Shown here one piece after another: positions 1-64,000 of a stretch of DNA of 64,000 nt. Source of the stretch: a virus; the IMG/VR virus record IMGVR_UViG_3300032668_000017, positions 2,824-66,823 of that record; one strand, 5' to 3'. Position 1 is the first letter of the stretch, and each line of letters starts with the position of its first letter. The notes below the pieces were generated by a model. It worked only from the letters and a program-made list of their open reading frames with translations, made no database searches and was not told the DNA's origin. Both the position numbers and the translations under genes were made by a program.

Positions 1-3000
1 TCTAGCTTAACTGGAGAAATACCTAACATACCGCCAAGCATCTTAGCTGGCTCGCTGGTTGTATCGTAAGCACGTTGGCCGGGTTCTAAAGCTTGTAGGC
101 GCTTGCTTTCAATATCTTGGCCTGTGTACAACGAACGATTCATAGCTAGTTCAATAGGCGCCTTGATAGCTGTTGGCACACCCAGCGGATTAGTCTGTTG
201 TAGAACAGTCTTGATAGCATCTAAACCTTCTCTAGCGGCGTCATCTTGATACGCCATATTCACAAGGGCTTCGGGCATAGCTTTAAATATATAGCCCGCT
301 TCAAACGGAATAGGCAGTCTAAATGCTTCTTTCCCATCCTTGCCAAAGCCCGGCACAAACCAATTCAAATACTTCTGATCAGGCGTAGCGTTCTTATACG
401 CATCGTTATCTTGGTTAGCAATCGCATACAGAATCGACATACCGGCAATCATAGAGCCACGTTTAATCAATTTGTTTTGCAAGTCTAACCGCTTAGCGTA
501 TGGCATTTTGCCGGTAAACGCTTTATACATTACGTTGTAGCCTTGAATCGCTGAGTTAAAGAACGGCACCATTGTGTTAACCCAGTGCATCGAAGGAGAA
601 GCGCCACGAGTATTAAAGTTCATCGACTCCATTGTGGCAATCTGCGCTTCCATATCCGTCAAGCCCTGCTTGCGGAAACTATCATACAGAACTGAGCGAG
701 TAGAAGCATCAGCCTCAGACGCCATCTTATCCATAAACGCCATAGCACCAGATACGCTAGCTTTACCAGACTGTAGTCTTGTGACTATTTGGTTTAAATC
801 CTCAGCACGTCCTGTGTAAACTTCCCCACCCAAAATACCTGACTCTTGCAGATGCTTATTAGTTTCACCAGCACCACGCACAGCATTGTTAACTTCCTTA
901 AGCGATGACAGAATAGGTGTGAAATTAGCCCCTGTTGTCAGCCAAGCGGACATTGGGTCACGAACTAACTGCTTGTAAGCATAGAAAGGATTGCGTGTAA
1001 CGCCCTTACGGAGCCAGTTAGCTGGCACGCCCATCAACCGCACGATACCCGGAAGCTGAGTTGGGATACCTTCCATGCCTTTGACTAGCAAGTTAGGATC
1101 AATGTCGCTAAACTCTGCGTTCTTACTTGTATCAATAACAGCGTGGTAGTCTTTGCCGTTAGCTTTAAAACGGATCACATCAGGGCGGGCTTCGCCTTCG
1201 CCTTTACGAATCTCAGCAATACCTAAGTCTTGTAGGGTTCTAGCTACGCTGGAGGTTGCGTTGTTGCGCAAAGCCATTTCGGTAATCATATTGGTGTTTT
1301 GTACAGACGACTTAAAGAAGTCTTGAATCTTCTGATCACCGCCAACCAACTCATGCAAGTATGGCTGGTCTTTTAATGTACCAATACGAATAGGGGTTTC
1401 AGAACCAATTACCAAATCAACTACACCACCTCGTGAACGATAGTATGGAATATAGTTTTTATTCTTAAACTCGGCGGCCTTCTCTTTAGAGATGTAGCCT
1501 GATTCAGCTAAGCTATCCATCAAGCCGTTGTTATATTTTTGATAGGTTTCAAACGCCTTAACAAAAGCTGGGTCAGCATCGCCTGACTTCTTAGCAGCTT
1601 CTAGCATCTGTGGGGTAATATTAGCGCTAATCTCTCCATCAGCTAATAGCTTTTTGTAACCAACAACTTCCGCACGCTTAGCCGCAGCATAGGCGGTAAA
1701 CATTTCATTGAGCGCTTGTGGGTTGCCCTTTTCAGATTGCAGTAACTCCTGCAATACTTGCTTCATACCGGGACCACCTGACGAACGGATAGTTACTTCG
1801 CCTGTGATTGGGTCTTTAAAGAAAGTACGGGCGCCGTTGACTACAGTCTCGCTAGAAATATTAGTGCGCTGTCCGTGTGCCAGCAAGTTATACATCATCT
1901 GCGAAGCTGGGCCTGTCTCACCCATACGACGCCAAATTTCTTTAAGCGGGGCTAAGCGGTCAATAAACTGCGTATTAAATGCGGCTAAGTTACCTTTCAA
2001 AGACTCTTTAATACCCTTAGGCTGCGCAACAAGTTTGCCGGCCAACTGTGCAAGTGGGTCAGATTCATCAGAGAACTTAGCTTTACGATAGGCCGGCTCT
2101 AAACCAATCTCTCCAGTAGGAAGCTTACCGGCTTCAAATTCTTTCTTAGCACGTTTTATTAACGCGTAGATTTCAGCGTCATTTACGTCCATGTATTTAT
2201 CTAGACCGATACCACGTAACCAATTTCTAAGTGCGCCTACTAACTCTTTAATAAAACGAATAGAACGGTGGATCATTCGAGTATCGGCAGGCTTTTCAGT
2301 AACATGCGCAATCATTTCACGCAAAGAAACTATCATTTCATTCTCAGGAGTTAAATTAGGGTTGTCCCTACGTGCATCACGAATGGCTTTCATCACGTCG
2401 TCAAGCACTCCCATTTCCCTAGCCATGCGAATAATACCGCCATCGTTTTGGGCTTCAATCTTGCGACCTAAATCCACCAATCCTTTTTTACCGAGCAGGC
2501 GGTCTACAGCGTAGTGACCAATAGACTCGTGTGCTAAAGTACTTTGGAAATCTTGCAAGTCTACGTGTTTATCACCAACCGCAACAATAGTGCCGTCTTT
2601 TAATACAGCGCCCTTCATGTCAGCTAAGTTGTTTGCGCCAACTTCTGCTTTAACATAAGCAGGTAAATCTTCTGCTGTATCCGCGTATTCAAACTTCACG
2701 CCCTCGGGCAACTTTTCTCTAAAAGCATCAGCAATTAACTTAGTTCCTTTTACATCAGCAGTGCCTTGTTCATCTTTACCTTTTCTAAATACTAGATTGC
2801 CGTTGTCATCTCTACCAACACGAGGTCCATACTCAGGCTCGTAGTCACGCTCAGACTTAAGGGCTTCTTCAAAATCTTTAGTTACATTTGCTCTACCACT
2901 CTTAAGCGGTTTTAATCTTTCTTTACGTGCAGGTGCATTACCCGCTACCGCTAGCGCACGTTCACCTTTAGCTAATTTCTGTTGCTCAGCTAAATTTTCT

Positions 3001-6000
3001 TTTTCATTCTCAAGCTCTTTAGTAAGCGTATCAACAATACCTTCAAACTTTTTACGTGCTTCTGTCTTAGGGCTAGCAATACGGCGCTTTTTGTCGTTAG
3101 CTTCGATACGCTCTTCAAGGGCTTTAATATACGCTTTAGAATCAGCAATCACATCTTTGCGGTTAGGCTTGTCTAGACCCAACTGTTTGCGGATAGCCTG
3201 CATTTCTCTAGCGCCTTCAGCGCTTTCTTCACGTAACTTAGCACGCTTTTCTTCGGCAGTAAGTGGCGCAGTCTTTTTAACTACACGTTTTTGTAAAATC
3301 TCATCTTTAGTGCCGGGCAATACTACGTTAGTACCAACAACTTCTTGACGAATAGTGGGCTCAGCGGCTTTCTTTTCCAGCATAGCTTGTTCAGCTATAC
3401 GTTTTTCCGTAACACGTTTTTGCAGTTCGGCTTGATTGGCGGCTTCTATTCTGTCAATTTCTCTACTAACTGGAGCGGCCTGTTCTTCAGTAATTTTATT
3501 TTCGGCAAGCGCATCTTTTAACACCTTGCGAGTCATTTGAACAGAACGCTTATTGTTTTCGCCTTCAATAGTAAAGTACTCAACATCACGAGCACGAATA
3601 TCTTCTAAGTATTTTTCGGCTTGCGCTATAGTTTTTTCAAGTTCTTTTACGTATTTTTTGTAGCCTTCTTTAAACTTGCCTTTTTCACCAGCGGCTATTT
3701 CTTCATACTGTTTAATTTTTTCTTTAGTTTGCGCAATATCAAACAAAAGCTTGTACTCTAGTTGTGTACTAAATAAGTTACGTAACTTAGCGCTGCGGTC
3801 CATAGCAGCTTCTTTGTTTTTGGCAAAAGATTCTTCCAAACGAGTTGTTAAACGCTCAATTAACGGAGCTTTCTTTGCCTGTTCTGCTTCCATTCGTGCA
3901 CGATCTTGTGCCGCGGTTGTGCCTTTATCTTTTATTTTTTCTAAAGCAGCTTGCGCCATCTTTATGCTGTGCTGCAACTTATTTCTTTGGATGCCAACAA
4001 ACTTCATAAAGTTAGCTGGGGTAGCGCGCACTGTAGCAATAGGCTCTAACTCTTTAGCACCAAACAAACTGTATTGATCAGGGTTTACACCAGATGGAGC
4101 ATAGCGCTCTTCATCAATTGCTTCTTGTCTAGCCTTTTCTTCTTCCGCTAGTTTTTCTTGCTCTTGAAGTTTTCTTACTTCATTACGTAGTGCTTTAACT
4201 TTTTCAAGATTGGGGTTTTTCTTTTCCAGCTCTGACTTTAACATCTGAGCAGGATCACGTTCCATAGAACTAAAAAACTGCTTTTCACCTTTGACTAAAG
4301 GCTCTCCCTCAGCATATTTTTGTTTAATGCCGGCAAGTTGTTTTTCAATTTGGCTAACGCCTTCTGCAAGAGCGCCTTCTTTTCTAGATTTAGTGTACTG
4401 TGCGCTAAGTTTTTTAAGAGCTGCCGCCTCTTCTCCAGATGTTGCGCCTTTTAATTTAAGGCGTTGCTGCATGTAATCGGGACGTAGTAGTACGGATAAG
4501 TTTTGACTGCTAATAACTTTATCAAGTGAATCTTTTAAATCGTAGGCAAGTTTTAAAGACTCATCTACACTTAATGGTTTTTGTTTTAACGCGGCACGAC
4601 GAGCGTTAATATCACGAATTGCTGCTTCAATATACTGCGCAACATGCCCTTTTGCCTTATCAATCAATCCCGATTTCATAGACTCGGCGGTAGAAGTATC
4701 TACTGCGCCTTCACCCAAATACCGGCCTGTTTTTACGTCTTCAACTGCATCACGCAAGTTATCAATAGCTTCTTGTTGGTCAAGTAATGCTTTATTTCTA
4801 GCATCTTCCGGACGCAGATTTAACTGTTCTTGTAAGTCGTCAAGGCGGTCATGGAGGGCCGCTTCGGACTTTTCGTCGCCGTTGGCTTTTGCTTCTTCAA
4901 TGGCACGTTGAAGTCTTGCAACTCTTAAGTTAGTGGTAGGTTCTTCTTTACCTTGTGCGTTTACTGTGTCAACTAGTCTACCAACTAAATGCTCATCAGT
5001 GTTACCAAAAGTTTTTTCCAACTCAGCCTGTTTAGCTGCGTATGCTTTTTCTTCAGCCGTAGGTTCAAATGCTAGACCTTGCTGTACTGGTGCAGGTGGC
5101 TCCTCTAGTTTTTCACGCTCTGATTTGGCTTTTTCTAGCTTATCTAAAGCCGCTTCAAACTTATCTCTATCAAAAGTTTCGCCACTATATTTTTGTAAAT
5201 CAGCATTATGCTTCTTGATTTGTTTATCAAGCGCATCCATTTTTTCTTTAACTGTTGGCTCAGGTTTTGGCAAAGCCTCAAGTTGTAAATCTGTGGCTTC
5301 TAGTGATTTACGTAGTGTTTCTAAATTGCCTGCCAACGCCCTAGCTGTAGATGTGTCGCCAGTTTGTATAGCCTCTTGAAGTTTAGTTTGTACATCCTCA
5401 ATTTGGCGCTCGACGTTTGGCTTAAATGTGTTTTCAAGCATAAAGCGATGACGTAGCATCTCTTCTCTATCTGCTTGCGCTTTATCTTCCGCAGCTTGTC
5501 TTTCACGAACAGATAATGTACTAGGCGCATTAGGTAGCGGCTTAGCATTTACTGTCTCACCTAACTGCAGTTCGTTTGCTTGACGCAGTCTTTCTTGTTC
5601 GGCTTGCGCAGCTTGCTGTTGCTTTTCTTGTTCTGCTTGAGCAGCTTGTGCACGTTGTGTTTTTAGCGCAGCGAGGCGCCCTTCAATAGTTTGCGGTACT
5701 TCGCCTTCTTCAAGCGGTGGGGGCGTTACTCCCGGACGTTTATTGATTTCATCTAGTTGTTTTTGTAACGCATTAAGCTGCTCTCTACCGGCGTCTCTTT
5801 CTTCTTTAGGTAGCCCTTTGCCTTTAAGAACATCTCGCAAATCTTTCATTTGCTGAAGTATGGGTTCACGTTCTGCCTGTAGTTGCGCTTGACCTTCTGG
5901 GCTAGCGTAGTGCTCGGCCATTACACCGGCTTGTTGTTCTTGTGCTATTTGCTGTCTTTGAGTCTCACCTGTTTTAGCGACATTATCAATTAAAGCTTTA

Positions 6001-6935
6001 GCACGAGCCGGCTGACCAGCGTGCAATAATCCAAAGAACGGAGCAACCAAGCCCATCTGCTTAGCGCCTTCAACATACTGCTTTAATGCTTCTTCGCTAA
6101 ATACATCTTGACCTGCTGAGTATCTTTCGCCGGCTGTGCCGACTGTGGACATCAATGTACCTGCACCAGCAGCTTCGGCTGTGCCTTTTAATACGCTTGA
6201 TAGTCTACCCGAGATTTGGGCTGCGGCGTCTTTAGCCGCAAGTTCTCCACTTAATACTTTAGGTGCTAATAGTTGTGCTTCTTGAGTTGCTGTCTTTAAA
6301 GCAAAGCCTTTCATAGCTCCGCCAACAATCTCACCACCTAAAGAATCAATTGCTGTTTGCGCTAATGCAGGAACCAGCGCTCTGCCATAATCGGGTTGTT
6401 GCCCAGCTTCTTTCTGAGCGGTAATGTCTTCACCAAAATGGATTGGGAAGTTAGCGGCAGCAAAGCCCGCTGTTCCGGCTAAAGCAGTTTCGGGAGCGAG
6501 AAAAGAAGCAGCAGCACCAGCTGCAGCAGGAGCGCCGTACCTACCAGCAAAGCTACCAACAGCTTGTCCGACAGGTTCAGTAATGTATTTGCTAAGTCCT
6601 GTACCCAAGAGTGACGTAATACCTTGGCGTCTAGCCACGTCCATATCTTGTGAAGTAGTTGGTTCATATGCTTGCGCACCTTCTTGTTTGATTTGTTTGC
6701 CGTAGCCGGCTACATCTTCACTACCTACTAAATTACCAAGACCTTCAAGCGCAGAACCAGCGCCTTCTCTAAAACCGGACTTAACTGCTGGAAGTAAACC
6801 TGTTTTCTTTTTATGCTCGGCGTAATCCTCAAACCCTTCAGGGAACTGTTCTTTAGCTAGCTTGAACGCTTGCTCATCAGAAAGTCCACTTGGAACTTCT
6901 ACATACGACCCATTGGGTAGCGGTAAAAACGGCAT
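1..6935 (-). CDS. Giant polyvalent/ejection protein (>2310 aa, C-terminus beyond window) with zincin-like metallopeptidase motif and LPD38-like C-terminal domain
   Basis: ATG at 6935 (MPFLPLPNGSYVEVP). The frame is absent from the ORF track, consistent with no stop before base 1. In-frame TLAHESIGHY at ~2511-2540 and MHWVNTMVPFFNSAIQG at ~540-590. Long Ala/Glu/Lys-rich coiled-coil middle. Confidence 0.85.
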   Translation of the reverse strand, partial: MPFLPLPNGSYVEVPSGLSDEQAFKLAKEQFPEGFEDYAEHKKKTGLLPAVKSGFREGAGSALEGLGNLVGSEDVAGYGKQIKQEGAQAYEPTTSQDMDVARRQGITSLLGTGLSKYITEPVGQAVGSFAGRYGAPAAAGAAASFLAPETALAGTAGFAAANFPIHFGEDITAQKEAGQQPDYGRALVPALAQTAIDSLGGEIVGGAMKGFALKTATQEAQLLAPKVLSGELAAKDAAAQISGRLSSVLKGTAEAAGAGTLMSTVGTAGERYSAGQDVFSEEALKQYVEGAKQMGLVAPFFGLLHAGQPARAKALIDNVAKTGETQRQQIAQEQQAGVMAEHYASPEGQAQLQAEREPILQQMKDLRDVLKGKGLPKEERDAGREQLNALQKQLDEINKRPGVTPPPLEEGEVPQTIEGRLAALKTQRAQAAQAEQEKQQQAAQAEQERLRQANELQLGETVNAKPLPNAPSTLSVRERQAAEDKAQADREEMLRHRFMLENTFKPNVERQIEDVQTKLQEAIQTGDTSTARALAGNLETLRKSLEATDLQLEALPKPEPTVKEKMDALDKQIKKHNADLQKYSGETFDRDKFEAALDKLEKAKSEREKLEEPPAPVQQGLAFEPTAEEKAYAAKQAELEKTFGNTDEHLVGRLVDTVNAQGKEEPTTNLRVARLQRAIEEAKANGDEKSEAALHDRLDDLQEQLNLRPEDARNKALLDQQEAIDNLRDAVEDVKTGRYLGEGAVDTSTAESMKSGLIDKAKGHVAQYIEAAIRDINARRAALKQKPLSVDESLKLAYDLKDSLDKVISSQNLSVLLRPDYMQQRLKLKGATSGEEAAALKKLSAQYTKSRKEGALAEGVSQIEKQLAGIKQKYAEGEPLVKGEKQFFSSMERDPAQMLKSELEKKNPNLEKVKALRNEVRKLQEQEKLAEEEKARQEAIDEERYAPSGVNPDQYSLFGAKELEPIATVRATPANFMKFVGIQRNKLQHSIKMAQAALEKIKDKGTTAAQDRARMEAEQAKKAPLIERLTTRLEESFAKNKEAAMDRSAKLRNLFSTQLEYKLLFDIAQTKEKIKQYEEIAAGEKGKFKEGYKKYVKELEKTIAQAEKYLEDIRARDVEYFTIEGENNKRSVQMTRKVLKDALAENKITEEQAAPVSREIDRIEAANQAELQKRVTEKRIAEQAMLEKKAAEPTIRQEVVGTNVVLPGTKDEILQKRVVKKTAPLTAEEKRAKLREESAEGAREMQAIRKQLGLDKPNRKDVIADSKAYIKALEERIEANDKKRRIASPKTEARKKFEGIVDTLTKELENEKENLAEQQKLAKGERALAVAGNAPARKERLKPLKSGRANVTKDFEEALKSERDYEPEYGPRVGRDDNGNLVFRKGKDEQGTADVKGTKLIADAFREKLPEGVKFEYADTAEDLPAYVKAEVGANNLADMKGAVLKDGTIVAVGDKHVDLQDFQSTLAHESIGHYAVDRLLGKKGLVDLGRKIEAQNDGGIIRMAREMGVLDDVMKAIRDARRDNPNLTPENEMIVSLREMIAHVTEKPADTRMIHRSIRFIKELVGALRNWLRGIGLDKYMDVNDAEIYALIKRAKKEFEAGKLPTGEIGLEPAYRKAKFSDESDPLAQLAGKLVAQPKGIKESLKGNLAAFNTQFIDRLAPLKEIWRRMGETGPASQMMYNLLAHGQRTNISSETVVNGARTFFKDPITGEVTIRSSGGPGMKQVLQELLQSEKGNPQALNEMFTAYAAAKRAEVVGYKKLLADGEISANITPQMLEAAKKSGDADPAFVKAFETYQKYNNGLMDSLAESGYISKEKAAEFKNKNYIPYYRSRGGVVDLVIGSETPIRIGTLKDQPYLHELVGGDQKIQDFFKSSVQNTNMITEMALRNNATSSVARTLQDLGIAEIRKGEGEARPDVIRFKANGKDYHAVIDTSKNAEFSDIDPNLLVKGMEGIPTQLPGIVRLMGVPANWLRKGVTRNPFYAYKQLVRDPMSAWLTTGANFTPILSSLKEVNNAVRGAGETNKHLQESGILGGEVYTGRAEDLNQIVTRLQSGKASVSGAMAFMDKMASEADASTRSVLYDSFRKQGLTDMEAQIATMESMNFNTRGASPSMHWVNTMVPFFNSAIQGYNVMYKAFTGKMPYAKRLDLQNKLIKRGSMIAGMSILYAIANQDNDAYKNATPDQKYLNWFVPGFGKDGKEAFRLPIPFEAGYIFKAMPEALVNMAYQDDAAREGLDAIKTVLQQTNPLGVPTAIKAPIELAMNRSLYTGQDIESKRLQALEPGQRAYDTTSEPAKMLGGMLGISPVKL

Positions 6936-6964
6936 AAATTTTTCCTAGCAGTTTGCAGGTATTA

Positions 6965-8896
6965 CTATTGTTTAACTGACCCTATTACGTTTCCGGGGGT
7001 GTTTTGTAATTGTACAGAAGATGATACAGGACTTCCACCCTGATCTTGATACCATTTATACAAAGCTGGGTTTTGTTTTAAAAGTTCGTCGAAGCGGTTT
7101 TTTCTATATTGGTTTTTTTGCAACTGAGTTGCGTATTTATCCGTGCTGTCGTTAAGTTCTTTTTCAATCTGTCCGTTAATGCCTTGCAGCTGCGACGAAA
7201 ATTTAACGTCTTGTCCTTGCTGACCCAACATATTGTAGTGTTGTTGTAGTACTTTATTTCTATCCATAGCAGCTTGAGCAGATAACGCAGCCATTTGACC
7301 GGACTGGTCTTGTTTTTGAGCTTGTTCATAAGACTGTAATCCTTGTAAACCGCCAGCCCCAATATTAGATAAACCATATGGAGAACGCTGACCAGCAATG
7401 CCTAAACCAGCCGCCATCATAGCTAAGCCGGGGGCTTGCTTACGAGACTGTTCTAAACCAGCCAAATACTTAGTAATCATGTCTTGGCTAGCGTCTGGTT
7501 GAGTTGGGAATGAAGATGTTAGTTCATCTCTAGTTGGGCCGGTAGGACTTTGGTCTTGTTGTGCTTGAGTGTATGATGCAGGTGCTTGCCCAGCTGGAGC
7601 TGGTTTTGCCGGGGTTGCTGGCGCCGATTGTTGCGCCAAAGCTAAAGCCTGAGGGTTTTGTTTTAGAATCTGATTTCCAACAGCTACATCGCCCATAAAC
7701 GGATCACTGTAGTCATCAAAATACGAATTACCGGCCATAGTGTTCATGGTAGCTTTACCTAATGTTTTACCGCCCTCATAAACAGCTCCGGGCACTAGAT
7801 AGCTACCAATCAACTTATTAATTCCACTAACGGCTGGGGCACTTGGTATTGCCGATGTTGCTGCGGGTGCTGTTGCCGCGCTGCGAGCTGCTTGTTTTCT
7901 TAGATAGTCTGCGGCTTCTTTACTTAATGGTTTTTTACTTGCGGCTGCTGTATCGTCCATAGTAGCTGCTTCGGGACCAAACTCGCTTAACAAATCATTT
8001 AACCCGCCTCCAGTAAAACCAACGGCGCCACCTTGTGCAAGGCTAGCAACATACATACGAGTTTCTTTAGGCAACGCTTTTTCGTCAGCTCCTTTATGAA
8101 GCCACTTATCTACGTTACCCGTACCCCAGTTGTAAGCCATAGCAGCTAATTTAGGGTCTTGATATTTATTATGTAGTGCTCCAACCAACTCTCTTCCGAC
8201 GCGGTTGTATTCTTCTGGGCTTACATCTTTAGCGGGTTTAATACCAAAGCCCGGATTCTTAGCTGTAGAATCTAGCACCTGCATAGCGAACTTAGCGCCT
8301 TTGTTTGAAGTGAGCGGTCTACCTTTTTCATCGTAGTCACGACCGCCACTTTCCTTACGCATAATGTAGTCAAGCAAAGAAGCCTGTCCAGCTTTAGGTG
8401 TACCCACGCCTTTATCTTGCATACCAATCGAACTATATTGAGCTGCTGCTGGGTTAGCAACGGACATAATGCCAGCGCCCAAACCGCCTAAGTCGCCTTG
8501 ACGGGCAATCAATGAATTAAACTCATCTTCTTCGCTACTATCATCATCTTCATCAGGATCAGTAAAGCCACCCATACCAAACGCAACAATACCGCCAGCA
8601 GCCATACCGGGTTCACCCATAGACTGCATATTCTCAGCAGGTAGTTGGTCTAGTCCAGCTTGAGGCTGTGGTAAATCTTTAGCCAACATTGTGTCACGCA
8701 CTGTAGGTTGTTTAGCGCCCATCTGTGCTTGTTGACCCATCTTAGCTTGCTCTAGTTTGTCTCGCTGTTGTTTAGCAGACATGGCTACAGCCATAGGAAG
8801 AGAGTTATCGTGGCCTTGTAAAACAGCCAATAAGCGTGAATCAGGGAAGATGCGCGGATCAAGCGCCATCTTATACATTTGTTCCATGCCGAGCAT
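6965..8896 (-). CDS. Virion ejection/internal protein with soluble lytic transglycosylase domain
   Basis: SLT motifs RKESGG, AMQV and AAMAYNWG, flanked by Ala/Gln-rich low-complexity regions. Confidence 0.8.
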   Translation of the reverse strand: MLGMEQMYKMALDPRIFPDSRLLAVLQGHDNSLPMAVAMSAKQQRDKLEQAKMGQQAQMGAKQPTVRDTMLAKDLPQPQAGLDQLPAENMQSMGEPGMAAGGIVAFGMGGFTDPDEDDDSSEEDEFNSLIARQGDLGGLGAGIMSVANPAAAQYSSIGMQDKGVGTPKAGQASLLDYIMRKESGGRDYDEKGRPLTSNKGAKFAMQVLDSTAKNPGFGIKPAKDVSPEEYNRVGRELVGALHNKYQDPKLAAMAYNWGTGNVDKWLHKGADEKALPKETRMYVASLAQGGAVGFTGGGLNDLLSEFGPEAATMDDTAAASKKPLSKEAADYLRKQAARSAATAPAATSAIPSAPAVSGINKLIGSYLVPGAVYEGGKTLGKATMNTMAGNSYFDDYSDPFMGDVAVGNQILKQNPQALALAQQSAPATPAKPAPAGQAPASYTQAQQDQSPTGPTRDELTSSFPTQPDASQDMITKYLAGLEQSRKQAPGLAMMAAGLGIAGQRSPYGLSNIGAGGLQGLQSYEQAQKQDQSGQMAALSAQAAMDRNKVLQQHYNMLGQQGQDVKFSSQLQGINGQIEKELNDSTDKYATQLQKNQYRKNRFDELLKQNPALYKWYQDQGGSPVSSSVQLQNTPGNVIGSVKQ

Positions 8897-10248
8897 TATG
8901 CAGCCCTCCCAACCATATCGTAGTTAACAGCCTTAAAGCCGTTGTCCATAGTAAACACTGCTTCAGGCATAACCTTCTCAACTTCTTGCGCCATGTAACC
9001 AATAAACTTACCATGACCGCAAAGTGGGTGGTCTTTAAACTCAGGTTTGTATTCAAACTCATAAACACGCAAGCCATTAGGCGCGGTCCATAAGCCAATA
9101 ATATTTTCTTTCAAACCTGCATCAGAACCGCTAGAACCACTTGAACCGCCGAACGCTTGATAAGCGCCAAGACCTGCAAGACCTAAACCTGTAACTTGAC
9201 TTAGTGCACTTGGAGGAGCTTGATAGCTTTGGGTTGTTGTAGATTGTGTTGGCAAACCACGTAACATAGCGTTCATGAAAGACAGTTGTTGCTCTGGATA
9301 CTGTTGTGCAGTAGCGTAGTTTTGAACTGCCTGATTGATAATGTTTTGTTGCTGTTGTTGCTGCGCCGTACCAGCTTGCATTTGAGCTGAAGCAATACCT
9401 TGTTGAGCAGCTAACTGTTGACCGCCTAAAGAACCAAGTTGTCCTGCAGCACCAATACCTGTACCTAAAGCGGCGTTGGCAGCTTGTTGCCCTGCAAGAC
9501 CTTGTTGTGATCCAAACTGCATTGCCTGTTGTGCTTGTTGGTACGCTTGGTTATATCCTTGACCAATTGCTTGTTGCGCCGCTAAGTTACCTTGTTGCTG
9601 TTGCAGTGAATTCATTAACGCTTCACGAGAACCACCAAAAGCACCGGCAGATGTAGCAGCGCCTTGTTCAGCCGCAGTATTAATACCAGTCTGCTGCCCC
9701 AGTAATTGAAGTTGTGGTGCAAGAGACTGTTGGACGTATGGGTTCATAAAAGCACCAACCGCATTTGGGTTAGTCGCCATCATGTTATATTGATTACCAG
9801 CTTGCGCTTCTTGACCTGCTAAACCATAAGCACCTAAACCACCAGCACCAGTCATTTGCGATGCTTGTCCGTATTGACTTGGTACTTGTAAATTAGCTGT
9901 TGTGTTAAAAGCCTGTTCTTGCATTGGGCTAAAACCAGCTACATAATCAGACGGGTTTTGGCTGTATGGTACGTATGGTTTAACACCAGTGATTTGAGTA
10001 CTACCATCAGCGTTTTGTTGCGTATTAAATAGCTGTTGCTGAGTAGCGCCAAGCATTGTCTGCGCATAGGGCTGCAGATAATCGGGAATGTTTGTATTTT
10101 GAACAGTAGTATTTGTAGGTGAAGCCGGAGGAGGAGGGGGAGGAGAACCACCACCACCTTCAAGGGTCATGCCACCACCACTAAAACCACGGCCTAAGCG
10201 TGGTTTAAAAGCCTCTAAAGGCAACATTGTATCTAAGCCATATCTCAT
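8896..10248 (-). CDS. DNA ejection/pilot-like protein with C-terminal intramolecular chaperone (peptidase S74-like) domain
   Basis: Gln/Ala/Gly-rich body; C-terminal SDAGLKENI...YEFEYK...GYMAQEVEKVMPEAV...VNYD. Confidence 0.75.
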   Translation of the reverse strand: MRYGLDTMLPLEAFKPRLGRGFSGGGMTLEGGGGSPPPPPPASPTNTTVQNTNIPDYLQPYAQTMLGATQQQLFNTQQNADGSTQITGVKPYVPYSQNPSDYVAGFSPMQEQAFNTTANLQVPSQYGQASQMTGAGGLGAYGLAGQEAQAGNQYNMMATNPNAVGAFMNPYVQQSLAPQLQLLGQQTGINTAAEQGAATSAGAFGGSREALMNSLQQQQGNLAAQQAIGQGYNQAYQQAQQAMQFGSQQGLAGQQAANAALGTGIGAAGQLGSLGGQQLAAQQGIASAQMQAGTAQQQQQQNIINQAVQNYATAQQYPEQQLSFMNAMLRGLPTQSTTTQSYQAPPSALSQVTGLGLAGLGAYQAFGGSSGSSGSDAGLKENIIGLWTAPNGLRVYEFEYKPEFKDHPLCGHGKFIGYMAQEVEKVMPEAVFTMDNGFKAVNYDMVGRAA

Positions 10249-10658
10249 ATTTTTGTCTCTACAATTCTGTACCGCTCTTCAAACCCATAGCGGCTCCACA
10301 AACGGGCAATTGATTCTCTTGCTGCACCCTGTATTTTAGTGGCTCCGCTAGCCTTTAGTAAATCTTTAAGTTGCCCAAACGTATCTTTATTCGATATCAA
10401 CTTGCCGCCTATAAAAGTAATAAAAGCTATGCGGTCATTTGGGTAATTTAAAAATGTTACTGTCGCTGCTCCGTGTACCGCTCCTTGCTCATCTACTGCT
10501 ACTAATAAGTTCCAACCGCCTTGACTTAAATAGACCTGTACTTGCTCTAACGTATAGTCTTCACCACCCCAAGAAACCGCAGACTCAATATAGTTCTCAA
10601 CCAAAGGCCAAGCCTGAGCCACATAGTTTGTTGGAACAGCTTTTACTAGCAACGTCAT
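10245..10658 (-). CDS. Putative acyl/acetyltransferase-like (GNAT-fold) protein in the ejection-protein module
   Basis: 137 aa, located between ejection genes; alpha/beta pattern ending RLWSRYGF. Confidence 0.5.
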   Translation of the reverse strand: MTLLVKAVPTNYVAQAWPLVENYIESAVSWGGEDYTLEQVQVYLSQGGWNLLVAVDEQGAVHGAATVTFLNYPNDRIAFITFIGGKLISNKDTFGQLKDLLKASGATKIQGAARESIARLWSRYGFEERYRIVETKI

Positions 10659-12058
10659 GCTGGAACGTATTTATCGGCGTTAATCTTTGGAGCTTGTTTA
10701 GCTTTTCCAGTTCTTGCTTTTCTTACTTTATCCATCATAGCGTATAGCTTTTTAGCGCCGGCATCAGATGATCCATTACCCAAATGACTTACCACATCAG
10801 CCGGAACTACGAACTCATTATCTGCTAAGCGGGCCGGTTGTTTATCTTGTATTGTAGCGGGAATACTATCGCTCATGCCATCGCCGGGGCCTTTAAGCAT
10901 TTGACCGCCATCAGAATAAGAGCCCAAAGATTTAATTTTACCCCCCGCTGCGCTAGCAGTAGGAATTAACTGAGGTAAACCCGAAAGGCGCGCCAGCATA
11001 GCTTGTTGCTGAATTTCAGCATTAGGGTCATATGCCATACCACCATTATCAAAAGCAACAACGCCACCAGTAGCCATGTTAGCCATTTCATCACCGGTTA
11101 ATGGGTTTGTCTTTGGCTCGTATAAAGATGCGGTTGCTTGAGCACTAGTAGGCATTTGGCTTGGTGTGGCGTACGCAGAAGTATACTGTTGGCTTTGTGG
11201 GTACATACCACCGCCCATAAAGTCTACTGGCTCAGAATTTGGGTCCATTAAACCGCCGCCAGCATAACCGGGTACCATTCCACCTTGAGCTGCTTGATAG
11301 TTCGTATAAACAGGTTTATACGGTGGGTTTGGTGGGGATACTACATCTGGGCTATAGTGCTGCGGATCATATTTAAAATCAGCCAAAGAACCGCCGTTCC
11401 AATTTACCTGTGAGTCTGGTGGTGTGCCGTATTTAGCTTGGTCATTCTTCATCAAAGCCATTAAGCCAAGACCGCCCGCGCCGTACAAAGCAGCATTTGG
11501 GATACCCGAAATAAGGGAAGTGCCAGCCCCAGTACCAGCCAAAATAGAACTCGCTGCAGGTGTTAAAACTCCAGAACCAGTAGCACCGGCACCGGCAGAT
11601 AAACCAGTAGCGCCAGCGGCTCCGGCGTTAAACCCAATACCACCAGCCCCAGCAACTGTCGGCGCTGCCGACCCAGTACCAGCCAAAATAGAACTTGCTG
11701 CGGGTGTTAAAACCCCAGAACCAGTAGCACCAGCACCAGCGGATAAACCAGTAGCACCAGCACCAGCACCAGCACCAGCACCAGCACCAGCACCAACACC
11801 TAAACCAGCAGCAGCAGCGCCGCCTAAACCACCCATAAGGCCTGTTTGGACAGGATTATAGCCAAGCAAAGCCCCGCCTAATCCGCCAATACCCATGCCT
11901 GTTACACCAGCACCAAGCATAGTGGAGCCAAGAATAGTACCTTCACCTCCAAGTAAAGCGGGAGCTGCGTAAGGCGCAGCAATAGCTGTACCAGCCACTA
12001 AAGCTAGTTCTAAGGGATCGTTAAATAGGCCTCCGCCTCCTCCGCCGCCACCTGACAT
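10655..12058 (-). CDS. Gly/Ala-rich internal virion (ejection) protein
   Basis: MSGGGGGGGG start and hydrophobic Gly-rich segments; C-terminal GPGDGMSDSIPA...NEFVVPADVV motif typical of phage virion proteins. Confidence 0.7.
   Translation of the reverse strand: MSGGGGGGGGLFNDPLELALVAGTAIAAPYAAPALLGGEGTILGSTMLGAGVTGMGIGGLGGALLGYNPVQTGLMGGLGGAAAAGLGVGAGAGAGAGAGAGATGLSAGAGATGSGVLTPAASSILAGTGSAAPTVAGAGGIGFNAGAAGATGLSAGAGATGSGVLTPAASSILAGTGAGTSLISGIPNAALYGAGGLGLMALMKNDQAKYGTPPDSQVNWNGGSLADFKYDPQHYSPDVVSPPNPPYKPVYTNYQAAQGGMVPGYAGGGLMDPNSEPVDFMGGGMYPQSQQYTSAYATPSQMPTSAQATASLYEPKTNPLTGDEMANMATGGVVAFDNGGMAYDPNAEIQQQAMLARLSGLPQLIPTASAAGGKIKSLGSYSDGGQMLKGPGDGMSDSIPATIQDKQPARLADNEFVVPADVVSHLGNGSSDAGAKKLYAMMDKVRKARTGKAKQAPKINADKYVPA
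11528..11793. repeat. ~90-bp imperfect direct duplication (11528 and 11672, offset 144 nt) plus (CCAGCA)n hexamer run
   Basis: Encodes GATGLSAGAGATGSGVLTPAASSILAGTG twice and a (GA)n tract. Confidence 0.9.
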
Positions 12059-12092
12059 AATATATCCTTTACTTTTTTCCTGATTTTATCAC

Positions 12093-12395
12093 TTAAACTG
12101 CCGTTCCACTAGCGTTTATCCACTTAGTGCCGGTCCACCATATAGGCAGATTTAACGTAGTATCAAAATACTGCTGCCCAACCTGTAACTTTGACGTAGG
12201 TCTTTGATTTGTAGCCCCTGACGCAGGTACTACTGAACCTTGAGTAAAGTTATCTAGCTGTGCAAAATACAACCGTAATGCGTTATTAATCTGGTCTTGA
12301 TACCCTTGCTGATAATCCGTAGGTGCAATAGGTAAGTTAGGCGATGTTGTTGGCCTAAGCTGTCCATTATATGTTTGGTACTTTGGAATACTCAT
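12093..12395 (-). CDS. Small virion protein
   Basis: 100-aa ORF in tail operon; C-terminal GQQYFDTTLNLPIWW motif. Confidence 0.65.
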   Translation of the reverse strand: MSIPKYQTYNGQLRPTTSPNLPIAPTDYQQGYQDQINNALRLYFAQLDNFTQGSVVPASGATNQRPTSKLQVGQQYFDTTLNLPIWWTGTKWINASGTAV

Positions 12396-12401
12396 TTTAT
12401 T

Positions 12402-14507
12402 CTATCTTCTGCCATCTGGTCGAATATCTATTCTCGGCGAACCCAGCTGCCAAGCCACACCTGTACCTGAAGACTCAATTCTAAATGCCATCTGGCGCCC
12501 TCTTAGGCGGGTGTAAACCTGCCCAGTAAACTCCTGAATCGTATATTGGGGTAGTGTCGTATAGTTTTGTGAACTTTGTACTTGTGGACTATCAGCAGTA
12601 CCGTATGGTGTACCGGAGTTTTCCCGCGGTTTTACCGTCATTGTTACAGACGGCTGGTTAGTAGTAGAACCATTAAAATTAACGTCAGGCAATATTCTCC
12701 AAACAAAGCCGAAGTTGTGGCCGTCACCAATATCAAAGTCTGAGGATTGAACATAAGAGTAAATAGGTAAAGTTGCGGTTGTTGAATTGTCGTCTGTTCC
12801 ATTTTCGTGGTAGAGCAATCTGCCGTTATAGTCAGCGGCAATAGGGTAAGGCTGTGTGCCAGTTTGAGTCCAAGCAGTGCGCCCCATTGTTCCGTAGTAC
12901 CAAACGCGGTCAAGATAGTTGTAAATAACATATTTGTCAACCGCTGTACCATTACTAGACTTACTTACGTAGTACCACCACACTTCATTGAACGCTTCGT
13001 TAGCGCCAGCAAATACTTGATAGGCTTGGTCTGTATTAATATCATCAAAAATGTATTGGCGCAACGCACAAGGGAGAACCTCAACACGACCAGAATACAT
13101 ATAGAAGCGGTCTTTACCCATCCAATAAGTTACGTTGTTAATCGTAATCATCGAGTTAGGCGACATAATAGATATGTTATCCATCAAAATCTGGAAGCCC
13201 CATACATAAGGCGCGCCAATATACTGCATAGAGTAAATGGCAGAATCAGTCCATACTAAAATCTCTTGGCGGGTTGCACGAGCGCCCATAATATAAGAGC
13301 CGTTAGTTAACGTAAATTCGCCTGACTGATTAGTTACTTCTGGTACCCATTGATAGGCATTGGCTTGGTCTGACCAGCGAACTAATAAAGGATTAAATGT
13401 AGAGTTAGGCGTGCCGGGTACGTACGAGTTAGCGCCAAATGCAATAACAAACTCTTGAATAGCGGATGTAATAACTTGATAAGTTTGACTTGGTACAAAT
13501 GCACCTGAGTATGAAAAGCTATAGTTACCAGAACTAGCGCCGGTTGTTGTGTTATTAATTGTAGCTGCACCAGTTACGTTGTTAATTGATAATACATAAG
13601 TTCCTGCTGGTATGCCTGAGCCTGTAATGTAAGAATATGGGTATACGTAGGGGGCATTAGCGGATGTAACAGCTATTGAAGTAGAACCAGAGCTAAACGT
13701 CGTAGCATCTGTAAGAAGAGTTGTAGTGTTAGCTAAGTTTTTTAAATATTGGGCACGAGTGCCTACGCCACCAGAATCTTGCCAATAAAAAATAGGGCCA
13801 CCGCGAGGGGCAATAACAAGGTCTGCCCCAAAGTTATCATTAGACCAAAGGCGTAGCTGTTCTCCAATACCAGCATCGTATGATGACCCCCATGTTCCAC
13901 GACTCCAAGGACCTGCACCCCAGCCAGTACCGATACTGTAAACATCAAGACCGCTAGGGTACTCATAAGCTGCAGTTACAGTACCACCGCCAGTTGCCGA
14001 TGTTGCTGGGCTTGTAATAGTAATTGTGTAAGTTGTAGCAGACACAACTGAAGTGACTTTATAGTCGCCGCTAATAGTTACGCCACCAACAGCAGAACCG
14101 CCAGAAAAGGTAACATAGTCACCAGCACTGGGGTTATATGATGCGTCTGTAACTAAAACCGTGTAAGCGTTACCGCCATAGTTAGTGGTAAATGGGTTTG
14201 TTAAAGTATCAGTTTGTACAATAGGTGTGATGTCGTTATAAACACCACCAGAGTAAATATAGTACTTATTACTTGTACCTAACCCGATATAGGTATTACC
14301 TGCTCCAGCATCAGCGTTTAACCAAACCCATAATGAACGGCAAACACCGTTAAATTGATTATTAGATACTTGAGTCCAGCCGCCAATCTTTTCTGGAAAG
14401 CCAGAACGAAAACGTACCTTATCACCGTCGTACCAGCCGCCCTCGTTTGAGTAGTCTGTGCCTTCGCGGTTTAAACCGGGTCTAAATTGTAGTTTTTGTA
14501 GTGGCAT
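12402..14507 (-). CDS. Tail tube/hub (packaged-DNA stabilisation, P22 gp10-like) protein
   Basis: 701 aa, beta-rich; MPLQKLQFRPG start, VRWSDQ, and RLRGRQ...DGRR end; lies just before the ejection genes. Confidence 0.7.
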   Translation of the reverse strand: MPLQKLQFRPGLNREGTDYSNEGGWYDGDKVRFRSGFPEKIGGWTQVSNNQFNGVCRSLWVWLNADAGAGNTYIGLGTSNKYYIYSGGVYNDITPIVQTDTLTNPFTTNYGGNAYTVLVTDASYNPSAGDYVTFSGGSAVGGVTISGDYKVTSVVSATTYTITITSPATSATGGGTVTAAYEYPSGLDVYSIGTGWGAGPWSRGTWGSSYDAGIGEQLRLWSNDNFGADLVIAPRGGPIFYWQDSGGVGTRAQYLKNLANTTTLLTDATTFSSGSTSIAVTSANAPYVYPYSYITGSGIPAGTYVLSINNVTGAATINNTTTGASSGNYSFSYSGAFVPSQTYQVITSAIQEFVIAFGANSYVPGTPNSTFNPLLVRWSDQANAYQWVPEVTNQSGEFTLTNGSYIMGARATRQEILVWTDSAIYSMQYIGAPYVWGFQILMDNISIMSPNSMITINNVTYWMGKDRFYMYSGRVEVLPCALRQYIFDDINTDQAYQVFAGANEAFNEVWWYYVSKSSNGTAVDKYVIYNYLDRVWYYGTMGRTAWTQTGTQPYPIAADYNGRLLYHENGTDDNSTTATLPIYSYVQSSDFDIGDGHNFGFVWRILPDVNFNGSTTNQPSVTMTVKPRENSGTPYGTADSPQVQSSQNYTTLPQYTIQEFTGQVYTRLRGRQMAFRIESSGTGVAWQLGSPRIDIRPDGRR

Positions 14508-15100
14508 TAGTAATTATCCAGTATCTCTTTTGCTGCATCAATTTTAGCAATTCTATCGGCTAAACCCAATAACCCGCCGTTAATTCTTTTGGTCATCTCA
14601 GGGTAATCCCGCTTATCCGCTAAATCATTTAACCCCCGCTTACCCCAAAACCACCCCGCACTTAAAGCCGCATACTTTGGCTGTATTAAAAGTTCTGGAT
14701 TATCAATAAAACTAAATCCTAAAGCTGCACCGCAAGCGGTGTATAAATCTCTACCTGTTAGCTGAATAATGCCGCGTCCATGATAAGCCCATCCATCACC
14801 TTCTTCTGTATTTCCCAACCGTCCTGCATACACTTTATTAGCGATTTTCTCTGGATTTTGTGCAAATTGTTCAGCCACATCTCTACTAGGAAATCTTGAG
14901 GGCCATGTACGCATAAGTCCATCGGCAGAGTAATAAAGGTCCTCTTCCAAAGTTCTAAAGTTTCTTGACTCATGTTGGCACTGTCCTATAAAAGCTGCTT
15001 GTCTTTGTGTTGTCGATATGTTGTACTTAATAAATGTATCAGTTAAAGGCTTAAACCACTCTTCACCTATACCCAGTTTTTCTAGTTGCTGCGGACTCAT
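14507..15100 (-). CDS. Endolysin, glycoside hydrolase family 19
   Basis: AAFIGQCQHES, GDGWAYHGRGIIQLTGR and TKRINGG motifs. Confidence 0.9.
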   Translation of the reverse strand: MSPQQLEKLGIGEEWFKPLTDTFIKYNISTTQRQAAFIGQCQHESRNFRTLEEDLYYSADGLMRTWPSRFPSRDVAEQFAQNPEKIANKVYAGRLGNTEEGDGWAYHGRGIIQLTGRDLYTACGAALGFSFIDNPELLIQPKYAALSAGWFWGKRGLNDLADKRDYPEMTKRINGGLLGLADRIAKIDAAKEILDNY

Positions 15101-15528
15101 TTAATACTCAACTGCTCGGTAATCCATTGCTGAAGCGTTACTGCTTGGAGGGTTGTGGCTGCGCAATCTGAAGCAAGTTGATTGTAGGCGGCGATTGCAT
15201 CAGAGAGCTTGGAGGTTGAGGAAATGCCGGACATTGGACTGGTACCTGACTGGCGCACCCCGTTAGCATAATACTGGCGCAACATAGCAAGTTTCGCATC
15301 ATATTCATCTTGTATTCCTTTAGTAACTATTTCTTGTTGTTTCTTGATTGATTCGTTTTCCGCAAGTTGTTTCTCGACGACAGCTTGTTGCTCAAGTTTG
15401 TATACAGTAAAGTCCCTATCACGAGTATGCCAGCCAGCAAAAAACACGCCGCATACAAGTACAACAAGTAGACCAACTTTGATTGCAGTTCCATAGCTAG
15501 AAAAAAATCCTGTAAACAAACTCCACAT
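15097..15528 (-). CDS. Rz-like spanin
   Basis: N-terminal TM segment then coiled coil; adjacent to endolysin. Confidence 0.6.
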   Translation of the reverse strand: MWSLFTGFFSSYGTAIKVGLLVVLVCGVFFAGWHTRDRDFTVYKLEQQAVVEKQLAENESIKKQQEIVTKGIQDEYDAKLAMLRQYYANGVRQSGTSPMSGISSTSKLSDAIAAYNQLASDCAATTLQAVTLQQWITEQLSIK

Positions 15529-15758
15529 TATTGTTCCTCTGGCTCAGTGCCTTTTTTCATCATCAACCCAAAACCATGGGCTCCGACAAGTGCTGCTGAA
15601 CCTAAATAAAACTTTTCAATATCGAATAATCCAGTATGCACGGCATTAAACACTAAGCCAGCAGTAAGCGTCAAAATAGAATACAGCAACGACCAACGCA
15701 CTAAATCATGCGTTTGGTTATCTTTTCCAGTAAGAAGGTCGTTAATAATTTTGTTCAT
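15528..15758 (-). CDS. Putative holin
   Basis: 76 aa with two hydrophobic segments and a charged C-terminus, in lysis cluster. Confidence 0.55.
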   Translation of the reverse strand: MNKIINDLLTGKDNQTHDLVRWSLLYSILTLTAGLVFNAVHTGLFDIEKFYLGSAALVGAHGFGLMMKKGTEPEEQ

Positions 15759-16867
15759 TAGGTTTTGATAATGAAGTTAATACCGAGGTATGGAGAAATA
15801 GTAGTTGCTGCAGTGCCAGAACCTGTGTTGCCAATAGAAACCGAAATCCCAGTGACCGCACTATCAGTTGTGCCTGTATAAAAACCAGTTGGATTACCGC
15901 CACCAGCACCACCAGAGCCAGCATAACCCCAAGCAAGATAGTTATGGGCGTGGCCCGGGTCACTTACCGAAGCACTATGGTTGTGAGCTGGTAAGTTAGC
16001 TGTGCTTAAAGTTGTTGTTGCAGAACCACCAGAAGAACCAATAGAAGCAGCAATAGTACCAGCACCAATAGGCATTCTATCGGTATAGTTTGGTAAGTTA
16101 AATGTAGTAGACCCGTCACCAGTACCAAAAGTTGTACCAAGAACACTAAACAACGCAGAATAAGTAGTACGAGAAACTGCCGAGCCATCACAATTTAAAT
16201 ACCCGCTAGGGGCGCTAGTTGTGGGCCACATTAATAAAGAGCCAGTTAAAACTGCATTTTGTGCTACGAAAGCTGTAGTTGCTATTTTGGTTGAATTATC
16301 CCCCGTTGTTGGGGTTGTAGAAGTGCCCCCGCCATTAAGTGCAGCAGCGCCTGTAAATGTAGAAACTCCGGTAACTCCTAAAGTACCGCCAATAGACATA
16401 CTCCCCGCATCGGTTAAACCAGAAGCAGTTAAAGTTCCATTTACAACAAAGTTACCTGCAGAACCTGTTTGGGCGGAATAAAAATTTGTACCATCTGTAT
16501 ATACTTGAGCAGTAACGCCATTAGGGATAGTTACAATAGAACCAGTAGAAGCGCCAATAGTAATAGCATATCCGCCTGTAGTTTGGTTAGATATGACGTA
16601 CATCTTAGGCTGATTTAAGGGCGCAACAACTTGGTAAATTCCTGAGTTTGTACCCTGAACAACGAGCACCATGTTGCGGGCTTCGTCAGAAACGCCATTA
16701 AGATTTGTCAACGTATAGTTGGCATTAGACATAGTAATGGTTTGAACACCTGCCACCGCCTGTTCAATTAGGGTCCAGTTAGTATTAGTGGTTGTACCCC
16801 AAACGCCCGATTGTTCGCCGTTGCCAATTTCTTGGATTTTTAACGAAGTTGTGTATGTAGATGCCAT
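15758..16867 (-). CDS. Tail fibre protein with phage tail collar domain
   Basis: APSGYLNCDGSAVSRTTYSALF...GDGSTTFNLP; C-terminal PYLGINFIIKT. Confidence 0.85.
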   Translation of the reverse strand: MASTYTTSLKIQEIGNGEQSGVWGTTTNTNWTLIEQAVAGVQTITMSNANYTLTNLNGVSDEARNMVLVVQGTNSGIYQVVAPLNQPKMYVISNQTTGGYAITIGASTGSIVTIPNGVTAQVYTDGTNFYSAQTGSAGNFVVNGTLTASGLTDAGSMSIGGTLGVTGVSTFTGAAALNGGGTSTTPTTGDNSTKIATTAFVAQNAVLTGSLLMWPTTSAPSGYLNCDGSAVSRTTYSALFSVLGTTFGTGDGSTTFNLPNYTDRMPIGAGTIAASIGSSGGSATTTLSTANLPAHNHSASVSDPGHAHNYLAWGYAGSGGAGGGNPTGFYTGTTDSAVTGISVSIGNTGSGTAATTISPYLGINFIIKT

Positions 16868-16870
16868 GTT

Positions 16871-17773
16871 TTATCCTTGAGTATCATTTACCATAACCCA
16901 GTTAGGGTTTTGTGCATTGCCAATATTAGTCCAAGTTATTGAATTTGTGTTGTTTACTGGGTTAAACGTAATAGTGCTGCCGTCATTAATCTGGAACCAG
17001 CCCGTAAATACGTTTGAGTCTAGCCATACCACATTTTCATAAATACTTACATTATAGTTGGCTTGGACGCTATTGGCATCATTAAATATTACATTTTCCA
17101 AGACGTTGTAAAAATGGTTTGCCGTAGCGGTTTGGGTTGAGGCAAAAGAGGCTGGTTCACTAATAGTGTCATAGAAAACTGACTGGGTTGTGTTGGAATC
17201 GGCTAAATTAAGGTTTTCCGTAATAGAATCCAAGAAGGTAGACCGCGCGCTATTAGCATCGGCAAAAGTAAATCCTTCGCTAATTGCCTCTTGGAAAATA
17301 CCTGCCTCACTAATAATATCCCCAAATACAAAGTTTTCTGTAATAGAATCAAGTAACGCCGCTGTACTTGTTGGGGTATCGGCTAGATTAAAGTTTTCTG
17401 AACGGGATGCAGCAAATGCAGCCGCAATAGATGGGGTATCGGCTAAATTAAAGTTTTCGGCTATAGACTCGGCAAACTGAGCGGCAATAGATGCTGAATC
17501 AGCAAAACTAAAGTTTTCGGTTCTAGAAGTTGAGAATTGACCCGTAATTGTGGGTGTGTCGGCCAAGCTAAAGTTTTCTGATACTGACCCTAGGATTGCT
17601 GCTGTTATTGAGGCACTATCCGCATATTGGGCATCTTCGGTTACAGACTGGGCAAACTGGGCAGCTAGCGTTGCGGCGTCAGCAAAGTTCAAATTCTCCG
17701 TAGCAGCCAATACATAAGCATTACCGCCAAGAGCAGCAAAAGGAGATTGAGCAAAGGCTGCGTATCCGAACAT
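16871..17773 (-). CDS. Acidic 20-aa-repeat virion protein
   Basis: About 12 repeats of ENFxxAD at 20-aa period; no lysine residues. Confidence 0.75.
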   Translation of the reverse strand: MFGYAAFAQSPFAALGGNAYVLAATENLNFADAATLAAQFAQSVTEDAQYADSASITAAILGSVSENFSLADTPTITGQFSTSRTENFSFADSASIAAQFAESIAENFNLADTPSIAAAFAASRSENFNLADTPTSTAALLDSITENFVFGDIISEAGIFQEAISEGFTFADANSARSTFLDSITENLNLADSNTTQSVFYDTISEPASFASTQTATANHFYNVLENVIFNDANSVQANYNVSIYENVVWLDSNVFTGWFQINDGSTITFNPVNNTNSITWTNIGNAQNPNWVMVNDTQG

Positions 17774-18021
17774 TATCCGACTAAAGCCTTAATTTCATCT
17801 GCAGTTAAACCAAGTGCAGTTAGTTTGGCTAATGCAGAAGCCTTTGCAGTTGCTTGTGCTGTTTCTTTTGCTGTTTCTGCTGCTTGTAATTCAGCTAATT
17901 TTGCTTGTGCTTGTGCCATATCATAAGACACTTCTTGTTCATTTACATCATAAGCAATATTGTTGCGAAATGAAATAACATCAGAGTTTAAAAAACAAAT
18001 GGCTTCAAAAATAGTAATCAT
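17773..18021 (-). CDS. Small tail-fibre assembly/chaperone-like protein (82 aa)
   Basis: ATG at 18021 overlaps the stop of the upstream gene (ATGA); C-terminal ASALAKLTALGLTADEIKAL. Confidence 0.6.
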   Translation of the reverse strand: MITIFEAICFLNSDVISFRNNIAYDVNEQEVSYDMAQAQAKLAELQAAETAKETAQATAKASALAKLTALGLTADEIKALVG

Positions 18022-18455
18022 TGTGCTATTTCCATTAAAGTAATTGTATTTAAAACTGAATCTCCAAAAACATAATTTGTTCCAGCAGCAGCTCTTTGAT
18101 ATAAAGTATATGTAGTAGATGAAGTTGTGGCTGGCGAATCTAAATAACAAATGTTTGAAGTTGACCAATTTGCTGCATTACATTCTATAAAACCGTTTGC
18201 TGGGCCAATATTAGAACCACTACGATAAATTGTTATAAAACCAGCACTACTACTTTGATAAACAGCAAGTTGCACAATAATTAAAATTTTACTTGTTGAA
18301 AACAAAGGTGTAATTGAAGCAGAAAAACCTGTAGTTACAAATGAATTGCTAGTTGTAGATGAATAAGTTCCAGCATCATTATATGTAGCTTGAACTACTT
18401 GCACCACTTTTCCTGTGCCCGTTAGCATTCCCGGTTGTACGGTAGTTAAACTCAT
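18018..18455 (-). CDS. Short receptor-binding/tail module (type C)
   Basis: GKVVQVVQ...SITP...SKILI...[11 protein letters not shown]...ITLMEIA, a beta-sandwich tail-tip pattern. Confidence 0.7.
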
Positions 18456-18610
18456 TGCGCAGCCTCCGGTGTATTACCTTCTGCAAGCCAAGCTAGGTAT
18501 TGTTGGTAATCGGTGTTGTCTGGGTCGAATGGGATGCAAGCACCGTCTGATGTACGAATGATGCAATTTGATATTGGGTTAAGAATATCTGGTGTTATTA
18601 ACTTATACAT
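18452..18610 (-). CDS. Small fibre chaperone type a (52 aa, MYKL...[16 protein letters not shown])
   Basis: Translated by hand; paralog of 21548-21718; overlaps neighbouring start/stop. Confidence 0.75.
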
Positions 18611-19705
18611 TTATAGCTCCGCAGAAAACGCTAAATAGGCAGTAACATCGCCATTACCCGTAAATCCAGTGTTTTGTCCTGTGGTCATAACGGCGCTTGA
18701 AGCATCAATCCCAAAATATCCATTAGACAAGCCCATTTGTGAGTTACCAAAAACTGAAAAACTAATTACATTTATACCACCATACACAATCCGATTATTT
18801 CCTCCAGCAGACAAAGTAGGAAATGTTCGCATAGAAACTGGAAGTATTACAAAAACATAAGCTCTTGTTGCTGTACCAGCGTACCCATTTCCATATCCAG
18901 CATATCCACCATTATTATCGTTTGCACTTAATTTTGAATAATAACGCTGACACAACGCTAACTCAGTACCATAGCTACGATACTCAAAGTTTGTTGCTGT
19001 AGTGCCGATTTCAAGCTGGACGCCGGTGATGTAGAAGGTTGCTCCGTTTGTGCCTACTACGGATGTTGCACCTGTTGCACCACGATAATCGCCTGATTGC
19101 CATGAGCCAGCAGTAGCTGAATAAGTTGAACCAACACCAAGACCTAAAAATACAGAAAGTCCTCTACCATTTGTTGTTAGCCAAGTTCCTGTTGTGCTTC
19201 CAGCAATAGTTACAGAAATAGAAGTCCAAGTATTAGCTACTGGAATAGAATATGTAAATGGATAAGACTGTGTTCTAGCATTGTTTTGTAACGCACCGCC
19301 AAAAGTTCCAGTTAATGAAGAATAAACTTGAAACGATAGGGTAACTGTTTTAGCATTAGCAGTTCCAAAGCCTAAATCAGCAACATTAAAACCTTCAATA
19401 TATTGGGCAATATTAAATAAATCACCGCTACCAACAGAATATGCAGAAGTGGATGTAACTCCAAGATAATTTGTAAATCCTACTGGCGGTGTTACTGGAC
19501 CAGCGTTTTGTTGAATAGTTACTTTTGAGTTTTGAGTTGCATCGTAAAGCCAGCGGTCAAGAGTATAACTACCAGCGATAGAGCCTGAATATTGAGCACC
19601 AGCATTTCTTTGGTCAATAACCATCGCACCATTAATAATGCGATTTTTCCACGCAGTGCTAACTCCAGCAGAGCCTAACTGAGAAAGGATGTTTGATGTT
19701 GTCAT
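18611..19705 (-). CDS. Receptor-binding/tail fibre module type A (carbohydrate-binding-like)
   Basis: KNRIINGAMVIDQRN...TLDRW...FYITGVQLE...ELALCQRYY...SAEL; paralog of 21719-23062. Confidence 0.75.
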   Translation of the reverse strand: MTTSNILSQLGSAGVSTAWKNRIINGAMVIDQRNAGAQYSGSIAGSYTLDRWLYDATQNSKVTIQQNAGPVTPPVGFTNYLGVTSTSAYSVGSGDLFNIAQYIEGFNVADLGFGTANAKTVTLSFQVYSSLTGTFGGALQNNARTQSYPFTYSIPVANTWTSISVTIAGSTTGTWLTTNGRGLSVFLGLGVGSTYSATAGSWQSGDYRGATGATSVVGTNGATFYITGVQLEIGTTATNFEYRSYGTELALCQRYYSKLSANDNNGGYAGYGNGYAGTATRAYVFVILPVSMRTFPTLSAGGNNRIVYGGINVISFSVFGNSQMGLSNGYFGIDASSAVMTTGQNTGFTGNGDVTAYLAFSAEL

Positions 19706-19863
19706 TTAAGTTGGTCTTCCGTAGGTCTAGCAAGAGTTGGGTGTTCCCATTTAGCAATGTAATCGCCTTTGCCGTCTGAATCGTTTTGCAAAGTAATGAC
19801 AGTCAAAAAGTCTTTATCTTCAAGGTTTGGGTAAATTGTTTTAATTTTTTCAAATAATGTCAT
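19702..19863 (-). CDS. Small fibre chaperone type b (XkdW-like, 53 aa)
   Basis: MTLFEKIK...LQNDSDGKGDYIAKWEHPTLARPT; paralog of 20893-21054. Confidence 0.75.
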   Translation of the reverse strand: MTLFEKIKTIYPNLEDKDFLTVITLQNDSDGKGDYIAKWEHPTLARPTEDQLK

Positions 19864-20996
19864 TTTATGCCGCCCTTACCAAAAAGCCTTGAAAGTTAGA
19901 TTGTGTAGAAGTTCCTCTAAAAACGGGACTTGTTGCATTAAAATTTCCATAACATTCAACATAATCAGTTGTTCCATTGCAATATATTAAATACACACCT
20001 AAAGCTGAACTAGAACTACCCCCTGATGTGATTTGTTGCACTTCATATTGAACACTTGACCCATTTTTATAAAATGCAATGCCTTGGACAACTGGATTTG
20101 TAGAAGCATCAACAGTTATTTGGGCATTAAACATATAATACCCAGCAACATTTGGAGTAAATCTATATGTTGATGTATTAAAGCAAGAAGCTGTATCAAA
20201 TTGTTTGGTATCAAATTGTGCTTTTGTCCATGTTGAACTTGTTACAGATTGGTTACTAGACATATAAGCACTAAACGCTGGCATATTACCGCTAACCATT
20301 ACTGTGCCAGTAGCGCTGGGGAATGTGGCTGTATTGCTACCCGGTGTATTTAAAGTAGTAATTGTGCCAAGATATGAATTGGCTACAGAATTTGCCGTTG
20401 CAGGAATAGCATTTAATACGCTAGACACATAGAAGCTTTCGGTGATAATTAAATCGCCAGCCGTTGCGCCCGTAGTCAAAACCACAGTAGTACCATTAGT
20501 CGCAGTATAGTCGGCAGAGCCTAGCAAAACACCATTACGATAGACTTGAATAAATCCCACTGTATAAGATGGCGGGGTAAATGTAGTCTGTCCTGCGGTT
20601 GCAGTAAATTCGGTCTGGGTGCGGTAGGCTGTGGTCGTTACGCCAGATGCTGGGATACCAAGATAGCGGGCTGAAATGTTGCCTGTACCAGTTGGAGGCG
20701 CAGCTGAGAATGTTAGGGTCGTGCCTGAGACAGAGTAGGTTGATGGGTCTTGAACTACACCAGAGATTGCTACGAGAACTGAGGCCGTATTAGCTGGCGC
20801 TACAGAAGTAGTAAAGGCGGTTGTAGACCCGTTGCCACTAAATGTGTCTACAAGGAAGGCTACTTGAGAAGGCGATTGTCCGATATATGGCATTACGCTA
20901 ATTGCTCCGCAGTTGGTCTAGCAAGAGTTGGGTGTTCCCATTTAGCAATGTAATCGCCTTTGCCGTCTGAATCGTTTTGCAAAGTAATGACAGTCA
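19724..20996. repeat. 82-bp perfect direct repeat (19724-19805 and 20915-20996)
   Basis: GGTCTAGCAAGAG...GTAATGACAGTCA is identical at both positions. Confidence 0.95.
19865..20893 (-). CDS. Tail fibre with C1q/TNF-like head domain (type B, long anchor)
   Basis: N-terminal FSGNGSTTAFT anchor shared with 21719-23062; head MPAFSAY...YRFTPNVAGYY...NGTTDYVE. Confidence 0.75.
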   Translation of the reverse strand: MPYIGQSPSQVAFLVDTFSGNGSTTAFTTSVAPANTASVLVAISGVVQDPSTYSVSGTTLTFSAAPPTGTGNISARYLGIPASGVTTTAYRTQTEFTATAGQTTFTPPSYTVGFIQVYRNGVLLGSADYTATNGTTVVLTTGATAGDLIITESFYVSSVLNAIPATANSVANSYLGTITTLNTPGSNTATFPSATGTVMVSGNMPAFSAYMSSNQSVTSSTWTKAQFDTKQFDTASCFNTSTYRFTPNVAGYYMFNAQITVDASTNPVVQGIAFYKNGSSVQYEVQQITSGGSSSSALGVYLIYCNGTTDYVECYGNFNATSPVFRGTSTQSNFQGFLVRAA

Positions 20997-21054
20997 TAAA
21001 ATCTTGAATTGTGAGGCTAGGATATAAAGCCATGATTTTTTCGTATAAAGTCAT
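20893..21054 (-). CDS. Small fibre chaperone type b (XkdW-like, 53 aa)
   Basis: MTLYEKIM...LQNDSDGKGDYIAKWEHPTLARPT; translated by hand. Confidence 0.75.
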   Translation of the reverse strand: MTLYEKIMALYPSLTIQDFMTVITLQNDSDGKGDYIAKWEHPTLARPTAEQLA

Positions 21055-21548
21055 TATGCGCTCCTTACCATTGCTGCTTGGAAATAACTATTACTAATTC
21101 CACTTGAAAAAATTGGCAAGCTAGAAGCTACTTGCAATCCATATAACTCAACATAATCTGTTGTACCGTTCATGTAAATTAAAATAGTCATATTTGCAAG
21201 TGAAGCGGCAGGGGCACCAGCAGGATAAACTAAAGTTCCATATTTGAATAAAGAACTATTTTTATAAATTGCAATTTGAAATTGGCTATTTCCGCTTGAA
21301 GAATTAAAATAAATATTTCCTGTTACCTGATAATAACCAGCTACAGTTGGTGTAAAACGATAATTTGTGGTGTTATCGTAACAAGAAGCAGTATCAAATT
21401 CTTTTGTATTTGCGGCAAGTTTTGTCCATGTATTACTAGAGATAGATTGGTTTGTTCCTAAATAAGCACTAAAAGCTGGCATATTGCCAGATACCATTAC
21501 GGTTCCCGTAGACCCTGTAGAAGTTGCATCTATTACTGAGACTGACAT
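21054..21548 (-). CDS. Short C1q/TNF-like receptor-binding module (type B, short anchor)
   Basis: TGTVMVSGNMPAFSAY...YRFTPTVAGYY...NGTTDYVE. Confidence 0.75.
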   Translation of the reverse strand: MSVSVIDATSTGSTGTVMVSGNMPAFSAYLGTNQSISSNTWTKLAANTKEFDTASCYDNTTNYRFTPTVAGYYQVTGNIYFNSSSGNSQFQIAIYKNSSLFKYGTLVYPAGAPAASLANMTILIYMNGTTDYVELYGLQVASSLPIFSSGISNSYFQAAMVRSA

Positions 21549-21718
21549 TATGCTACTCCTTGTGTATCTGCTGGCTGGGCGACATTACCCTCAGATACCC
21601 ATTTTAGGTAAGCTTGGTAATCTGTGTTGTCAGGGTCAAAAGGAATAAATGCGCCATCTGACAATCTTTGAACAGTATCTGACTTTTGTGTAATTTGATT
21701 TTTAATTAACTTATACAT
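21548..21718 (-). CDS. Small fibre chaperone type a (56 aa)
   Basis: MYKLIK...[20 protein letters not shown]; translated by hand. Confidence 0.75.
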   Translation of the reverse strand: MYKLIKNQITQKSDTVQRLSDGAFIPFDPDNTDYQAYLKWVSEGNVAQPADTQGVA

Positions 21719-23062
21719 TTATAGCTCCGCAGAAGCGTTAAAACTTCCAGTTGTTCCGCTAAATACATAAGTATCTCCAGAGCCAGCAGAATTAAACCCT
21801 AAAGATGGACTATTTACTGTAGGGCCATTTGGGGCTAACGAATTGCTATTACTGTAAGTCCATGTGCCAGTAACAGTTATAGTTGGTATAGCCCTCATAG
21901 TTACAGGAAAATTATAATTTAATGGGTATGTGTATCCAGTACTTGTTGCATAATTTCTTCCAAAAATTCCAAGACTTGATGATGCTGGGCTACCTAAATA
22001 GTAATAACGCTGACATAAAGCTAACTCTTGACCATACTGTCTATATTCAAATCCAGTAGCACTACTTCCTACTTCTAGTTGAACACCAGTAATGTAGAAG
22101 GTTGCTCCGTTTGTTCCTACTACTGATGTTGCGCCTGTGACTGATACATAAGTAGAACCAGACCAAGAACCAGCAGTTCCGCTTAATGTTGAGCCTGTAC
22201 CCAAGCTGAAAAAAACACTAAATCCTTCGCCGTTTGTTGTTCCATAAGTTCCAGTTGTATCACCAGCAATAGTTATAAAAATTTGAGTCCATGTGTTTGC
22301 ACTAGAAATTGTGTAACTAAATGGATAAGACCTAGTTCCATTTGGTGCATTTAAAGCACCTCCAAAAGTTCCAGTTAGGCTTGATTGAACCCAAAAAGAA
22401 ACCGTTATAGTTTTAGCGTTAGCAGTCCCAAAGCCAAGGTCTGCTACGTTGTAGCCCTCAATAGGTTGTTGCAGACAAAACAATTCTCCGCTACCAACAG
22501 TATAGGAAGATAAAGAAGTAACTTTAATGCTGTTATTAAATCCCGCTGGTGCTGTTGTAACTTGTTGAACGCTATATTTTGATGATTGGCTTAATCTGGC
22601 TTTCCATCTATCTAATGTATATCCTTCTGCTGTAGGAGTAACACTAGCACCATTATTCCTTTGGTCAATAACCATCGCACCATTGATAATGCGGTTCTTC
22701 ATAATAGAAGCATTACCAGCTCCTAATGTTGCATAAGTCATTGGTAGCGCTGTTACAGTGCCAAAAGAACTATTTTGAACTGTGCCTTGGCTTGGAGCAA
22801 TAGTGTTAGTCTGTAAACTCGTGTATTCAACCCAAATGTTATTTGTGCCGCTTGGTGGAGCAGAAGTAAAAGTTAAAGTTGTACCAGATACAGTAAATGC
22901 ACTTGATGGGTTTTGAACTACGTTAGCTACAGAGACAATAATCTGCGCTGCAGATACAACTGAAACCGGTAAAGTAAATGCCGTAGTTGAGCCGTTGCCT
23001 GAAAAATAAGCAACTTGTGGGGCGTACTGCTGGACGGAGAGCGAATTGCCGAGATATGCCAT
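21719..23062 (-). CDS. Tail fibre type A with long anchor
   Basis: FSGNGSTTAFT anchor plus KNRIINGAMVIDQRN domain. Confidence 0.75.
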   Translation of the reverse strand: MAYLGNSLSVQQYAPQVAYFSGNGSTTAFTLPVSVVSAAQIIVSVANVVQNPSSAFTVSGTTLTFTSAPPSGTNNIWVEYTSLQTNTIAPSQGTVQNSSFGTVTALPMTYATLGAGNASIMKNRIINGAMVIDQRNNGASVTPTAEGYTLDRWKARLSQSSKYSVQQVTTAPAGFNNSIKVTSLSSYTVGSGELFCLQQPIEGYNVADLGFGTANAKTITVSFWVQSSLTGTFGGALNAPNGTRSYPFSYTISSANTWTQIFITIAGDTTGTYGTTNGEGFSVFFSLGTGSTLSGTAGSWSGSTYVSVTGATSVVGTNGATFYITGVQLEVGSSATGFEYRQYGQELALCQRYYYLGSPASSSLGIFGRNYATSTGYTYPLNYNFPVTMRAIPTITVTGTWTYSNSNSLAPNGPTVNSPSLGFNSAGSGDTYVFSGTTGSFNASAEL

Positions 23063-23063
23063 G

Positions 23064-23390
23064 TTATACCGCTGTCAAAGCTGAAATCCAAACATCACCA
23101 GAAGTGGCTGCGCTATTTACTACAGATAATGAATCACTTGCAATCATAACTACTCTATTGCCTTGAATGACCTCAATTGAACCGCCAACAGGAATAGTGG
23201 CTTGATAAACCAAATAATAGTTCACTGAGCTGCGAGTAATATATACCGAAGTTGTAATAGGAGCATTAGTTGTATTTGATACGATGCAGCTAGAAATAGC
23301 AACTGTACCTGAGGAGATACTAGAAATTACAGTAGAGGCTGATGTGCCTACGTTCTTTGCTGCATACGAGGTATTTGAATAAGTAGTCAT
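23064..23390 (-). CDS. Small virion structural protein
   Basis: Ser/Thr/Val-rich beta protein in tail operon. Confidence 0.6.
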   Translation of the reverse strand: MTTYSNTSYAAKNVGTSASTVISSISSGTVAISSCIVSNTTNAPITTSVYITRSSVNYYLVYQATIPVGGSIEVIQGNRVVMIASDSLSVVNSAATSGDVWISALTAV

Positions 23391-23391
23391 G

Positions 23392-24264
23392 TTAGCCCAT
23401 CATAAATGATAAAAAGTACGCAACGTCATTAGAAGCGCCAGCAGCCCAAACTGGGGGTGTGCTTGAACCTTGCGAAGTTAAAACCTGTCCAGTCGAACCA
23501 TACTGTCCGTTAAATGCCACCGCACTAGCAGCATTAATTGTCATCGCATCGGTAGCAGCATTATTAATCGTAAAGTGAATAGCGTTTGAGCTATTTGTAC
23601 CAACAGTTAAGTCAGTACTTTGCGCATATAAATACACCATGCTAGGCGAATTTAGAGGTCCAGTCCCTGTATAAGTAGAACTATTAATACCAAAGTCGCC
23701 ATAGTTTGTTGAAGCTGTGCCGCCATCAGAACTTACAATATAGTCTGCAGAAGCTGCTGTGCCATTTAAACTATTTTGGATAATCATCTGGGCGTAACTA
23801 TTTACGCTAGTTTGATAAGAAGCAAAAATGCCTGTATCCGAATAAGTTAAAGTACCGTAGTTGTATGGCCCTTTGTTTGTAGAACCTGTAGTACTAGCAG
23901 TTGTTGTAAGGCTGTTCAGCGACGCAGACGAACCAGTATAGATTGAGGTTTCGGCTGGATATGTACAAAATACCGTTAATGAATTTGATGTACTAAAACT
24001 AACTTTAGATGGCTGTGTGCCCGCACTATTTGCATAAACTGTAGTGCGCTGTAAAGTGTTTGGGGTACCAGATACGATTGTGCCAAGACCCACTTCCCAT
24101 GTATATCCAGCAGGGTCGTAGATTGTGTAATAGGTTGTGTTGCCGTTACCAATGCCCGAGACAAAAGACTGATAGCCGTTAACAGCGCCAGCTAAATTAA
24201 CAGTCCCTGTACCGGTAGATACTGTACCGGTTTCTTGTACTCGGTCAGCAACAATAAAGGTCAT
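23392..24264 (-). CDS. Tail fibre/adaptor protein
   Basis: ADRVQETG...GTG N-terminal anchor; GQVLTSQG fibre motif. Confidence 0.6.
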   Translation of the reverse strand: MTFIVADRVQETGTVSTGTGTVNLAGAVNGYQSFVSGIGNGNTTYYTIYDPAGYTWEVGLGTIVSGTPNTLQRTTVYANSAGTQPSKVSFSTSNSLTVFCTYPAETSIYTGSSASLNSLTTTASTTGSTNKGPYNYGTLTYSDTGIFASYQTSVNSYAQMIIQNSLNGTAASADYIVSSDGGTASTNYGDFGINSSTYTGTGPLNSPSMVYLYAQSTDLTVGTNSSNAIHFTINNAATDAMTINAASAVAFNGQYGSTGQVLTSQGSSTPPVWAAGASNDVAYFLSFMMG

Positions 24265-24273
24265 TTAAAACCC

Positions 24274-24885
24274 TTAGCTTGTTGCGGTGGTGTTATAAGT
24301 TACGGTTACGGTATCGCCAGCAGTAACAGTTTTAGAAACAGAGAATCCACCTGCGCTCCACAATGTACCTGTGGTAGAACTAATTGTTGAAGAAGCGCCT
24401 GAACCTGTAACTAAGAAGCATCCTGTAACAGTACCGCCAGCACCAGTAATAGTATATGTAACGGCAGTAGCTGCGCTAGTTACAACGTTTCCACCAGAAG
24501 AAGTTACGTTATTACCAGTAGCGGTAGTAAATACAGCTGTACCACGAACTGCGGAACCACCAACTGTGTAGTTAGTAAATTCAGTCCAGTCGCTGTGTGA
24601 AGCCATTGTATCTGTTGGGCTGTAACCTGTAGAAGAAGAAATCAAACCAAGGTATGGGCCAACCAGTGTATATCCTGATGCGGTATACAACAAAGTATTC
24701 ATTGCAAGAATCTTACCTACTTGCATTACTTGGTTTTCAAAACCGTCTTCCCATTTAACGCTACCATCTGCATCACGGCAGACTACATGGTAAAAGCCTT
24801 CAGCGGCTACGTTTTCGATATTGGTGGTGTTAGCTTGTAGGGTCGCCACTGCGTGGTCGCCGTTACCAACAAATTCTTTTTGCAT
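24274..24885 (-). CDS. Virion structural protein
   Basis: Thr/Gly/Ser-rich, 203 aa, in structural operon. Confidence 0.6.
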   Translation of the reverse strand: MQKEFVGNGDHAVATLQANTTNIENVAAEGFYHVVCRDADGSVKWEDGFENQVMQVGKILAMNTLLYTASGYTLVGPYLGLISSSTGYSPTDTMASHSDWTEFTNYTVGGSAVRGTAVFTTATGNNVTSSGGNVVTSAATAVTYTITGAGGTVTGCFLVTGSGASSTISSTTGTLWSAGGFSVSKTVTAGDTVTVTYNTTATS

Positions 24886-24893
24886 AAAAGCTC

Positions 24894-25334
24894 CTAACTA
24901 ATTCTAATAATGGCGGTTGTCGCCGTGGGGGTTGGGAATGTTACAGTAAAAGTTCCTGCCGATGTGTTCGTTTTATCCGAACCAAAATCCAAAACCGCTA
25001 CCGCTGCACCAGTAGTACTATTATATATTAAGGCACACCTAGCAGTAAAGCTGGCTCCAGTCCAAACAACGGGGGCAAATGAAATATAGGAAGTGTTTGA
25101 ATCGGTGTTACCTACGGGTACTTGAGTGATTGTTAGGGGTTTTCCCCCTGCCGTATAACCAGCGCCTGTAACTTCATTAGCCGTTGTGTAAGCGGTTGTA
25201 GCGTTGTTTAATACTGCGTTACCGGTATAGAGGGCGATATTGTAGGTGTATGGGGTTCCAACAGCAAAATTTTCCAACCCGCTGAGCAGGTTGGTTTTAA
25301 ATGTAGTTGTTTGGCCTTGAACAATGTTGGACAT
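24894..25334 (-). CDS. Virion structural protein
   Basis: IALYT...NEVTGAGYTAGG...VAVLDFGSDK motif common in phage tail regions. Confidence 0.65.
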   Translation of the reverse strand: MSNIVQGQTTTFKTNLLSGLENFAVGTPYTYNIALYTGNAVLNNATTAYTTANEVTGAGYTAGGKPLTITQVPVGNTDSNTSYISFAPVVWTGASFTARCALIYNSTTGAAVAVLDFGSDKTNTSAGTFTVTFPTPTATTAIIRIS

Positions 25335-26254
25335 TATGAACCTCTACCACCAACATTAATTTTAAGCTGCCCATCTCTGTAGAAGTCGCCACGCTCCATA
25401 CCATCTGCAAGGCGTTTGAGCTGGGATAAAGACTCTTGGTACTTGTCTTCATAATACTTAACCAAATCGGCTTCACCCTTCATAAACAGCATGGCTTCAC
25501 GCATAGCCCCATAGAATAAAACTGGATCGTAGTTATTGCCAAGCCAGCTTTGGCCAGTAGCATTTGATATGACGCTTACTGTAACAGAAAAGCCGCTGCC
25601 AGTATTACCAAGGGAAGAACAAGAAAGAATATCGCCCACGACATAAAAGTTGCCGCCAAAAGTAATGCTACAGGATGTGACGACACCTCCAACAATAACA
25701 ATATCTGCTGTAGCATTAGCACCCGAACCTCCAGTTAAAGGAACATTTTGATATATACCGTTGGTGTATAAAGAACCGCCAACTAGAGAATTAACTGTAA
25801 CAATTTGACCCTGAACAATCGTTGGTGGGTAATAGAAATAGTGCATCTCTACTGTGTAGTTTTGGTCTGGGGTAGGTGCTAGAAGATAAGTCATATCCTC
25901 TAAATTAGAAATCTGGCTACCAAACAAAGCGTAGTATTTTGGTAAACCCGTAGCAGTAGCTGTTGGGTATGCTTCGCGCAGAAAGTTAACATCTTTACTT
26001 AAAAGGTAGTTATAGCTACCAGAAGAATCAATAACCGCAATAGAATAATTAGCCAGCCAGTCAGTAGGTAAAGCTACATAAGGGTTAGATGCTGTAAGAG
26101 TACCTGTGACATTTTTACGTAATGAAGGTAGGTTAACGCTGTTGTATATACGGTCTTCAGCCTGCTGAATAAAAACAGGGATACTAGCTACGAATAGCTG
26201 CTCTGTATTCTCGGCGTAAGCTTGTATGTTGTTATACAGCGTTTCGTAATTCAT
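25334..26254 (-). CDS. Head-tail adaptor/tail tubular protein with internal beta-domain insertion
   Basis: FIQQAEDRI, PKYYA, LAPTPDQNY and LFYGAM motifs; Gly-rich insert in the middle. Confidence 0.6.
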   Translation of the reverse strand: MNYETLYNNIQAYAENTEQLFVASIPVFIQQAEDRIYNSVNLPSLRKNVTGTLTASNPYVALPTDWLANYSIAVIDSSGSYNYLLSKDVNFLREAYPTATATGLPKYYALFGSQISNLEDMTYLLAPTPDQNYTVEMHYFYYPPTIVQGQIVTVNSLVGGSLYTNGIYQNVPLTGGSGANATADIVIVGGVVTSCSITFGGNFYVVGDILSCSSLGNTGSGFSVTVSVISNATGQSWLGNNYDPVLFYGAMREAMLFMKGEADLVKYYEDKYQESLSQLKRLADGMERGDFYRDGQLKINVGGRGS

Positions 26255-26496
26255 TAGGCTAACGGACCTCTAGAAGTAAAGCCTTTAGTAGCAGCACCTT
26301 TACCACGTTGCGCTACGCCATCAGTTTTAGTTTTAGCGTAGTTACCCTTAGTAGTTGTGCCTGCACCAATATTGGCGTTATTCATAAACTCTGCGCCGGT
26401 TTCTACTGACTCTGCTGGCAGTTCATTTCCGACAGTTTTACCACTCATTGTGTGTGGCTTAGCGTATGTGCTTGCTGGTTTGTTATTAATAGCCAT
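26254..26496 (-). CDS. Small basic virion-associated protein
   Basis: RGKGAATKG motif; translationally coupled to neighbour. Confidence 0.6.
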   Translation of the reverse strand: MAINNKPASTYAKPHTMSGKTVGNELPAESVETGAEFMNNANIGAGTTTKGNYAKTKTDGVAQRGKGAATKGFTSRGPLA

Positions 26497-26498
26497 GA

Positions 26499-26693
26499 TT
26501 ATTTTCCGTTAGCAGATACTTTAGCCAAGCCACGTCCGACAGCTTCCATTTTATTCTGGTCGATGCCGCCAGCAGTACCTTTGCCAACTTTTTTACCTAC
26601 TTCAATGCCGACGCTTGCGCCGTCATCACCTAAATTTCTACCTTTGGTTTTACCCTTGCTTGTAATTCCATCGGCTGCGCTTCTATATCCCAT
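26499..26693 (-). CDS. Small basic protein
   Basis: DGITSKGKTKG motif; RBS AGGAG. Confidence 0.6.
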   Translation of the reverse strand: MGYRSAADGITSKGKTKGRNLGDDGASVGIEVGKKVGKGTAGGIDQNKMEAVGRGLAKVSANGK

Positions 26694-26702
26694 GTTCTAC
26701 TC

Positions 26703-27080
26703 CTAGTTAATTGTTACTGTTCCAACCTGCCCTTGACCCACTAAATAGTTAGGCGTTTCATTATAGTCGTAGCCCTGTCCTACAGGATTCCAACCCCACT
26801 GTGTATCGCGACTACCACCACCTTGATAGTTATAAGCCGTCAAACCTGATGCCACATAACTATTATCCCGTCTTGGCTCCCTAACCGCTTGTGGGTCGTT
26901 AACGGGGTACATACCTAACTGCAATTGTGGGTGATCTGGGTCCCAGCAGGTCTTACAAACTTTTAACTGATACGGTTTGGTCTTAATAATCTCCGTACGT
27001 AGTTCAGTTAGTTTATACCTAAAATCACACCTATCACACTGCGCAATTGCATATTTACCGGATGAAAACTTATTAGGCAT
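26703..27080 (-). CDS. Zinc-finger protein
   Basis: CDRC...CKTCWDPDHPQ. Confidence 0.65.
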   Translation of the reverse strand: MPNKFSSGKYAIAQCDRCDFRYKLTELRTEIIKTKPYQLKVCKTCWDPDHPQLQLGMYPVNDPQAVREPRRDNSYVASGLTAYNYQGGGSRDTQWGWNPVGQGYDYNETPNYLVGQGQVGTVTIN

Positions 27081-27577
27081 TATACTACCTCAAACCTATT
27101 TTTCTTACTTATATTTTCAACACCACGTATAAACCATAAATTGTTCGGAGTGTGTAGTCCAGATACTTTTTCTCCCTGTAGTGGAATAATGTGGTCCACA
27201 TGCCACGGTTCTTTGTTTTCACGTGTTAACATGGCGGCGACTTGATACAAGCAGCTTATTTTTAGTTTATCAAAAGCAGTCAACCAAACTGGCGTACGCT
27301 GTTTAACAATCTTTTTGCGTGCTGCGACACGTGCATTAATTTTTCCTTTATTTGCTTGACGGTACTGGCGTTTCTGAGCTAGTATTTTTTCTTTATGCTT
27401 TTCGTAATGTTTCTTTTTATACGCAGGTTTACTTGAACGCTTATTGTGTATGTCGCATTGTAGGCAGCATCTATCATTAACCCTACGTTTACTTAAATGC
27501 CCATTAACGCAGGGTCTTCCTGTAAAATAGTGCGTTAAACCTAAAGCAGCCGCTTCAACACGCTCAATAATGTCCAT
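27080..27577 (-). CDS. HNH homing endonuclease
   Basis: YFTGRPCVNGH N-terminal Zn motif; WHVDHIIPL...GLH...N...N. Confidence 0.85.
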   Translation of the reverse strand: MDIIERVEAAALGLTHYFTGRPCVNGHLSKRRVNDRCCLQCDIHNKRSSKPAYKKKHYEKHKEKILAQKRQYRQANKGKINARVAARKKIVKQRTPVWLTAFDKLKISCLYQVAAMLTRENKEPWHVDHIIPLQGEKVSGLHTPNNLWFIRGVENISKKNRFEVV

Positions 27578-28332
27578 TAGCCACCCCCGAGGAACATCCT
27601 ACGAGGCACAAACCGAACCGGTGCTTTTTCTCTATCTTCTTCGGCAGCCAACTGGAACTGCTGCTCATAGTCGGCTTTTAAACCCGCAATTCGTTGGGGG
27701 TCCATATTTGGTAACTTCATGGAAAGGTAATATGCTAAACCAGCTACCATGCAGTTTAAAAAGCGGAAAGGAATATCTTGGGTATTCACACCTGTACCAT
27801 CGTCTTGAATACGACGCAAACGCCAGTAAACAAAAGTATAGGTTTGAGAACCATCTGGCGTAGGCCAGACTGTGATTTTGGGAGCGTCTACACCGCCTGA
27901 ATTAACGCCATTTGGATTGGTGGTGCTTGGGTATGTTGCGCCTGACATACGTTGAATCCAGACCTGAATAGGACGTCCTTGGCTCAGTTTATTTGGGATT
28001 GTGGCGTATGTTGATACGCTGATGCGGCTAATGTTGATATCTGTCTGTGTCGCCTGCTGACCGGCATTTGTACGGATCTGGTGTTCTAAAAGGTCGATTG
28101 TGTCAATTGGCAAGTCATATGTGTTTTGACCTTGAACAAGAGTAATCTGCCCCTGCTCAATAGTCCACATGTTAATGCCACGATTTGCCCACTCAATAGT
28201 AAGCAAATTCAAAGAACGACGCGCAGTCCTAAAGTCATAGCCAGTACGCAGCTCAGCACCACAACGCTCAAAAGCGTCTTCAATCAGTTCCGATAAATCT
28301 AGATTAAACGACGAGGTGCCAGAAGTTGTCAT
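27577..28332 (-). CDS. Head-tail connector (P22 gp4-like adaptor)
   Basis: IEDAFERCG...ARRSLNLL...WANRG; VWPTPD; GLAYYL. Confidence 0.65.
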   Translation of the reverse strand: MTTSGTSSFNLDLSELIEDAFERCGAELRTGYDFRTARRSLNLLTIEWANRGINMWTIEQGQITLVQGQNTYDLPIDTIDLLEHQIRTNAGQQATQTDINISRISVSTYATIPNKLSQGRPIQVWIQRMSGATYPSTTNPNGVNSGGVDAPKITVWPTPDGSQTYTFVYWRLRRIQDDGTGVNTQDIPFRFLNCMVAGLAYYLSMKLPNMDPQRIAGLKADYEQQFQLAAEEDREKAPVRFVPRRMFLGGG

Positions 28333-28565
28333 TACTTTGCCTTTTTAGCAACTTTAGTTGCTTTTTTAACAACAGTTTTTTTGGCTGGAGTCTTTTTAGC
28401 TGGACGAGTTGTAGCCTTGCGTACGTATTTACGCTTAGGACGTGGCTGAAAATCTTCTGATACTGGGAAAGGCCAAGCCGCAATCTCCGCTTTAGGAAAA
28501 ACCAATTCTTCCTGCGGCTTTTGAAACAAGCTCATCACCCATGCAAAAACGCTACGTAATCTCAT
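28332..28565 (-). CDS. Small Lys-rich protein with histone H1-like tail
   Basis: PAKKTPAKKTVVKKATKVAKKAK. Confidence 0.6.
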   Translation of the reverse strand: MRLRSVFAWVMSLFQKPQEELVFPKAEIAAWPFPVSEDFQPRPKRKYVRKATTRPAKKTPAKKTVVKKATKVAKKAK

Positions 28566-28798
28566 TTTTTCCTTGCTGCTCTCATGTTATCGACTAAATT
28601 AGGATAAGGTCTGCCAGCCGCTTTAGCCATAGCTTTTGCGCTAGACTTTTTGGCTTCCGACATTTTTTTTGGTTTGCCTAATCCTTTTGGGCGCGGCTTA
28701 TCCCAAACCTTACCGCCATCTTTTAGCATAACGGCGCTTTTGTTTTCTTTAGGTCTTTTAGATGGAAGCATTGCCCCCATCCCGCGACTAGCTTTCAT
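28562..28798 (-). CDS. Small basic protein
   Basis: SRGMGA, LKDGGKV and AGRPYPNLVDNM motifs. Confidence 0.65.
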   Translation of the reverse strand: MKASRGMGAMLPSKRPKENKSAVMLKDGGKVWDKPRPKGLGKPKKMSEAKKSSAKAMAKAAGRPYPNLVDNMRAARKK

Positions 28799-28801
28799 TG
28801 T

Positions 28802-28996
28802 TTACTTCTTGCCCATGTAGCCGCCGCCGCACATTTTTTCTACGTGGTCGTCGTGAATCATATGACCTGCGCTGTGCTCGCCAAAAACTTCAGCATGTGG
28901 CTTGTGACCAGAAGCGTGCATCTTCATTGATTTAGCCAGTGTTTCGTGTTTGATGTTTTCTACACCAGACTCGAGGGGTGCGTGATCCATTTTCAT
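28802..28996 (-). CDS. Small His-rich protein
   Basis: 64 aa, coupled to neighbours, ends MCGGGYMGKK. Confidence 0.55.
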   Translation of the reverse strand: MKMDHAPLESGVENIKHETLAKSMKMHASGHKPHAEVFGEHSAGHMIHDDHVEKMCGGGYMGKK

Positions 28997-29571
28997 ACCA
29001 TTCTTCCTTTTGTTAAACCTTTAGTTGCAATACCACAGCCCTTTACAGAGCCACCTTTTTTAAGGGTAATCTTAGTGCCCTTGCCACCTTTGTGTTCTTG
29101 AGCGTCGTGCTCTTTGAACGCTTTCTTAATCATAGCAATGTCTTGTTTCTTATCCATTGCCATTTCTTTTTTTGATTCTGATTTGGATTCTTTTTCCATA
29201 ACTTTACCGCCTTTTTTCATGCCGTCTTCTACATTTTTTGGGTTAAAAGGCTCATCGGTTTTAACGCCATGTTGTTTTTGCATTGCCATAATTTTTCCGC
29301 CTCGTTTCTTTCCAATAAACTTGTTTAAGTTAATATCAGGTACACCTTTTGATGCCCCCAAAACGCTACCCATTCTGGTCTCTTGACGGTTGATCATTCC
29401 TTTACCACCACGAGTTATTGACGGGCTACCGCCCATACCAAACTTACGACCTTTGTCAGCTTTTAAAAACTCTTCGCCAACAGATGCTTTAATCCCTACC
29501 TTCTTAGCAAAAGCTGGATTCTTAGCGATTGCTGCCATGAAGTTGTGCTGTTTTTTGGAAGTGCTAGGCAC
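28993..29571 (-). CDS. Lys-rich internal virion-like protein
   Basis: MPSTSKKQHNFM start; repeated xKKGG motifs. Confidence 0.65.
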   Translation of the reverse strand: MPSTSKKQHNFMAAIAKNPAFAKKVGIKASVGEEFLKADKGRKFGMGGSPSITRGGKGMINRQETRMGSVLGASKGVPDINLNKFIGKKRGGKIMAMQKQHGVKTDEPFNPKNVEDGMKKGGKVMEKESKSESKKEMAMDKKQDIAMIKKAFKEHDAQEHKGGKGTKITLKKGGSVKGCGIATKGLTKGRMV

Positions 29572-29908
29572 GAGTCTTACCTCTTTGCGCTATACCGTCA
29601 TGGTGCTTAAACAGCTTAACTTTACCGCCTTTTTTGTAGTTAGCTTTTGGATTAGGCATCAACATTCCGTGCATCATTTCCATATCTGCTCCGCCACCGC
29701 CAGCTCCTGCTCCACCGCGTGATGCAGCCATTTTAATTGCTTTTTTCTCGTATGGGGCTAGTGTACGTGAATCTGAACGGTTTCTTGCAACTTCATTTTC
29801 TATTCTGCTTTCACCCATTCTATTTGGGCTGTACTCATCAGAAGGTGCTTGCGCACCAGCCACAGTTATTTTTGCGCCCGGATATTTAGAAGCTAAATCA
29901 TCTGCCAT
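29564..29908 (-). CDS. Small basic protein
   Basis: YKKGGKV...DGIAQRGKTRA. Confidence 0.6.
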   Translation of the reverse strand: MADDLASKYPGAKITVAGAQAPSDEYSPNRMGESRIENEVARNRSDSRTLAPYEKKAIKMAASRGGAGAGGGGADMEMMHGMLMPNPKANYKKGGKVKLFKHHDGIAQRGKTRA

Positions 29909-30156
29909 TACTTACTCCAGAATCCTTGAAACAAATTAGCCATAATAGCACCAATTAAAGCTGCAGCGCCGCCAACACCAAGTAACAATCTCCAACCGCC
30001 ATGAGCTTCAGCCAAAGTTTTTTGAATGGCTTGAATAGCAGTTTTAATTTCAGACATCTCTTTTACCATCTTGTCCATGTCAGCCTGCAAGTGCTCAATA
30101 TCGTTGGCGTGTGTGGCTAGTTCTCTAGCCGTTGAAATTGGATCAATGTCACTCAT
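29908..30156 (-). CDS. Coiled-coil protein with C-terminal TM helix (XhlA/holin-like)
   Basis: Coiled coil followed by GGWRLLLGVGGAAALIGAIM; ATG at 30156 overlaps upstream stop. Confidence 0.55.
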   Translation of the reverse strand: MSDIDPISTARELATHANDIEHLQADMDKMVKEMSEIKTAIQAIQKTLAEAHGGWRLLLGVGGAAALIGAIMANLFQGFWSK

Positions 30157-30419
30157 TTTGTTCCGCACTTCCACCGTCTTAAACTAGCTGCTTTACGAGT
30201 TGGTTTGCCGTTCTCATCTTTCATTGGTCCAGGCATACCAGACATTCTAGCGCAAAAAGATTTCTTTCTAGGACCACCTTCAGGTTGTGGAGCTTTTAAA
30301 TGCGAGCCAGTAGCCGCATTATATTTAGCACGACCTTTGGCGGTAAGCCCAGCGCCCTTAGATGCAGGCAGTTTTTCACCACGACCAACCGCAAGCGAAA
30401 CACCTTTTTTCTTAGCCAT
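30153..30419 (-). CDS. Conserved small basic phage protein
   Basis: GLTAKGRAKYN...RKKSFCARM...SLRRWKC. Confidence 0.7.
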   Translation of the reverse strand: MAKKKGVSLAVGRGEKLPASKGAGLTAKGRAKYNAATGSHLKAPQPEGGPRKKSFCARMSGMPGPMKDENGKPTRKAASLRRWKCGTK

Positions 30420-30924
30420 AAAAAATCGTAATACCAGTTACGTTAGATAGTTGCGCATAAATTTGGTTATATACCAATGCGCCTTCACCCGGCAACAGCA
30501 CGGATATTATAGCTGCTGCGCTAGCACTTGTATCAAAAGAAGTAATCCATCTAGTTGCAATAGTAGCAGAACCCGTACCGGTAATAGTTCCAGAATTAAC
30601 ATCTTGAACTGTAAAGCTATTTGCGTTAACTACTGTAACTACATAATTACCGTTGGTGGCTGTTCCGCCTGTACCTGCGCCATAAGCAATGCCTATATAT
30701 TGCCCAGTTACAAGTCCGTGAGCAGTCAAAGAAACAGTTACAGTATTACCTGAACGAGTATAGGTTCCGGTTGTTACCGGTGCTGTTGCGCTGTCCCATA
30801 AATTAACTGTACCAGCAGTACCTGTAGGTACACAAAAAAACCCTCTAAGTCTTGTACGTTGTGGGTTTGTGGCAAAACTGCTTACGTTTACGTGTGCCGA
30901 TAATACATCGGTTTGCATTGTCAT
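30412..30924 (-). CDS. Virion structural protein
   Basis: MTMQTDV start; inserted TVTVSLTAHGL beta domain; ends IFYG. Confidence 0.6.
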   Translation of the reverse strand: MTMQTDVLSAHVNVSSFATNPQRTRLRGFFCVPTGTAGTVNLWDSATAPVTTGTYTRSGNTVTVSLTAHGLVTGQYIGIAYGAGTGGTATNGNYVVTVVNANSFTVQDVNSGTITGTGSATIATRWITSFDTSASAAAIISVLLPGEGALVYNQIYAQLSNVTGITIFYG

Positions 30925-30943
30925 AATTAATCTCCTTAAATTT

Positions 30944-30966
30944 TAAAAAGGGGACCGAAGTCCCCC
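30944..30966 (-). terminator. Rho-independent terminator with cUUCGg loop
   Basis: Minus strand GGGGAC-TTCG-GTCCCC-TTTT. Confidence 0.85.
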
Positions 30967-30974
30967 GGGATTAA

Positions 30975-31652
30975 TTAGTCAAAATTACCGTATGGGTAAA
31001 CAGTTGTAGAACCGATGCTGCCGTCGGCTTGTGTGTAGCTCAATGTGATATAGAACTTACCAGTAGCCAAAGTAGTCATTGTGGTACCGACAACAGCTAA
31101 AGTACAAACAACTTGTGACAACTCGGAAGGTTGCTGGCTATTAGTGATATCAGAAGAAGTTGCTTGGCAGTTTGCTAACTGGGTACCGCTGTATGAAACA
31201 GTTTGACGACCTGTGCCAGAAGTTAAGGCAGAAGTTTGAGCGTACTGTGCGCCGTTAAACTGATTACCAACCAACAACTGAACCGAAGTCAAAGTACCAG
31301 AAGAAATTGTTGGGAACGTAGCAATATCAAAATCAACTGCAGTGATACGGCTGTTAATAGGCAAATAAAACACTACGCCACGATAGATAGCGGTAGCAGA
31401 GTCAGCTGTTGGGGTTGCAACTACTGGTGGATATACAGTAGATGATGGGGTGTAAACGTTGCCATTTAAGTTAGGAATGCTGTTAGAAACCACAAACTGG
31501 CTTGAAGCGCCGCTATAGTTAGCGGTACCAGATGTAGTATTAGAAAAATCTAAACCAGCAGATTGAGTTAAACGAGCGTAACCAACGTCACGCAAAGCGC
31601 CAAAACGGTTATCGCCCGATAGAATTGGGCCTTCAAATGTGGAACGTGCCAT
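30975..31652 (-). CDS. Probable capsid decoration/minor head protein
   Basis: MARSTFEGP start at 31652; Ser/Thr-rich; first late gene after the capsid gene. Confidence 0.55.
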   Translation of the reverse strand: MARSTFEGPILSGDNRFGALRDVGYARLTQSAGLDFSNTTSGTANYSGASSQFVVSNSIPNLNGNVYTPSSTVYPPVVATPTADSATAIYRGVVFYLPINSRITAVDFDIATFPTISSGTLTSVQLLVGNQFNGAQYAQTSALTSGTGRQTVSYSGTQLANCQATSSDITNSQQPSELSQVVCTLAVVGTTMTTLATGKFYITLSYTQADGSIGSTTVYPYGNFD

Positions 31653-31659
31653 AATAAAT

Positions 31660-31735
31660 TGTCCTATGCAAAGTAAGCTCATACCAATCGTTGCATCGTC
31701 TGCTGGGGCAGTCCGGTATAAGCAATCACCCAGTT
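31660..31735 (-). ncRNA. Structured, pseudoknotted RNA; probable Mu-gpT-DE-type motif
   Basis: Interleaved pairings CUGGG/CCCAG, GCUUAUACC/GGUAUGAGC and AUGCAA/UUGCAU; lies downstream of a Mu gpT-like capsid gene. Confidence 0.55.
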
Positions 31736-31741
31736 AGCGTT

Positions 31742-31769
31742 AGTTTACTCTTTTTTAGTTTTTGTGCAA
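31742..31769 (-). promoter_or_regulatory. Sigma70-like promoter
   Basis: TTGCAC-16 nt-TAAACT, placing the start at the 5' end of the structured RNA. Confidence 0.5.
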
Positions 31770-31824
31770 GGATTTTTAAGTAAAATGATAGAAATTGGGC
31801 AAATATTTTGAGGGGTTATGGGAA

Positions 31825-32313
31825 ATGAAATTCACAGTAAAAAAAGTAGACATCAGAAATCTGGCTATTCAAAATCTCCTACTATTCCTTCAAAGACAGA
31901 TACTACCCGCGGATTCCCCTTACAAGCCGGACCGGGGTCATTGGTGGATTGCGTATGCAGAGTGCGGGAAGCCTGTAGCTTTTGCGGGTTTGGTGCGCTC
32001 ACAGAAATGGAACGATACAGGTTATTTATGTAGAGCTGGCGTGATGGATGGTTTTACTGGGCACGGTTTACAAAAGCGTCTTATACTTGCGCGAATCAAA
32101 CAAGCTAGGAAGTTAGGATGGAATTGGCTAATTACCGATACAACAAACAATCCAGCATCATCGAACTCGCTGATCAATGCGGGCTTCAAAATCTATCGAC
32201 CCGGCCAGCCTTGGAGCTGGAAACATTCAATCTATTGGCGATATAAGGTAAACCCAGATGCCGTACAAAGACAAGAACGTGCAAAAAGCGTACTACAAGC
32301 AAAGCAGCCGTAA
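31825..32313 (+). CDS. GNAT family N-acetyltransferase
   Basis: RAGV...FTGHGLQKRL and NPASSNSLINAGF motifs; GAGGGG SD before ATG 31825. Confidence 0.8.
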   Translation: MKFTVKKVDIRNLAIQNLLLFLQRQILPADSPYKPDRGHWWIAYAECGKPVAFAGLVRSQKWNDTGYLCRAGVMDGFTGHGLQKRLILARIKQARKLGWNWLITDTTNNPASSNSLINAGFKIYRPGQPWSWKHSIYWRYKVNPDAVQRQERAKSVLQAKQP

Positions 32314-32611
32314 GTATTACGAAAAGAATAAAGAAAAAGTTAGGGCGGCAATAAAGTTAGTAAACAAAGCCAACAAAGAAAAATGGCAAGAATTTAAAGC
32401 AACATTAAAGTGCGCAGTATGTGGAGAAAATCATCCGGCTGTATTGGACTTTCATCACATAAACCCAAAAGACAAAGAGTACTCAGTAAGCCGCTTGGTT
32501 AGCGATAGAAGCTATACCAAAGCAATGGAAGAAGTAAAAAAGTGCATAGTGCTATGCGCCAATCATCACAGAATACACCACTGGGATGAACTAAAAAACC
32601 CCGACAAATAA
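32258..32611 (+). CDS. HNH endonuclease
   Basis: CAVC...LDFHHINP...KCIVLCANHHRIHH. Confidence 0.85.
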   Translation: MPYKDKNVQKAYYKQSSRKYYEKNKEKVRAAIKLVNKANKEKWQEFKATLKCAVCGENHPAVLDFHHINPKDKEYSVSRLVSDRSYTKAMEEVKKCIVLCANHHRIHHWDELKNPDK

Positions 32612-32642
32612 AAAACCCCCCAACCTTGTGAGCTGGGGGGTT
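32609..32642 (-). terminator. Terminator after the major capsid gene (convergent with HNH)
   Basis: Minus strand CCCCCCAGC-TCACAAG-GTTGGGGGG followed by a T-run. Confidence 0.8.
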
Positions 32643-32677
32643 ACATCAACAGTCAGAAACCGTTGAGGGGGTAGTTC

Positions 32678-33589
32678 TTAGAAAGAACCGCTTGAGCCCC
32701 ATGCTCCGAGTGGATCAGACCAACCGAAGCTATAACGCTCACGTGATTTGTAACGTACGTTACCTGTATCGAAATCACCGTCCATGCTGTTTTGCAATGG
32801 TGTACGCTCGAAGTGCTTCAGACCGTTTGGAACGTCGGTTAACAAGAACCAAGCGTTGATGTCGGTCAAGAAGTGGTTAACAGTGTAACCTTCTGGAACG
32901 GTACCATTGTTTTTAATGGCGTTGATATCGTTGTTGTTGGTACCAACACGGAGGTTAGTCTCAAGCAAACGAGTTGCAACGAACATTAATGATGGTGGGA
33001 TTACCAATTTACGTGGCTTAGCAGCGATCAAGAGACCACGCTCATCTGTCCAAGCGGCGATTTGAATGGTAGCGGCTTCCAAAGAAGTCTCATTCAAGTC
33101 AACTGGGGTAGAAGGAACGTTGCTGTTTGTGCCGCCAGATACCAATGGGTGAGCATTGCTGAACAAAGATACGCCGTCGCCACCAACATAGCTGGAGCTG
33201 AAGCCGTTGTTCAATACAGATGCTGCTTTAACTTGCTTGGTATAGGACATAGCGCGAGCCAATGCTTTGGTGTAACGAGCAGACAATGAGTCATACAAGT
33301 TATCTTCAATCGCTTCTTCAGTGATTGAGAAGCCCAAAGCAATGGTTTCGTGTGAGTAACGAGCTGTGAAAGCTTCTTGCGCATTGTCATAAGAAATTGC
33401 GCCGCCTTCGTTCTTGACTGGAGCAGCCGAGAAGCCAGACAGTTTGGTTTCTTCTTCAAATGAACGCTCAGAAGATTCAGTTTCGTAAATCTCTTTGTGC
33501 TCTTCGCCGTAGCGTTTGTACTCTAAACCAAACAATGCGTTTAGACCGGGGAGTAGCTCTTTTAAGAGCTGTGAACGTGAAATAGCCAT
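32678..33589 (-). CDS. Major capsid protein (Mu gpT-like family)
   Basis: MAISRSQLLKELLPGLNALFG...ITEEAIEDNLY...RYKSRERYSFGWSDP; strong RBS and terminator. Confidence 0.9.
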   Translation of the reverse strand: MAISRSQLLKELLPGLNALFGLEYKRYGEEHKEIYETESSERSFEEETKLSGFSAAPVKNEGGAISYDNAQEAFTARYSHETIALGFSITEEAIEDNLYDSLSARYTKALARAMSYTKQVKAASVLNNGFSSSYVGGDGVSLFSNAHPLVSGGTNSNVPSTPVDLNETSLEAATIQIAAWTDERGLLIAAKPRKLVIPPSLMFVATRLLETNLRVGTNNNDINAIKNNGTVPEGYTVNHFLTDINAWFLLTDVPNGLKHFERTPLQNSMDGDFDTGNVRYKSRERYSFGWSDPLGAWGSSGSF

Positions 33590-33604
33590 GTTATAGCTCC
33601 TTTA

Positions 33605-34261
33605 TTAAGCGGTTGTACCAGCGGACTGATAGTACTGATGCACGCCAAAGTTCAACTTAACGATGCAATCGGTATATGCGTCACCGGGGTTAGATGGGAA
33701 GTTGCCACCGAAAGTAGAGCTGGAGTTAACCAAGTCGACAATCTTGACAGCCAACGCGTTTGTATTAGCAATAGTAGCTGACAACGCAACAACTGAGTTA
33801 CCAGAAGTTGTATTACCAGTTGTAGAGCTTGTACCACCGGTGAAGTTTGCCAAAGCAGCAGTCTTACCGATAGAACCGTAACCAACAGAACCCAAGCTTT
33901 GAACTTGGAACAGTTGATCTGGGTCTTCTACTACGCGAATGAAAATATTGGTGTAACCAGCAGTTACGGCGTTTGCAGGCAGATATTCTGCATACAAAGG
34001 ATAGCCGAGTTGCTGACCAGATAACTGGTAACGAACACCAACGCAAACACCAGCGATACCAACAGAGCTGGTAGTTGGTGAAGCTGTAACAACAGTAGGT
34101 TGGCCAGCTGCGGCTGCACCTAACTGCACTAAGTCGCCGGTATAGATTGGCGCTGTATTGTTTGTAGTCATCAAATACTCACGGATTGTTCCGCCAGTAA
34201 ACGATTGACCGCCGATTAGATTAATCGGCTTTAGTCCATAAGGACTTGATACTGTGCTCAT
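33605..34261 (-). CDS. Capsid-associated protein
   Basis: PYGLKP...IYTGDLV...EDPDQLF; immediately upstream of the major capsid gene. Confidence 0.6.
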   Translation of the reverse strand: MSTVSSPYGLKPINLIGGQSFTGGTIREYLMTTNNTAPIYTGDLVQLGAAAAGQPTVVTASPTTSSVGIAGVCVGVRYQLSGQQLGYPLYAEYLPANAVTAGYTNIFIRVVEDPDQLFQVQSLGSVGYGSIGKTAALANFTGGTSSTTGNTTSGNSVVALSATIANTNALAVKIVDLVNSSSTFGGNFPSNPGDAYTDCIVKLNFGVHQYYQSAGTTA

Positions 34262-34276
34262 AAAGCCTCCTAAAAA

Positions 34277-34729
34277 TTATTTTGTACCGCTTCCAAACCC
34301 GCCACCCTTACTAACTGTCGTTTTACGGTCAGAGAATAAAGGCATACGAGCATCATTGTTCCGCATGAAATGGTTATCAACCGAGTTCATTTGGTCTTGT
34401 GCTTGCTTCTGGTAATACTCATCTCGTGCTGCTAGTTTCTCAGTAAGGATCTTACAAAGCATTAGACCACCCACTTCAACGTTACCTTCCGCATTACCCG
34501 GTAACATAAGCTCAGGATGATCCGCTGCCTTTACAGGCTCGTAACCGTCACGAAACTTTTGTGACACGTTAGTAGGAACATCTTGCCCATTTACCGCTGT
34601 TGCTACCCATCTGAAGCTATAACCATCTTGAGGAGCTGGAGTAGGTAGTGTTGCTGCAGGTTGATAAACTGCACGAGTTTGACTTTTTTCACGTGTGTCA
34701 ATATCACGGGGTGTGCGACTATTAGCCAT
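34277..34729 (-). CDS. Conserved head-module protein
   Basis: GYSFRWV...GYEPV...VGGLMLCKI. Confidence 0.6.
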   Translation of the reverse strand: MANSRTPRDIDTREKSQTRAVYQPAATLPTPAPQDGYSFRWVATAVNGQDVPTNVSQKFRDGYEPVKAADHPELMLPGNAEGNVEVGGLMLCKILTEKLAARDEYYQKQAQDQMNSVDNHFMRNNDARMPLFSDRKTTVSKGGGFGSGTK

Positions 34730-35693
34730 TACGGGCCTCCTGTTTTAAAAATTCCTTAGCATACAATTCACGTGGGATTCCAAGTTTGTCAGCAAGTGCT
34801 GCTTGAGTTGCTGTTAGCTTGACTGTTTTTTTCGCTCCCGTAGTGCGGGACGCTGAAGCCACCACTGTTGCCGGTTTTTTAGCAGGTTCCGTTTGTTTAC
34901 GGCTAGGTGTCGAATCCTCAAATACATCAGGAAACACCGTCTTTATGCGAGCATCAATGCGCTCGAAGTATTCTTCACTACGCGGGTCAACACCCGTGGC
35001 GACTAGCTTTTGGTGCAGTCCAAGTGCGAAGGCTGTCATTTCTTCATATCCCGGGCTACCGAACCACTGGTTTTTGGCTTGCCAGCGCAAGGTTTTTTCG
35101 TCGGGCCGTGGGACATCTTGTACCGATGGTTGTATTGTTACATCCTTTTCCTCTGTTTGTAAAGGGGTTGGCTTAAAATTTTTCGCCGCTTCCTTCTTAA
35201 ACATTGCAGCAGTCAAAGCTTCGTTGGCAGCAATAATAGCGTCGGTATCAAAAGACTCTTGCGCTTCTTTCAACTTACGACGGGCTGCGTCCATCTCGCT
35301 TTCGGCAGCAGTCTTCATCATTTCTTGGTATGAAGTTTCGCCGGTTTGTACGTACTGCTTAAGTTTTTTGTTCTCTTCAAGAATCTGTTGAGCCAACTTC
35401 AAAGCCTCTTCACGCTCACGCAGTGCTGCTTCTTTTGCACGGCGCTCGTCATGACGGGCATGGGTTAACTCCTTGATTCTGCTCTGAACTCCCTTTGTGT
35501 AGCCATCAATCTCTTCTTCCGAAGGATCATCAACTTCACGTGCTAGGGGTTGTGCCTTACGGTCACGCTCGGGGGTATCGTCTTCAATGACAATCTCCGC
35601 CTCATCGCCTTCCGCTGTTACTTGTAACTCTTCTCTGTCTTCCGCTGTAGGAAATTCTTTATCCTCATCTGGAAACTTAAATTGCTCATCCAT
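34722..35693 (-). CDS. Scaffolding protein
   Basis: Acidic N-terminus and coiled coil; C-terminal KLGIPRELYAK; lies between portal and major capsid genes. Confidence 0.7.
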   Translation of the reverse strand: MDEQFKFPDEDKEFPTAEDREELQVTAEGDEAEIVIEDDTPERDRKAQPLAREVDDPSEEEIDGYTKGVQSRIKELTHARHDERRAKEAALREREEALKLAQQILEENKKLKQYVQTGETSYQEMMKTAAESEMDAARRKLKEAQESFDTDAIIAANEALTAAMFKKEAAKNFKPTPLQTEEKDVTIQPSVQDVPRPDEKTLRWQAKNQWFGSPGYEEMTAFALGLHQKLVATGVDPRSEEYFERIDARIKTVFPDVFEDSTPSRKQTEPAKKPATVVASASRTTGAKKTVKLTATQAALADKLGIPRELYAKEFLKQEARNG

Positions 35694-35705
35694 GGTAGCT
35701 CCTTA

Positions 35706-36155
35706 TTAAACGCGTGAAATGCCACGGGGGTCAAGAACTGTGCCATCAACTTGATCGTCGTTAATGATACGGAACTCTTTTCCGTGAATCTTGATTCGGG
35801 TGCCGGTGTATGGGCGTGTTAGGATAAAGTCACCTTCTTGGCACCAAGGCCCGTCTGGGAAACGATCTGTATCCTTATATGCTGAAACACCTAGGCGAAT
35901 AACAAACAGGACTGGGGAAGTTAACTCCTCAACCATCTTTGTTTCATCAGCCTTAATAATCCCGCTATCAAATTTATCAGTTGCATCAACCAAGGCACAA
36001 AGAATCTTATGACCTGATGGCTGGGGCATCTGCGTTGCTTTTTCTACAGCGTCCATGGCTGCCAACTCTTCTTCAGTCGGAGCATTTTGCTTTACCGGCA
36101 TATCTACGCCGGGTGGAAGGATTAACCCCTCCGGTGGTAAGGCGATGTTACTCAT
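35706..36155 (-). CDS. GroES-like co-chaperonin
   Basis: PSGHKIL...SGII...GPWCQEGD...YTGTRI...EFRIINDDQV; start at 36155 (MSNIALPP). Confidence 0.75.
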   Translation of the reverse strand: MSNIALPPEGLILPPGVDMPVKQNAPTEEELAAMDAVEKATQMPQPSGHKILCALVDATDKFDSGIIKADETKMVEELTSPVLFVIRLGVSAYKDTDRFPDGPWCQEGDFILTRPYTGTRIKIHGKEFRIINDDQVDGTVLDPRGISRV

Positions 36156-36360
36156 CGTTTTCTTCTTTCTGTAAATACTCAGCGAGGTCAAGTAAGTGGC
36201 GCTCTGCGAAAGCTAGACCTCGAATCACTCCGCAAAGCTCTTTGTACTGCTCAAAGGTGGTGCACTGACCATTTGCCAAATCATCAGTGTAGTTATTCAT
36301 ATCTGTGCGCAACTTGTCACGCATTGCGGCTATGAAATCAGCCGTTAGTAGGTCGATCAC
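36148..36360 (-). CDS. Small head-module protein
   Basis: YKELCGVIRGL helix pattern; coupled to the portal gene. Confidence 0.6.
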   Translation of the reverse strand: MIDLLTADFIAAMRDKLRTDMNNYTDDLANGQCTTFEQYKELCGVIRGLAFAERHLLDLAEYLQKEENDE

Positions 36361-38876
36361 TCTTCAGTGCCTCCTTCAGGTTGGGTTTGTTGGTTTAATA
36401 AATCAGACTGGTGGGTAAACAAATCTTTGGCAGTATTGACCTTGTGGTGCTTATCCTGCTGTTGGATTTGAGCCGCTTGCAGTGCAACATCGGCTGTGGC
36501 TTTGTGTTTGCCAACGCGTTTGTCTTCTGCTTGTAGCATGATATTGGCGGTCTTGTTAAACGCTTCTTGCTTAAGTTCCTGTGCTTTGAGCGCCAATTCT
36601 TGTTGCTTGAACTGGGCATCTTGCGCATCCTTAGCTTTCTTACGCTCGAGTTCGCCTTGTTTAACCTGCTGGTCAATAAGCTGTGCCTGCATAACTGGGT
36701 CTTGCTGGTTTTGCTGGGCTTGTTGTTGCGAAACAACAGCTTGAGATTGAGCCAATACTTGTGGAGCAGCCTGTGCGACCAGCTGAGAAATCTGAATCTC
36801 CATATCTTCTGGCATCTCTGCGTCTGGTGCGGGTAGCGCTGCACCCATAGCTTGCTCGATCTTGTTTCTATAAGCAAAGCCTAAATGTTCGGCAATATGC
36901 GCTTGCATGGCTCCCTGAATTGCTTGAGCTTGTGGGTTTTGGCCAATCAGCTGCTGAACTAGCGGATCCTGCATAGCCATCTGGTGTACCTTGATATGAG
37001 ACTCGTGGTCTTGGTACATAAACGCTTTTAGTGGCTTGCCTTTTAGGGCAGCCATGTTTTCACTTACAGGATCTCTTGGCTTCTGGTCGTCCTCCAAAGG
37101 CACCAGTTTGTCGGCGTTTTTAATTCCAAGAACGTCAAGCATCTGCCGGTGCAGCTGGGGAAGGTTATAAATCTGTGGTGCTGACTGCGCCAATTGGATA
37201 ACAGCTTGGTACTGGACCACTCTCTGAGAAAGGGTGGCCGCGTTAGGATCGGATACAGGTAGCACGTCCACATGACTGTAGTCGGACTTTTTGACGTGGT
37301 AGTCACCGCTTTCTGGCTCATAGTTGTAGTCATCGTCGGTGTAGTCTCGGATAATCCCAGCGAGGAGTTTTAGTTCTTGTCTTAAGGCGTAGTGTACGCG
37401 AGCCTGAACTGCAGACATTACCTTAAGGGTTCTCTCTAGTATAGCTAAAGTTGTACCCACTGGGGCGTTAGCCGACATATCAGAAATCTGCATATCAGAA
37501 GTTGCTGCAAAGCGACGACCTTCTTCAATGATTTTATCCATCAAACCTGCTAAAACTGCAGATGGCTCTTTGTATGGGAGTGGCAGAATGTTGTCACGAA
37601 TAGTTCCGCTACCGACATCAACGTCTCTAAACTCACCCGGAGCGATAGGTGTGTCATCGCCCTTAATACGTAAACCTCTAGACTTCAGGCCACCCGGCAG
37701 GTTCGATAGGGTTCCGGCATCGACAAGCTGGCGCAAGATGGAAGTAGCTGACTTAGCAAAACCGCCAATAAGATGGAATAAGCCAAAGCCATAAGCACCG
37801 TAGCCGGGTATGTACTGGTAATGAACAAAATGATGTCTCTTAAGACGGAGCGGATCTTCTTCTTTCCAGTTTCTACGAATCGCAAGAATCTCATTTGTAC
37901 CTCTAATCATAGTTACAACATATGGCAGAGCAATACCGGTCATCTCTCCACTGTCGTCTTTATCTTCAAAGCCGGGTAAATCTAAATCAACGTGCGCTTC
38001 GTACAACTCAAAGCGATCATCGTACGTAGCTGTAAAGCCGGTCTCTTTATCTTTCTTTTCTTGAATCTCAGTGCGGAACTTTTGTGGCTCGCCCAGCTCA
38101 ACGTCTCTGTAGAATCCAGCGCGTTGTAGCTTAACTAGGTCAATCTTAGTCTTGCGCATGCGATGTACTACACGATGGCATGATGCAATCTCACTAGCGC
38201 CATATGGCAGGATGATGTCTTCTGCTGGAATAAAAATCGAAATCTGACGACCGATAGATGGATCGTAATAGACTTTCTTAAACGCTGAACCTGCTGATGG
38301 CAGATTCCACAGCATTCTCTCGTGCTCGTTGCGGAACTCAGGCATCTTTTCTGTGAGCTGGTAGTTCATATCCATCTCAACACGCTGCGCTGCTTCTACT
38401 TTTTCACGGGTTTCTTTACCAATGATCTGTGTCTTTACTGGGCCTTTAGCTGGAAAAGTCTCCATGATGGCTTCAGCTTGAAAACGCACGACCGCCTCAG
38501 TGATCATTGGGTGGAACACACCGCAAGCGCCGTCCCATGGTTCTACTCTTTCTTCAAACTTCAAACCAAGTAGCGTAATACCATCTTTGTACATCTGCTC
38601 CCAGTCTTTGCGGGAAGCTAGGTCATTATCAATATCGCCAGACAACTCGGAAGCTAAAGACTCTAAATCACCGGCATCCATTACGTCAGCTAAGTTCTCA
38701 TTAAACTCTTCGCTGCCGTCTTCTTCATCCATTTTCTCGATATCAAGCTCAAAACCGCCCGCACTAATGTGCATCGACTCTGGATCTTCAACTTCAATCT
38801 CAATATCTGGTTCCTGATTTTGCGTCAGTTCTTCTAAACCCTTGGGTGCTTGGTATAAGCCCTTATCAATTGCCAT
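36357..38876 (-). CDS. Portal protein with long Gln-rich C-terminal barrel
   Basis: 839 aa after TerL; PWDGACGVFHP, GSAFKKVYYD and LVDAGTLSNLPGG motifs. Confidence 0.85.
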   Translation of the reverse strand: MAIDKGLYQAPKGLEELTQNQEPDIEIEVEDPESMHISAGGFELDIEKMDEEDGSEEFNENLADVMDAGDLESLASELSGDIDNDLASRKDWEQMYKDGITLLGLKFEERVEPWDGACGVFHPMITEAVVRFQAEAIMETFPAKGPVKTQIIGKETREKVEAAQRVEMDMNYQLTEKMPEFRNEHERMLWNLPSAGSAFKKVYYDPSIGRQISIFIPAEDIILPYGASEIASCHRVVHRMRKTKIDLVKLQRAGFYRDVELGEPQKFRTEIQEKKDKETGFTATYDDRFELYEAHVDLDLPGFEDKDDSGEMTGIALPYVVTMIRGTNEILAIRRNWKEEDPLRLKRHHFVHYQYIPGYGAYGFGLFHLIGGFAKSATSILRQLVDAGTLSNLPGGLKSRGLRIKGDDTPIAPGEFRDVDVGSGTIRDNILPLPYKEPSAVLAGLMDKIIEEGRRFAATSDMQISDMSANAPVGTTLAILERTLKVMSAVQARVHYALRQELKLLAGIIRDYTDDDYNYEPESGDYHVKKSDYSHVDVLPVSDPNAATLSQRVVQYQAVIQLAQSAPQIYNLPQLHRQMLDVLGIKNADKLVPLEDDQKPRDPVSENMAALKGKPLKAFMYQDHESHIKVHQMAMQDPLVQQLIGQNPQAQAIQGAMQAHIAEHLGFAYRNKIEQAMGAALPAPDAEMPEDMEIQISQLVAQAAPQVLAQSQAVVSQQQAQQNQQDPVMQAQLIDQQVKQGELERKKAKDAQDAQFKQQELALKAQELKQEAFNKTANIMLQAEDKRVGKHKATADVALQAAQIQQQDKHHKVNTAKDLFTHQSDLLNQQTQPEGGTEE

Positions 38877-38884
38877 AATGTATC

Positions 38885-39436
38885 CTATTTAAAAGCTGGA
38901 CCTGAAGCCCAGCACGCTGCAGTGTATCGTGTGCCGCTATCAACGGCAGTAACGCGGTGTTCTAATACTGACGGAAAAACTATAATGGTGCCCTTCGGCA
39001 TTTTTTCCGGTAGTAGCGCTATTTTAAATTCAAATACGCCACCTTCATAGCTCTCGGGGTCACTTAAGAACGCTACTGCCGATAGTTTACGCTGTTTTTT
39101 GTCTTTATCGGGCACAAAACTGTCAATATGCCAATCATAATGGCCGCCTGCCTCGTATTTCCCTACCTGAATCTTCTCAAACGAGTCGACATCAAAGTTC
39201 CAACCCGCTTCTTTGTTAGCTAAGCTGGTAAAGGTCTGCATCATGCAACCAAGTGGGGTGTACGGTGTAGTAAAAGTAACTTCCGTCTTTCTAATTTCAT
39301 CATCAACAAACAGATTCTCGTTGTCTTTCGACAGCTCTGCGGCAAATTTATCCTTCCATGGCGCAGTTTTAACCATGTAATCGCATAGAGGAGAGGAAAT
39401 TACGCTTGGATATACCCAAAAAAAGTTATTTAACAT
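38885..39436 (-). CDS. 2OG-Fe(II) oxygenase (prolyl-4-hydroxylase-like)
   Basis: YDWHID, RKLS, YEGG, FPS..EHRV and GTRY motifs. Confidence 0.85.
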   Translation of the reverse strand: MLNNFFWVYPSVISSPLCDYMVKTAPWKDKFAAELSKDNENLFVDDEIRKTEVTFTTPYTPLGCMMQTFTSLANKEAGWNFDVDSFEKIQVGKYEAGGHYDWHIDSFVPDKDKKQRKLSAVAFLSDPESYEGGVFEFKIALLPEKMPKGTIIVFPSVLEHRVTAVDSGTRYTAACWASGPAFK

Positions 39437-40956
39437 CAGTAATACGCCGCCTTTCGTCTGTATTTATAGGTTAAGTCATCTTTTTCATCAGTATCTAAAC
39501 TAACAAACCCACCATTTCTGTACCGCATAAGCGCTTGGCTCACCGTATCCACATAGTCATCATGCTCGCCGACTGGGAACGCTGCTACTTCTTCTATTAC
39601 GTCCTTGGCCCACCGCCTATCTGGAGCCCAGACTATACCTGAAGCGAACAAGTCTGTAATGGAATTAACACGGGCAATTTTATCGTTGCCTCTAGATGGG
39701 TTTGTTTCTTGTACGGGTAGCCCCATCCGTCTAAGTTCTTGTATCAACGGGCCTCCGCTGGCCTTTTTCTCGATTATGAACGCATCAGGCTGCCACTCGT
39801 TATAGTGTTTGAGCGCTACCGCCTTTAGTTCTGGGAATGTCATCCGATCTTTAAAAGCATCTAGCAGGATTAACTGTGGGGCGTTGCCCTCTTCCTCGTT
39901 ATACCAAACACCCCATGTTGTGCAGGCGCTGTAGTCAGATGTTGTCTTTGTTTCAAACGCCGTATCCCAAGACTGAATAATGTATTCGCAAGTGGGTGGG
40001 TCTTCTGCTTCCCAGATTCTCCAGTCGCTTCGTTTTATCAGGGCGCTCGTGTCGCCTGTGGGGTTTTGCATGTACTGGGCGTTCCAGTACCGTGGGTCCA
40101 TCTGAAGACGCTTTGCTTCTAGTTGTTCGAGTGGCCACTGCTCAGGCCAGAGACTTTTACCAGATGGGAGGATGGCCGGCAGTTCTACTACTTCCCATGG
40201 TTCTGCTTCGGGGTTCTGCATCGTAAAATTAACGAGGCGACCTGTTAAATCTACAAGACTCCACCTAGTCATAATTACTATGATCGCACCCCCCGGCATT
40301 AAACGCTGCAACGGACCGGTTTGAAACCAAGACCACGCATTATCAAACGTTGCGCGGCTGTTCGCCTTTATATCCTGTTCAGAATGAGGGTCGTCAATAA
40401 CAAACAAATCAGCGCCCCGCCCAGCGAGAGCGCCCCCGACACCCACAGCATAGTACTGACCGCCAGCGCCAGTAGACCATTTTCCTGCTGCTTTTTGGTC
40501 GTCGGCGACGATGGTGCTTGGGAAGACTTCATGGTATTCCTCACTATCAATTAAGTTCCTCACTCTCCGTCCAAAGTCCTCTGATAAACCCGCGGTATGC
40601 GTGGCCATAATGATTTTCTTATCAGGGTATTTACCTAGAAAGTATGCCGGAAACAGGTAAGACGAAAACTCGGATTTGCCCATCCTTGGTGCAATATTAA
40701 TAATTACCCGCTTTTTCTTGCCTTGAACCACGTCGTCGAATATCTTTGCCAGCTTCTTGTGGTGTGGCCCTACTTTGAATCCCGGGTACACGTACTTGGC
40801 AAACTCGATGGGGTTATCTTGCGCGGACTTTAACTTGTGGCGTCTTTCTTTTTCTTCTAGCTCTTCTAGGAAGGCTAGCTTCTCGGTGACGGTCATGTCC
40901 TTTAGCGCTTTCTGCGCTGCGAATGCTTCTTCTGGGGTTAAAAAATCTAGACTCAT
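39436..40956 (-). CDS. terL: Terminase large subunit
   Basis: Walker A APRMGKS, Walker B FVIDDP, IMTRW, SWDTA, and nuclease motif HDDYVD. Confidence 0.95.
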   Translation of the reverse strand: MSLDFLTPEEAFAAQKALKDMTVTEKLAFLEELEEKERRHKLKSAQDNPIEFAKYVYPGFKVGPHHKKLAKIFDDVVQGKKKRVIINIAPRMGKSEFSSYLFPAYFLGKYPDKKIIMATHTAGLSEDFGRRVRNLIDSEEYHEVFPSTIVADDQKAAGKWSTGAGGQYYAVGVGGALAGRGADLFVIDDPHSEQDIKANSRATFDNAWSWFQTGPLQRLMPGGAIIVIMTRWSLVDLTGRLVNFTMQNPEAEPWEVVELPAILPSGKSLWPEQWPLEQLEAKRLQMDPRYWNAQYMQNPTGDTSALIKRSDWRIWEAEDPPTCEYIIQSWDTAFETKTTSDYSACTTWGVWYNEEEGNAPQLILLDAFKDRMTFPELKAVALKHYNEWQPDAFIIEKKASGGPLIQELRRMGLPVQETNPSRGNDKIARVNSITDLFASGIVWAPDRRWAKDVIEEVAAFPVGEHDDYVDTVSQALMRYRNGGFVSLDTDEKDDLTYKYRRKAAYY

Positions 40957-41600
40957 TCTTCGTCGCGGCTCTCCGCCTTAACCACTTTTTCTACCACTTC
41001 TATCTCTTCGACGTCCGTCACGTCCACCACGCCCATGTACTTCTCTAGCTTTTTCTTAATTTGCTGCTCGAGTTCCTCGTCGCTCATCTCAGTCTTTTTA
41101 ACTTCAACTCGGTCTGTGAACAGCGCTACTTCCGTTACTTTTCCAAGTAACTCCAACGCCTTTAGGCGTATCCGGGCATCCGGATGTTCTGTTTCTTTTA
41201 CTATTTTTGCTACGGACATACTGCGAAGTTCTTGCGCCTGCTCTACAAATTTCCACTGATAGGCCGTCACCATAGACACGGCTGCCTTAACTTCTTCTGG
41301 AACTTCCATCTGTAACAGTTTTTCTTGGGCGTCTGGGTGGGATGTGGTTAAAGCTAGGAAGGCGTCGTTTACCCTGTCCTCTTGCGCTCTTTCCAAGAGC
41401 TCTTCATCTTCGTCGGTAATTTCTTTTAGCCAGTCCGCCGTCTTACTCTGCGCATCTAATGTTTGGGCAGGGCTTGCGTTTTTTATAGGGACAAATAGTT
41501 TCTCGTCCAGAAGAGTTTCTGGAGCAAAATCAGCGGCTGCAGCTGAGACTAAGTGATCTAAGATCAAATCAAATTCCCTATTGGTTGCGTGGGGGTCCAC
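40953..41600 (-). CDS. Probable terminase small subunit
   Basis: Directly upstream of terL; RLKALELLGK motif. Confidence 0.6.
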   Translation of the reverse strand: MDPHATNREFDLILDHLVSAAAADFAPETLLDEKLFVPIKNASPAQTLDAQSKTADWLKEITDEDEELLERAQEDRVNDAFLALTTSHPDAQEKLLQMEVPEEVKAAVSMVTAYQWKFVEQAQELRSMSVAKIVKETEHPDARIRLKALELLGKVTEVALFTDRVEVKKTEMSDEELEQQIKKKLEKYMGVVDVTDVEEIEVVEKVVKAESRDEE

Positions 41601-41631
41601 GATTTTGTCTGATTGTACTAGGTTTTTGTTT

Positions 41632-41661
41632 TTGTGTGTTGTGTTGATTTTTGTTTATACT
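41632..41661 (+). promoter_or_regulatory. Sigma70-like promoter for the candidate sRNA
   Basis: -10 TATACT at 41656-41661; weak -35 TTGTGT at 41632. Confidence 0.5.
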
Positions 41662-41667
41662 TGCCTG

Positions 41668-41747
41668 TACCAGCGCTTTTACTTCTCCTTTCGTTGTGGC
41701 GTTGGTGTGAGGTTTGACCCCGGGCTTAAAACGTCCGGGGTTTTTTT
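41668..41747 (+). ncRNA. Candidate small RNA with anti-Shine-Dalgarno loop
   Basis: Stem ACCAGCGC/GCGTTGGT with loop TTTTACTTCTCCTTTCGTTGTG, then an intrinsic terminator. Confidence 0.65.
41717..41747 (+). terminator. Rho-independent terminator
   Basis: ACCCCGGGC-TTAAAAC-GTCCGGGG followed by T7. Confidence 0.85.
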
Positions 41748-41767
41748 ATGGGCGTAGTTGTCTAAGA

Positions 41768-41850
41768 TTTGACATAGTCCTTGGAATTTTTTACAAAACT
41801 TATACCCCGTTTGACATGCCTCATAGAATTTTTTTACAAAATTTTGACAT
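41768..41850. repeat. Tandem TTTGACAT...GAATTTTTTACAAAA repeats
   Basis: TTTGACAT occurs three times; GAATT(T)4-5ACAAAA occurs twice. Confidence 0.75.
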
Positions 41851-41972
41851 TTTTTGGTTTGCGCCAGCGAAACAGTGTATGGGCGCAGTGGGGTTGGCTA
41901 TGGCAAAACGGCTTGGTGGGGGTAGGGTGGGGTCAGAATAGGCTGAATTGATACTAGGGATAGTAGCCCATT

Positions 41973-41981
41973 TGGTATAAT
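41973..41981 (+). promoter_or_regulatory. Extended -10 early promoter
   Basis: TGGTATAAT ~55 nt upstream of the first early ATG (42035). Confidence 0.7.
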
Positions 41982-42034
41982 AGAGGTATCGAGTGAGGGA
42001 TTCCCCAAGCCGATACACAACAAAGGAGTTTCAA

Positions 42035-42451
42035 ATGCAACAGTTCAATTCATACCTCAAAGCAGTCGAGCAACACATCGAGTCAGGTTTCAATCTTGGT
42101 GATGCAATGGCTAAGTTCCTGCCTGTATTCAATACGGCTAAGCCCACGCAACAGTTGGAGATGCGTAGTGCAGTCGCAAGGCTTATCAGTATCAAGAAGA
42201 AGGTGGCTACGATTGAAATAAATAAAGGGGCTTTCGCTGGCTCACAAGGCTTTCAGGCTAAGCACAAGGGTGGCACAGACGCAACGGAGAGAGCAAGAGT
42301 CATGCTCAAATACTATATGCCACAAAGCAACAAGGTGGAGAAAACCTCCACCAAACCAAAAGCAAAGCCAAGCCCAGTTGCTAAACTACTTACACAGTTC
42401 AAATCCCTCACGCCAGCACAGCGCAAAGCGTTTTTGTCAGAAGTTCTGTGA
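42035..42451 (+). CDS. First early protein, hypothetical
   Basis: AAAGGAG SD before ATG 42035. Confidence 0.7.
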   Translation: MQQFNSYLKAVEQHIESGFNLGDAMAKFLPVFNTAKPTQQLEMRSAVARLISIKKKVATIEINKGAFAGSQGFQAKHKGGTDATERARVMLKYYMPQSNKVEKTSTKPKAKPSPVAKLLTQFKSLTPAQRKAFLSEVL

Positions 42452-42512
42452 TCGGGCGAGGAAGCGAGGCTTCTACGCAGTTCGTTTTTATGTCAAACCA
42501 AAGGAGAATGTT

Positions 42513-42701
42513 ATGTCAGTAGCAAAAGATATTATCAAAGTAGTTAAGCAAGACCCACTCGGTGAAGCGTTCCTAGTGGAGGCGATGCGTCGCTACGCTA
42601 AAGATGTATTGCAAGACAACACCGATTGGGGCAACTCAATCATCAGCAAAGAAGCGTGGCAACACATTGCACAACAAGTTGTATTCGAGTTAAACATCTA
42701 A
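42513..42701 (+). CDS. Hypothetical early protein
   Basis: AAAGGAGAA SD before ATG 42513. Confidence 0.65.
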   Translation: MSVAKDIIKVVKQDPLGEAFLVEAMRRYAKDVLQDNTDWGNSIISKEAWQHIAQQVVFELNI

Positions 42702-42711
42702 GGAGAATCAA

Positions 42712-42957
42712 ATGAAACACCAATCACAACGCAACCCAGTAGGCTTTGTAGTTGCCTACAAAAAAGACGGCTTCATCTTGGAATTTAAAAGAACGAAGCG
42801 AGATGAGATACAAACCTATGCCCATATGAAGCCCGCTATCAATGCCGTCAAGAAGTTAAGGGGGGAGGATCAACTCGCTGGTGAATGGGTCGCTATGACC
42901 ACTATACGGCTTGCAGAGATACAAAGAAAGGAGTGGGAGATGGCACAGAGAGGCTAG
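42712..42957 (+). CDS. Hypothetical early protein
   Basis: AAGGAG SD; 81 aa. Confidence 0.65.
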   Translation: MKHQSQRNPVGFVVAYKKDGFILEFKRTKRDEIQTYAHMKPAINAVKKLRGEDQLAGEWVAMTTIRLAEIQRKEWEMAQRG

Positions 42958-43340
42958 GTATGCACCAATCTAGGGCGGTGGACAATAGTCAAGTGGTTAT
43001 GAAATACTGTCGCCCTAGTTGCCACCCTCTAGCCCTTTTACTATATGGGTCTGTCCACTTTGCGCACAATAGTATATATATAAATAAAGAAATAAATAAT
43101 ATATATAGGGTTCTCTCATAAGTGGACACTTTTCTCTTGGCTTGTCTTGGCTTTAGTATTTTTCTAAAATCGGTTGACTATTTGACCGAAATCTCTTTGA
43201 GCCATATACTACAAGGGCTAGCGGGCGTCCACTATGTGCGGACATCTTTCATAACCAACGGACATAGTGGACTATTTTGGTGGAGGACTTCTCCACCTAC
43301 TACACAAACGACTTAACAAACCGAAAGGATCACAACCAAC

Positions 43341-43874
43341 ATGACGATACGACACACGCCATACTCAAAGCTATCGCCTAACCAACTACACAATACCCTC
43401 CTAAAAAAGAAAACGCCGTTAAATCTAATGGCTGAAATAAAAGAAAGGGTGAGGCTACGCAAGGAAGTAGTAAACAAGCAACGAGTCGAGGACAAGGTGC
43501 GAGCTAAGCGGTGGAACGACATGATTAAACCCCTATCGAACCACATCAAGACAGTCAGATCAAACCTTGCATACCACGAATACATCAACCCCGATTTGTT
43601 TTGTTTTTATTTAGACTATTTAGATGTGTTGCTTGCTACCCGCACCACCCTCACTAAAAACAAAATCAACCGCAGAGCTACACCAATAAACACAGATAGA
43701 AACAAGCGGGACTGGACAGACTGGGTAGATAAAGACGATAAGGCTAGGCTCACTAGCCACTACAACGCACTACCAAAGAGTAGCAAAGCGAACCGACGGA
43801 CGATCTTCGCTCGTCCCAAACAAACTAAATCTAAGAAAGGAAATCAAAATGAAAAGCAAAGTCATAGTAGTTAA
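43341..43874 (+). CDS. Hypothetical basic early protein
   Basis: GAAAGGA SD; 177 aa. Confidence 0.65.
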   Translation: MTIRHTPYSKLSPNQLHNTLLKKKTPLNLMAEIKERVRLRKEVVNKQRVEDKVRAKRWNDMIKPLSNHIKTVRSNLAYHEYINPDLFCFYLDYLDVLLATRTTLTKNKINRRATPINTDRNKRDWTDWVDKDDKARLTSHYNALPKSSKANRRTIFARPKQTKSKKGNQNEKQSHSS

Positions 43875-44067
43875 GACAGGCAGAGAAGTAAACGAGAACG
43901 AGTGGGTAAACAGGAAGGATATCAAGGGATACTACAGGCGGTATGAGATATTGGAGATATACGAGTGCGATGAAACCGCAAGGGTCAGGGTTCTTACTGG
44001 TGGTGATGGGTATCTCTACACCACGCAAGGCTTCCACAAACTAGGTCTTAAAAAGGTGATGCTATGA
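43849..44067 (+). CDS. Hypothetical protein
   Basis: GAAAGGA SD. Confidence 0.6.
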   Translation: MKSKVIVVKTGREVNENEWVNRKDIKGYYRRYEILEIYECDETARVRVLTGGDGYLYTTQGFHKLGLKKVML

Positions 44068-44176
44068 GATGGAGTAAAAGCTGGATCAACGGCGGGGACT
44101 TGTTTGCTAGGGTGGCTATGACCTTAGCTTATTTATATTTGTTTGTTCATGTAGTTATTTATATAGGGAGGTAGAG

Positions 44177-44590
44177 ATGGGATATAGATCAGAGGTGGCA
44201 TACATAATCAGATTCAAAGACAAGGAACAGAGGGATAGCTTTATTGCATTACAACTTGTCAAGCAAGACCCCGACATCAACGAAGCTCTGAAAGAACTTA
44301 AGCAACTAGAAGATGACAAGCTATTATTTCATGTGCCTGATTGGAAGTGGTATTCCGAATACAAAGAAGTCAAGGCGCACACTAGCCTGTATCAGGAAGC
44401 GGTCGAGCTATACGAGGACTCAGCGTATTTGTTTTACAGACTGGGCGAGGAGCTAGAGGACATCGAGCAAGATGATGGCGGTGATGTAGATGACCTGTGG
44501 GATTACTTGAGTGTGCATAAATACATCAACATAGACATAGATACAAACCAAATCAAACCAATCCTAACCGAAGAAGGAGAACTAGCATGA
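44177..44590 (+). CDS. Hypothetical phage protein
   Basis: MGYRSEV...WKWY...RLGEELEDIE; GGAGG SD. Confidence 0.7.
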   Translation: MGYRSEVAYIIRFKDKEQRDSFIALQLVKQDPDINEALKELKQLEDDKLLFHVPDWKWYSEYKEVKAHTSLYQEAVELYEDSAYLFYRLGEELEDIEQDDGGDVDDLWDYLSVHKYINIDIDTNQIKPILTEEGELA

Positions 44591-44790
44591 AAAGAGTATT
44601 GAGATTTACATGGATCACTATGCCTACTACAACGGCGGGGCATATGGCTACTAGCCTAATCCCAACAAACAAATACACAAGGGGCTTTGTGGAGAAAGCT
44701 ATTAGCCCAATGGCGGGGGTGTATGGGTTTGATGCCAGCTACTTGGGCGAGAAGAAAGAGTTTCGTAATCAATCAATCACAATCAGATAG
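44587..44790 (+). CDS. Hypothetical protein
   Basis: AAGGAG SD; ATGA overlap. Confidence 0.55.
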   Translation: MKRVLRFTWITMPTTTAGHMATSLIPTNKYTRGFVEKAISPMAGVYGFDASYLGEKKEFRNQSITIR

Positions 44791-44800
44791 GAGAACTAGC

Positions 44801-44968
44801 ATGAAGAACTTAACGGCAGTATGTGTAGAGAAAGACGATAGTAAAGAGTATGTAATGCACGAAGTAAGTTATGAAGCAGAAGATGGCAGTATCGTGTCGG
44901 GTCTAGTATTAGCGACAGACCCACTAGATGCAATAAATAAAACACGCAACCAACTGAAAGGAAACTAA
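44801..44968 (+). CDS. Hypothetical protein
   Basis: AGGAG SD before ATG 44801. Confidence 0.55.
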   Translation: MKNLTAVCVEKDDSKEYVMHEVSYEAEDGSIVSGLVLATDPLDAINKTRNQLKGN

Positions 44969-44969
44969 G

Positions 44970-45590
44970 ATGACTACATTCACAATGCAAGACTTAACCG
45001 AAACACCTGAGGAGAAAGAAGCGTTTGATGCGGTGGCACAAGCAATAGAAAACCGCAAGATATTTGACAACATTCAACCCGCAACAAAGGAGCAATTCAT
45101 GGAGCAAGCAGAAACCATACAAGGCGCAACTGGGGCGCAATATACCCCGATCGACCTCAAGCAATTCCACAAACCAATCGAGGAGATTAACAAACCAAAC
45201 ATACATCAACTAGCACAACAACTTACGCAATCATTCAACACCCTTATCAACGCAATCCTAGAACTACAAGCACAGGATAAACAACCAGTGTCATCTTCTT
45301 CGGGGGGCGATTTTGTTGGCGCAGTCAATACCATCTTGGAGAACGCTGAATGGTTTAACGAAAAGGTGCGTAATGAAATCCCCGACATCATCGAGAACAC
45401 AGACTTAAGCTATGAGATTGAAAGCGCAGTCGAGTCACACTTCAGTAATAGCTTTAGCTTAGATGATCATATTGATGTAGCTAGTGAGATTGAAAGTATT
45501 GTTGATGATCGGCTAGATGATATGGTGCAAGAGAAAGTAGAAGAATATCTACGAGAGAAACTAAGCACCGCCACAATCTCATTCAATTAA
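44970..45590 (+). CDS. Acidic hypothetical protein
   Basis: 206 aa; GAAAGGA SD; Asp/Glu-rich C-terminus. Confidence 0.7.
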   Translation: MTTFTMQDLTETPEEKEAFDAVAQAIENRKIFDNIQPATKEQFMEQAETIQGATGAQYTPIDLKQFHKPIEEINKPNIHQLAQQLTQSFNTLINAILELQAQDKQPVSSSSGGDFVGAVNTILENAEWFNEKVRNEIPDIIENTDLSYEIESAVESHFSNSFSLDDHIDVASEIESIVDDRLDDMVQEKVEEYLREKLSTATISFN

Positions 45591-45629
45591 CAACAGGTGG
45601 AGAAACCCTCCACCACGAAAGGAGAAAGT

Positions 45630-46322
45630 ATGGAAACCATAGTAGAACCACAGACCTACACTATCCAACAACTTATAGAACTAGAGCAAGACGAAGCGTT
45701 AGAGAGGATCAGGCATTGGTGGCAAGAGCATGGCGCAGAGCATGATTGGTGGGACTATATCTACGATGATGCCAAGAGTGAGGGCTATCAACTAGGCTTT
45801 GTTATCAACGACATAAACTTTACAGGCTTTTACTCACAAGGTGATGGCGCTTGTTGGGAAGGACAAGTTGATTTAGCTCAATGGCTCAAGACGCATACCG
45901 AGGACAGTATAGGTAGAGAAGCATGGCTTACTTTGATACGAGAAGAATACTGCGACAAGCATTTAGGTGTTAGCTTTAGCGGTAGGTATTCACACAGCAA
46001 CACCATGCGCTGTAATGGTTTAGATTGGGTAGATGATATTGATGGGTTCGGTATCAGAGATGAAGATGCGTTCCTCAAAGGCGACAGTATCTTTAATGGT
46101 ATGCGATACACAGACCTACACAACATCATCAGATCATCAGGCTTTCCATACACAGACCCTAACGATTTAGAAGAAGCCATGTTCGAGAGTGCTAAAGACT
46201 ACGCTGATGATATATACAGACGACTTAGGAAAGAATACGAATACATCATGAGCGACGAGAACCTGATTGAGATGTGCAGTATCAACGAGTGGAAGTTTAA
46301 CAAAGAAGGAGAGATGGTATGA
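45630..46322 (+). CDS. Acidic hypothetical phage protein
   Basis: FTGFYSQGDGA...LRKEYEY motif; GAAAGGAG SD. Confidence 0.7.
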   Translation: METIVEPQTYTIQQLIELEQDEALERIRHWWQEHGAEHDWWDYIYDDAKSEGYQLGFVINDINFTGFYSQGDGACWEGQVDLAQWLKTHTEDSIGREAWLTLIREEYCDKHLGVSFSGRYSHSNTMRCNGLDWVDDIDGFGIRDEDAFLKGDSIFNGMRYTDLHNIIRSSGFPYTDPNDLEEAMFESAKDYADDIYRRLRKEYEYIMSDENLIEMCSINEWKFNKEGEMV

Positions 46323-46625
46323 GTGATGAATATATTAAGAAGTTAGAAAGCTACGCTAGGGATTTTTATATAAACAAGTTAGACAACTGCCCTTGCGATA
46401 TCGGTCTTTTTTATTTTATTGAAGGTTTTATTGAAGGTGTAATAGCTAACAAGGAAGGAGAGATAGCATGAAGATGTATGTATCAGTCCCAATGATTAGG
46501 AATTGGGTCGGCGATGACCACTTAAATACTTCAGAGTTGCTTGAGTTATTAAGAGAGATCATCAATGGCGAGTATACCCCTGAAGAATTTCGTAATGATG
46601 TATTAAATTTATGGGAGGACACAGT

Positions 46626-46847
46626 ATGAAAAGAAGGGAACTAGAAATTAAAACAGGCGACAGCGAAGATGAATACAAGATAGTAGAGTGGCGCATCATA
46701 GCTGTATGGAATGATGGATTAGTAGAGGATTGGTCAGGTGATCTTGCTGACGATTCAACGCTAGCAATGGAGGTCGAGTCATACTGCGTGGACTACGAGG
46801 AATTACGCAACATAGACCCCGAAGAATATAACGACAGTAAATGGTAA
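46626..46847 (+). CDS. Acidic hypothetical protein (preceded by two coupled small ORFs, 46319-46471 and 46468-46629)
   Basis: GGAGG SD; chain of ATGA overlaps. Confidence 0.55.
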   Translation: MKRRELEIKTGDSEDEYKIVEWRIIAVWNDGLVEDWSGDLADDSTLAMEVESYCVDYEELRNIDPEEYNDSKW

Positions 46848-46874
46848 ACAAACTCACAACTGAAAGGAATCAAA

Positions 46875-47849
46875 ATGAGAACATACAACGAAGCAGTAGC
46901 GCATTACGAGAAGTGCAAAGCACCAACAAGAAGCGCCAAGTGGTTAGCTATGCCTGACAAACCAAGATACCTACGCAATGTATCAGCAGACCATATGGGT
47001 ATTCACAAGACAGACGAGGGCGCTATTTACTATCGCCTTTACAACACCAATGTAGCTATCTTCTATCCACCCGAAGCCAACGGCGACCGCAAGGTAGTCA
47101 CTAACTTCTACAACAGTCAGACCACTAGCATCTTTATGTATGAGAATGGCTTGCACTACTACGAGCAGACAACAACAGAAGGTAAGCAAGTCAAAGTTCC
47201 GTATGTAGCATCGTGGGACAGAGATAAGCAACAACATACACCATCGGCAGTTCTTTACTTTGATAGCAACGACAAGCTGATCGTCGAGCGCTCACATCAC
47301 AAGGACATCTATACATTCAAGTCATCAGCCGAGGACAAGGAGAAGCGCAAGGAGTTTAAGAAGAAAGTAGATGTATTGATGACGCTTGCGATGTTCAGAC
47401 TACCTGAGTATCGAGCCAATGTAACTATCGAGCAAGAGCTAGGTGAACCATTCGGCACGCAGTATCGCAACAAGCCACAGTCTATTGATGACTTCGAGCA
47501 CACAGTAAGCAAGCTAGGTTCAGATGCAACCGAACACCCCGAATACATTCAGCACTTCTTGGATATGGGGCAAGCGGTATTCAATATCCTAGCTAGCAAG
47601 AAAGTCTACAACCATATCCCTGAGGGTGAGCGTTGGCAAGGTAGTTTGTTTAGAACATGGAGCGCAACACCTAACGAAATAGAAGCCAAACGCAAAACGC
47701 AACAAGCAATCGCAGATCAAGTCACCGCCGAGGAGTTCAAGAAGTCGTTAACAACCCGCTTGTTACAGATAGCCGACCTCAAGACTGGCTCGGTCAAAAC
47801 CCCTTGGGGTCAGTTCATGGATACTATCCCACGCAAATACTACATTTAG
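46875..47849 (+). CDS. Hypothetical early protein
   Basis: 324-aa ORF; GAAAGGA SD. Confidence 0.75.
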   Translation: MRTYNEAVAHYEKCKAPTRSAKWLAMPDKPRYLRNVSADHMGIHKTDEGAIYYRLYNTNVAIFYPPEANGDRKVVTNFYNSQTTSIFMYENGLHYYEQTTTEGKQVKVPYVASWDRDKQQHTPSAVLYFDSNDKLIVERSHHKDIYTFKSSAEDKEKRKEFKKKVDVLMTLAMFRLPEYRANVTIEQELGEPFGTQYRNKPQSIDDFEHTVSKLGSDATEHPEYIQHFLDMGQAVFNILASKKVYNHIPEGERWQGSLFRTWSATPNEIEAKRKTQQAIADQVTAEEFKKSLTTRLLQIADLKTGSVKTPWGQFMDTIPRKYYI

Positions 47850-48000
47850 TATTAACAGCACTACCCCTAGTATCAGGGTTTATCCTTGTGTCTAAGGTTT
47901 TACAAAGCAGTATCATAGAAGAAAGCCACAACATATAGTGGCAAGCAGTAACCTCACGCAGTTCAACCGCAGTATATAAACACACGAAAGGTAGTTCATT

Positions 48001-49122
48001 ATGCAAATGCTTTCATTCAAACAAGTAACGCAGTTAATAAAATCAGTAGGTCATAAAAGAACCATAATAGTAGAAGGAGAAAACGGGATCGGTAAGACTG
48101 GTCTGTTCTATCACCTAGCTAACGACCCCTTCTTTGCTAACCATGTTCATGTAGACCCAATCGACTGCACGCAGTTATCAGACGGCTCGGTGTGGATGCC
48201 TGACATTGACAGAGAGAAGGGTGTCAGTCGTGAGTTACCCAACGAGCGCTTCGGTGTTCACAAAGATAATCAGAAGGGTATCAACGGCTCTCGCCCCGCA
48301 CTTGTATTCTTAGACGAGATCGCAAAGGCTCGGCAGTATATCAAAGATGTGCTAGCCCCGATCGTGTATGAGCGTCGTGTTGGTAACTACCATATGCCCG
48401 AGGGTAGCGTAGTATTCTGTGCAACGAATTTAAGTGTAGAAGGTTTAGGTGATTCCATTCAAGCGCACTTGCGTAATCGTTTAGTGTTCGTCAAGATGCG
48501 TAAGCCTACGCAAACCGAGTGGCGTGAGTGGGCTATTGATCGTGGCTTAGCACCTGAGGTTATCGCATGGACTGACGAGTTAGGTCAGACATTGTTTGAT
48601 AGCTTCCTTGATTATCAGACTGGTGCTAAGTATGACGGACAGAAGATGGAAGCACACAATCAATACATCTTCAATCCATCTATTGCACAGACTTCATATG
48701 TCACACCACGCTCGCTTCATGCCGCTTCGGATATTGTGTATGCCAAAGATGGTATGGACAACGACACCTTGCTAGCCGCTTTATCAGGCACGATGGGTGA
48801 GGCTGGTGCAGAGGGACTCAAGGCTTTCATTCAGTTCGGTGAGCAGACTCAACCATTCCCACGCATTGTCGCTGAGCCTAAGACTTGTCCTGTGCCTGAC
48901 AATCCAGTAGCGCAGATCATTACAGTTCTCAAGTGCATTACACAAACCAACACCCGAGAGGAAGCTGATAGTGTTTGCGAATACATCTTGCGTATGCGTA
49001 AGGAGATGCAGTCTATGTTCTGTCACAACCTTGCACAATCATCAAGAGTATCTAACTTCGTGACTGTCAAGCCATTCCAAACCATGCTTCAAGATAACAA
49101 GATTTACTTCACAGGTAAGTGA
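48001..49122 (+). CDS. MoxR-like AAA+ ATPase
   Basis: Walker A GENGIGKT, Walker B LVFLDE, sensor ATN, LRNR and TPRS motifs. Confidence 0.85.
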   Translation: MQMLSFKQVTQLIKSVGHKRTIIVEGENGIGKTGLFYHLANDPFFANHVHVDPIDCTQLSDGSVWMPDIDREKGVSRELPNERFGVHKDNQKGINGSRPALVFLDEIAKARQYIKDVLAPIVYERRVGNYHMPEGSVVFCATNLSVEGLGDSIQAHLRNRLVFVKMRKPTQTEWREWAIDRGLAPEVIAWTDELGQTLFDSFLDYQTGAKYDGQKMEAHNQYIFNPSIAQTSYVTPRSLHAASDIVYAKDGMDNDTLLAALSGTMGEAGAEGLKAFIQFGEQTQPFPRIVAEPKTCPVPDNPVAQIITVLKCITQTNTREEADSVCEYILRMRKEMQSMFCHNLAQSSRVSNFVTVKPFQTMLQDNKIYFTGK

Positions 49123-49123
49123 C

Positions 49124-49291
49124 ATGAAGACAGAACAGTTCGAGGTAGGGTATTCAATATACCAAGTAGCTGATGGTGGCTTCAGAGTATGGAAGCTGGA
49201 CGAGAATGGTAAACGCACTAAGCAATTAAAAGGCGAGTATGAGTTCTATGCCAATGCGGTGTGCGCTTTGATAAGGGAGTTAACAAAATGA
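49124..49291 (+). CDS. Small hypothetical protein (55 aa)
   Basis: Translated by hand; stop overlaps ATG 49288. Confidence 0.5.
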   Translation: MKTEQFEVGYSIYQVADGGFRVWKLDENGKRTKQLKGEYEFYANAVCALIRELTK

Positions 49292-50499
49292 GTTCAACAT
49301 GGGAGAAGATGTCACTCAATGATCGTATCGTTGCGTGCCATGTAGATATTACTAATCACAAAGATTTCGCTACGCTATCGGGTGTAGTGTATGTAGGTGA
49401 TGTTAAGTTAGACGATGACATTGTGACTGCCGCTACTGATGGTCGTAATGTTTACTATGCGCCTAGCTTCATCGGCGATATGACTCGCAAGCAACTACGC
49501 TATCTAGTTCTACACGAGTCGTTACACAAAGCACTACACCATTGTTCAGCGTATCTTAGTCTGTGCAAGAAGTATCCAGCGCTATGCAACAAGGCTATGG
49601 ACTATGTAGTCAACGGCACGATAGAAGAAACCGACCCGACCTTTGCCTTTGTAGAACGACCAACCAAAGTAGCACCGCTTGTTGATGCTAAGTATCTAGG
49701 CTGGTCATTCGTCGAGGTGTTGCAAGACTTAATCAAGGAGTGCGAGGAGTCAGGCGGTGACCCTACTGCTGGCAACGGCGATGGTGCTGGTGCTGGTGAT
49801 TGTTTAGATGGGCATATCCTCGGTAAGCTAGCTGAAGCTCTCGAAGCCAAGACTGCACAAGAGATTACTGAAGCGTTGCATCAAGGCAAGATGTTAGCCA
49901 AGCGTATTCAAGATCGTGGCAATACTCGTAATGGTAGCGCGTTGGATAGGTTGACACAGAAGCGTGATACTAATTGGCGTGAGCATTTGCGTGAGTTCGT
50001 TACCCAGTTGTGTGAGGGTGATGACTATTCCCGCTTTGCCCCGCCTAACAAACGCTTACTACCTCAAGGCATACTCATGCCGTCGCACTTCTCTGAGTCC
50101 ACAGGCGAGCTTGTTGTTGCTTGTGATACATCGGGTTCCATGCACGGCTTGTATGCTACTGTGTTCGGTGAGATCGCACGCATCTGTGAGAATGTTAAGC
50201 CTGACCAAGTGCGTGTTCTGTGGTGGGAGTGTGAGATAGAAGGCGAGCAGATATTCAAACCTCAAGACTTCCATCGCATACCCGAGCTACTACAACCGCA
50301 AGGTGGTGGTGGCACACGACTGACTTGTGTAAGCGAATACTTTACAGCGCACAAACTAAAACCCAAAGCCTGTATCGTATTGTCTGACGGCTACATAGAA
50401 TCAGACTACATACTACCCGACTGCCCTATCCTGTTCGGTGTAGTAGACAACGATAACTTCGTTAGCAACAAGGGCAAGACTGTCCGTATCTATTCATAA
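49288..50499 (+). CDS. Metallopeptidase-like plus VWA domain protein (DUF2201-like)
   Basis: TAATDG, HESLH (HExxH), MIDAS DTSGS, GGGGT and LSDG motifs. Confidence 0.85.
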   Translation: MSSTWEKMSLNDRIVACHVDITNHKDFATLSGVVYVGDVKLDDDIVTAATDGRNVYYAPSFIGDMTRKQLRYLVLHESLHKALHHCSAYLSLCKKYPALCNKAMDYVVNGTIEETDPTFAFVERPTKVAPLVDAKYLGWSFVEVLQDLIKECEESGGDPTAGNGDGAGAGDCLDGHILGKLAEALEAKTAQEITEALHQGKMLAKRIQDRGNTRNGSALDRLTQKRDTNWREHLREFVTQLCEGDDYSRFAPPNKRLLPQGILMPSHFSESTGELVVACDTSGSMHGLYATVFGEIARICENVKPDQVRVLWWECEIEGEQIFKPQDFHRIPELLQPQGGGGTRLTCVSEYFTAHKLKPKACIVLSDGYIESDYILPDCPILFGVVDNDNFVSNKGKTVRIYS

Positions 50500-50518
50500 A
50501 CAACAAAGGAGAATTACT

Positions 50519-51391
50519 ATGACACGCTTTAACATTGATACCTGTGCTATGTTGGTAGAAGTAAATGTTCGCCAATGGACTGCACGCAAACTAGATAGAA
50601 GCACAACCGATGAAGTGTTAGCCAGCAAGCAAGCTGGTAGTAAAGGTGCGGCTCGGGTCAACAAGAACCTGTTGGCTGGTCGCCCTGAGTTAGAAACAAT
50701 CAACCAATGTGTAGGTGAGATTCGCACCTATGTCTACGATGTTACTTTGCCTTGGTCTGATAGTGGCTTAAGACTGTTGACTACCGCTAAGTTCATGGAG
50801 TTCAACCAGCGTATGCAAGAGTATGAGGATAAGTTCAATGCACTTGTTGACGACTTCGTTAACACCTATCCTACTCTGATTACTGCACAAGCTATGGCGC
50901 TAGGTGATATGTTCAACCGCACCGAGTATCCAACACCTGACGACATCAAACACCGCTTCGACTTCCGAGTTAACTATATGCCTGTGCCAACCTCAGGCGA
51001 CTTCCGAGTTGATGTGGGTAATGATGCACAAGCAGAGCTACAAAAGAAGTTAGCAAAGCTAGCTGATGAGCGTATCGAAAACGCTATGGGTGACATCAAG
51101 ACCCGACTCAAGGATCACCTCAAGCGTATGTCAGACAGACTGACTGTGGACTATACAGGTCACAAGGCGCAACCTCGTATGTTCCATGCGTCGTTATTAG
51201 ATACGGCACAAGAGCTATGCTCACTAGCCAAAGACCTCAACATCACACAAGACAAGGAGTTAGAAAATGCACGCATCGCCTTGCACCAAGCTATCAATGG
51301 TCTGGAAGTTGACGACCTACGCAAAGACCTCGACACCCGCCAAGCGGTCAAGAAAGATGTTGATAGCATCTTGGACAAATTCAACTTCTAA
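50519..51391 (+). CDS. Conserved helical phage protein (DUF3150-like)
   Basis: WTARKLD...TLPW...G.RLL...EYP pattern; follows the AAA/VWA pair. Confidence 0.6.
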   Translation: MTRFNIDTCAMLVEVNVRQWTARKLDRSTTDEVLASKQAGSKGAARVNKNLLAGRPELETINQCVGEIRTYVYDVTLPWSDSGLRLLTTAKFMEFNQRMQEYEDKFNALVDDFVNTYPTLITAQAMALGDMFNRTEYPTPDDIKHRFDFRVNYMPVPTSGDFRVDVGNDAQAELQKKLAKLADERIENAMGDIKTRLKDHLKRMSDRLTVDYTGHKAQPRMFHASLLDTAQELCSLAKDLNITQDKELENARIALHQAINGLEVDDLRKDLDTRQAVKKDVDSILDKFNF

Positions 51392-51405
51392 AAGGAAACA
51401 TACAA

Positions 51406-51648
51406 ATGAACGCAGTCATTACAGTAAGCAACAGTAGAGCTTTAATCAAAATGTCCCCACCCATGACAAGACATGGGCAACCAGTGTCAAGAGCTATGCT
51501 GAGGGGGGTCATGACCGATGACATCATCGAGGCTTTGCAAAAACATAACCAAGCAAAAACAAAAGCGCTCATCGAACAGATGGGTAACAAGTGGCTATGC
51601 CACGCTGATAATTTTATTAAACGCAAAGACGGAAAGGTCTACAAATGA
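51406..51648 (+). CDS. Hypothetical protein
   Basis: AAAGGA SD. Confidence 0.55.
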   Translation: MNAVITVSNSRALIKMSPPMTRHGQPVSRAMLRGVMTDDIIEALQKHNQAKTKALIEQMGNKWLCHADNFIKRKDGKVYK

Positions 51649-51857
51649 ATCAAGAAACTAACGCACCACTCAAACATGAAAAGGATATGTTCAAATGCTA
51701 CGAAGTGAAGGGAGTTCTTTATGTCCCCACCTACAACGAAGCTGGAATCTACATCGGCCCATGCGGAAAGAAATACATAGAAAGAGACCTTACTATGGCT
51801 GGTGCAAGAGTAGTAAAAGAATCCCTGTATGTAACAAGAGCAAGGAAAGGTGATTGA
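51645..51857 (+). CDS. Hypothetical protein
   Basis: ATGA overlap with upstream gene. Confidence 0.55.
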   Translation: MNQETNAPLKHEKDMFKCYEVKGVLYVPTYNEAGIYIGPCGKKYIERDLTMAGARVVKESLYVTRARKGD

Positions 51858-52022
51858 AGTATAAGGTGGTAGATGAAACAGGCATGGCAATACGCTTGTT
51901 TCATTCCCTAGATGAAGCCGAGAAGTTTTTACAGGAGGGGTGGAAGATTGTGCGATTGCCCAAGAAACCCAAAGTAAATCTGTATGAACTTCTTGGTGAA
52001 TGTTTGATGTGAAAGGAAAGTA

Positions 52023-52232
52023 GTGTCAGAAATAACAGTAACCCACGCCGAGATACGCAAGGCTCATGAAAAACTTATGGAGAGAAAGTATTGTTCTTCA
52101 TGTCATGCGTATAAAATGATAGACGGCGGTAAAGATGTGCCGTATGCAAACGGCAAAAGAACTCGGTGGCAATGCCTTAATTGCCACAAAAAGATAAGTG
52201 AACGGAAGTATCAATCTAAAAAGGAGAAGTAA
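52023..52232 (+). CDS. Zinc-ribbon protein
   Basis: CSSC...CLNC; GTG start with GAAAGGA SD. Confidence 0.6.
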   Translation: MSEITVTHAEIRKAHEKLMERKYCSSCHAYKMIDGGKDVPYANGKRTRWQCLNCHKKISERKYQSKKEK

Positions 52233-52233
52233 A

Positions 52234-52503
52234 ATGTTACAAGAATTAAATCTGTGGGAATTAAGTTGTGAAATTGAAACTGTTAGCTACAAGTTAGATA
52301 GCGTTAAAAATGTGGTAGAGATTCTAGCTGAGCGTGAGATTCACGAGCCCGAGAGCGGTGCGTTGTGGGCGGTGCTTGAGATGCTAGAAGTTCAAACACA
52401 AAAGCTCGAGGCATTGGCGGGTGAAGCTATGAATTTGCACAGAGAAACCTTACCTAAAGAAAAACCAGCGCCAGCACCAGCCAAAAAGGAGAAGAAGAAA
52501 TGA
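52234..52503 (+). CDS. Hypothetical helical protein
   Basis: AAAGGAGAAGT SD region before ATG 52234. Confidence 0.65.
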   Translation: MLQELNLWELSCEIETVSYKLDSVKNVVEILAEREIHEPESGALWAVLEMLEVQTQKLEALAGEAMNLHRETLPKEKPAPAPAKKEKKK

Positions 52504-52808
52504 TTAGATGGTTATGGAATAAGATGATGCAGTGGGGCTGGGACTTTAATCGTAAGGAAGTGGTTGAATTAAGGCATAGAGATAGTTGGGATGGCGTTGT
52601 GTTAGAACACAGTATCCCTAGCATGGATGGGTTCAGAATGTCAGTAGCCGATGCAGTTAATGGCAAAGTCATTCAGATCAGCAAGCCTATCCTTAACAAC
52701 AAAGGGCACAACACAGGCGACAGAGAAGCAGAGATATATGTCGTTGCAGAGGGGCAGTCTTTGATGGATGTTGTTAACACGATACTTACTTTGGAGGATG
52801 CAAAATGA
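52500..52808 (+). CDS. Hypothetical protein
   Basis: Translationally coupled ORF. Confidence 0.6.
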   Translation: MIRWLWNKMMQWGWDFNRKEVVELRHRDSWDGVVLEHSIPSMDGFRMSVADAVNGKVIQISKPILNNKGHNTGDREAEIYVVAEGQSLMDVVNTILTLEDAK

Positions 52809-53101
52809 GAGATGATTGCGGCGGGGAGCCAATCCCTTTCGTTGGCTGGATTCAATATAGCGATGACACAGTTCACAAAGCTATTACCAAACCCGATATG
52901 GTAAATCACCCCAAGCATTACACCTCGCACCCTAGCGGGGTTGAGTGCATAGAAATCACAAGGCACATGGGGTATAACTTAGGTAATGCCGTCAAGTATA
53001 TTTGGCGGTGCGACTTGAAGAAGGAAGCAGTAGAGGACTTAGAGAAGGCGGTATTTTATTTGCAAGACGAAATCAAAATGAGAAAGGCAAAGAAATGTTA
53101 G
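52805..53101 (+). CDS. DUF3310 (SaV-like) protein
   Basis: DMVNHPKHY...ECIE...GNAVKYIWR...EDLEKAVFYL. Confidence 0.85.
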   Translation: MRDDCGGEPIPFVGWIQYSDDTVHKAITKPDMVNHPKHYTSHPSGVECIEITRHMGYNLGNAVKYIWRCDLKKEAVEDLEKAVFYLQDEIKMRKAKKC

Positions 53102-53258
53102 AAGAAGATATCAAACGAGTAGCAGACGAGATGGATGCGCTTGGCTACAAGAAAGCGGCAAACATTATCCTAAGACAACAAGAGGAGATCAAACTATTGC
53201 AAGAGCAGTTCGATAGGGCGATTGAGTTTCTAGCTAAGGCAAACAACTGGAGCAAACA

Positions 53259-53456
53259 ATGATGGAGATGGTGGCATTATTCGTGGGTTACTTTTTCTAT
53301 GAAGCTGGCGCCCCTGACTGGTGGTGGGTAGGTTACTGGATTATCTTGGGTCTGTATGCAAGAAAACAATTAAGCGACTACAGAAAAGAAATGATAGCCA
53401 AGATGGAGAAAGAAGTTGAAGAACAACGCATTTACTGGGAAGGGAAAGAGAAATGA
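53259..53456 (+). CDS. Small membrane protein
   Basis: Hydrophobic N-terminal half. Confidence 0.55.
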   Translation: MMEMVALFVGYFFYEAGAPDWWWVGYWIILGLYARKQLSDYRKEMIAKMEKEVEEQRIYWEGKEK

Positions 53457-53923
53457 AATATGTAATGTGGTTCCTGTTTGGGGTTCTAGCGACCCTTGCC
53501 TACCAAAAAGTATATGCTTGCGAACAACAGACTTTTATCCTTGACGGCAGAGTTGTAGTATGCTCTAGTTGCGGTGGCGTAACTGTTTGTAATTAAGGAA
53601 AGAACATGACAGAACTAAGCAGAGCAGAAGTAGTAGAAATAGCCCTAGAAGCCAACTTTGGTAAGCATGAAGTAATGAAGGATATTACTAAGTTCGAGCG
53701 TTTTGCTAGGCTGGTTGTGCGAGCAGCTAAGGAAAAGGAAGACGAGTTTGATATGGATGGAAGATGCTAATGATTGAATCTCTAGTAAAGCCCACTACCC
53801 TAGACAATGATATTGCGGTAATGAAAATCCTACAACTGATGGGGCAACTCACACCCAACGATATCCAGTATGTATTAAATGTAGCTCGTCAAGTGCATGA
53901 AGCAGTCAACATAGGAGAAAAAC

Positions 53924-54106
53924 ATGAGTGAACACGACGGCGGTAAGGGCGATGTGCCACGCCCATTAGGTGTAACAATGGAAGAGTTTGACAAGAACTT
54001 TGACAGAATCTTTAAAAAGGAAAAAGACGGCAGTCTGACAGTAAATGTAGATGCCGAGCAAGGTGAGGCGGAAGTTACCATAAACAAAACTTGGGAGATT
54101 GAATGA
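53924..54106 (+). CDS. Hypothetical protein
   Basis: DGGKGD.PRP...FDKNFDRIF; AGGAG SD. Confidence 0.6.
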   Translation: MSEHDGGKGDVPRPLGVTMEEFDKNFDRIFKKEKDGSLTVNVDAEQGEAEVTINKTWEIE

Positions 54107-54324
54107 GGAACTGCCCTGAGTGCGGAGCCAAGTTAAAGACTACACAAACTCGTCAAGCAAGTCAGCACCCTGACTGGGTGCGTAGAAGGCGGGTATGTGT
54201 AGCCGACTGTGGCTTCCGTATCACAACAATAGAAATATCCATGTCAGATTTAACACTTGAACAACAAGGAGAAGCAGATGGACTCGAAGGAAATACTGAA
54301 AGCGATAGACCCGAAGGGGGCTGA
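54103..54324 (+). CDS. NrdR/Ogr-like zinc-ribbon protein
   Basis: CPEC...RRRRVC..DCGFRITTIE. Confidence 0.7.
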   Translation: MRNCPECGAKLKTTQTRQASQHPDWVRRRRVCVADCGFRITTIEISMSDLTLEQQGEADGLEGNTESDRPEGG

Positions 54325-54697
54325 GATTGAAAAGCTACAAAGAGAAATACAAGTAGCTAAACAAAGATATGAAATGGTATCCACAGAACTCAACAAAGCA
54401 AACGAGGATAAACGAAAGCTACGCTGGCTTAAAGAGCATGGGATTTTATTGGAAACCCCCGATGGTATGCGCTACTTGAAAGAGGAAGAGTTTGATGAGT
54501 TCCTTAGCAACTTGCCTGACTTCGGCGGGATTACAAAACGGCTCGCAGAATCAATGCAACGAACTAAAGAAGCGGTAGCTGGCAAAATACTCAATAAAAT
54601 ATTTGAGGAAGAATACACCGAGCAATCAGAACAATTAGCAAAGGAGTTACTAAATGGCACAGACACCGGAAAAAAAGGTAAAAGACGCAGTAACTAA
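54278..54697 (+). CDS. Hypothetical coiled-coil protein
   Basis: AAGGAG SD before MDSKEIL. Confidence 0.55.
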   Translation: MDSKEILKAIDPKGAEIEKLQREIQVAKQRYEMVSTELNKANEDKRKLRWLKEHGILLETPDGMRYLKEEEFDEFLSNLPDFGGITKRLAESMQRTKEAVAGKILNKIFEEEYTEQSEQLAKELLNGTDTGKKGKRRSN

Positions 54698-54977
54698 AAT
54701 CCTTAAACAGTTTGGCGCCTACTATTTCTATCCTGTAATGGGCGGTTATGGTCGTTCGGGTATACCTGACATTATCGCTTGTTACAAAGGCCGGTTTATT
54801 GCGATAGAATGTAAGGCTGGTAAGAACACACTAACCGCACTACAAGAAGCAGAACTAAAGAAGATTGAAGAGGCAAAAGGTTATGTGCTGGTGGTCAACG
54901 AAGAAAACATCGACTTCGTAGATGGCGCTTTGCAAACGATGGAATGGATTGAACAACACAACGAAAGAAACGAATGA
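54654..54977 (+). CDS. VRR-NUC domain nuclease
   Basis: TPEKKVK...GIPDI...IECKA...Q motif. Confidence 0.85.
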   Translation: MAQTPEKKVKDAVTKILKQFGAYYFYPVMGGYGRSGIPDIIACYKGRFIAIECKAGKNTLTALQEAELKKIEEAKGYVLVVNEENIDFVDGALQTMEWIEQHNERNE

Positions 54978-55210
54978 CTGATAAGACTACAGTAGATAGC
55001 GCACTAGAAGCCATTTACGACCTACTAGAAACCGCCGCAGATGATCCAAGTATTTCCGTAGTATTAGTAGTAGCCAACAGCGAAACAAGTAGCGTTAAAG
55101 TATGTGGGCTAAACATTGATGAGATGGAAGTTCCAATCCTGCTTACCGAAACTGCGGCTGAAATTGGGCATAGAGTATTAGAACAACTGGGCGACAGGAC
55201 TTTAAATTGA
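54974..55210 (+). CDS. Hypothetical protein
   Basis: Translationally coupled ORF. Confidence 0.6.
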   Translation: MTDKTTVDSALEAIYDLLETAADDPSISVVLVVANSETSSVKVCGLNIDEMEVPILLTETAAEIGHRVLEQLGDRTLN

Positions 55211-55716
55211 TGAACGCAAATGAAATAGCTGATAAATTAGAGCAAGGTCATTGGGAAGGTGGCACAAGAGAACAAGCAGCCACCATGCTACGCCAGCAAC
55301 AAGCTGAATACTATTCTTTACTTGTTAATCACGACAAACTTTATGCAAAAGTAGTAGAGCAACAAGCTGAAATTGAGGCGTTGAAAAACGGGTTTAATAC
55401 AACTTGGGCAGGAACTAATAATTCTGAAATGGCAGAAGTAAGAGCAATGGCTAATAGATGTATTTTAAAGATACAAGAATTAGAGTTTGAGCAAGAAGGA
55501 TTTGAGAATTTGGTTGAAATGCTAGAGTCAGAAAAAGAAGAGCTTGTAGAAAAAACACGCCAGCAACAAGCCGAAATTGAGGCGTTGAAAGCAAAGACAC
55601 TAACAGATGACGAGATTGCCGACTTGATTAAAGCAACCAACGATGAGATTGGCATGATAAATATACGCACTTTTGATTTTGTGAAAGTACTACTAAGAAA
55701 GGCACAAGAGAAATGA
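55210..55716 (+). CDS. Mosaic coiled-coil protein with RQQQAEIEALK repeats
   Basis: QQAE repeated three times; ends LRKAQEK. Confidence 0.65.
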   Translation: MNANEIADKLEQGHWEGGTREQAATMLRQQQAEYYSLLVNHDKLYAKVVEQQAEIEALKNGFNTTWAGTNNSEMAEVRAMANRCILKIQELEFEQEGFENLVEMLESEKEELVEKTRQQQAEIEALKAKTLTDDEIADLIKATNDEIGMINIRTFDFVKVLLRKAQEK

Positions 55717-56311
55717 AGCCCGTAATTAAAGAATATACGATTGAATTTGATACATCAGGCGGGTCATCTGTATTTGGTAGATTGATTCGTTTAGTTATTT
55801 TTCCGATTAAATATGTTTTGTTTGGCAAAGCCAGCATTTAAGAAAGGCACAAGAGAAATGAACAATGAACCAGTAGCGTGGATGATGGAAAACCCCCAAA
55901 ATACAAGTGCATATTTGACCTTTGAAAAACCCACAAGAGAAATGAAAATTAGTCATCAAGCTATTCCACTCTACACCCATCCAGCAAAGAACAATGGGGG
56001 AAATCCTGAAGAACTGAACACTAGGCAGATTCAAGATGCTCGAACATCGTTGGAAAGTACCCCACCTTTTGCTTATGCGGTAGTCAGTAAAGAATGTCCT
56101 GATGGCATGGAAAATATGTCATTGCAGTTCAATGAACCAGTAGAGGCTAAAAAAGTTATTCCGCTTTATGAACGACCAATAGATGTAACAGATGAAGAAA
56201 TACTTGAAATTATTGAACAAGTCAGCGAAGAGCAAAGATTGGTATGGCTTGGTGATAAAGTAATTTTTCCATTTGCTAGAGCAATACTAAGAAAGGCACA
56301 AGAGAAATGAA
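55694..56311 (+). repeat. 24-bp direct repeat TAAGAAAGGCACAAGAGAAATGAA x3
   Basis: Copies at 55694-55717, 55839-55862 and 56288-56311. Confidence 0.95.
55858..56310 (+). CDS. Hypothetical protein (EPVAW...IPLY family)
   Basis: Start lies within the repeat; ends LRKAQEK. Confidence 0.6.
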   Translation: MNNEPVAWMMENPQNTSAYLTFEKPTREMKISHQAIPLYTHPAKNNGGNPEELNTRQIQDARTSLESTPPFAYAVVSKECPDGMENMSLQFNEPVEAKKVIPLYERPIDVTDEEILEIIEQVSEEQRLVWLGDKVIFPFARAILRKAQEK

Positions 56312-58274
56312 TGGGCTACGAACTTTAGTCGTAGACTTTGAAACTCGTTGGGATAGTAAGGACTACACACTAAGCAAAATGACTACGGAAGAATATGTCC
56401 GCAGTCCGATGTTCAAAGCATTTGGTGTAGGCTATAAGTGGCTTGACGAAGATACAACTCATTGGGTTACGCACGACGACATACCATCGTGGGTTAGTTC
56501 TATTGATTGGGAAAACATAAATGTGCTAGCGCATAATGCCCAGTTCGATATCTCAATCCTCGCTTGGCGATACGGCGCGCGACCCTTCTTCATACTAGAT
56601 AGTTTGTCTATGGCTCGTGCCTTGCGTGGTGTAGAAGTAGGCAATAGCCTAGCTAAGTTGGCAGAAGACTATGGGCTACCACCTAAAGGACAAGCGGTGC
56701 ATAGCACCAACGGCTTGGCTGAAATTACCTATGAGATGGAGAAAGAGTTAGCCATCTACTGCGAGCATGATGTGGAGTTGTGTGCGCAGATATACAGGAA
56801 CCTGATGGGCGAAGTTGAAGGTGGGTTTCCTGAGAGCGAGCTAAAGCTAATTGACATGACGCTCAAGATGTTTGTGTTCCCTAGACTTGAGCTAGACAAG
56901 GAGATGTTAGATGAAGCAATCGAAGATGAGAGGACAAAGCGGGAAGCGTTGCTTGCAAAAGTTGGGGTTGATGAAACGGCGCTTGCTAGTAACCCTAAGT
57001 TTGCTGAAGTTCTTAGTGGACTTGGGGTCAAACCACCCCTCAAAATCAGTAAAACGACTGGTAAGGAAACTTACGCTTTCTCTAAAAACGATGCGCTCTT
57101 CCAAGCGTTGCTTAACAGTAGTAACGACGATGTTGCCCTACTTTGTGAGGCAAGGCTTAAGGTTAAATCGACGCTTGAACGCACAAGAGCGCAGAGATTC
57201 GCAGATATATCGGAACGAGGTGCGCTACCTGTCCCGCTCAATTACTACGGCGCACACACAGGTCGTTGGTCGGCGAGCAAGGGCTCGGGGCTTAATCTAC
57301 AAAACCTCAAGCGGAACTCCTTCCTACGCAAAGCTATCAAAGCACCGCAAGGTTATACCCTCGTGGTCTGCGACCTCGCACAAATTGAGCCGAGAGTTCT
57401 TGCATACCTTGCGGACTATGAAGAGCTTATTGAAATCTTTGCGTCGGGGCAAGATGCGTATTCGGCTTTCGGGGCGCAAATGTTCGGCATTCCGAATCTC
57501 AGTAAGGAAACACATCCGACGCTTAGGCAGTCAGCCAAATCAGCGCTGTTAGGTTGTGGCTATGGCATGGGTTGGGCTAGCTTTTCTGCACAACTTCTTA
57601 CTGGATTCCTAGGCGCACCACCTACGCTATACGACAAAGCATTTGCTAAACAACTTGGTGTAACTCAGCAAGATGCCGAAGACTTTGTTGGTTGGGAAAG
57701 AAACATGGAACTACTTAGCAAGATACCCCACACTTGCACAGACAGAGAGCTAGCGATACATAGCTTAGCGGCTAAGAAAATCATTGAGAAGTATCGTGAA
57801 GCGGCTTACCCTGTCGTAGCCTTTTGGGAGTTGTGTAGTTCGTTAATAAAGCATAGCCTAGCCGATGGTAAAGATTACGAATACAAGTGTCTAAAATTTA
57901 CAAAAGAGCGTATAATTCTACCTAGTGGTTTGGCTCTGCGTTATCCTGATTTAAAGGGCGTAGCCGACGACAAAGGTAGGATGCAGTGGTTTTATGGGTC
58001 TGACGAGAAGAAGCTATACGGCGGTAAGCTGGTAGAAAACATCGTTCAGGCGGTAGCTCGTTGTGTGATGACTGATGGTATGTTGAGAATACAAGAACGA
58101 TACCCTTGTGTTTTGACTGTCCATGATGAAGTAGTGGCGCTAGCCCCTGAGGAAGAAGCTGATGAAGCTGAAAACTGGGTCTTGGCGCAAATGGTCATGG
58201 AGCCAAAGTATATGAAAGGTATCCCGCTTGACGCAGAATCAAGTCATGCTAAACGCTATGGAGATGCAAAGTAA
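56307..58274 (+). CDS. DNA polymerase family A with 3'-5' exonuclease
   Basis: Exo motifs DFET, HNAQFD and YCEHD; HTGRWS; motif A DLAQIEPR; motif B RQSAKSALLGCGYG; motif C VHDE. Confidence 0.95.
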   Translation: MNGLRTLVVDFETRWDSKDYTLSKMTTEEYVRSPMFKAFGVGYKWLDEDTTHWVTHDDIPSWVSSIDWENINVLAHNAQFDISILAWRYGARPFFILDSLSMARALRGVEVGNSLAKLAEDYGLPPKGQAVHSTNGLAEITYEMEKELAIYCEHDVELCAQIYRNLMGEVEGGFPESELKLIDMTLKMFVFPRLELDKEMLDEAIEDERTKREALLAKVGVDETALASNPKFAEVLSGLGVKPPLKISKTTGKETYAFSKNDALFQALLNSSNDDVALLCEARLKVKSTLERTRAQRFADISERGALPVPLNYYGAHTGRWSASKGSGLNLQNLKRNSFLRKAIKAPQGYTLVVCDLAQIEPRVLAYLADYEELIEIFASGQDAYSAFGAQMFGIPNLSKETHPTLRQSAKSALLGCGYGMGWASFSAQLLTGFLGAPPTLYDKAFAKQLGVTQQDAEDFVGWERNMELLSKIPHTCTDRELAIHSLAAKKIIEKYREAAYPVVAFWELCSSLIKHSLADGKDYEYKCLKFTKERIILPSGLALRYPDLKGVADDKGRMQWFYGSDEKKLYGGKLVENIVQAVARCVMTDGMLRIQERYPCVLTVHDEVVALAPEEEADEAENWVLAQMVMEPKYMKGIPLDAESSHAKRYGDAK

Positions 58275-58945
58275 TGGAAGTTAAACCAATCAAGTGGAGC
58301 CACTCGGGTCTTAAAGATTACGAAGGATGCGCTCGTCGGTTCTACGAGGTTAAGGTTTTAAAGAACTACCCATTCCAAGAGACTGTCCATACTAAATATG
58401 GTAAGCAAGTTCACGAAGCGGCTGAGTTGTTTGTAAAAGACGGCACGCCTGTGCCAGCAGAATACTCTTTTATGGAGCCGATTCTAGAACAGCTTATGAA
58501 GATTAACGGCAGAAAGATGCCTGAGCTTGAGATGGGTGTGCGTGAGGATTTAACCCCTTGCGCATTTGACGCACCTGATGTTTGGGCTAGAGGTATCGCT
58601 GACTTGGTCATCATAGATGACGATGGTTTAAAGGCTTGGGTAGTTGATTACAAAACAGGCAACGACAAATACCCTGACAGAGACCAGCTAATTCTAATGT
58701 CTTTGATGGTGTTTGCTCACTTCCCACACATCCGTCAGGTCAACTCTTCTTTGCTTTTCGTAGTGAAAAATAGTATGGTTAAGCATAAAATGGTGGCAGA
58801 CGAGAAAGATTTTCATTGGGGTTTATACCGAGAAAGAGTTAGCAAGCTACAAGCTAGCTACAAAAACGATGTATGGAACCCAACAAGCACCCCGCTATGT
58901 GGCTGGTGTCAAGTAAAGTCTTGTGAATTTAACCCCAAGCACTAG
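58274..58945 (+). CDS. PD-(D/E)XK (Cas4/RecB-like) exonuclease
   Basis: WSHS...C, G..VH, GIADL, DYKTG, and C-terminal CGWC..C. Confidence 0.85.
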   Translation: MEVKPIKWSHSGLKDYEGCARRFYEVKVLKNYPFQETVHTKYGKQVHEAAELFVKDGTPVPAEYSFMEPILEQLMKINGRKMPELEMGVREDLTPCAFDAPDVWARGIADLVIIDDDGLKAWVVDYKTGNDKYPDRDQLILMSLMVFAHFPHIRQVNSSLLFVVKNSMVKHKMVADEKDFHWGLYRERVSKLQASYKNDVWNPTSTPLCGWCQVKSCEFNPKH

Positions 58946-58953
58946 GAACTATT

Positions 58954-59190
58954 ATGCAAACAGACGGCAAGCGTAACTACAAACACGCATACAAACTACA
59001 AAAGAAAACAGGCGAGACTGAGGATCAGTTAGAGCGACAAAAGGCTCGTAGAAAATACGACAAGGAAGGTATAGACCGCAAAGGCAAACACATTGACCAT
59101 GTGAAACCTTTAAAGTCAGGTGGGAAATCAACAAGCGGTAACTTAAGACTGCGATCTCCCAAAGCAAATATGTCAGATAATAAAAAATAA
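58954..59190 (+). CDS. Small HNH-like endonuclease
   Basis: HIDHVKPLKSGG...NLR....AN. Confidence 0.7.
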   Translation: MQTDGKRNYKHAYKLQKKTGETEDQLERQKARRKYDKEGIDRKGKHIDHVKPLKSGGKSTSGNLRLRSPKANMSDNKK

Positions 59191-59214
59191 TACTGGCAAC
59201 AACGAAAGGAAAAT

Positions 59215-59487
59215 ATGGAGTTACTAAAAAGTTTATTTGAAGACTTTGGTAGGGTGTTAACAAGCCCCGCTAACGACACAATGGATACGCCTATTCATGT
59301 GCTTGAAGCTATGTGGCAAGTTAAGTGGGGCAACGAATGGGTTCCAGCAGAAGACTTTAACGACCTCTTTTGGCAAGGGGCTTTAATGCGCTTAGCTAAC
59401 CGAGACTTAGTCGAACATCATAGAATTGTTACCGCACCAGATGGCAATAGCGGTCTGGTATACAGGCTAAAGAAAAATGAGGCATGA
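59215..59487 (+). CDS. Hypothetical protein
   Basis: GAAAGGA SD; W..KWG.EWV motif resembles the next ORF. Confidence 0.6.
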   Translation: MELLKSLFEDFGRVLTSPANDTMDTPIHVLEAMWQVKWGNEWVPAEDFNDLFWQGALMRLANRDLVEHHRIVTAPDGNSGLVYRLKKNEA

Positions 59488-59824
59488 AAGGTATTCGATT
59501 GGGTGGACTGATCCTAGGGGTGTGTTTGGTCTCGGAACAGGATACCCACCAAAATTTGGGCGGTATGGAATGGAAAACAAAGTAAGGAGAAGCTTTGTGA
59601 AAGGCGCAAAGAAAGCAGATGCACACGAGTATGTAACCGACGCCAAAGAAATGCCGATCGAAGCGTGTCGTAATCTTTGGTTAATTACTTATGGAGACGA
59701 TTGGGTCGATTCTAGCGTTTGCGTAGAACAAGAACCTGTTATGTGGGAAGTTGGCAATAGACTATTTTGGGCTGGCTTATTAGAGCATGATACACAAGTG
59801 GATAGATACAAATGCAAATCATAG
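59477..59824 (+). CDS. Hypothetical protein
   Basis: LWLITYGDDWV...RL motif. Confidence 0.55.
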   Translation: MRHERYSIGWTDPRGVFGLGTGYPPKFGRYGMENKVRRSFVKGAKKADAHEYVTDAKEMPIEACRNLWLITYGDDWVDSSVCVEQEPVMWEVGNRLFWAGLLEHDTQVDRYKCKS

Positions 59825-61371
59825 AAAACAAAGCGCTGGTGTTTAACACCCGTGACCCACACAAATATAGCGTTATCCCTAATCATGCCATCGTAGAATC
59901 GAACGGCAATATACATAAAGTTGCTGTGAAATGGGGCTTGGATGAAGTGCGTGTGCTACGCAATCTAGGTGTTAAGAATGTTCCTTCGCCTATCCGAGCT
60001 AAATACACATGGCCGGGTATGTATAAACCCTTTGAACATCAGATTGATACCGCAGAATTTCTGACAATTCACCCTAGAGCTTTCGTATTTAACGACCCCG
60101 GCACAGGGAAAACTATGAGCGCGCTATGGGCTGCCGACTATTTAATGAAGCTAGGTCGTGTCCGTAGATGTCTTATCCTATGCCCCCTATCAATCATGCA
60201 CGACGCTTGGATGAACGGCGTAGGTAAGAGCGTAATACACAGATCAGTTATCGTAGCGCACCACGCACAAGCTACAAGACGCATTGAAATGGTGCAAGGC
60301 AACTACGAGTTTGTAGTAGTGAACTATGACGGCTTAAATCTTATCGCTGACGAAGTTGTAGCTAACGGCAAGTTCGATTTAATTATTGTGGATGAAGCCA
60401 ACGCATACAAGAATCCATCTACTAAACGCTGGAAGTCACTTAGCAAAATCCTCAAGCCCGATACTATGCTTTGGATGATGACAGGAACACCAGCGTCTCA
60501 GTCCCCTGTTGATGCGTATGGCTTGGCTAGGCTAGTCAATCCCTCAGGAGTTCCTAAATTCGCTACGGCATGGCGGGACAAGACTATGCAGAAATTAACC
60601 CAGTTCAAGTGGGTTCCCAAGAAAGGGGCGGCTGAGGCTGTTTTTGAGGCGCTACAGCCCGCCATTCGGTTTACTAAGGAAGAGTGTACCGACTTGCCCC
60701 CAGTCCTTACAGAGACCCGAGAAATACCCTTAACGCCCCAACAGACAAAATACTACCGCTTGCTTAAAGATAAGATGGTCATGGAAGCGGCTGGTGAAAC
60801 TATTACCGCAGTTAATGCGGCGGCTGGTGTCTCTAAATTACTACAGATTTCTGCGGGTGCGGCTTACACAGATGGGCATGAAGTAGTTGAGTTTGATTGC
60901 GCCCCACGCTTATCGGTACTACTGGAAGTATTAGAAGAGACGAGCCGTAAGGTGATAGTTTTTGCTCCGTTCAGACATAGCATTGATACTATCCATAACC
61001 ACTTACTAAAACACAATGTGGCTTCTGAGGTGATTCATGGGGACATTGGAGTATCTAAAAGAACAGATATCTTCAAGCGCTTCCAAACCTTGCCCGAACC
61101 TCGTATACTGGTAGTTCAACCGCAAGCCGCATCGCATGGTGTGACTTTAACTGCCGCAGATACAGTCGTGTTTTATGGTCCTGTTATGTCGGTTGAAACG
61201 TATTTACAATGTATTGCAAGAGCAGATCGTATTGGTCAAGATTCCACCAAAGTTACTGTGATACACTTACAAGGTAGTGAGATAGAAAAGAAGATGTTCG
61301 CCCAGCTCGAGAAGCGGGTCAGAGGTCACGATATCTTACTTAGCTTGTATAAAGAAGAAGTGAATCAGTAA
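59812..61371 (+). CDS. SNF2-family (SF2) helicase
   Basis: DPGTGKT, DEAN, TGTP, HGVTL and QCIARADRIGQ motifs. Confidence 0.9.
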   Translation: MQIIENKALVFNTRDPHKYSVIPNHAIVESNGNIHKVAVKWGLDEVRVLRNLGVKNVPSPIRAKYTWPGMYKPFEHQIDTAEFLTIHPRAFVFNDPGTGKTMSALWAADYLMKLGRVRRCLILCPLSIMHDAWMNGVGKSVIHRSVIVAHHAQATRRIEMVQGNYEFVVVNYDGLNLIADEVVANGKFDLIIVDEANAYKNPSTKRWKSLSKILKPDTMLWMMTGTPASQSPVDAYGLARLVNPSGVPKFATAWRDKTMQKLTQFKWVPKKGAAEAVFEALQPAIRFTKEECTDLPPVLTETREIPLTPQQTKYYRLLKDKMVMEAAGETITAVNAAAGVSKLLQISAGAAYTDGHEVVEFDCAPRLSVLLEVLEETSRKVIVFAPFRHSIDTIHNHLLKHNVASEVIHGDIGVSKRTDIFKRFQTLPEPRILVVQPQAASHGVTLTAADTVVFYGPVMSVETYLQCIARADRIGQDSTKVTVIHLQGSEIEKKMFAQLEKRVRGHDILLSLYKEEVNQ

Positions 61372-61451
61372 AAAGAAAACCCTAGTTTGGGTTGTATTGT
61401 TGCCTCTATTGTTGTAAAGTATTTGACATAGACATTGAAAGGAGAAACGAG

Positions 61452-61862
61452 ATGTCTGAAGAAAATGAATTGATACCGCTAGATAAACTGGCTAAGGTAT
61501 ACCGCAAGATATATTCAAGGGTTCAAGAGCTGACTCGTGAATACGAAAGTGAAATAGAAAAGCTCAAAGCGCAACAAGACGAATTGAAGAACGCCATGAA
61601 AGATCAGATGGTGGCTCTTGGCACTAACTCGGTGAAGACTGACGAAGGCACAATTATCTTGTCGCAAAAGGTTCGTTACTACACAGACGATTGGGATTCG
61701 TTCAAAGAGTTTGTTGTTGATAACGATGCTTTAGATTTGTTCGAGCGCAGAATATCGCAGAAGAACATGGCGTTGTTCCTAGAGGAAAACCCGGGGCTAG
61801 TTCCTGCTGGGTTAAACTCTTTGCAAGATTTTGCAGTAACTGTTCGTAAACCAACTAAATAA
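61452..61862 (+). CDS. Coiled-coil replication-region protein
   Basis: GAAAGGAG SD; SVKTDEGT...DWDSF motif. Confidence 0.65.
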   Translation: MSEENELIPLDKLAKVYRKIYSRVQELTREYESEIEKLKAQQDELKNAMKDQMVALGTNSVKTDEGTIILSQKVRYYTDDWDSFKEFVVDNDALDLFERRISQKNMALFLEENPGLVPAGLNSLQDFAVTVRKPTK

Positions 61863-61875
61863 GGAAGTAATAAAA

Positions 61876-62763
61876 ATGAGTGAACTCACTACATTTAACC
61901 CCTCAAAACTACCAGCGTTTGCAAAGAGCGCAGAGCTGTCTTCATTAGCTAAGAGCTTGGCTGGCGGTGTCGGGGTCTCACAGAAGCGTATCTCAACGAA
62001 GGGTGGAGTATTCCGTTTAATCGCTGGCGGTAAAGAGATTGCCGCTATTGATGACAGACATCTTGACGTAGTTATTGTTCAAGCTGCTCCAAAGATTAGC
62101 CGTACATTTTATGCTGGCACTTATGAGGAAGGCGCTAACTCAGCACCTACTTGCTGGTCTGCTGATGGTGATACACCTGATGCAAGCATTGAAGAGCCAC
62201 AAGCTCCATCATGCGCAAACTGTCCTCAAAATGCCAAAGGCTCAGGTCTAGGTGATTCTCGTGCTTGCCGTTTCAGCCAGCGTTTAGCAGTTGTTTTGGC
62301 TAACGATATGGAAGGCGATGTTATGCAGTTGACCCTAGCCGCTACATCTATCTTCGGTAAGGAAGACGGAGACAAGCGCCCACTACAAGCCTACGCTCGT
62401 TACCTAGCGGCTCAAAGCATTAACCCCGAGACCCTAGTAACTCGTATGCGTTTTGATACTAAAGCCGCAGTACCCAAGTTGTTCTTCCAACCTATGCGCT
62501 GGTTGACCGACGAGGAGTATGAAGTTTGCGCTAAGAAGGGTCAATCTACCGAAGCTAAGCAAGCAATTACTATGAGCGTAGCTAAGAAGAAAGACGAGCC
62601 ATTAGCTCTCGAAGGCAAGAAACCAAAGGCTAAAGTAGAAGCATCAGAAGAAGCTGATGAGCCTGAAGTTCGCAAGCCAGCAGTTAAACCCAACGCAGTA
62701 CCAGCCAAGAAAGCTGGCAAGCTAGCCGAAGTAATCGGCGAATGGGAAACTGACGACGAGTAA
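61876..62763 (+). CDS. Probable ssDNA-binding/annealing protein
   Basis: CWS...CANCPQN..GS...ACR motif; acidic C-terminal tail WETDDE; replication context. Confidence 0.55.
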   Translation: MSELTTFNPSKLPAFAKSAELSSLAKSLAGGVGVSQKRISTKGGVFRLIAGGKEIAAIDDRHLDVVIVQAAPKISRTFYAGTYEEGANSAPTCWSADGDTPDASIEEPQAPSCANCPQNAKGSGLGDSRACRFSQRLAVVLANDMEGDVMQLTLAATSIFGKEDGDKRPLQAYARYLAAQSINPETLVTRMRFDTKAAVPKLFFQPMRWLTDEEYEVCAKKGQSTEAKQAITMSVAKKKDEPLALEGKKPKAKVEASEEADEPEVRKPAVKPNAVPAKKAGKLAEVIGEWETDDE

Positions 62764-62853
62764 TAGTTTTGGGGGAAAGTGGATGGTTTATTAACCCGAT
62801 GCTTCACGTACATTGCACGAGTACCCCACCCTTTAATTAACGAGAATAATAAG

Positions 62854-63120
62854 ATGCCGTATTCAGATAAGATTGTTGAAGCAACATCAAAAGCGCCTAA
62901 GTCGCTTGGTAACTTATTAGGAAGATGGGCTGTTAAGCTTGACTTTCCTGTAATAAAAATATCCGATTACACCGGAGCAACACGTCAGTCTATTTATAAC
63001 TGGTTTGGTGGTTCAGAAGTATCGCCAGCATACCGCAGAAGTGTAGAGAATTTACTGGCCATCCTACAATCAAGCAACACCGCAGAGGAGGCAATGAGAA
63101 AATGCAACAAAAGCAAGTAA
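62854..63120 (+). CDS. HTH (Cro-like) regulator
   Basis: ISDYTGATRQSIYNWF helix-turn-helix. Confidence 0.75.
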   Translation: MPYSDKIVEATSKAPKSLGNLLGRWAVKLDFPVIKISDYTGATRQSIYNWFGGSEVSPAYRRSVENLLAILQSSNTAEEAMRKCNKSK

Positions 63121-63257
63121 CATCATCCATCAACCCACGCATATTAACCGACAGAGAATTAGTTAATTTTGCTGAACGATTTTTGTTAGCGGGTAGTACC
63201 ATGCCCGAGGACTTTCAGCAAGAGCTAGTACACAGATTGTACGAACGTATTAACTAA
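63102..63257 (+). CDS. Small hypothetical protein
   Basis: Translated by hand; PRILTDREL. Confidence 0.5.
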   Translation: MQQKQVTSSINPRILTDRELVNFAERFLLAGSTMPEDFQQELVHRLYERIN

Positions 63258-63273
63258 TTTTAAGGGGTTACTT

Positions 63274-64000
63274 ATGAAGTCGCAGGATTTCCTAGCGACT
63301 GTGCTTCCATCTTCGGGTAAGTATTGCGCCTGCGAGTTGAGCACAGCTAAAAAAGAGCACGTCTTTGTGGAGACGATTGAAGACTTGTATAGCACAGCTA
63401 TCGAGTTTAGTAATAAAGGCTTAAATGCTTTTTATGCGTTATCGACTTTTGATGCTAACAAACGACTAACTGAAAATGCAGTAAAAATCAAATCATTGTT
63501 TTTAGATATTGATTGTGGTGATGGAAAGGACTATGATAGTAAACAGGCGGCTGCGGCGGCATTGGATAGCTTTTTGTCCGAAACTTCGTTAGCAGACCTT
63601 GGAACCCCATACATCTTATCTAGTGGGGGTGGACTCCATGTTTACTGGCCTCTGACCGAAGAAGTTGATATTGCAGTTTGGAAACCTGTTGCTGAGAATT
63701 TAAAGAGACTCTGCAAGCAGATGGACTTCAATATAGATTTTGGAGTTACAGGCGATGCGTCTCGGGTTTTGCGGGTTCCTGATACTAAGAACTACAAGCA
63801 AGCTAAGCCACGCCCAGTAAAAATTCTAGTAGAAGGTAAGACCTTTGAGCTAGAGAAGATTAACGCCATCCTCAAAGACCAGCTAACCATCACCTACGAG
63901 GAAACTTCTCTTAACATCCCCGGCAAGCGCCCCAAAGAAACAGGGGCAACCAGTGTCAAACTTCTTGAAAACTCCAGCACTTTCTTCAAAAAAATTGAGG
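63274..64000 (+). CDS. AEP/RepB-like primase (partial)
   Basis: FLDID, SSGGGLHVYW and RVLRVP motifs; runs off the right edge. Confidence 0.85.
   Translation, partial: MKSQDFLATVLPSSGKYCACELSTAKKEHVFVETIEDLYSTAIEFSNKGLNAFYALSTFDANKRLTENAVKIKSLFLDIDCGDGKDYDSKQAAAAALDSFLSETSLADLGTPYILSSGGGLHVYWPLTEEVDIAVWKPVAENLKRLCKQMDFNIDFGVTGDASRVLRVPDTKNYKQAKPRPVKILVEGKTFELEKINAILKDQLTITYEETSLNIPGKRPKETGATSVKLLENSSTFFKKIE

What the first reader, a model, noticed from the sequence alone, without database searches (positions are those of the whole stretch)
41632..41747. Candidate phage small RNA with an anti-RBS loop that pairs with many early/middle gene start regions
Seen: a -10 box (TATACT, 41656) puts the start at the first base of an 8-bp stem (ACCAGCGC/GCGTTGGT). 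The stem presents a 22-nt loop TTTTACTTCTCCTTTCGTTGTG and is followed by a textbook intrinsic terminator, giving a self-contained ~80-nt unit. The loop's reverse complement, CACAACGAAAGGAGAAGTAAAA, recurs at translation-initiation regions. Matches: 15/15 at 52220-52234 (through the A of ATG 52234); 12/12 at 45615-45626 (ATG 45630); 12/12 at 59199-59210 (ATG 59215); 11/11 CACAACGAAAG at 54957-54967 (ATG 54974, a site with no GGAG); 10/10 at 61437-61446; CACAAC-AAAGGAG at 42016-42028; AAAGGAGAA before 42513 and 50519. These matches extend past the SD core on both sides. Inference: this is a multi-target translational repressor (a 16S 3'-end mimic) that shuts off early genes or maintains a quiescent/carrier state. 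I do not know of a described family for it. Caveat: GAAAGGAG is also a normal extended SD, so part of the complementarity is expected by chance.
Basis: partly seen in the sequence, partly recalled or inferred. Interest (0 to 1): 0.88.

Follow-up and report, generated by a model that had tools for sequence, protein, structure and literature searches.

The report
Conserved anti-ribosome-site small RNA in lake phages
A family of uncultured lake phages carries a small, separately transcribed RNA gene whose exposed loop looks built to cover ribosome-binding sites, a known way of switching genes off that has not been described for this kind of phage.

Summary
At 41656-41749 (+) there is a -10 box, a hairpin of 8 bp with a 22-nt CU-rich loop, and an intrinsic terminator (fold z -4.75). 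It lies between a leftward packaging/structural operon and a rightward replication module.

It is a real, conserved gene-like unit. A model of the hairpin hits 46 of 67 related viral contigs, always just upstream of and opposite to the putative small-terminase gene. Of these 46, 44 keep a TAnAnT box 6-9 nt before the stem and 46 keep a terminator. The stem covaries: 97.1% of cells paired, and 6 of 8 pairs changed on both sides. G.U pairs outnumber A.C 17 to 2, which points to the + strand. The 22-nt loop is identical in 10 loci although the stems differ.

The proposed function is only partly supported. All listed RBS matches exist. Replication-module start regions pair better than late ones. 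However, the native loop is no better than loops with the same anti-SD core and permuted flanks. No RNA data exist.

The closest known kind is the CU-rich anti-RBS "double-hairpin" sRNAs of Betaproteobacteria. Rfam scores are far below threshold, so this is a new family.

The parts
41656..41661 (+). -10 promoter box TATACT of the small RNA
   Evidence: TAnAnT is invariant in 20 of 20 aligned relatives. It is present 6-9 nt before the stem in 44 of 46 model-positive loci. In some relatives it is replaced by a different promoter module carrying TACAAT at the same distance. No conserved -35 was found, and the strict scan finds no promoter.
41669..41706 (+). Stem-loop 1. The 8-bp stem is 41669-41676 with 41699-41706. 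The 22-nt CU-rich loop (41677-41698) contains the anti-SD core CTCCTTTC.
   Evidence: Model R1 scores 46.4 bits, E 1.5e-10. The stem covaries. The loop is invariant in 10 loci plus the window. The exact 22-mer occurs in 15 viral contigs and in 0 bacterial genome contigs.
41707..41715 (+). Single-stranded linker containing GTGAG. It is partly conserved in close relatives. In more distant relatives it is replaced by an extra hairpin and one or two further TCCTT/CCTCC motifs.
41716..41749 (+). Intrinsic terminator: hairpin 41716-41742 followed by a U-tract
   Evidence: A terminator is present within 110 nt downstream in 46 of 46 model-positive loci, and its stem sequences differ between relatives.
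41668..41749 (+). Predicted small RNA, about 82 nt. From stem start to the end of the U-tract, relatives measure 80-103 nt.
   Evidence: The ends are inferred, not measured.
41612..41617 (-). -10-like box TACAAT on the opposite strand, about 45 nt before the putative terS start. It lies back-to-back with the sRNA promoter.
   Evidence: A TAnAnT-type box is seen at this place in the printed upstream regions of relatives. The promoter function is inferred.
40953..41567 (-). Putative small terminase gene, named by position only. The conserved start is TTG 41567, not GTG 41600.
   Evidence: In the relatives printed, in-frame stop codons lie between the two candidate starts (for example L004, L009, L013, L040, L043, L055). 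Every printed relative has ATG, GTG or TTG at the downstream position. The gene overlaps terL (39436-40956; Terminase_6C).
41768..41850 (+). Cluster of three TTTGACAT boxes, two of them followed by TACAAA 17-18 nt later. These are probable early promoters downstream of the sRNA terminator.
   Evidence: 2 matches of the composite pattern against 0.02 expected
45615..45632 (+). Best predicted pairing site: the start region of a 230-aa gene (-23.4 kcal/mol)
   Evidence: This is a prediction only.
52220..52236 (+). Predicted pairing site with a 15-nt exact complement: the start region of an 89-aa gene
   Evidence: This is a prediction only.
59199..59217 (+). Predicted pairing site with a 12-nt exact complement: the start region of a 90-aa gene
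   Evidence: This is a prediction only.

Best explanation
This is a genuine, independently transcribed phage small RNA of about 82 nt. By sequence conservation it has its own -10 promoter element, a 5' hairpin that displays a 22-nt pyrimidine-rich loop with an anti-Shine-Dalgarno core, and its own intrinsic terminator.

Inferred mechanism: the loop pairs with purine-rich ribosome-binding regions and blocks 30S binding. In more distant relatives, one or two further CU-rich single-stranded motifs would add to this.

Inferred targets: as a class, the start regions of the phage's own rightward replication (early/middle) module. Their A/C-rich SD flanks fit the loop's U/G-rich flanks better than late-gene sites do.

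Inferred timing: its promoter lacks the TTGACAT box of the early promoter cluster and sits back-to-back with the -10-like box of the packaging operon. It may therefore fire together with the late genes and help shut the earlier module off.

Shown: the unit is conserved, the structure covaries, the strand is +, and the loop is under strong constraint. Not shown: the transcript itself, its timing, or any target.
For: Conservation:
- R1 hits 46 of 67 terS-anchored loci. Every hit is on the strand opposite terS and just upstream of it.
- 8 of the other 21 loci have no upstream DNA. 11 show variants recognisable by eye, with a CU-rich motif plus a terminator.
- 2 loci (L045, L046) lack the unit.

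Gene-like signals: 44 of 46 loci have a TAnAnT box 6-9 nt before the stem, and 46 of 46 have a terminator.

Structure:
- 97.1% of 171 cells are paired.
- 6 of 8 pairs show changes on both sides (35 cells).
- The covariation score is 0.489, against 0.176 when shuffled (0 of 500 shuffles as high) and at most 0.039 when slid.

Strand:
- There are 17 G.U cells against 2 A.C cells, giving 97.1% paired on the + strand and 88.3% on the - strand.
- The U-tract and the TAnAnT box also read only on the + strand.

Loop constraint: the 22 nt are identical in 10 loci plus the window, across four different stem sequences.

Target bias:
- In the window, 25 of 62 early-strand sites reach -12 kcal/mol or better, against 9 of 60 late-strand sites (p = 0.0035).
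- Among GGAG-containing sites, early pairs better than late in all 5 genomes. Pooled, 97 early sites average -13.9 and 64 late sites -10.6.
- 10 to 11 of the 12 best sites in the window, G001 and G003 are on the early strand (8 or 9 in G002 and G004), and several are orthologous genes.

Architecture: it matches bacterial CU-rich anti-RBS double-hairpin sRNAs (passages of PMC5688073; weak Rfam alignments).
Against: - There is no expression data.
- The strict sigma-70 scan finds no promoter here, and no -35 is conserved.
- With the anti-SD core fixed and the flanks permuted, native loops are not significantly better. The share of permuted loops with an equal or better top-10 energy is 23.6% in the window, 24% in G001, 32% in G002, 1.2% in G003 and 3.5% in G004.
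- Own-type against other-type motif at early start sites is 10:2 against 2:3, Fisher p = 0.12.
- The early strand is A-rich overall, so a U/G-rich loop pairs better with it by composition alone.
- The five genomes are related, so the pooled p-values overstate independence.
- My gene calls are heuristic and include some spurious ORFs.
- The core would also pair with late and host SDs, so specificity is unexplained.
- A fully invariant 22-nt loop is more than many-target pairing needs. This hints at a further partner.
Confidence: 0.4

Rival explanations
1. It is a real small RNA that works by anti-SD pairing, but its relevant targets are host mRNAs or one specific conserved partner. Under this reading the matches to early phage sites are a by-product of a shared SD dialect.
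For: Permuted-flank loops do as well as the native loop on phage sites in 3 of 5 genomes. The 22-nt loop invariance suggests one exacting partner. Bacterial sRNAs of the same architecture regulate cellular metabolism genes.
Against: The host is unknown, so no host target could be examined. The best phage sites carry 12-16 nt exact complements. Pairing with the neighbouring terS leader is unremarkable: -7.6 to -15.5 kcal/mol, with z from -0.4 to -3.7 over 25 loci.
Confidence: 0.25
2. The RNA acts as a decoy or protein-binding RNA and not as an mRNA repressor. It could, for example, mimic the 16S 3' tail and so occupy a factor that recognises that tail or pyrimidine-rich RNA.
For: The whole loop is invariant, not only its core. 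More distant relatives repeat CU-rich motifs two or three times.
Against: There is no candidate partner, and nothing here tests this reading. Multiple CU-rich motifs are also typical of pairing sRNAs.
Confidence: 0.12
3. The functional strand is the terS strand. On that strand an SD-like purine loop in a hairpin within a long leader could serve as an mRNA stabiliser, a ribosome standby site or a GGA-loop protein-binding site. Such a leader could arise by read-through from the small ORF X found in some relatives.
For: On that strand the loop reads as a strong SD with no start codon behind it. In relatives, a 42-44-aa ORF on that strand ends right at the hairpin.
Against: The terS strand has 17 A.C mismatches where the + strand has G.U pairs. 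The hairpin has no U-tract on that strand. The conserved TAnAnT box reads only on the + strand. The -10-like box for terS lies downstream of the element.
Confidence: 0.06
4. It is a DNA-level element, such as a packaging recognition site beside the terminase genes, or a promoter/terminator pair that only insulates the two divergent modules. In either case the RNA product has no role.
For: It always lies directly upstream of the putative terS. Its core sequence is invariant.
Against: Compensatory changes with G.U intermediates are an RNA signature. An insulator needs no invariant loop. A protein-bound DNA site needs no covarying inverted repeat, promoter or terminator.
Confidence: 0.05

Closest known systems
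Burkholderia 'double-hairpin' / toxic small RNAs (Rfam RF02278) and anti-hemB (RF02837); Neisseria NmsR is named as similar in the same paper (PMC5688073, passages read)
   Same: Each is a short RNA (57-92 nt for the four RF02278 homologues in that paper's table) with a 5' hairpin and a terminator hairpin. [quoted passage not shown]
   Different: Scores are 21.5 and 20.6 bits against gathering thresholds of 50 and 49.5 (19.9 and 17.3 for L043), so it is not a member of either family. It is phage-borne, occurs once per contig, has a fixed position opposite terS, and has a longer loop of its own.
Phage antisense anti-RBS RNAs: P1/P7 c4 (review PMC12197685, passage read) and P22 sar (recalled, not from a call)
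   Same: Each is a small phage RNA whose loop sequences pair around a ribosome-binding site and block translation.
   Different: Those RNAs have one dedicated target in the immunity region of temperate phages, and sar is encoded directly opposite its target. Here no start codon follows the SD-like sequence on the opposite strand, and many sites are predicted.
T4 RegB endoribonuclease (recalled; the review PMC3014915 was seen only in a search listing)
   Same: As a functional analogy, it is a phage-encoded factor that inactivates early mRNAs through their GGAG Shine-Dalgarno sequences.
   Different: RegB is a protein nuclease, not an RNA. The analogy rests on my inferred timing and targets.

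Membership tests
Rfam RF02278 Betaproteobacteria toxic sRNA (double-hairpin RNAs) | Covariance-model score at or above the gathering threshold (50 bits) | tested here: not met
   21.5 bits in the window and 19.9 bits in L043. The whole window gives 0 hits at gathering thresholds.
Rfam RF02278 Betaproteobacteria toxic sRNA (double-hairpin RNAs) | Two hairpins, the second a terminator, with CU-rich unpaired stretches complementary to RBSs | tested here: met
   Fold, relatives and RBS complements. The family description comes from passages of PMC5688073.
Rfam RF02278 Betaproteobacteria toxic sRNA (double-hairpin RNAs) | Chromosomal, with several homologous copies per bacterial genome | tested here: not met
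   There is one R1 hit in the window and one exact loop per viral contig in 15 contigs. The exact 22-mer occurs in 0 bacterial genome contigs; only the exact 22-mer was tested there.
Rfam RF02837 anti-hemB | Covariance-model score at or above the gathering threshold (49.5 bits) | tested here: not met
   20.6 bits in the window and 17.3 bits in L043
Trans-acting base-pairing small RNA (general kind) | Own promoter and own terminator, conserved with the RNA | tested here: met
   44 of 46 loci have a -10 box and 46 of 46 have a terminator. No -35 is conserved, and the strict promoter scan is negative.
Trans-acting base-pairing small RNA (general kind) | Structure maintained by compensatory changes on the transcribed strand | tested here: met
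   Caveat: alignment A5 was fitted to the model's structure.
Trans-acting base-pairing small RNA (general kind) | Transcript of the predicted size and strand detected | not testable with these tools
Trans-acting base-pairing small RNA (general kind) | Target regulation that depends on the seed pairing | not testable with these tools
   Only energy predictions are available. The specificity control is not significant in 3 of 5 genomes.
Cis-antisense anti-RBS phage RNA (sar type) | Encoded opposite the functional RBS and start codon of its target | tested here: not met
   There is no ATG, GTG or TTG 4-12 nt after the SD-like sequence on the - strand in the window. A TTG is present in only some relatives and would open a 9-codon frame.
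5' leader element of the terS mRNA (stabiliser or standby SD) | Lies inside the mRNA and is structured on the mRNA strand | tested here: inconclusive
   Strand signals favour the opposite strand, and the -10-like box for terS lies downstream of the element. Read-through from upstream cannot be excluded without RNA data.
phi29-type packaging RNA | Match to the Rfam packaging-RNA model | tested here: not met
   No packaging-RNA family appears among the matches, either at gathering thresholds or up to E = 10 over 41560-41860.

The most novel reading that the evidence does not exclude
This is a master anti-Shine-Dalgarno riboregulator of a virulent phage. It would be fired from a promoter back-to-back with the packaging/late operon and would cover the ribosome-binding sites of the whole replication module, and perhaps of host mRNAs. 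That would make it an RNA counterpart of T4 RegB that drives the early-to-late switch, conserved across a clade of abundant lake phages.
Probability: 0.25. Interest if true: 0.85.

Novelty: new variant of a known kind. Interest (0 to 1): 0.62.

Why it matters
Regulatory RNAs of lytic, uncultured phages are almost unknown. Most described phage sRNAs come from prophages of enteric bacteria (listings and passages).

Here a phage sRNA family is supported without any culture, by four independent sequence signals: a promoter box, a covarying stem, strand-specific wobble pairs and a terminator. Its seed is readable. It offers a concrete, testable case of RNA-based translational control in the phage gene-expression programme, and a new covariance model for annotating viral metagenomes.

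If the class-level targeting of the replication module holds, it would show that a phage can time a whole regulon with one small RNA.

Tried and rejected
- **Known families.** Rfam at gathering thresholds gives 0 hits in the window. In E-value mode there are only sub-threshold sRNA hits.
- **DNA similarity to isolated phages.** blastn of 41000-42500 finds none.
- **Nearest isolates by terL** (47-54% identity). Of the three fetched (DSL-LC04, 023Pt_psg01, HTVC027P), none has a terS homolog by tblastn, and none shows an evident unit in the printed upstream regions. R1 was not run on them.
- **Motif scan of viral contigs** with a 14-base loop pattern. Of the 80 listed loci, 8 have an R1 hit. Two of those are contigs already held. 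L141 and L117 were checked and have the terS homolog beside the hit; L113 has none. L119, L122 and L154 were not checked.
- **Sequencing runs.** No RNA holder is listed. All 24 rows are lake or freshwater DNA runs kept as contigs, so read laying was not used and expression could not be examined.
- **terS leader as the dedicated target.** Pairing is unremarkable.
- **Near-leaderless terS.** I rejected this after one search showed that the conserved start is the downstream TTG, behind a conserved leader with an SD-like AGGG(G)A.
- **A small ORF behind the SD-like sequence on the - strand.** There is no conserved start.
- **Loop/RBS co-variation between the two loop types.** The trend is in the expected direction but not significant.
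- **Alignment.** MAFFT alignments A2 and A3 mis-registered the 3' arm between loop types, so I did not use them for pair counts. I used A4 to build R1 and took A5 from it.
- **Literature.** Searches for a described phage RNA of this kind found none. Supplements are closed and were not seen.

Full report
**Setting.** The window is bases 2824-66823 of a 66,823-bp virus record with direct terminal repeats, rated complete.
- Genes left of about 41600 run on the - strand. They include a large terminase (39436-40956; Terminase_6C) and, overlapping it, a 204-aa gene that I call terS by position only, since it has no Pfam or PHROG hit.
- Genes right of 42035 run on the + strand. They include a family-A DNA polymerase, a helicase and an ATPase, so this is the replication (early/middle) module.
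- The candidate lies in the divergent gap between the two, on the + strand.
- The nearest isolated phages share only 47-54% terL identity: Pelagibacter phages HTVC027P and HTVC023P, DSL-LC04, 023Pt_psg01 and a Synechococcus/Planktothrix phage group.
- DNA-level search against isolated phages finds nothing.
- Runs that hold the DNA are lake and freshwater metagenomes.

**The observation.** All stated features are in the sequence: TATACT at 41656-41661, an 8-bp stem (41669-41676 with 41699-41706, one G.U pair), a 22-nt loop (41677-41698), and a terminator hairpin (41716-41742) followed by T7.
- The RNA folds to -33.7 kcal/mol, against -20.0 +/- 2.9 for 200 shuffles (z -4.75; 0 of 200 as low).
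- All listed complements to ribosome-binding regions are present.
- The strict two-hexamer promoter scan finds nothing in 40800-42600, so the promoter rests on the -10 box alone.

**Conservation.**
- Using the terS protein as anchor, 67 related viral contigs were fetched.
- A covariance model of the hairpin alone (R1, built from 12 sequences) hits 46 of the 67 at E <= 0.05. Every hit is on the strand opposite terS and just upstream of it.
- Of the other 21 loci, 8 have no upstream DNA, 11 show variants recognisable by eye (a CU-rich motif in a hairpin or next to one, plus a terminator), and 2 (L045, L046) lack the unit.
- Among the 46 hits, 44 have a TAnAnT box ending 6, 7 or 9 nt before the stem (28, 15 and 1 loci). 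The two misses are L027, which has TACTAT, and L038, where the hit is partial.
- All 46 have a G+C-rich hairpin followed by at least 6 T in 8 within 110 nt. Predicted lengths are 80-103 nt.
- In three groups of relatives the TATACT region is replaced by a different duplicated module that again places a TACAAT box at the same distance. This suggests that promoter function is what is kept.

**Structure and strand.**
- On the model-derived alignment (25 distinct rows), 97.1% of 171 cells form standard pairs.
- 6 of 8 pairs show changes on both sides (35 cells), with up to five pair types at one position.
- The covariation score is 0.489, against 0.176 for shuffles (0 of 500 as high) and at most 0.039 when partners are slid.
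- The alignment was fitted to the model, which favours the structure. The raw sequences show the same arm exchanges.
- Cells divide into 149 Watson-Crick, 17 G.U, 2 A.C and 3 other, so 97.1% pair on the + strand and 88.3% on the - strand.
- Together with the U-tract and the -10 box, three independent signals point to a + strand RNA.

**The loop.**
- The 22-nt loop is identical in 10 loci and the window, although the stems read ACCAGCGC, ACCGGTGG, ACCGGCGG or ACCGGCG.
- The exact 22-mer occurs in 15 viral contigs, once each, and in no bacterial genome contig.
- A second loop type, TTTT(N)CTCCTTCGTTTGG, serves the more distant relatives. Many of these add a second hairpin and one or two more TCCTT/CCTCC motifs before the terminator.

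**Does it target start regions of the replication module?** I fetched four complete relatives and called genes heuristically. Some spurious ORFs are included.
- Own-loop duplex energies are better for early-strand than for late-strand start regions. In the window, 25 of 62 early-strand sites reach -12 kcal/mol or better, against 9 of 60 late-strand sites (p = 0.0035).
- Among sites that all contain GGAG, early beats late in all five genomes. Pooled, 97 early sites average -13.9 and 64 late sites -10.6. The genomes are related, so the pooled p-value overstates independence.
- The difference follows flank composition: early SD flanks are richer in A and C and poorer in T.
- Against specificity: with the anti-SD core fixed and each flank permuted, native loops are not significantly better in the window (23.6% of 259 permutations equal or better on the top-10 mean), G001 (24%) or G002 (32%). 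They are nominally better in G003 (1.2%) and G004 (3.5%).
- Loop type and start-site motif go together in the expected direction but not significantly (10:2 against 2:3, p = 0.12; cross-genome energies).
- Some relatives have very long own-loop complements at early start sites, 14-16 nt in L035 and L053.
- The neighbouring terS leader is not a special target.

**Comparison with known systems.**
- In E-value mode, Rfam aligns the RNA end to end to two Burkholderia sRNA models, anti-hemB and the Betaproteobacteria toxic sRNA, and places its CU-rich motif at the models' CU-rich positions. Scores of 20.6 and 21.5 bits are far below the thresholds of 49.5 and 50.
- Passages of PMC5688073 describe these as short double-hairpin RNAs. 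Their CU-rich unpaired stretches are reverse complements of RBSs, 55-80% of their predicted interactions fall at start regions, and overexpression slows growth. The paper names Neisseria NmsR as similar.
- The RNA therefore works like this kind but is not a member of those families.
- Among phage RNAs, P1/P7 c4 pairs around one RBS (passage of PMC12197685). Here no start codon lies behind the SD-like sequence on the opposite strand.
- No paper describing this RNA was found. Supplements were closed.

**Verdict.** The unit is real and is a new, covariation-supported phage sRNA family (about 0.85).
- Pairing of its loop with ribosome-binding regions is the most likely mode of action.
- Class-level targeting of the replication module, timed with the late operon, is my best specific model (0.4). 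It is not shown.
- Host targets, one exacting partner or a decoy role remain open.

Noticed in passing
window 41567-41600 (- strand): The ORF list starts the putative terS at GTG 41600. In relatives, in-frame stops lie between that codon and a conserved TTG/GTG/ATG at the position of window 41567. The 33 nt in between belong to a conserved leader (…ACGCAACCAA[A/T]AGGG…) that carries an SD-like AGGG(G)A.
   Followed up: yes
window 41612-41661: The sRNA's -10 box and a -10-like box on the opposite strand lie back-to-back, with 38 bp between them here and about 21 bp in L016-type relatives. The spacer is A/T-rich and no -35 is conserved. The two promoters might compete or be co-activated.
   Followed up: partly
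window 41768-41850 and 41973-41981: Three tandem TTTGACAT boxes lie on the + strand, two of them followed by TACAAA 17-18 nt later (2 composite matches against 0.02 expected). A TGGTATAAT extended -10 lies 54 nt before the first rightward gene. The same TGTCAAA…TTTTGTAAAAA pattern recurs on the opposite strand in relatives.
   Followed up: partly
L055 2696-2830; L012 2734-2862; also seen at L005, L028, L035, L038, L040, L056, L057: A small ORF of 42-44 aa (C-terminus …FW.D…AD.LK.YKTK in several) lies on the terS strand. It converges on the sRNA and ends at the shared terminator hairpin. It is absent from the window, and L063 shows only a remnant.
   Followed up: partly
L002, L005-L008, L057/L058, upstream of the stem: The usual TATACT region is replaced by two copies of an 11-nt unit (CTTTACAATCC on the sRNA strand). 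This looks like a swapped promoter module.
   Followed up: no
L035 865-889: One early start region is itself a hairpin in which an upstream CTTCTCC pairs with its own GGAGAAAG. Its loop plus SD is a 16-nt complement to that phage's sRNA loop.
   Followed up: no
window 3-6935 (- strand): An open frame of more than 2311 aa runs off the left end of the window. It was not examined.
   Followed up: no
window 42035: The first rightward gene (138 aa, no family hit) is conserved as the first divergent gene in relatives (L063 1722-2168, L012 1401-1814). In close relatives its start region carries CACAACGAAAGGA, a 13-nt complement to the loop.
   Followed up: partly
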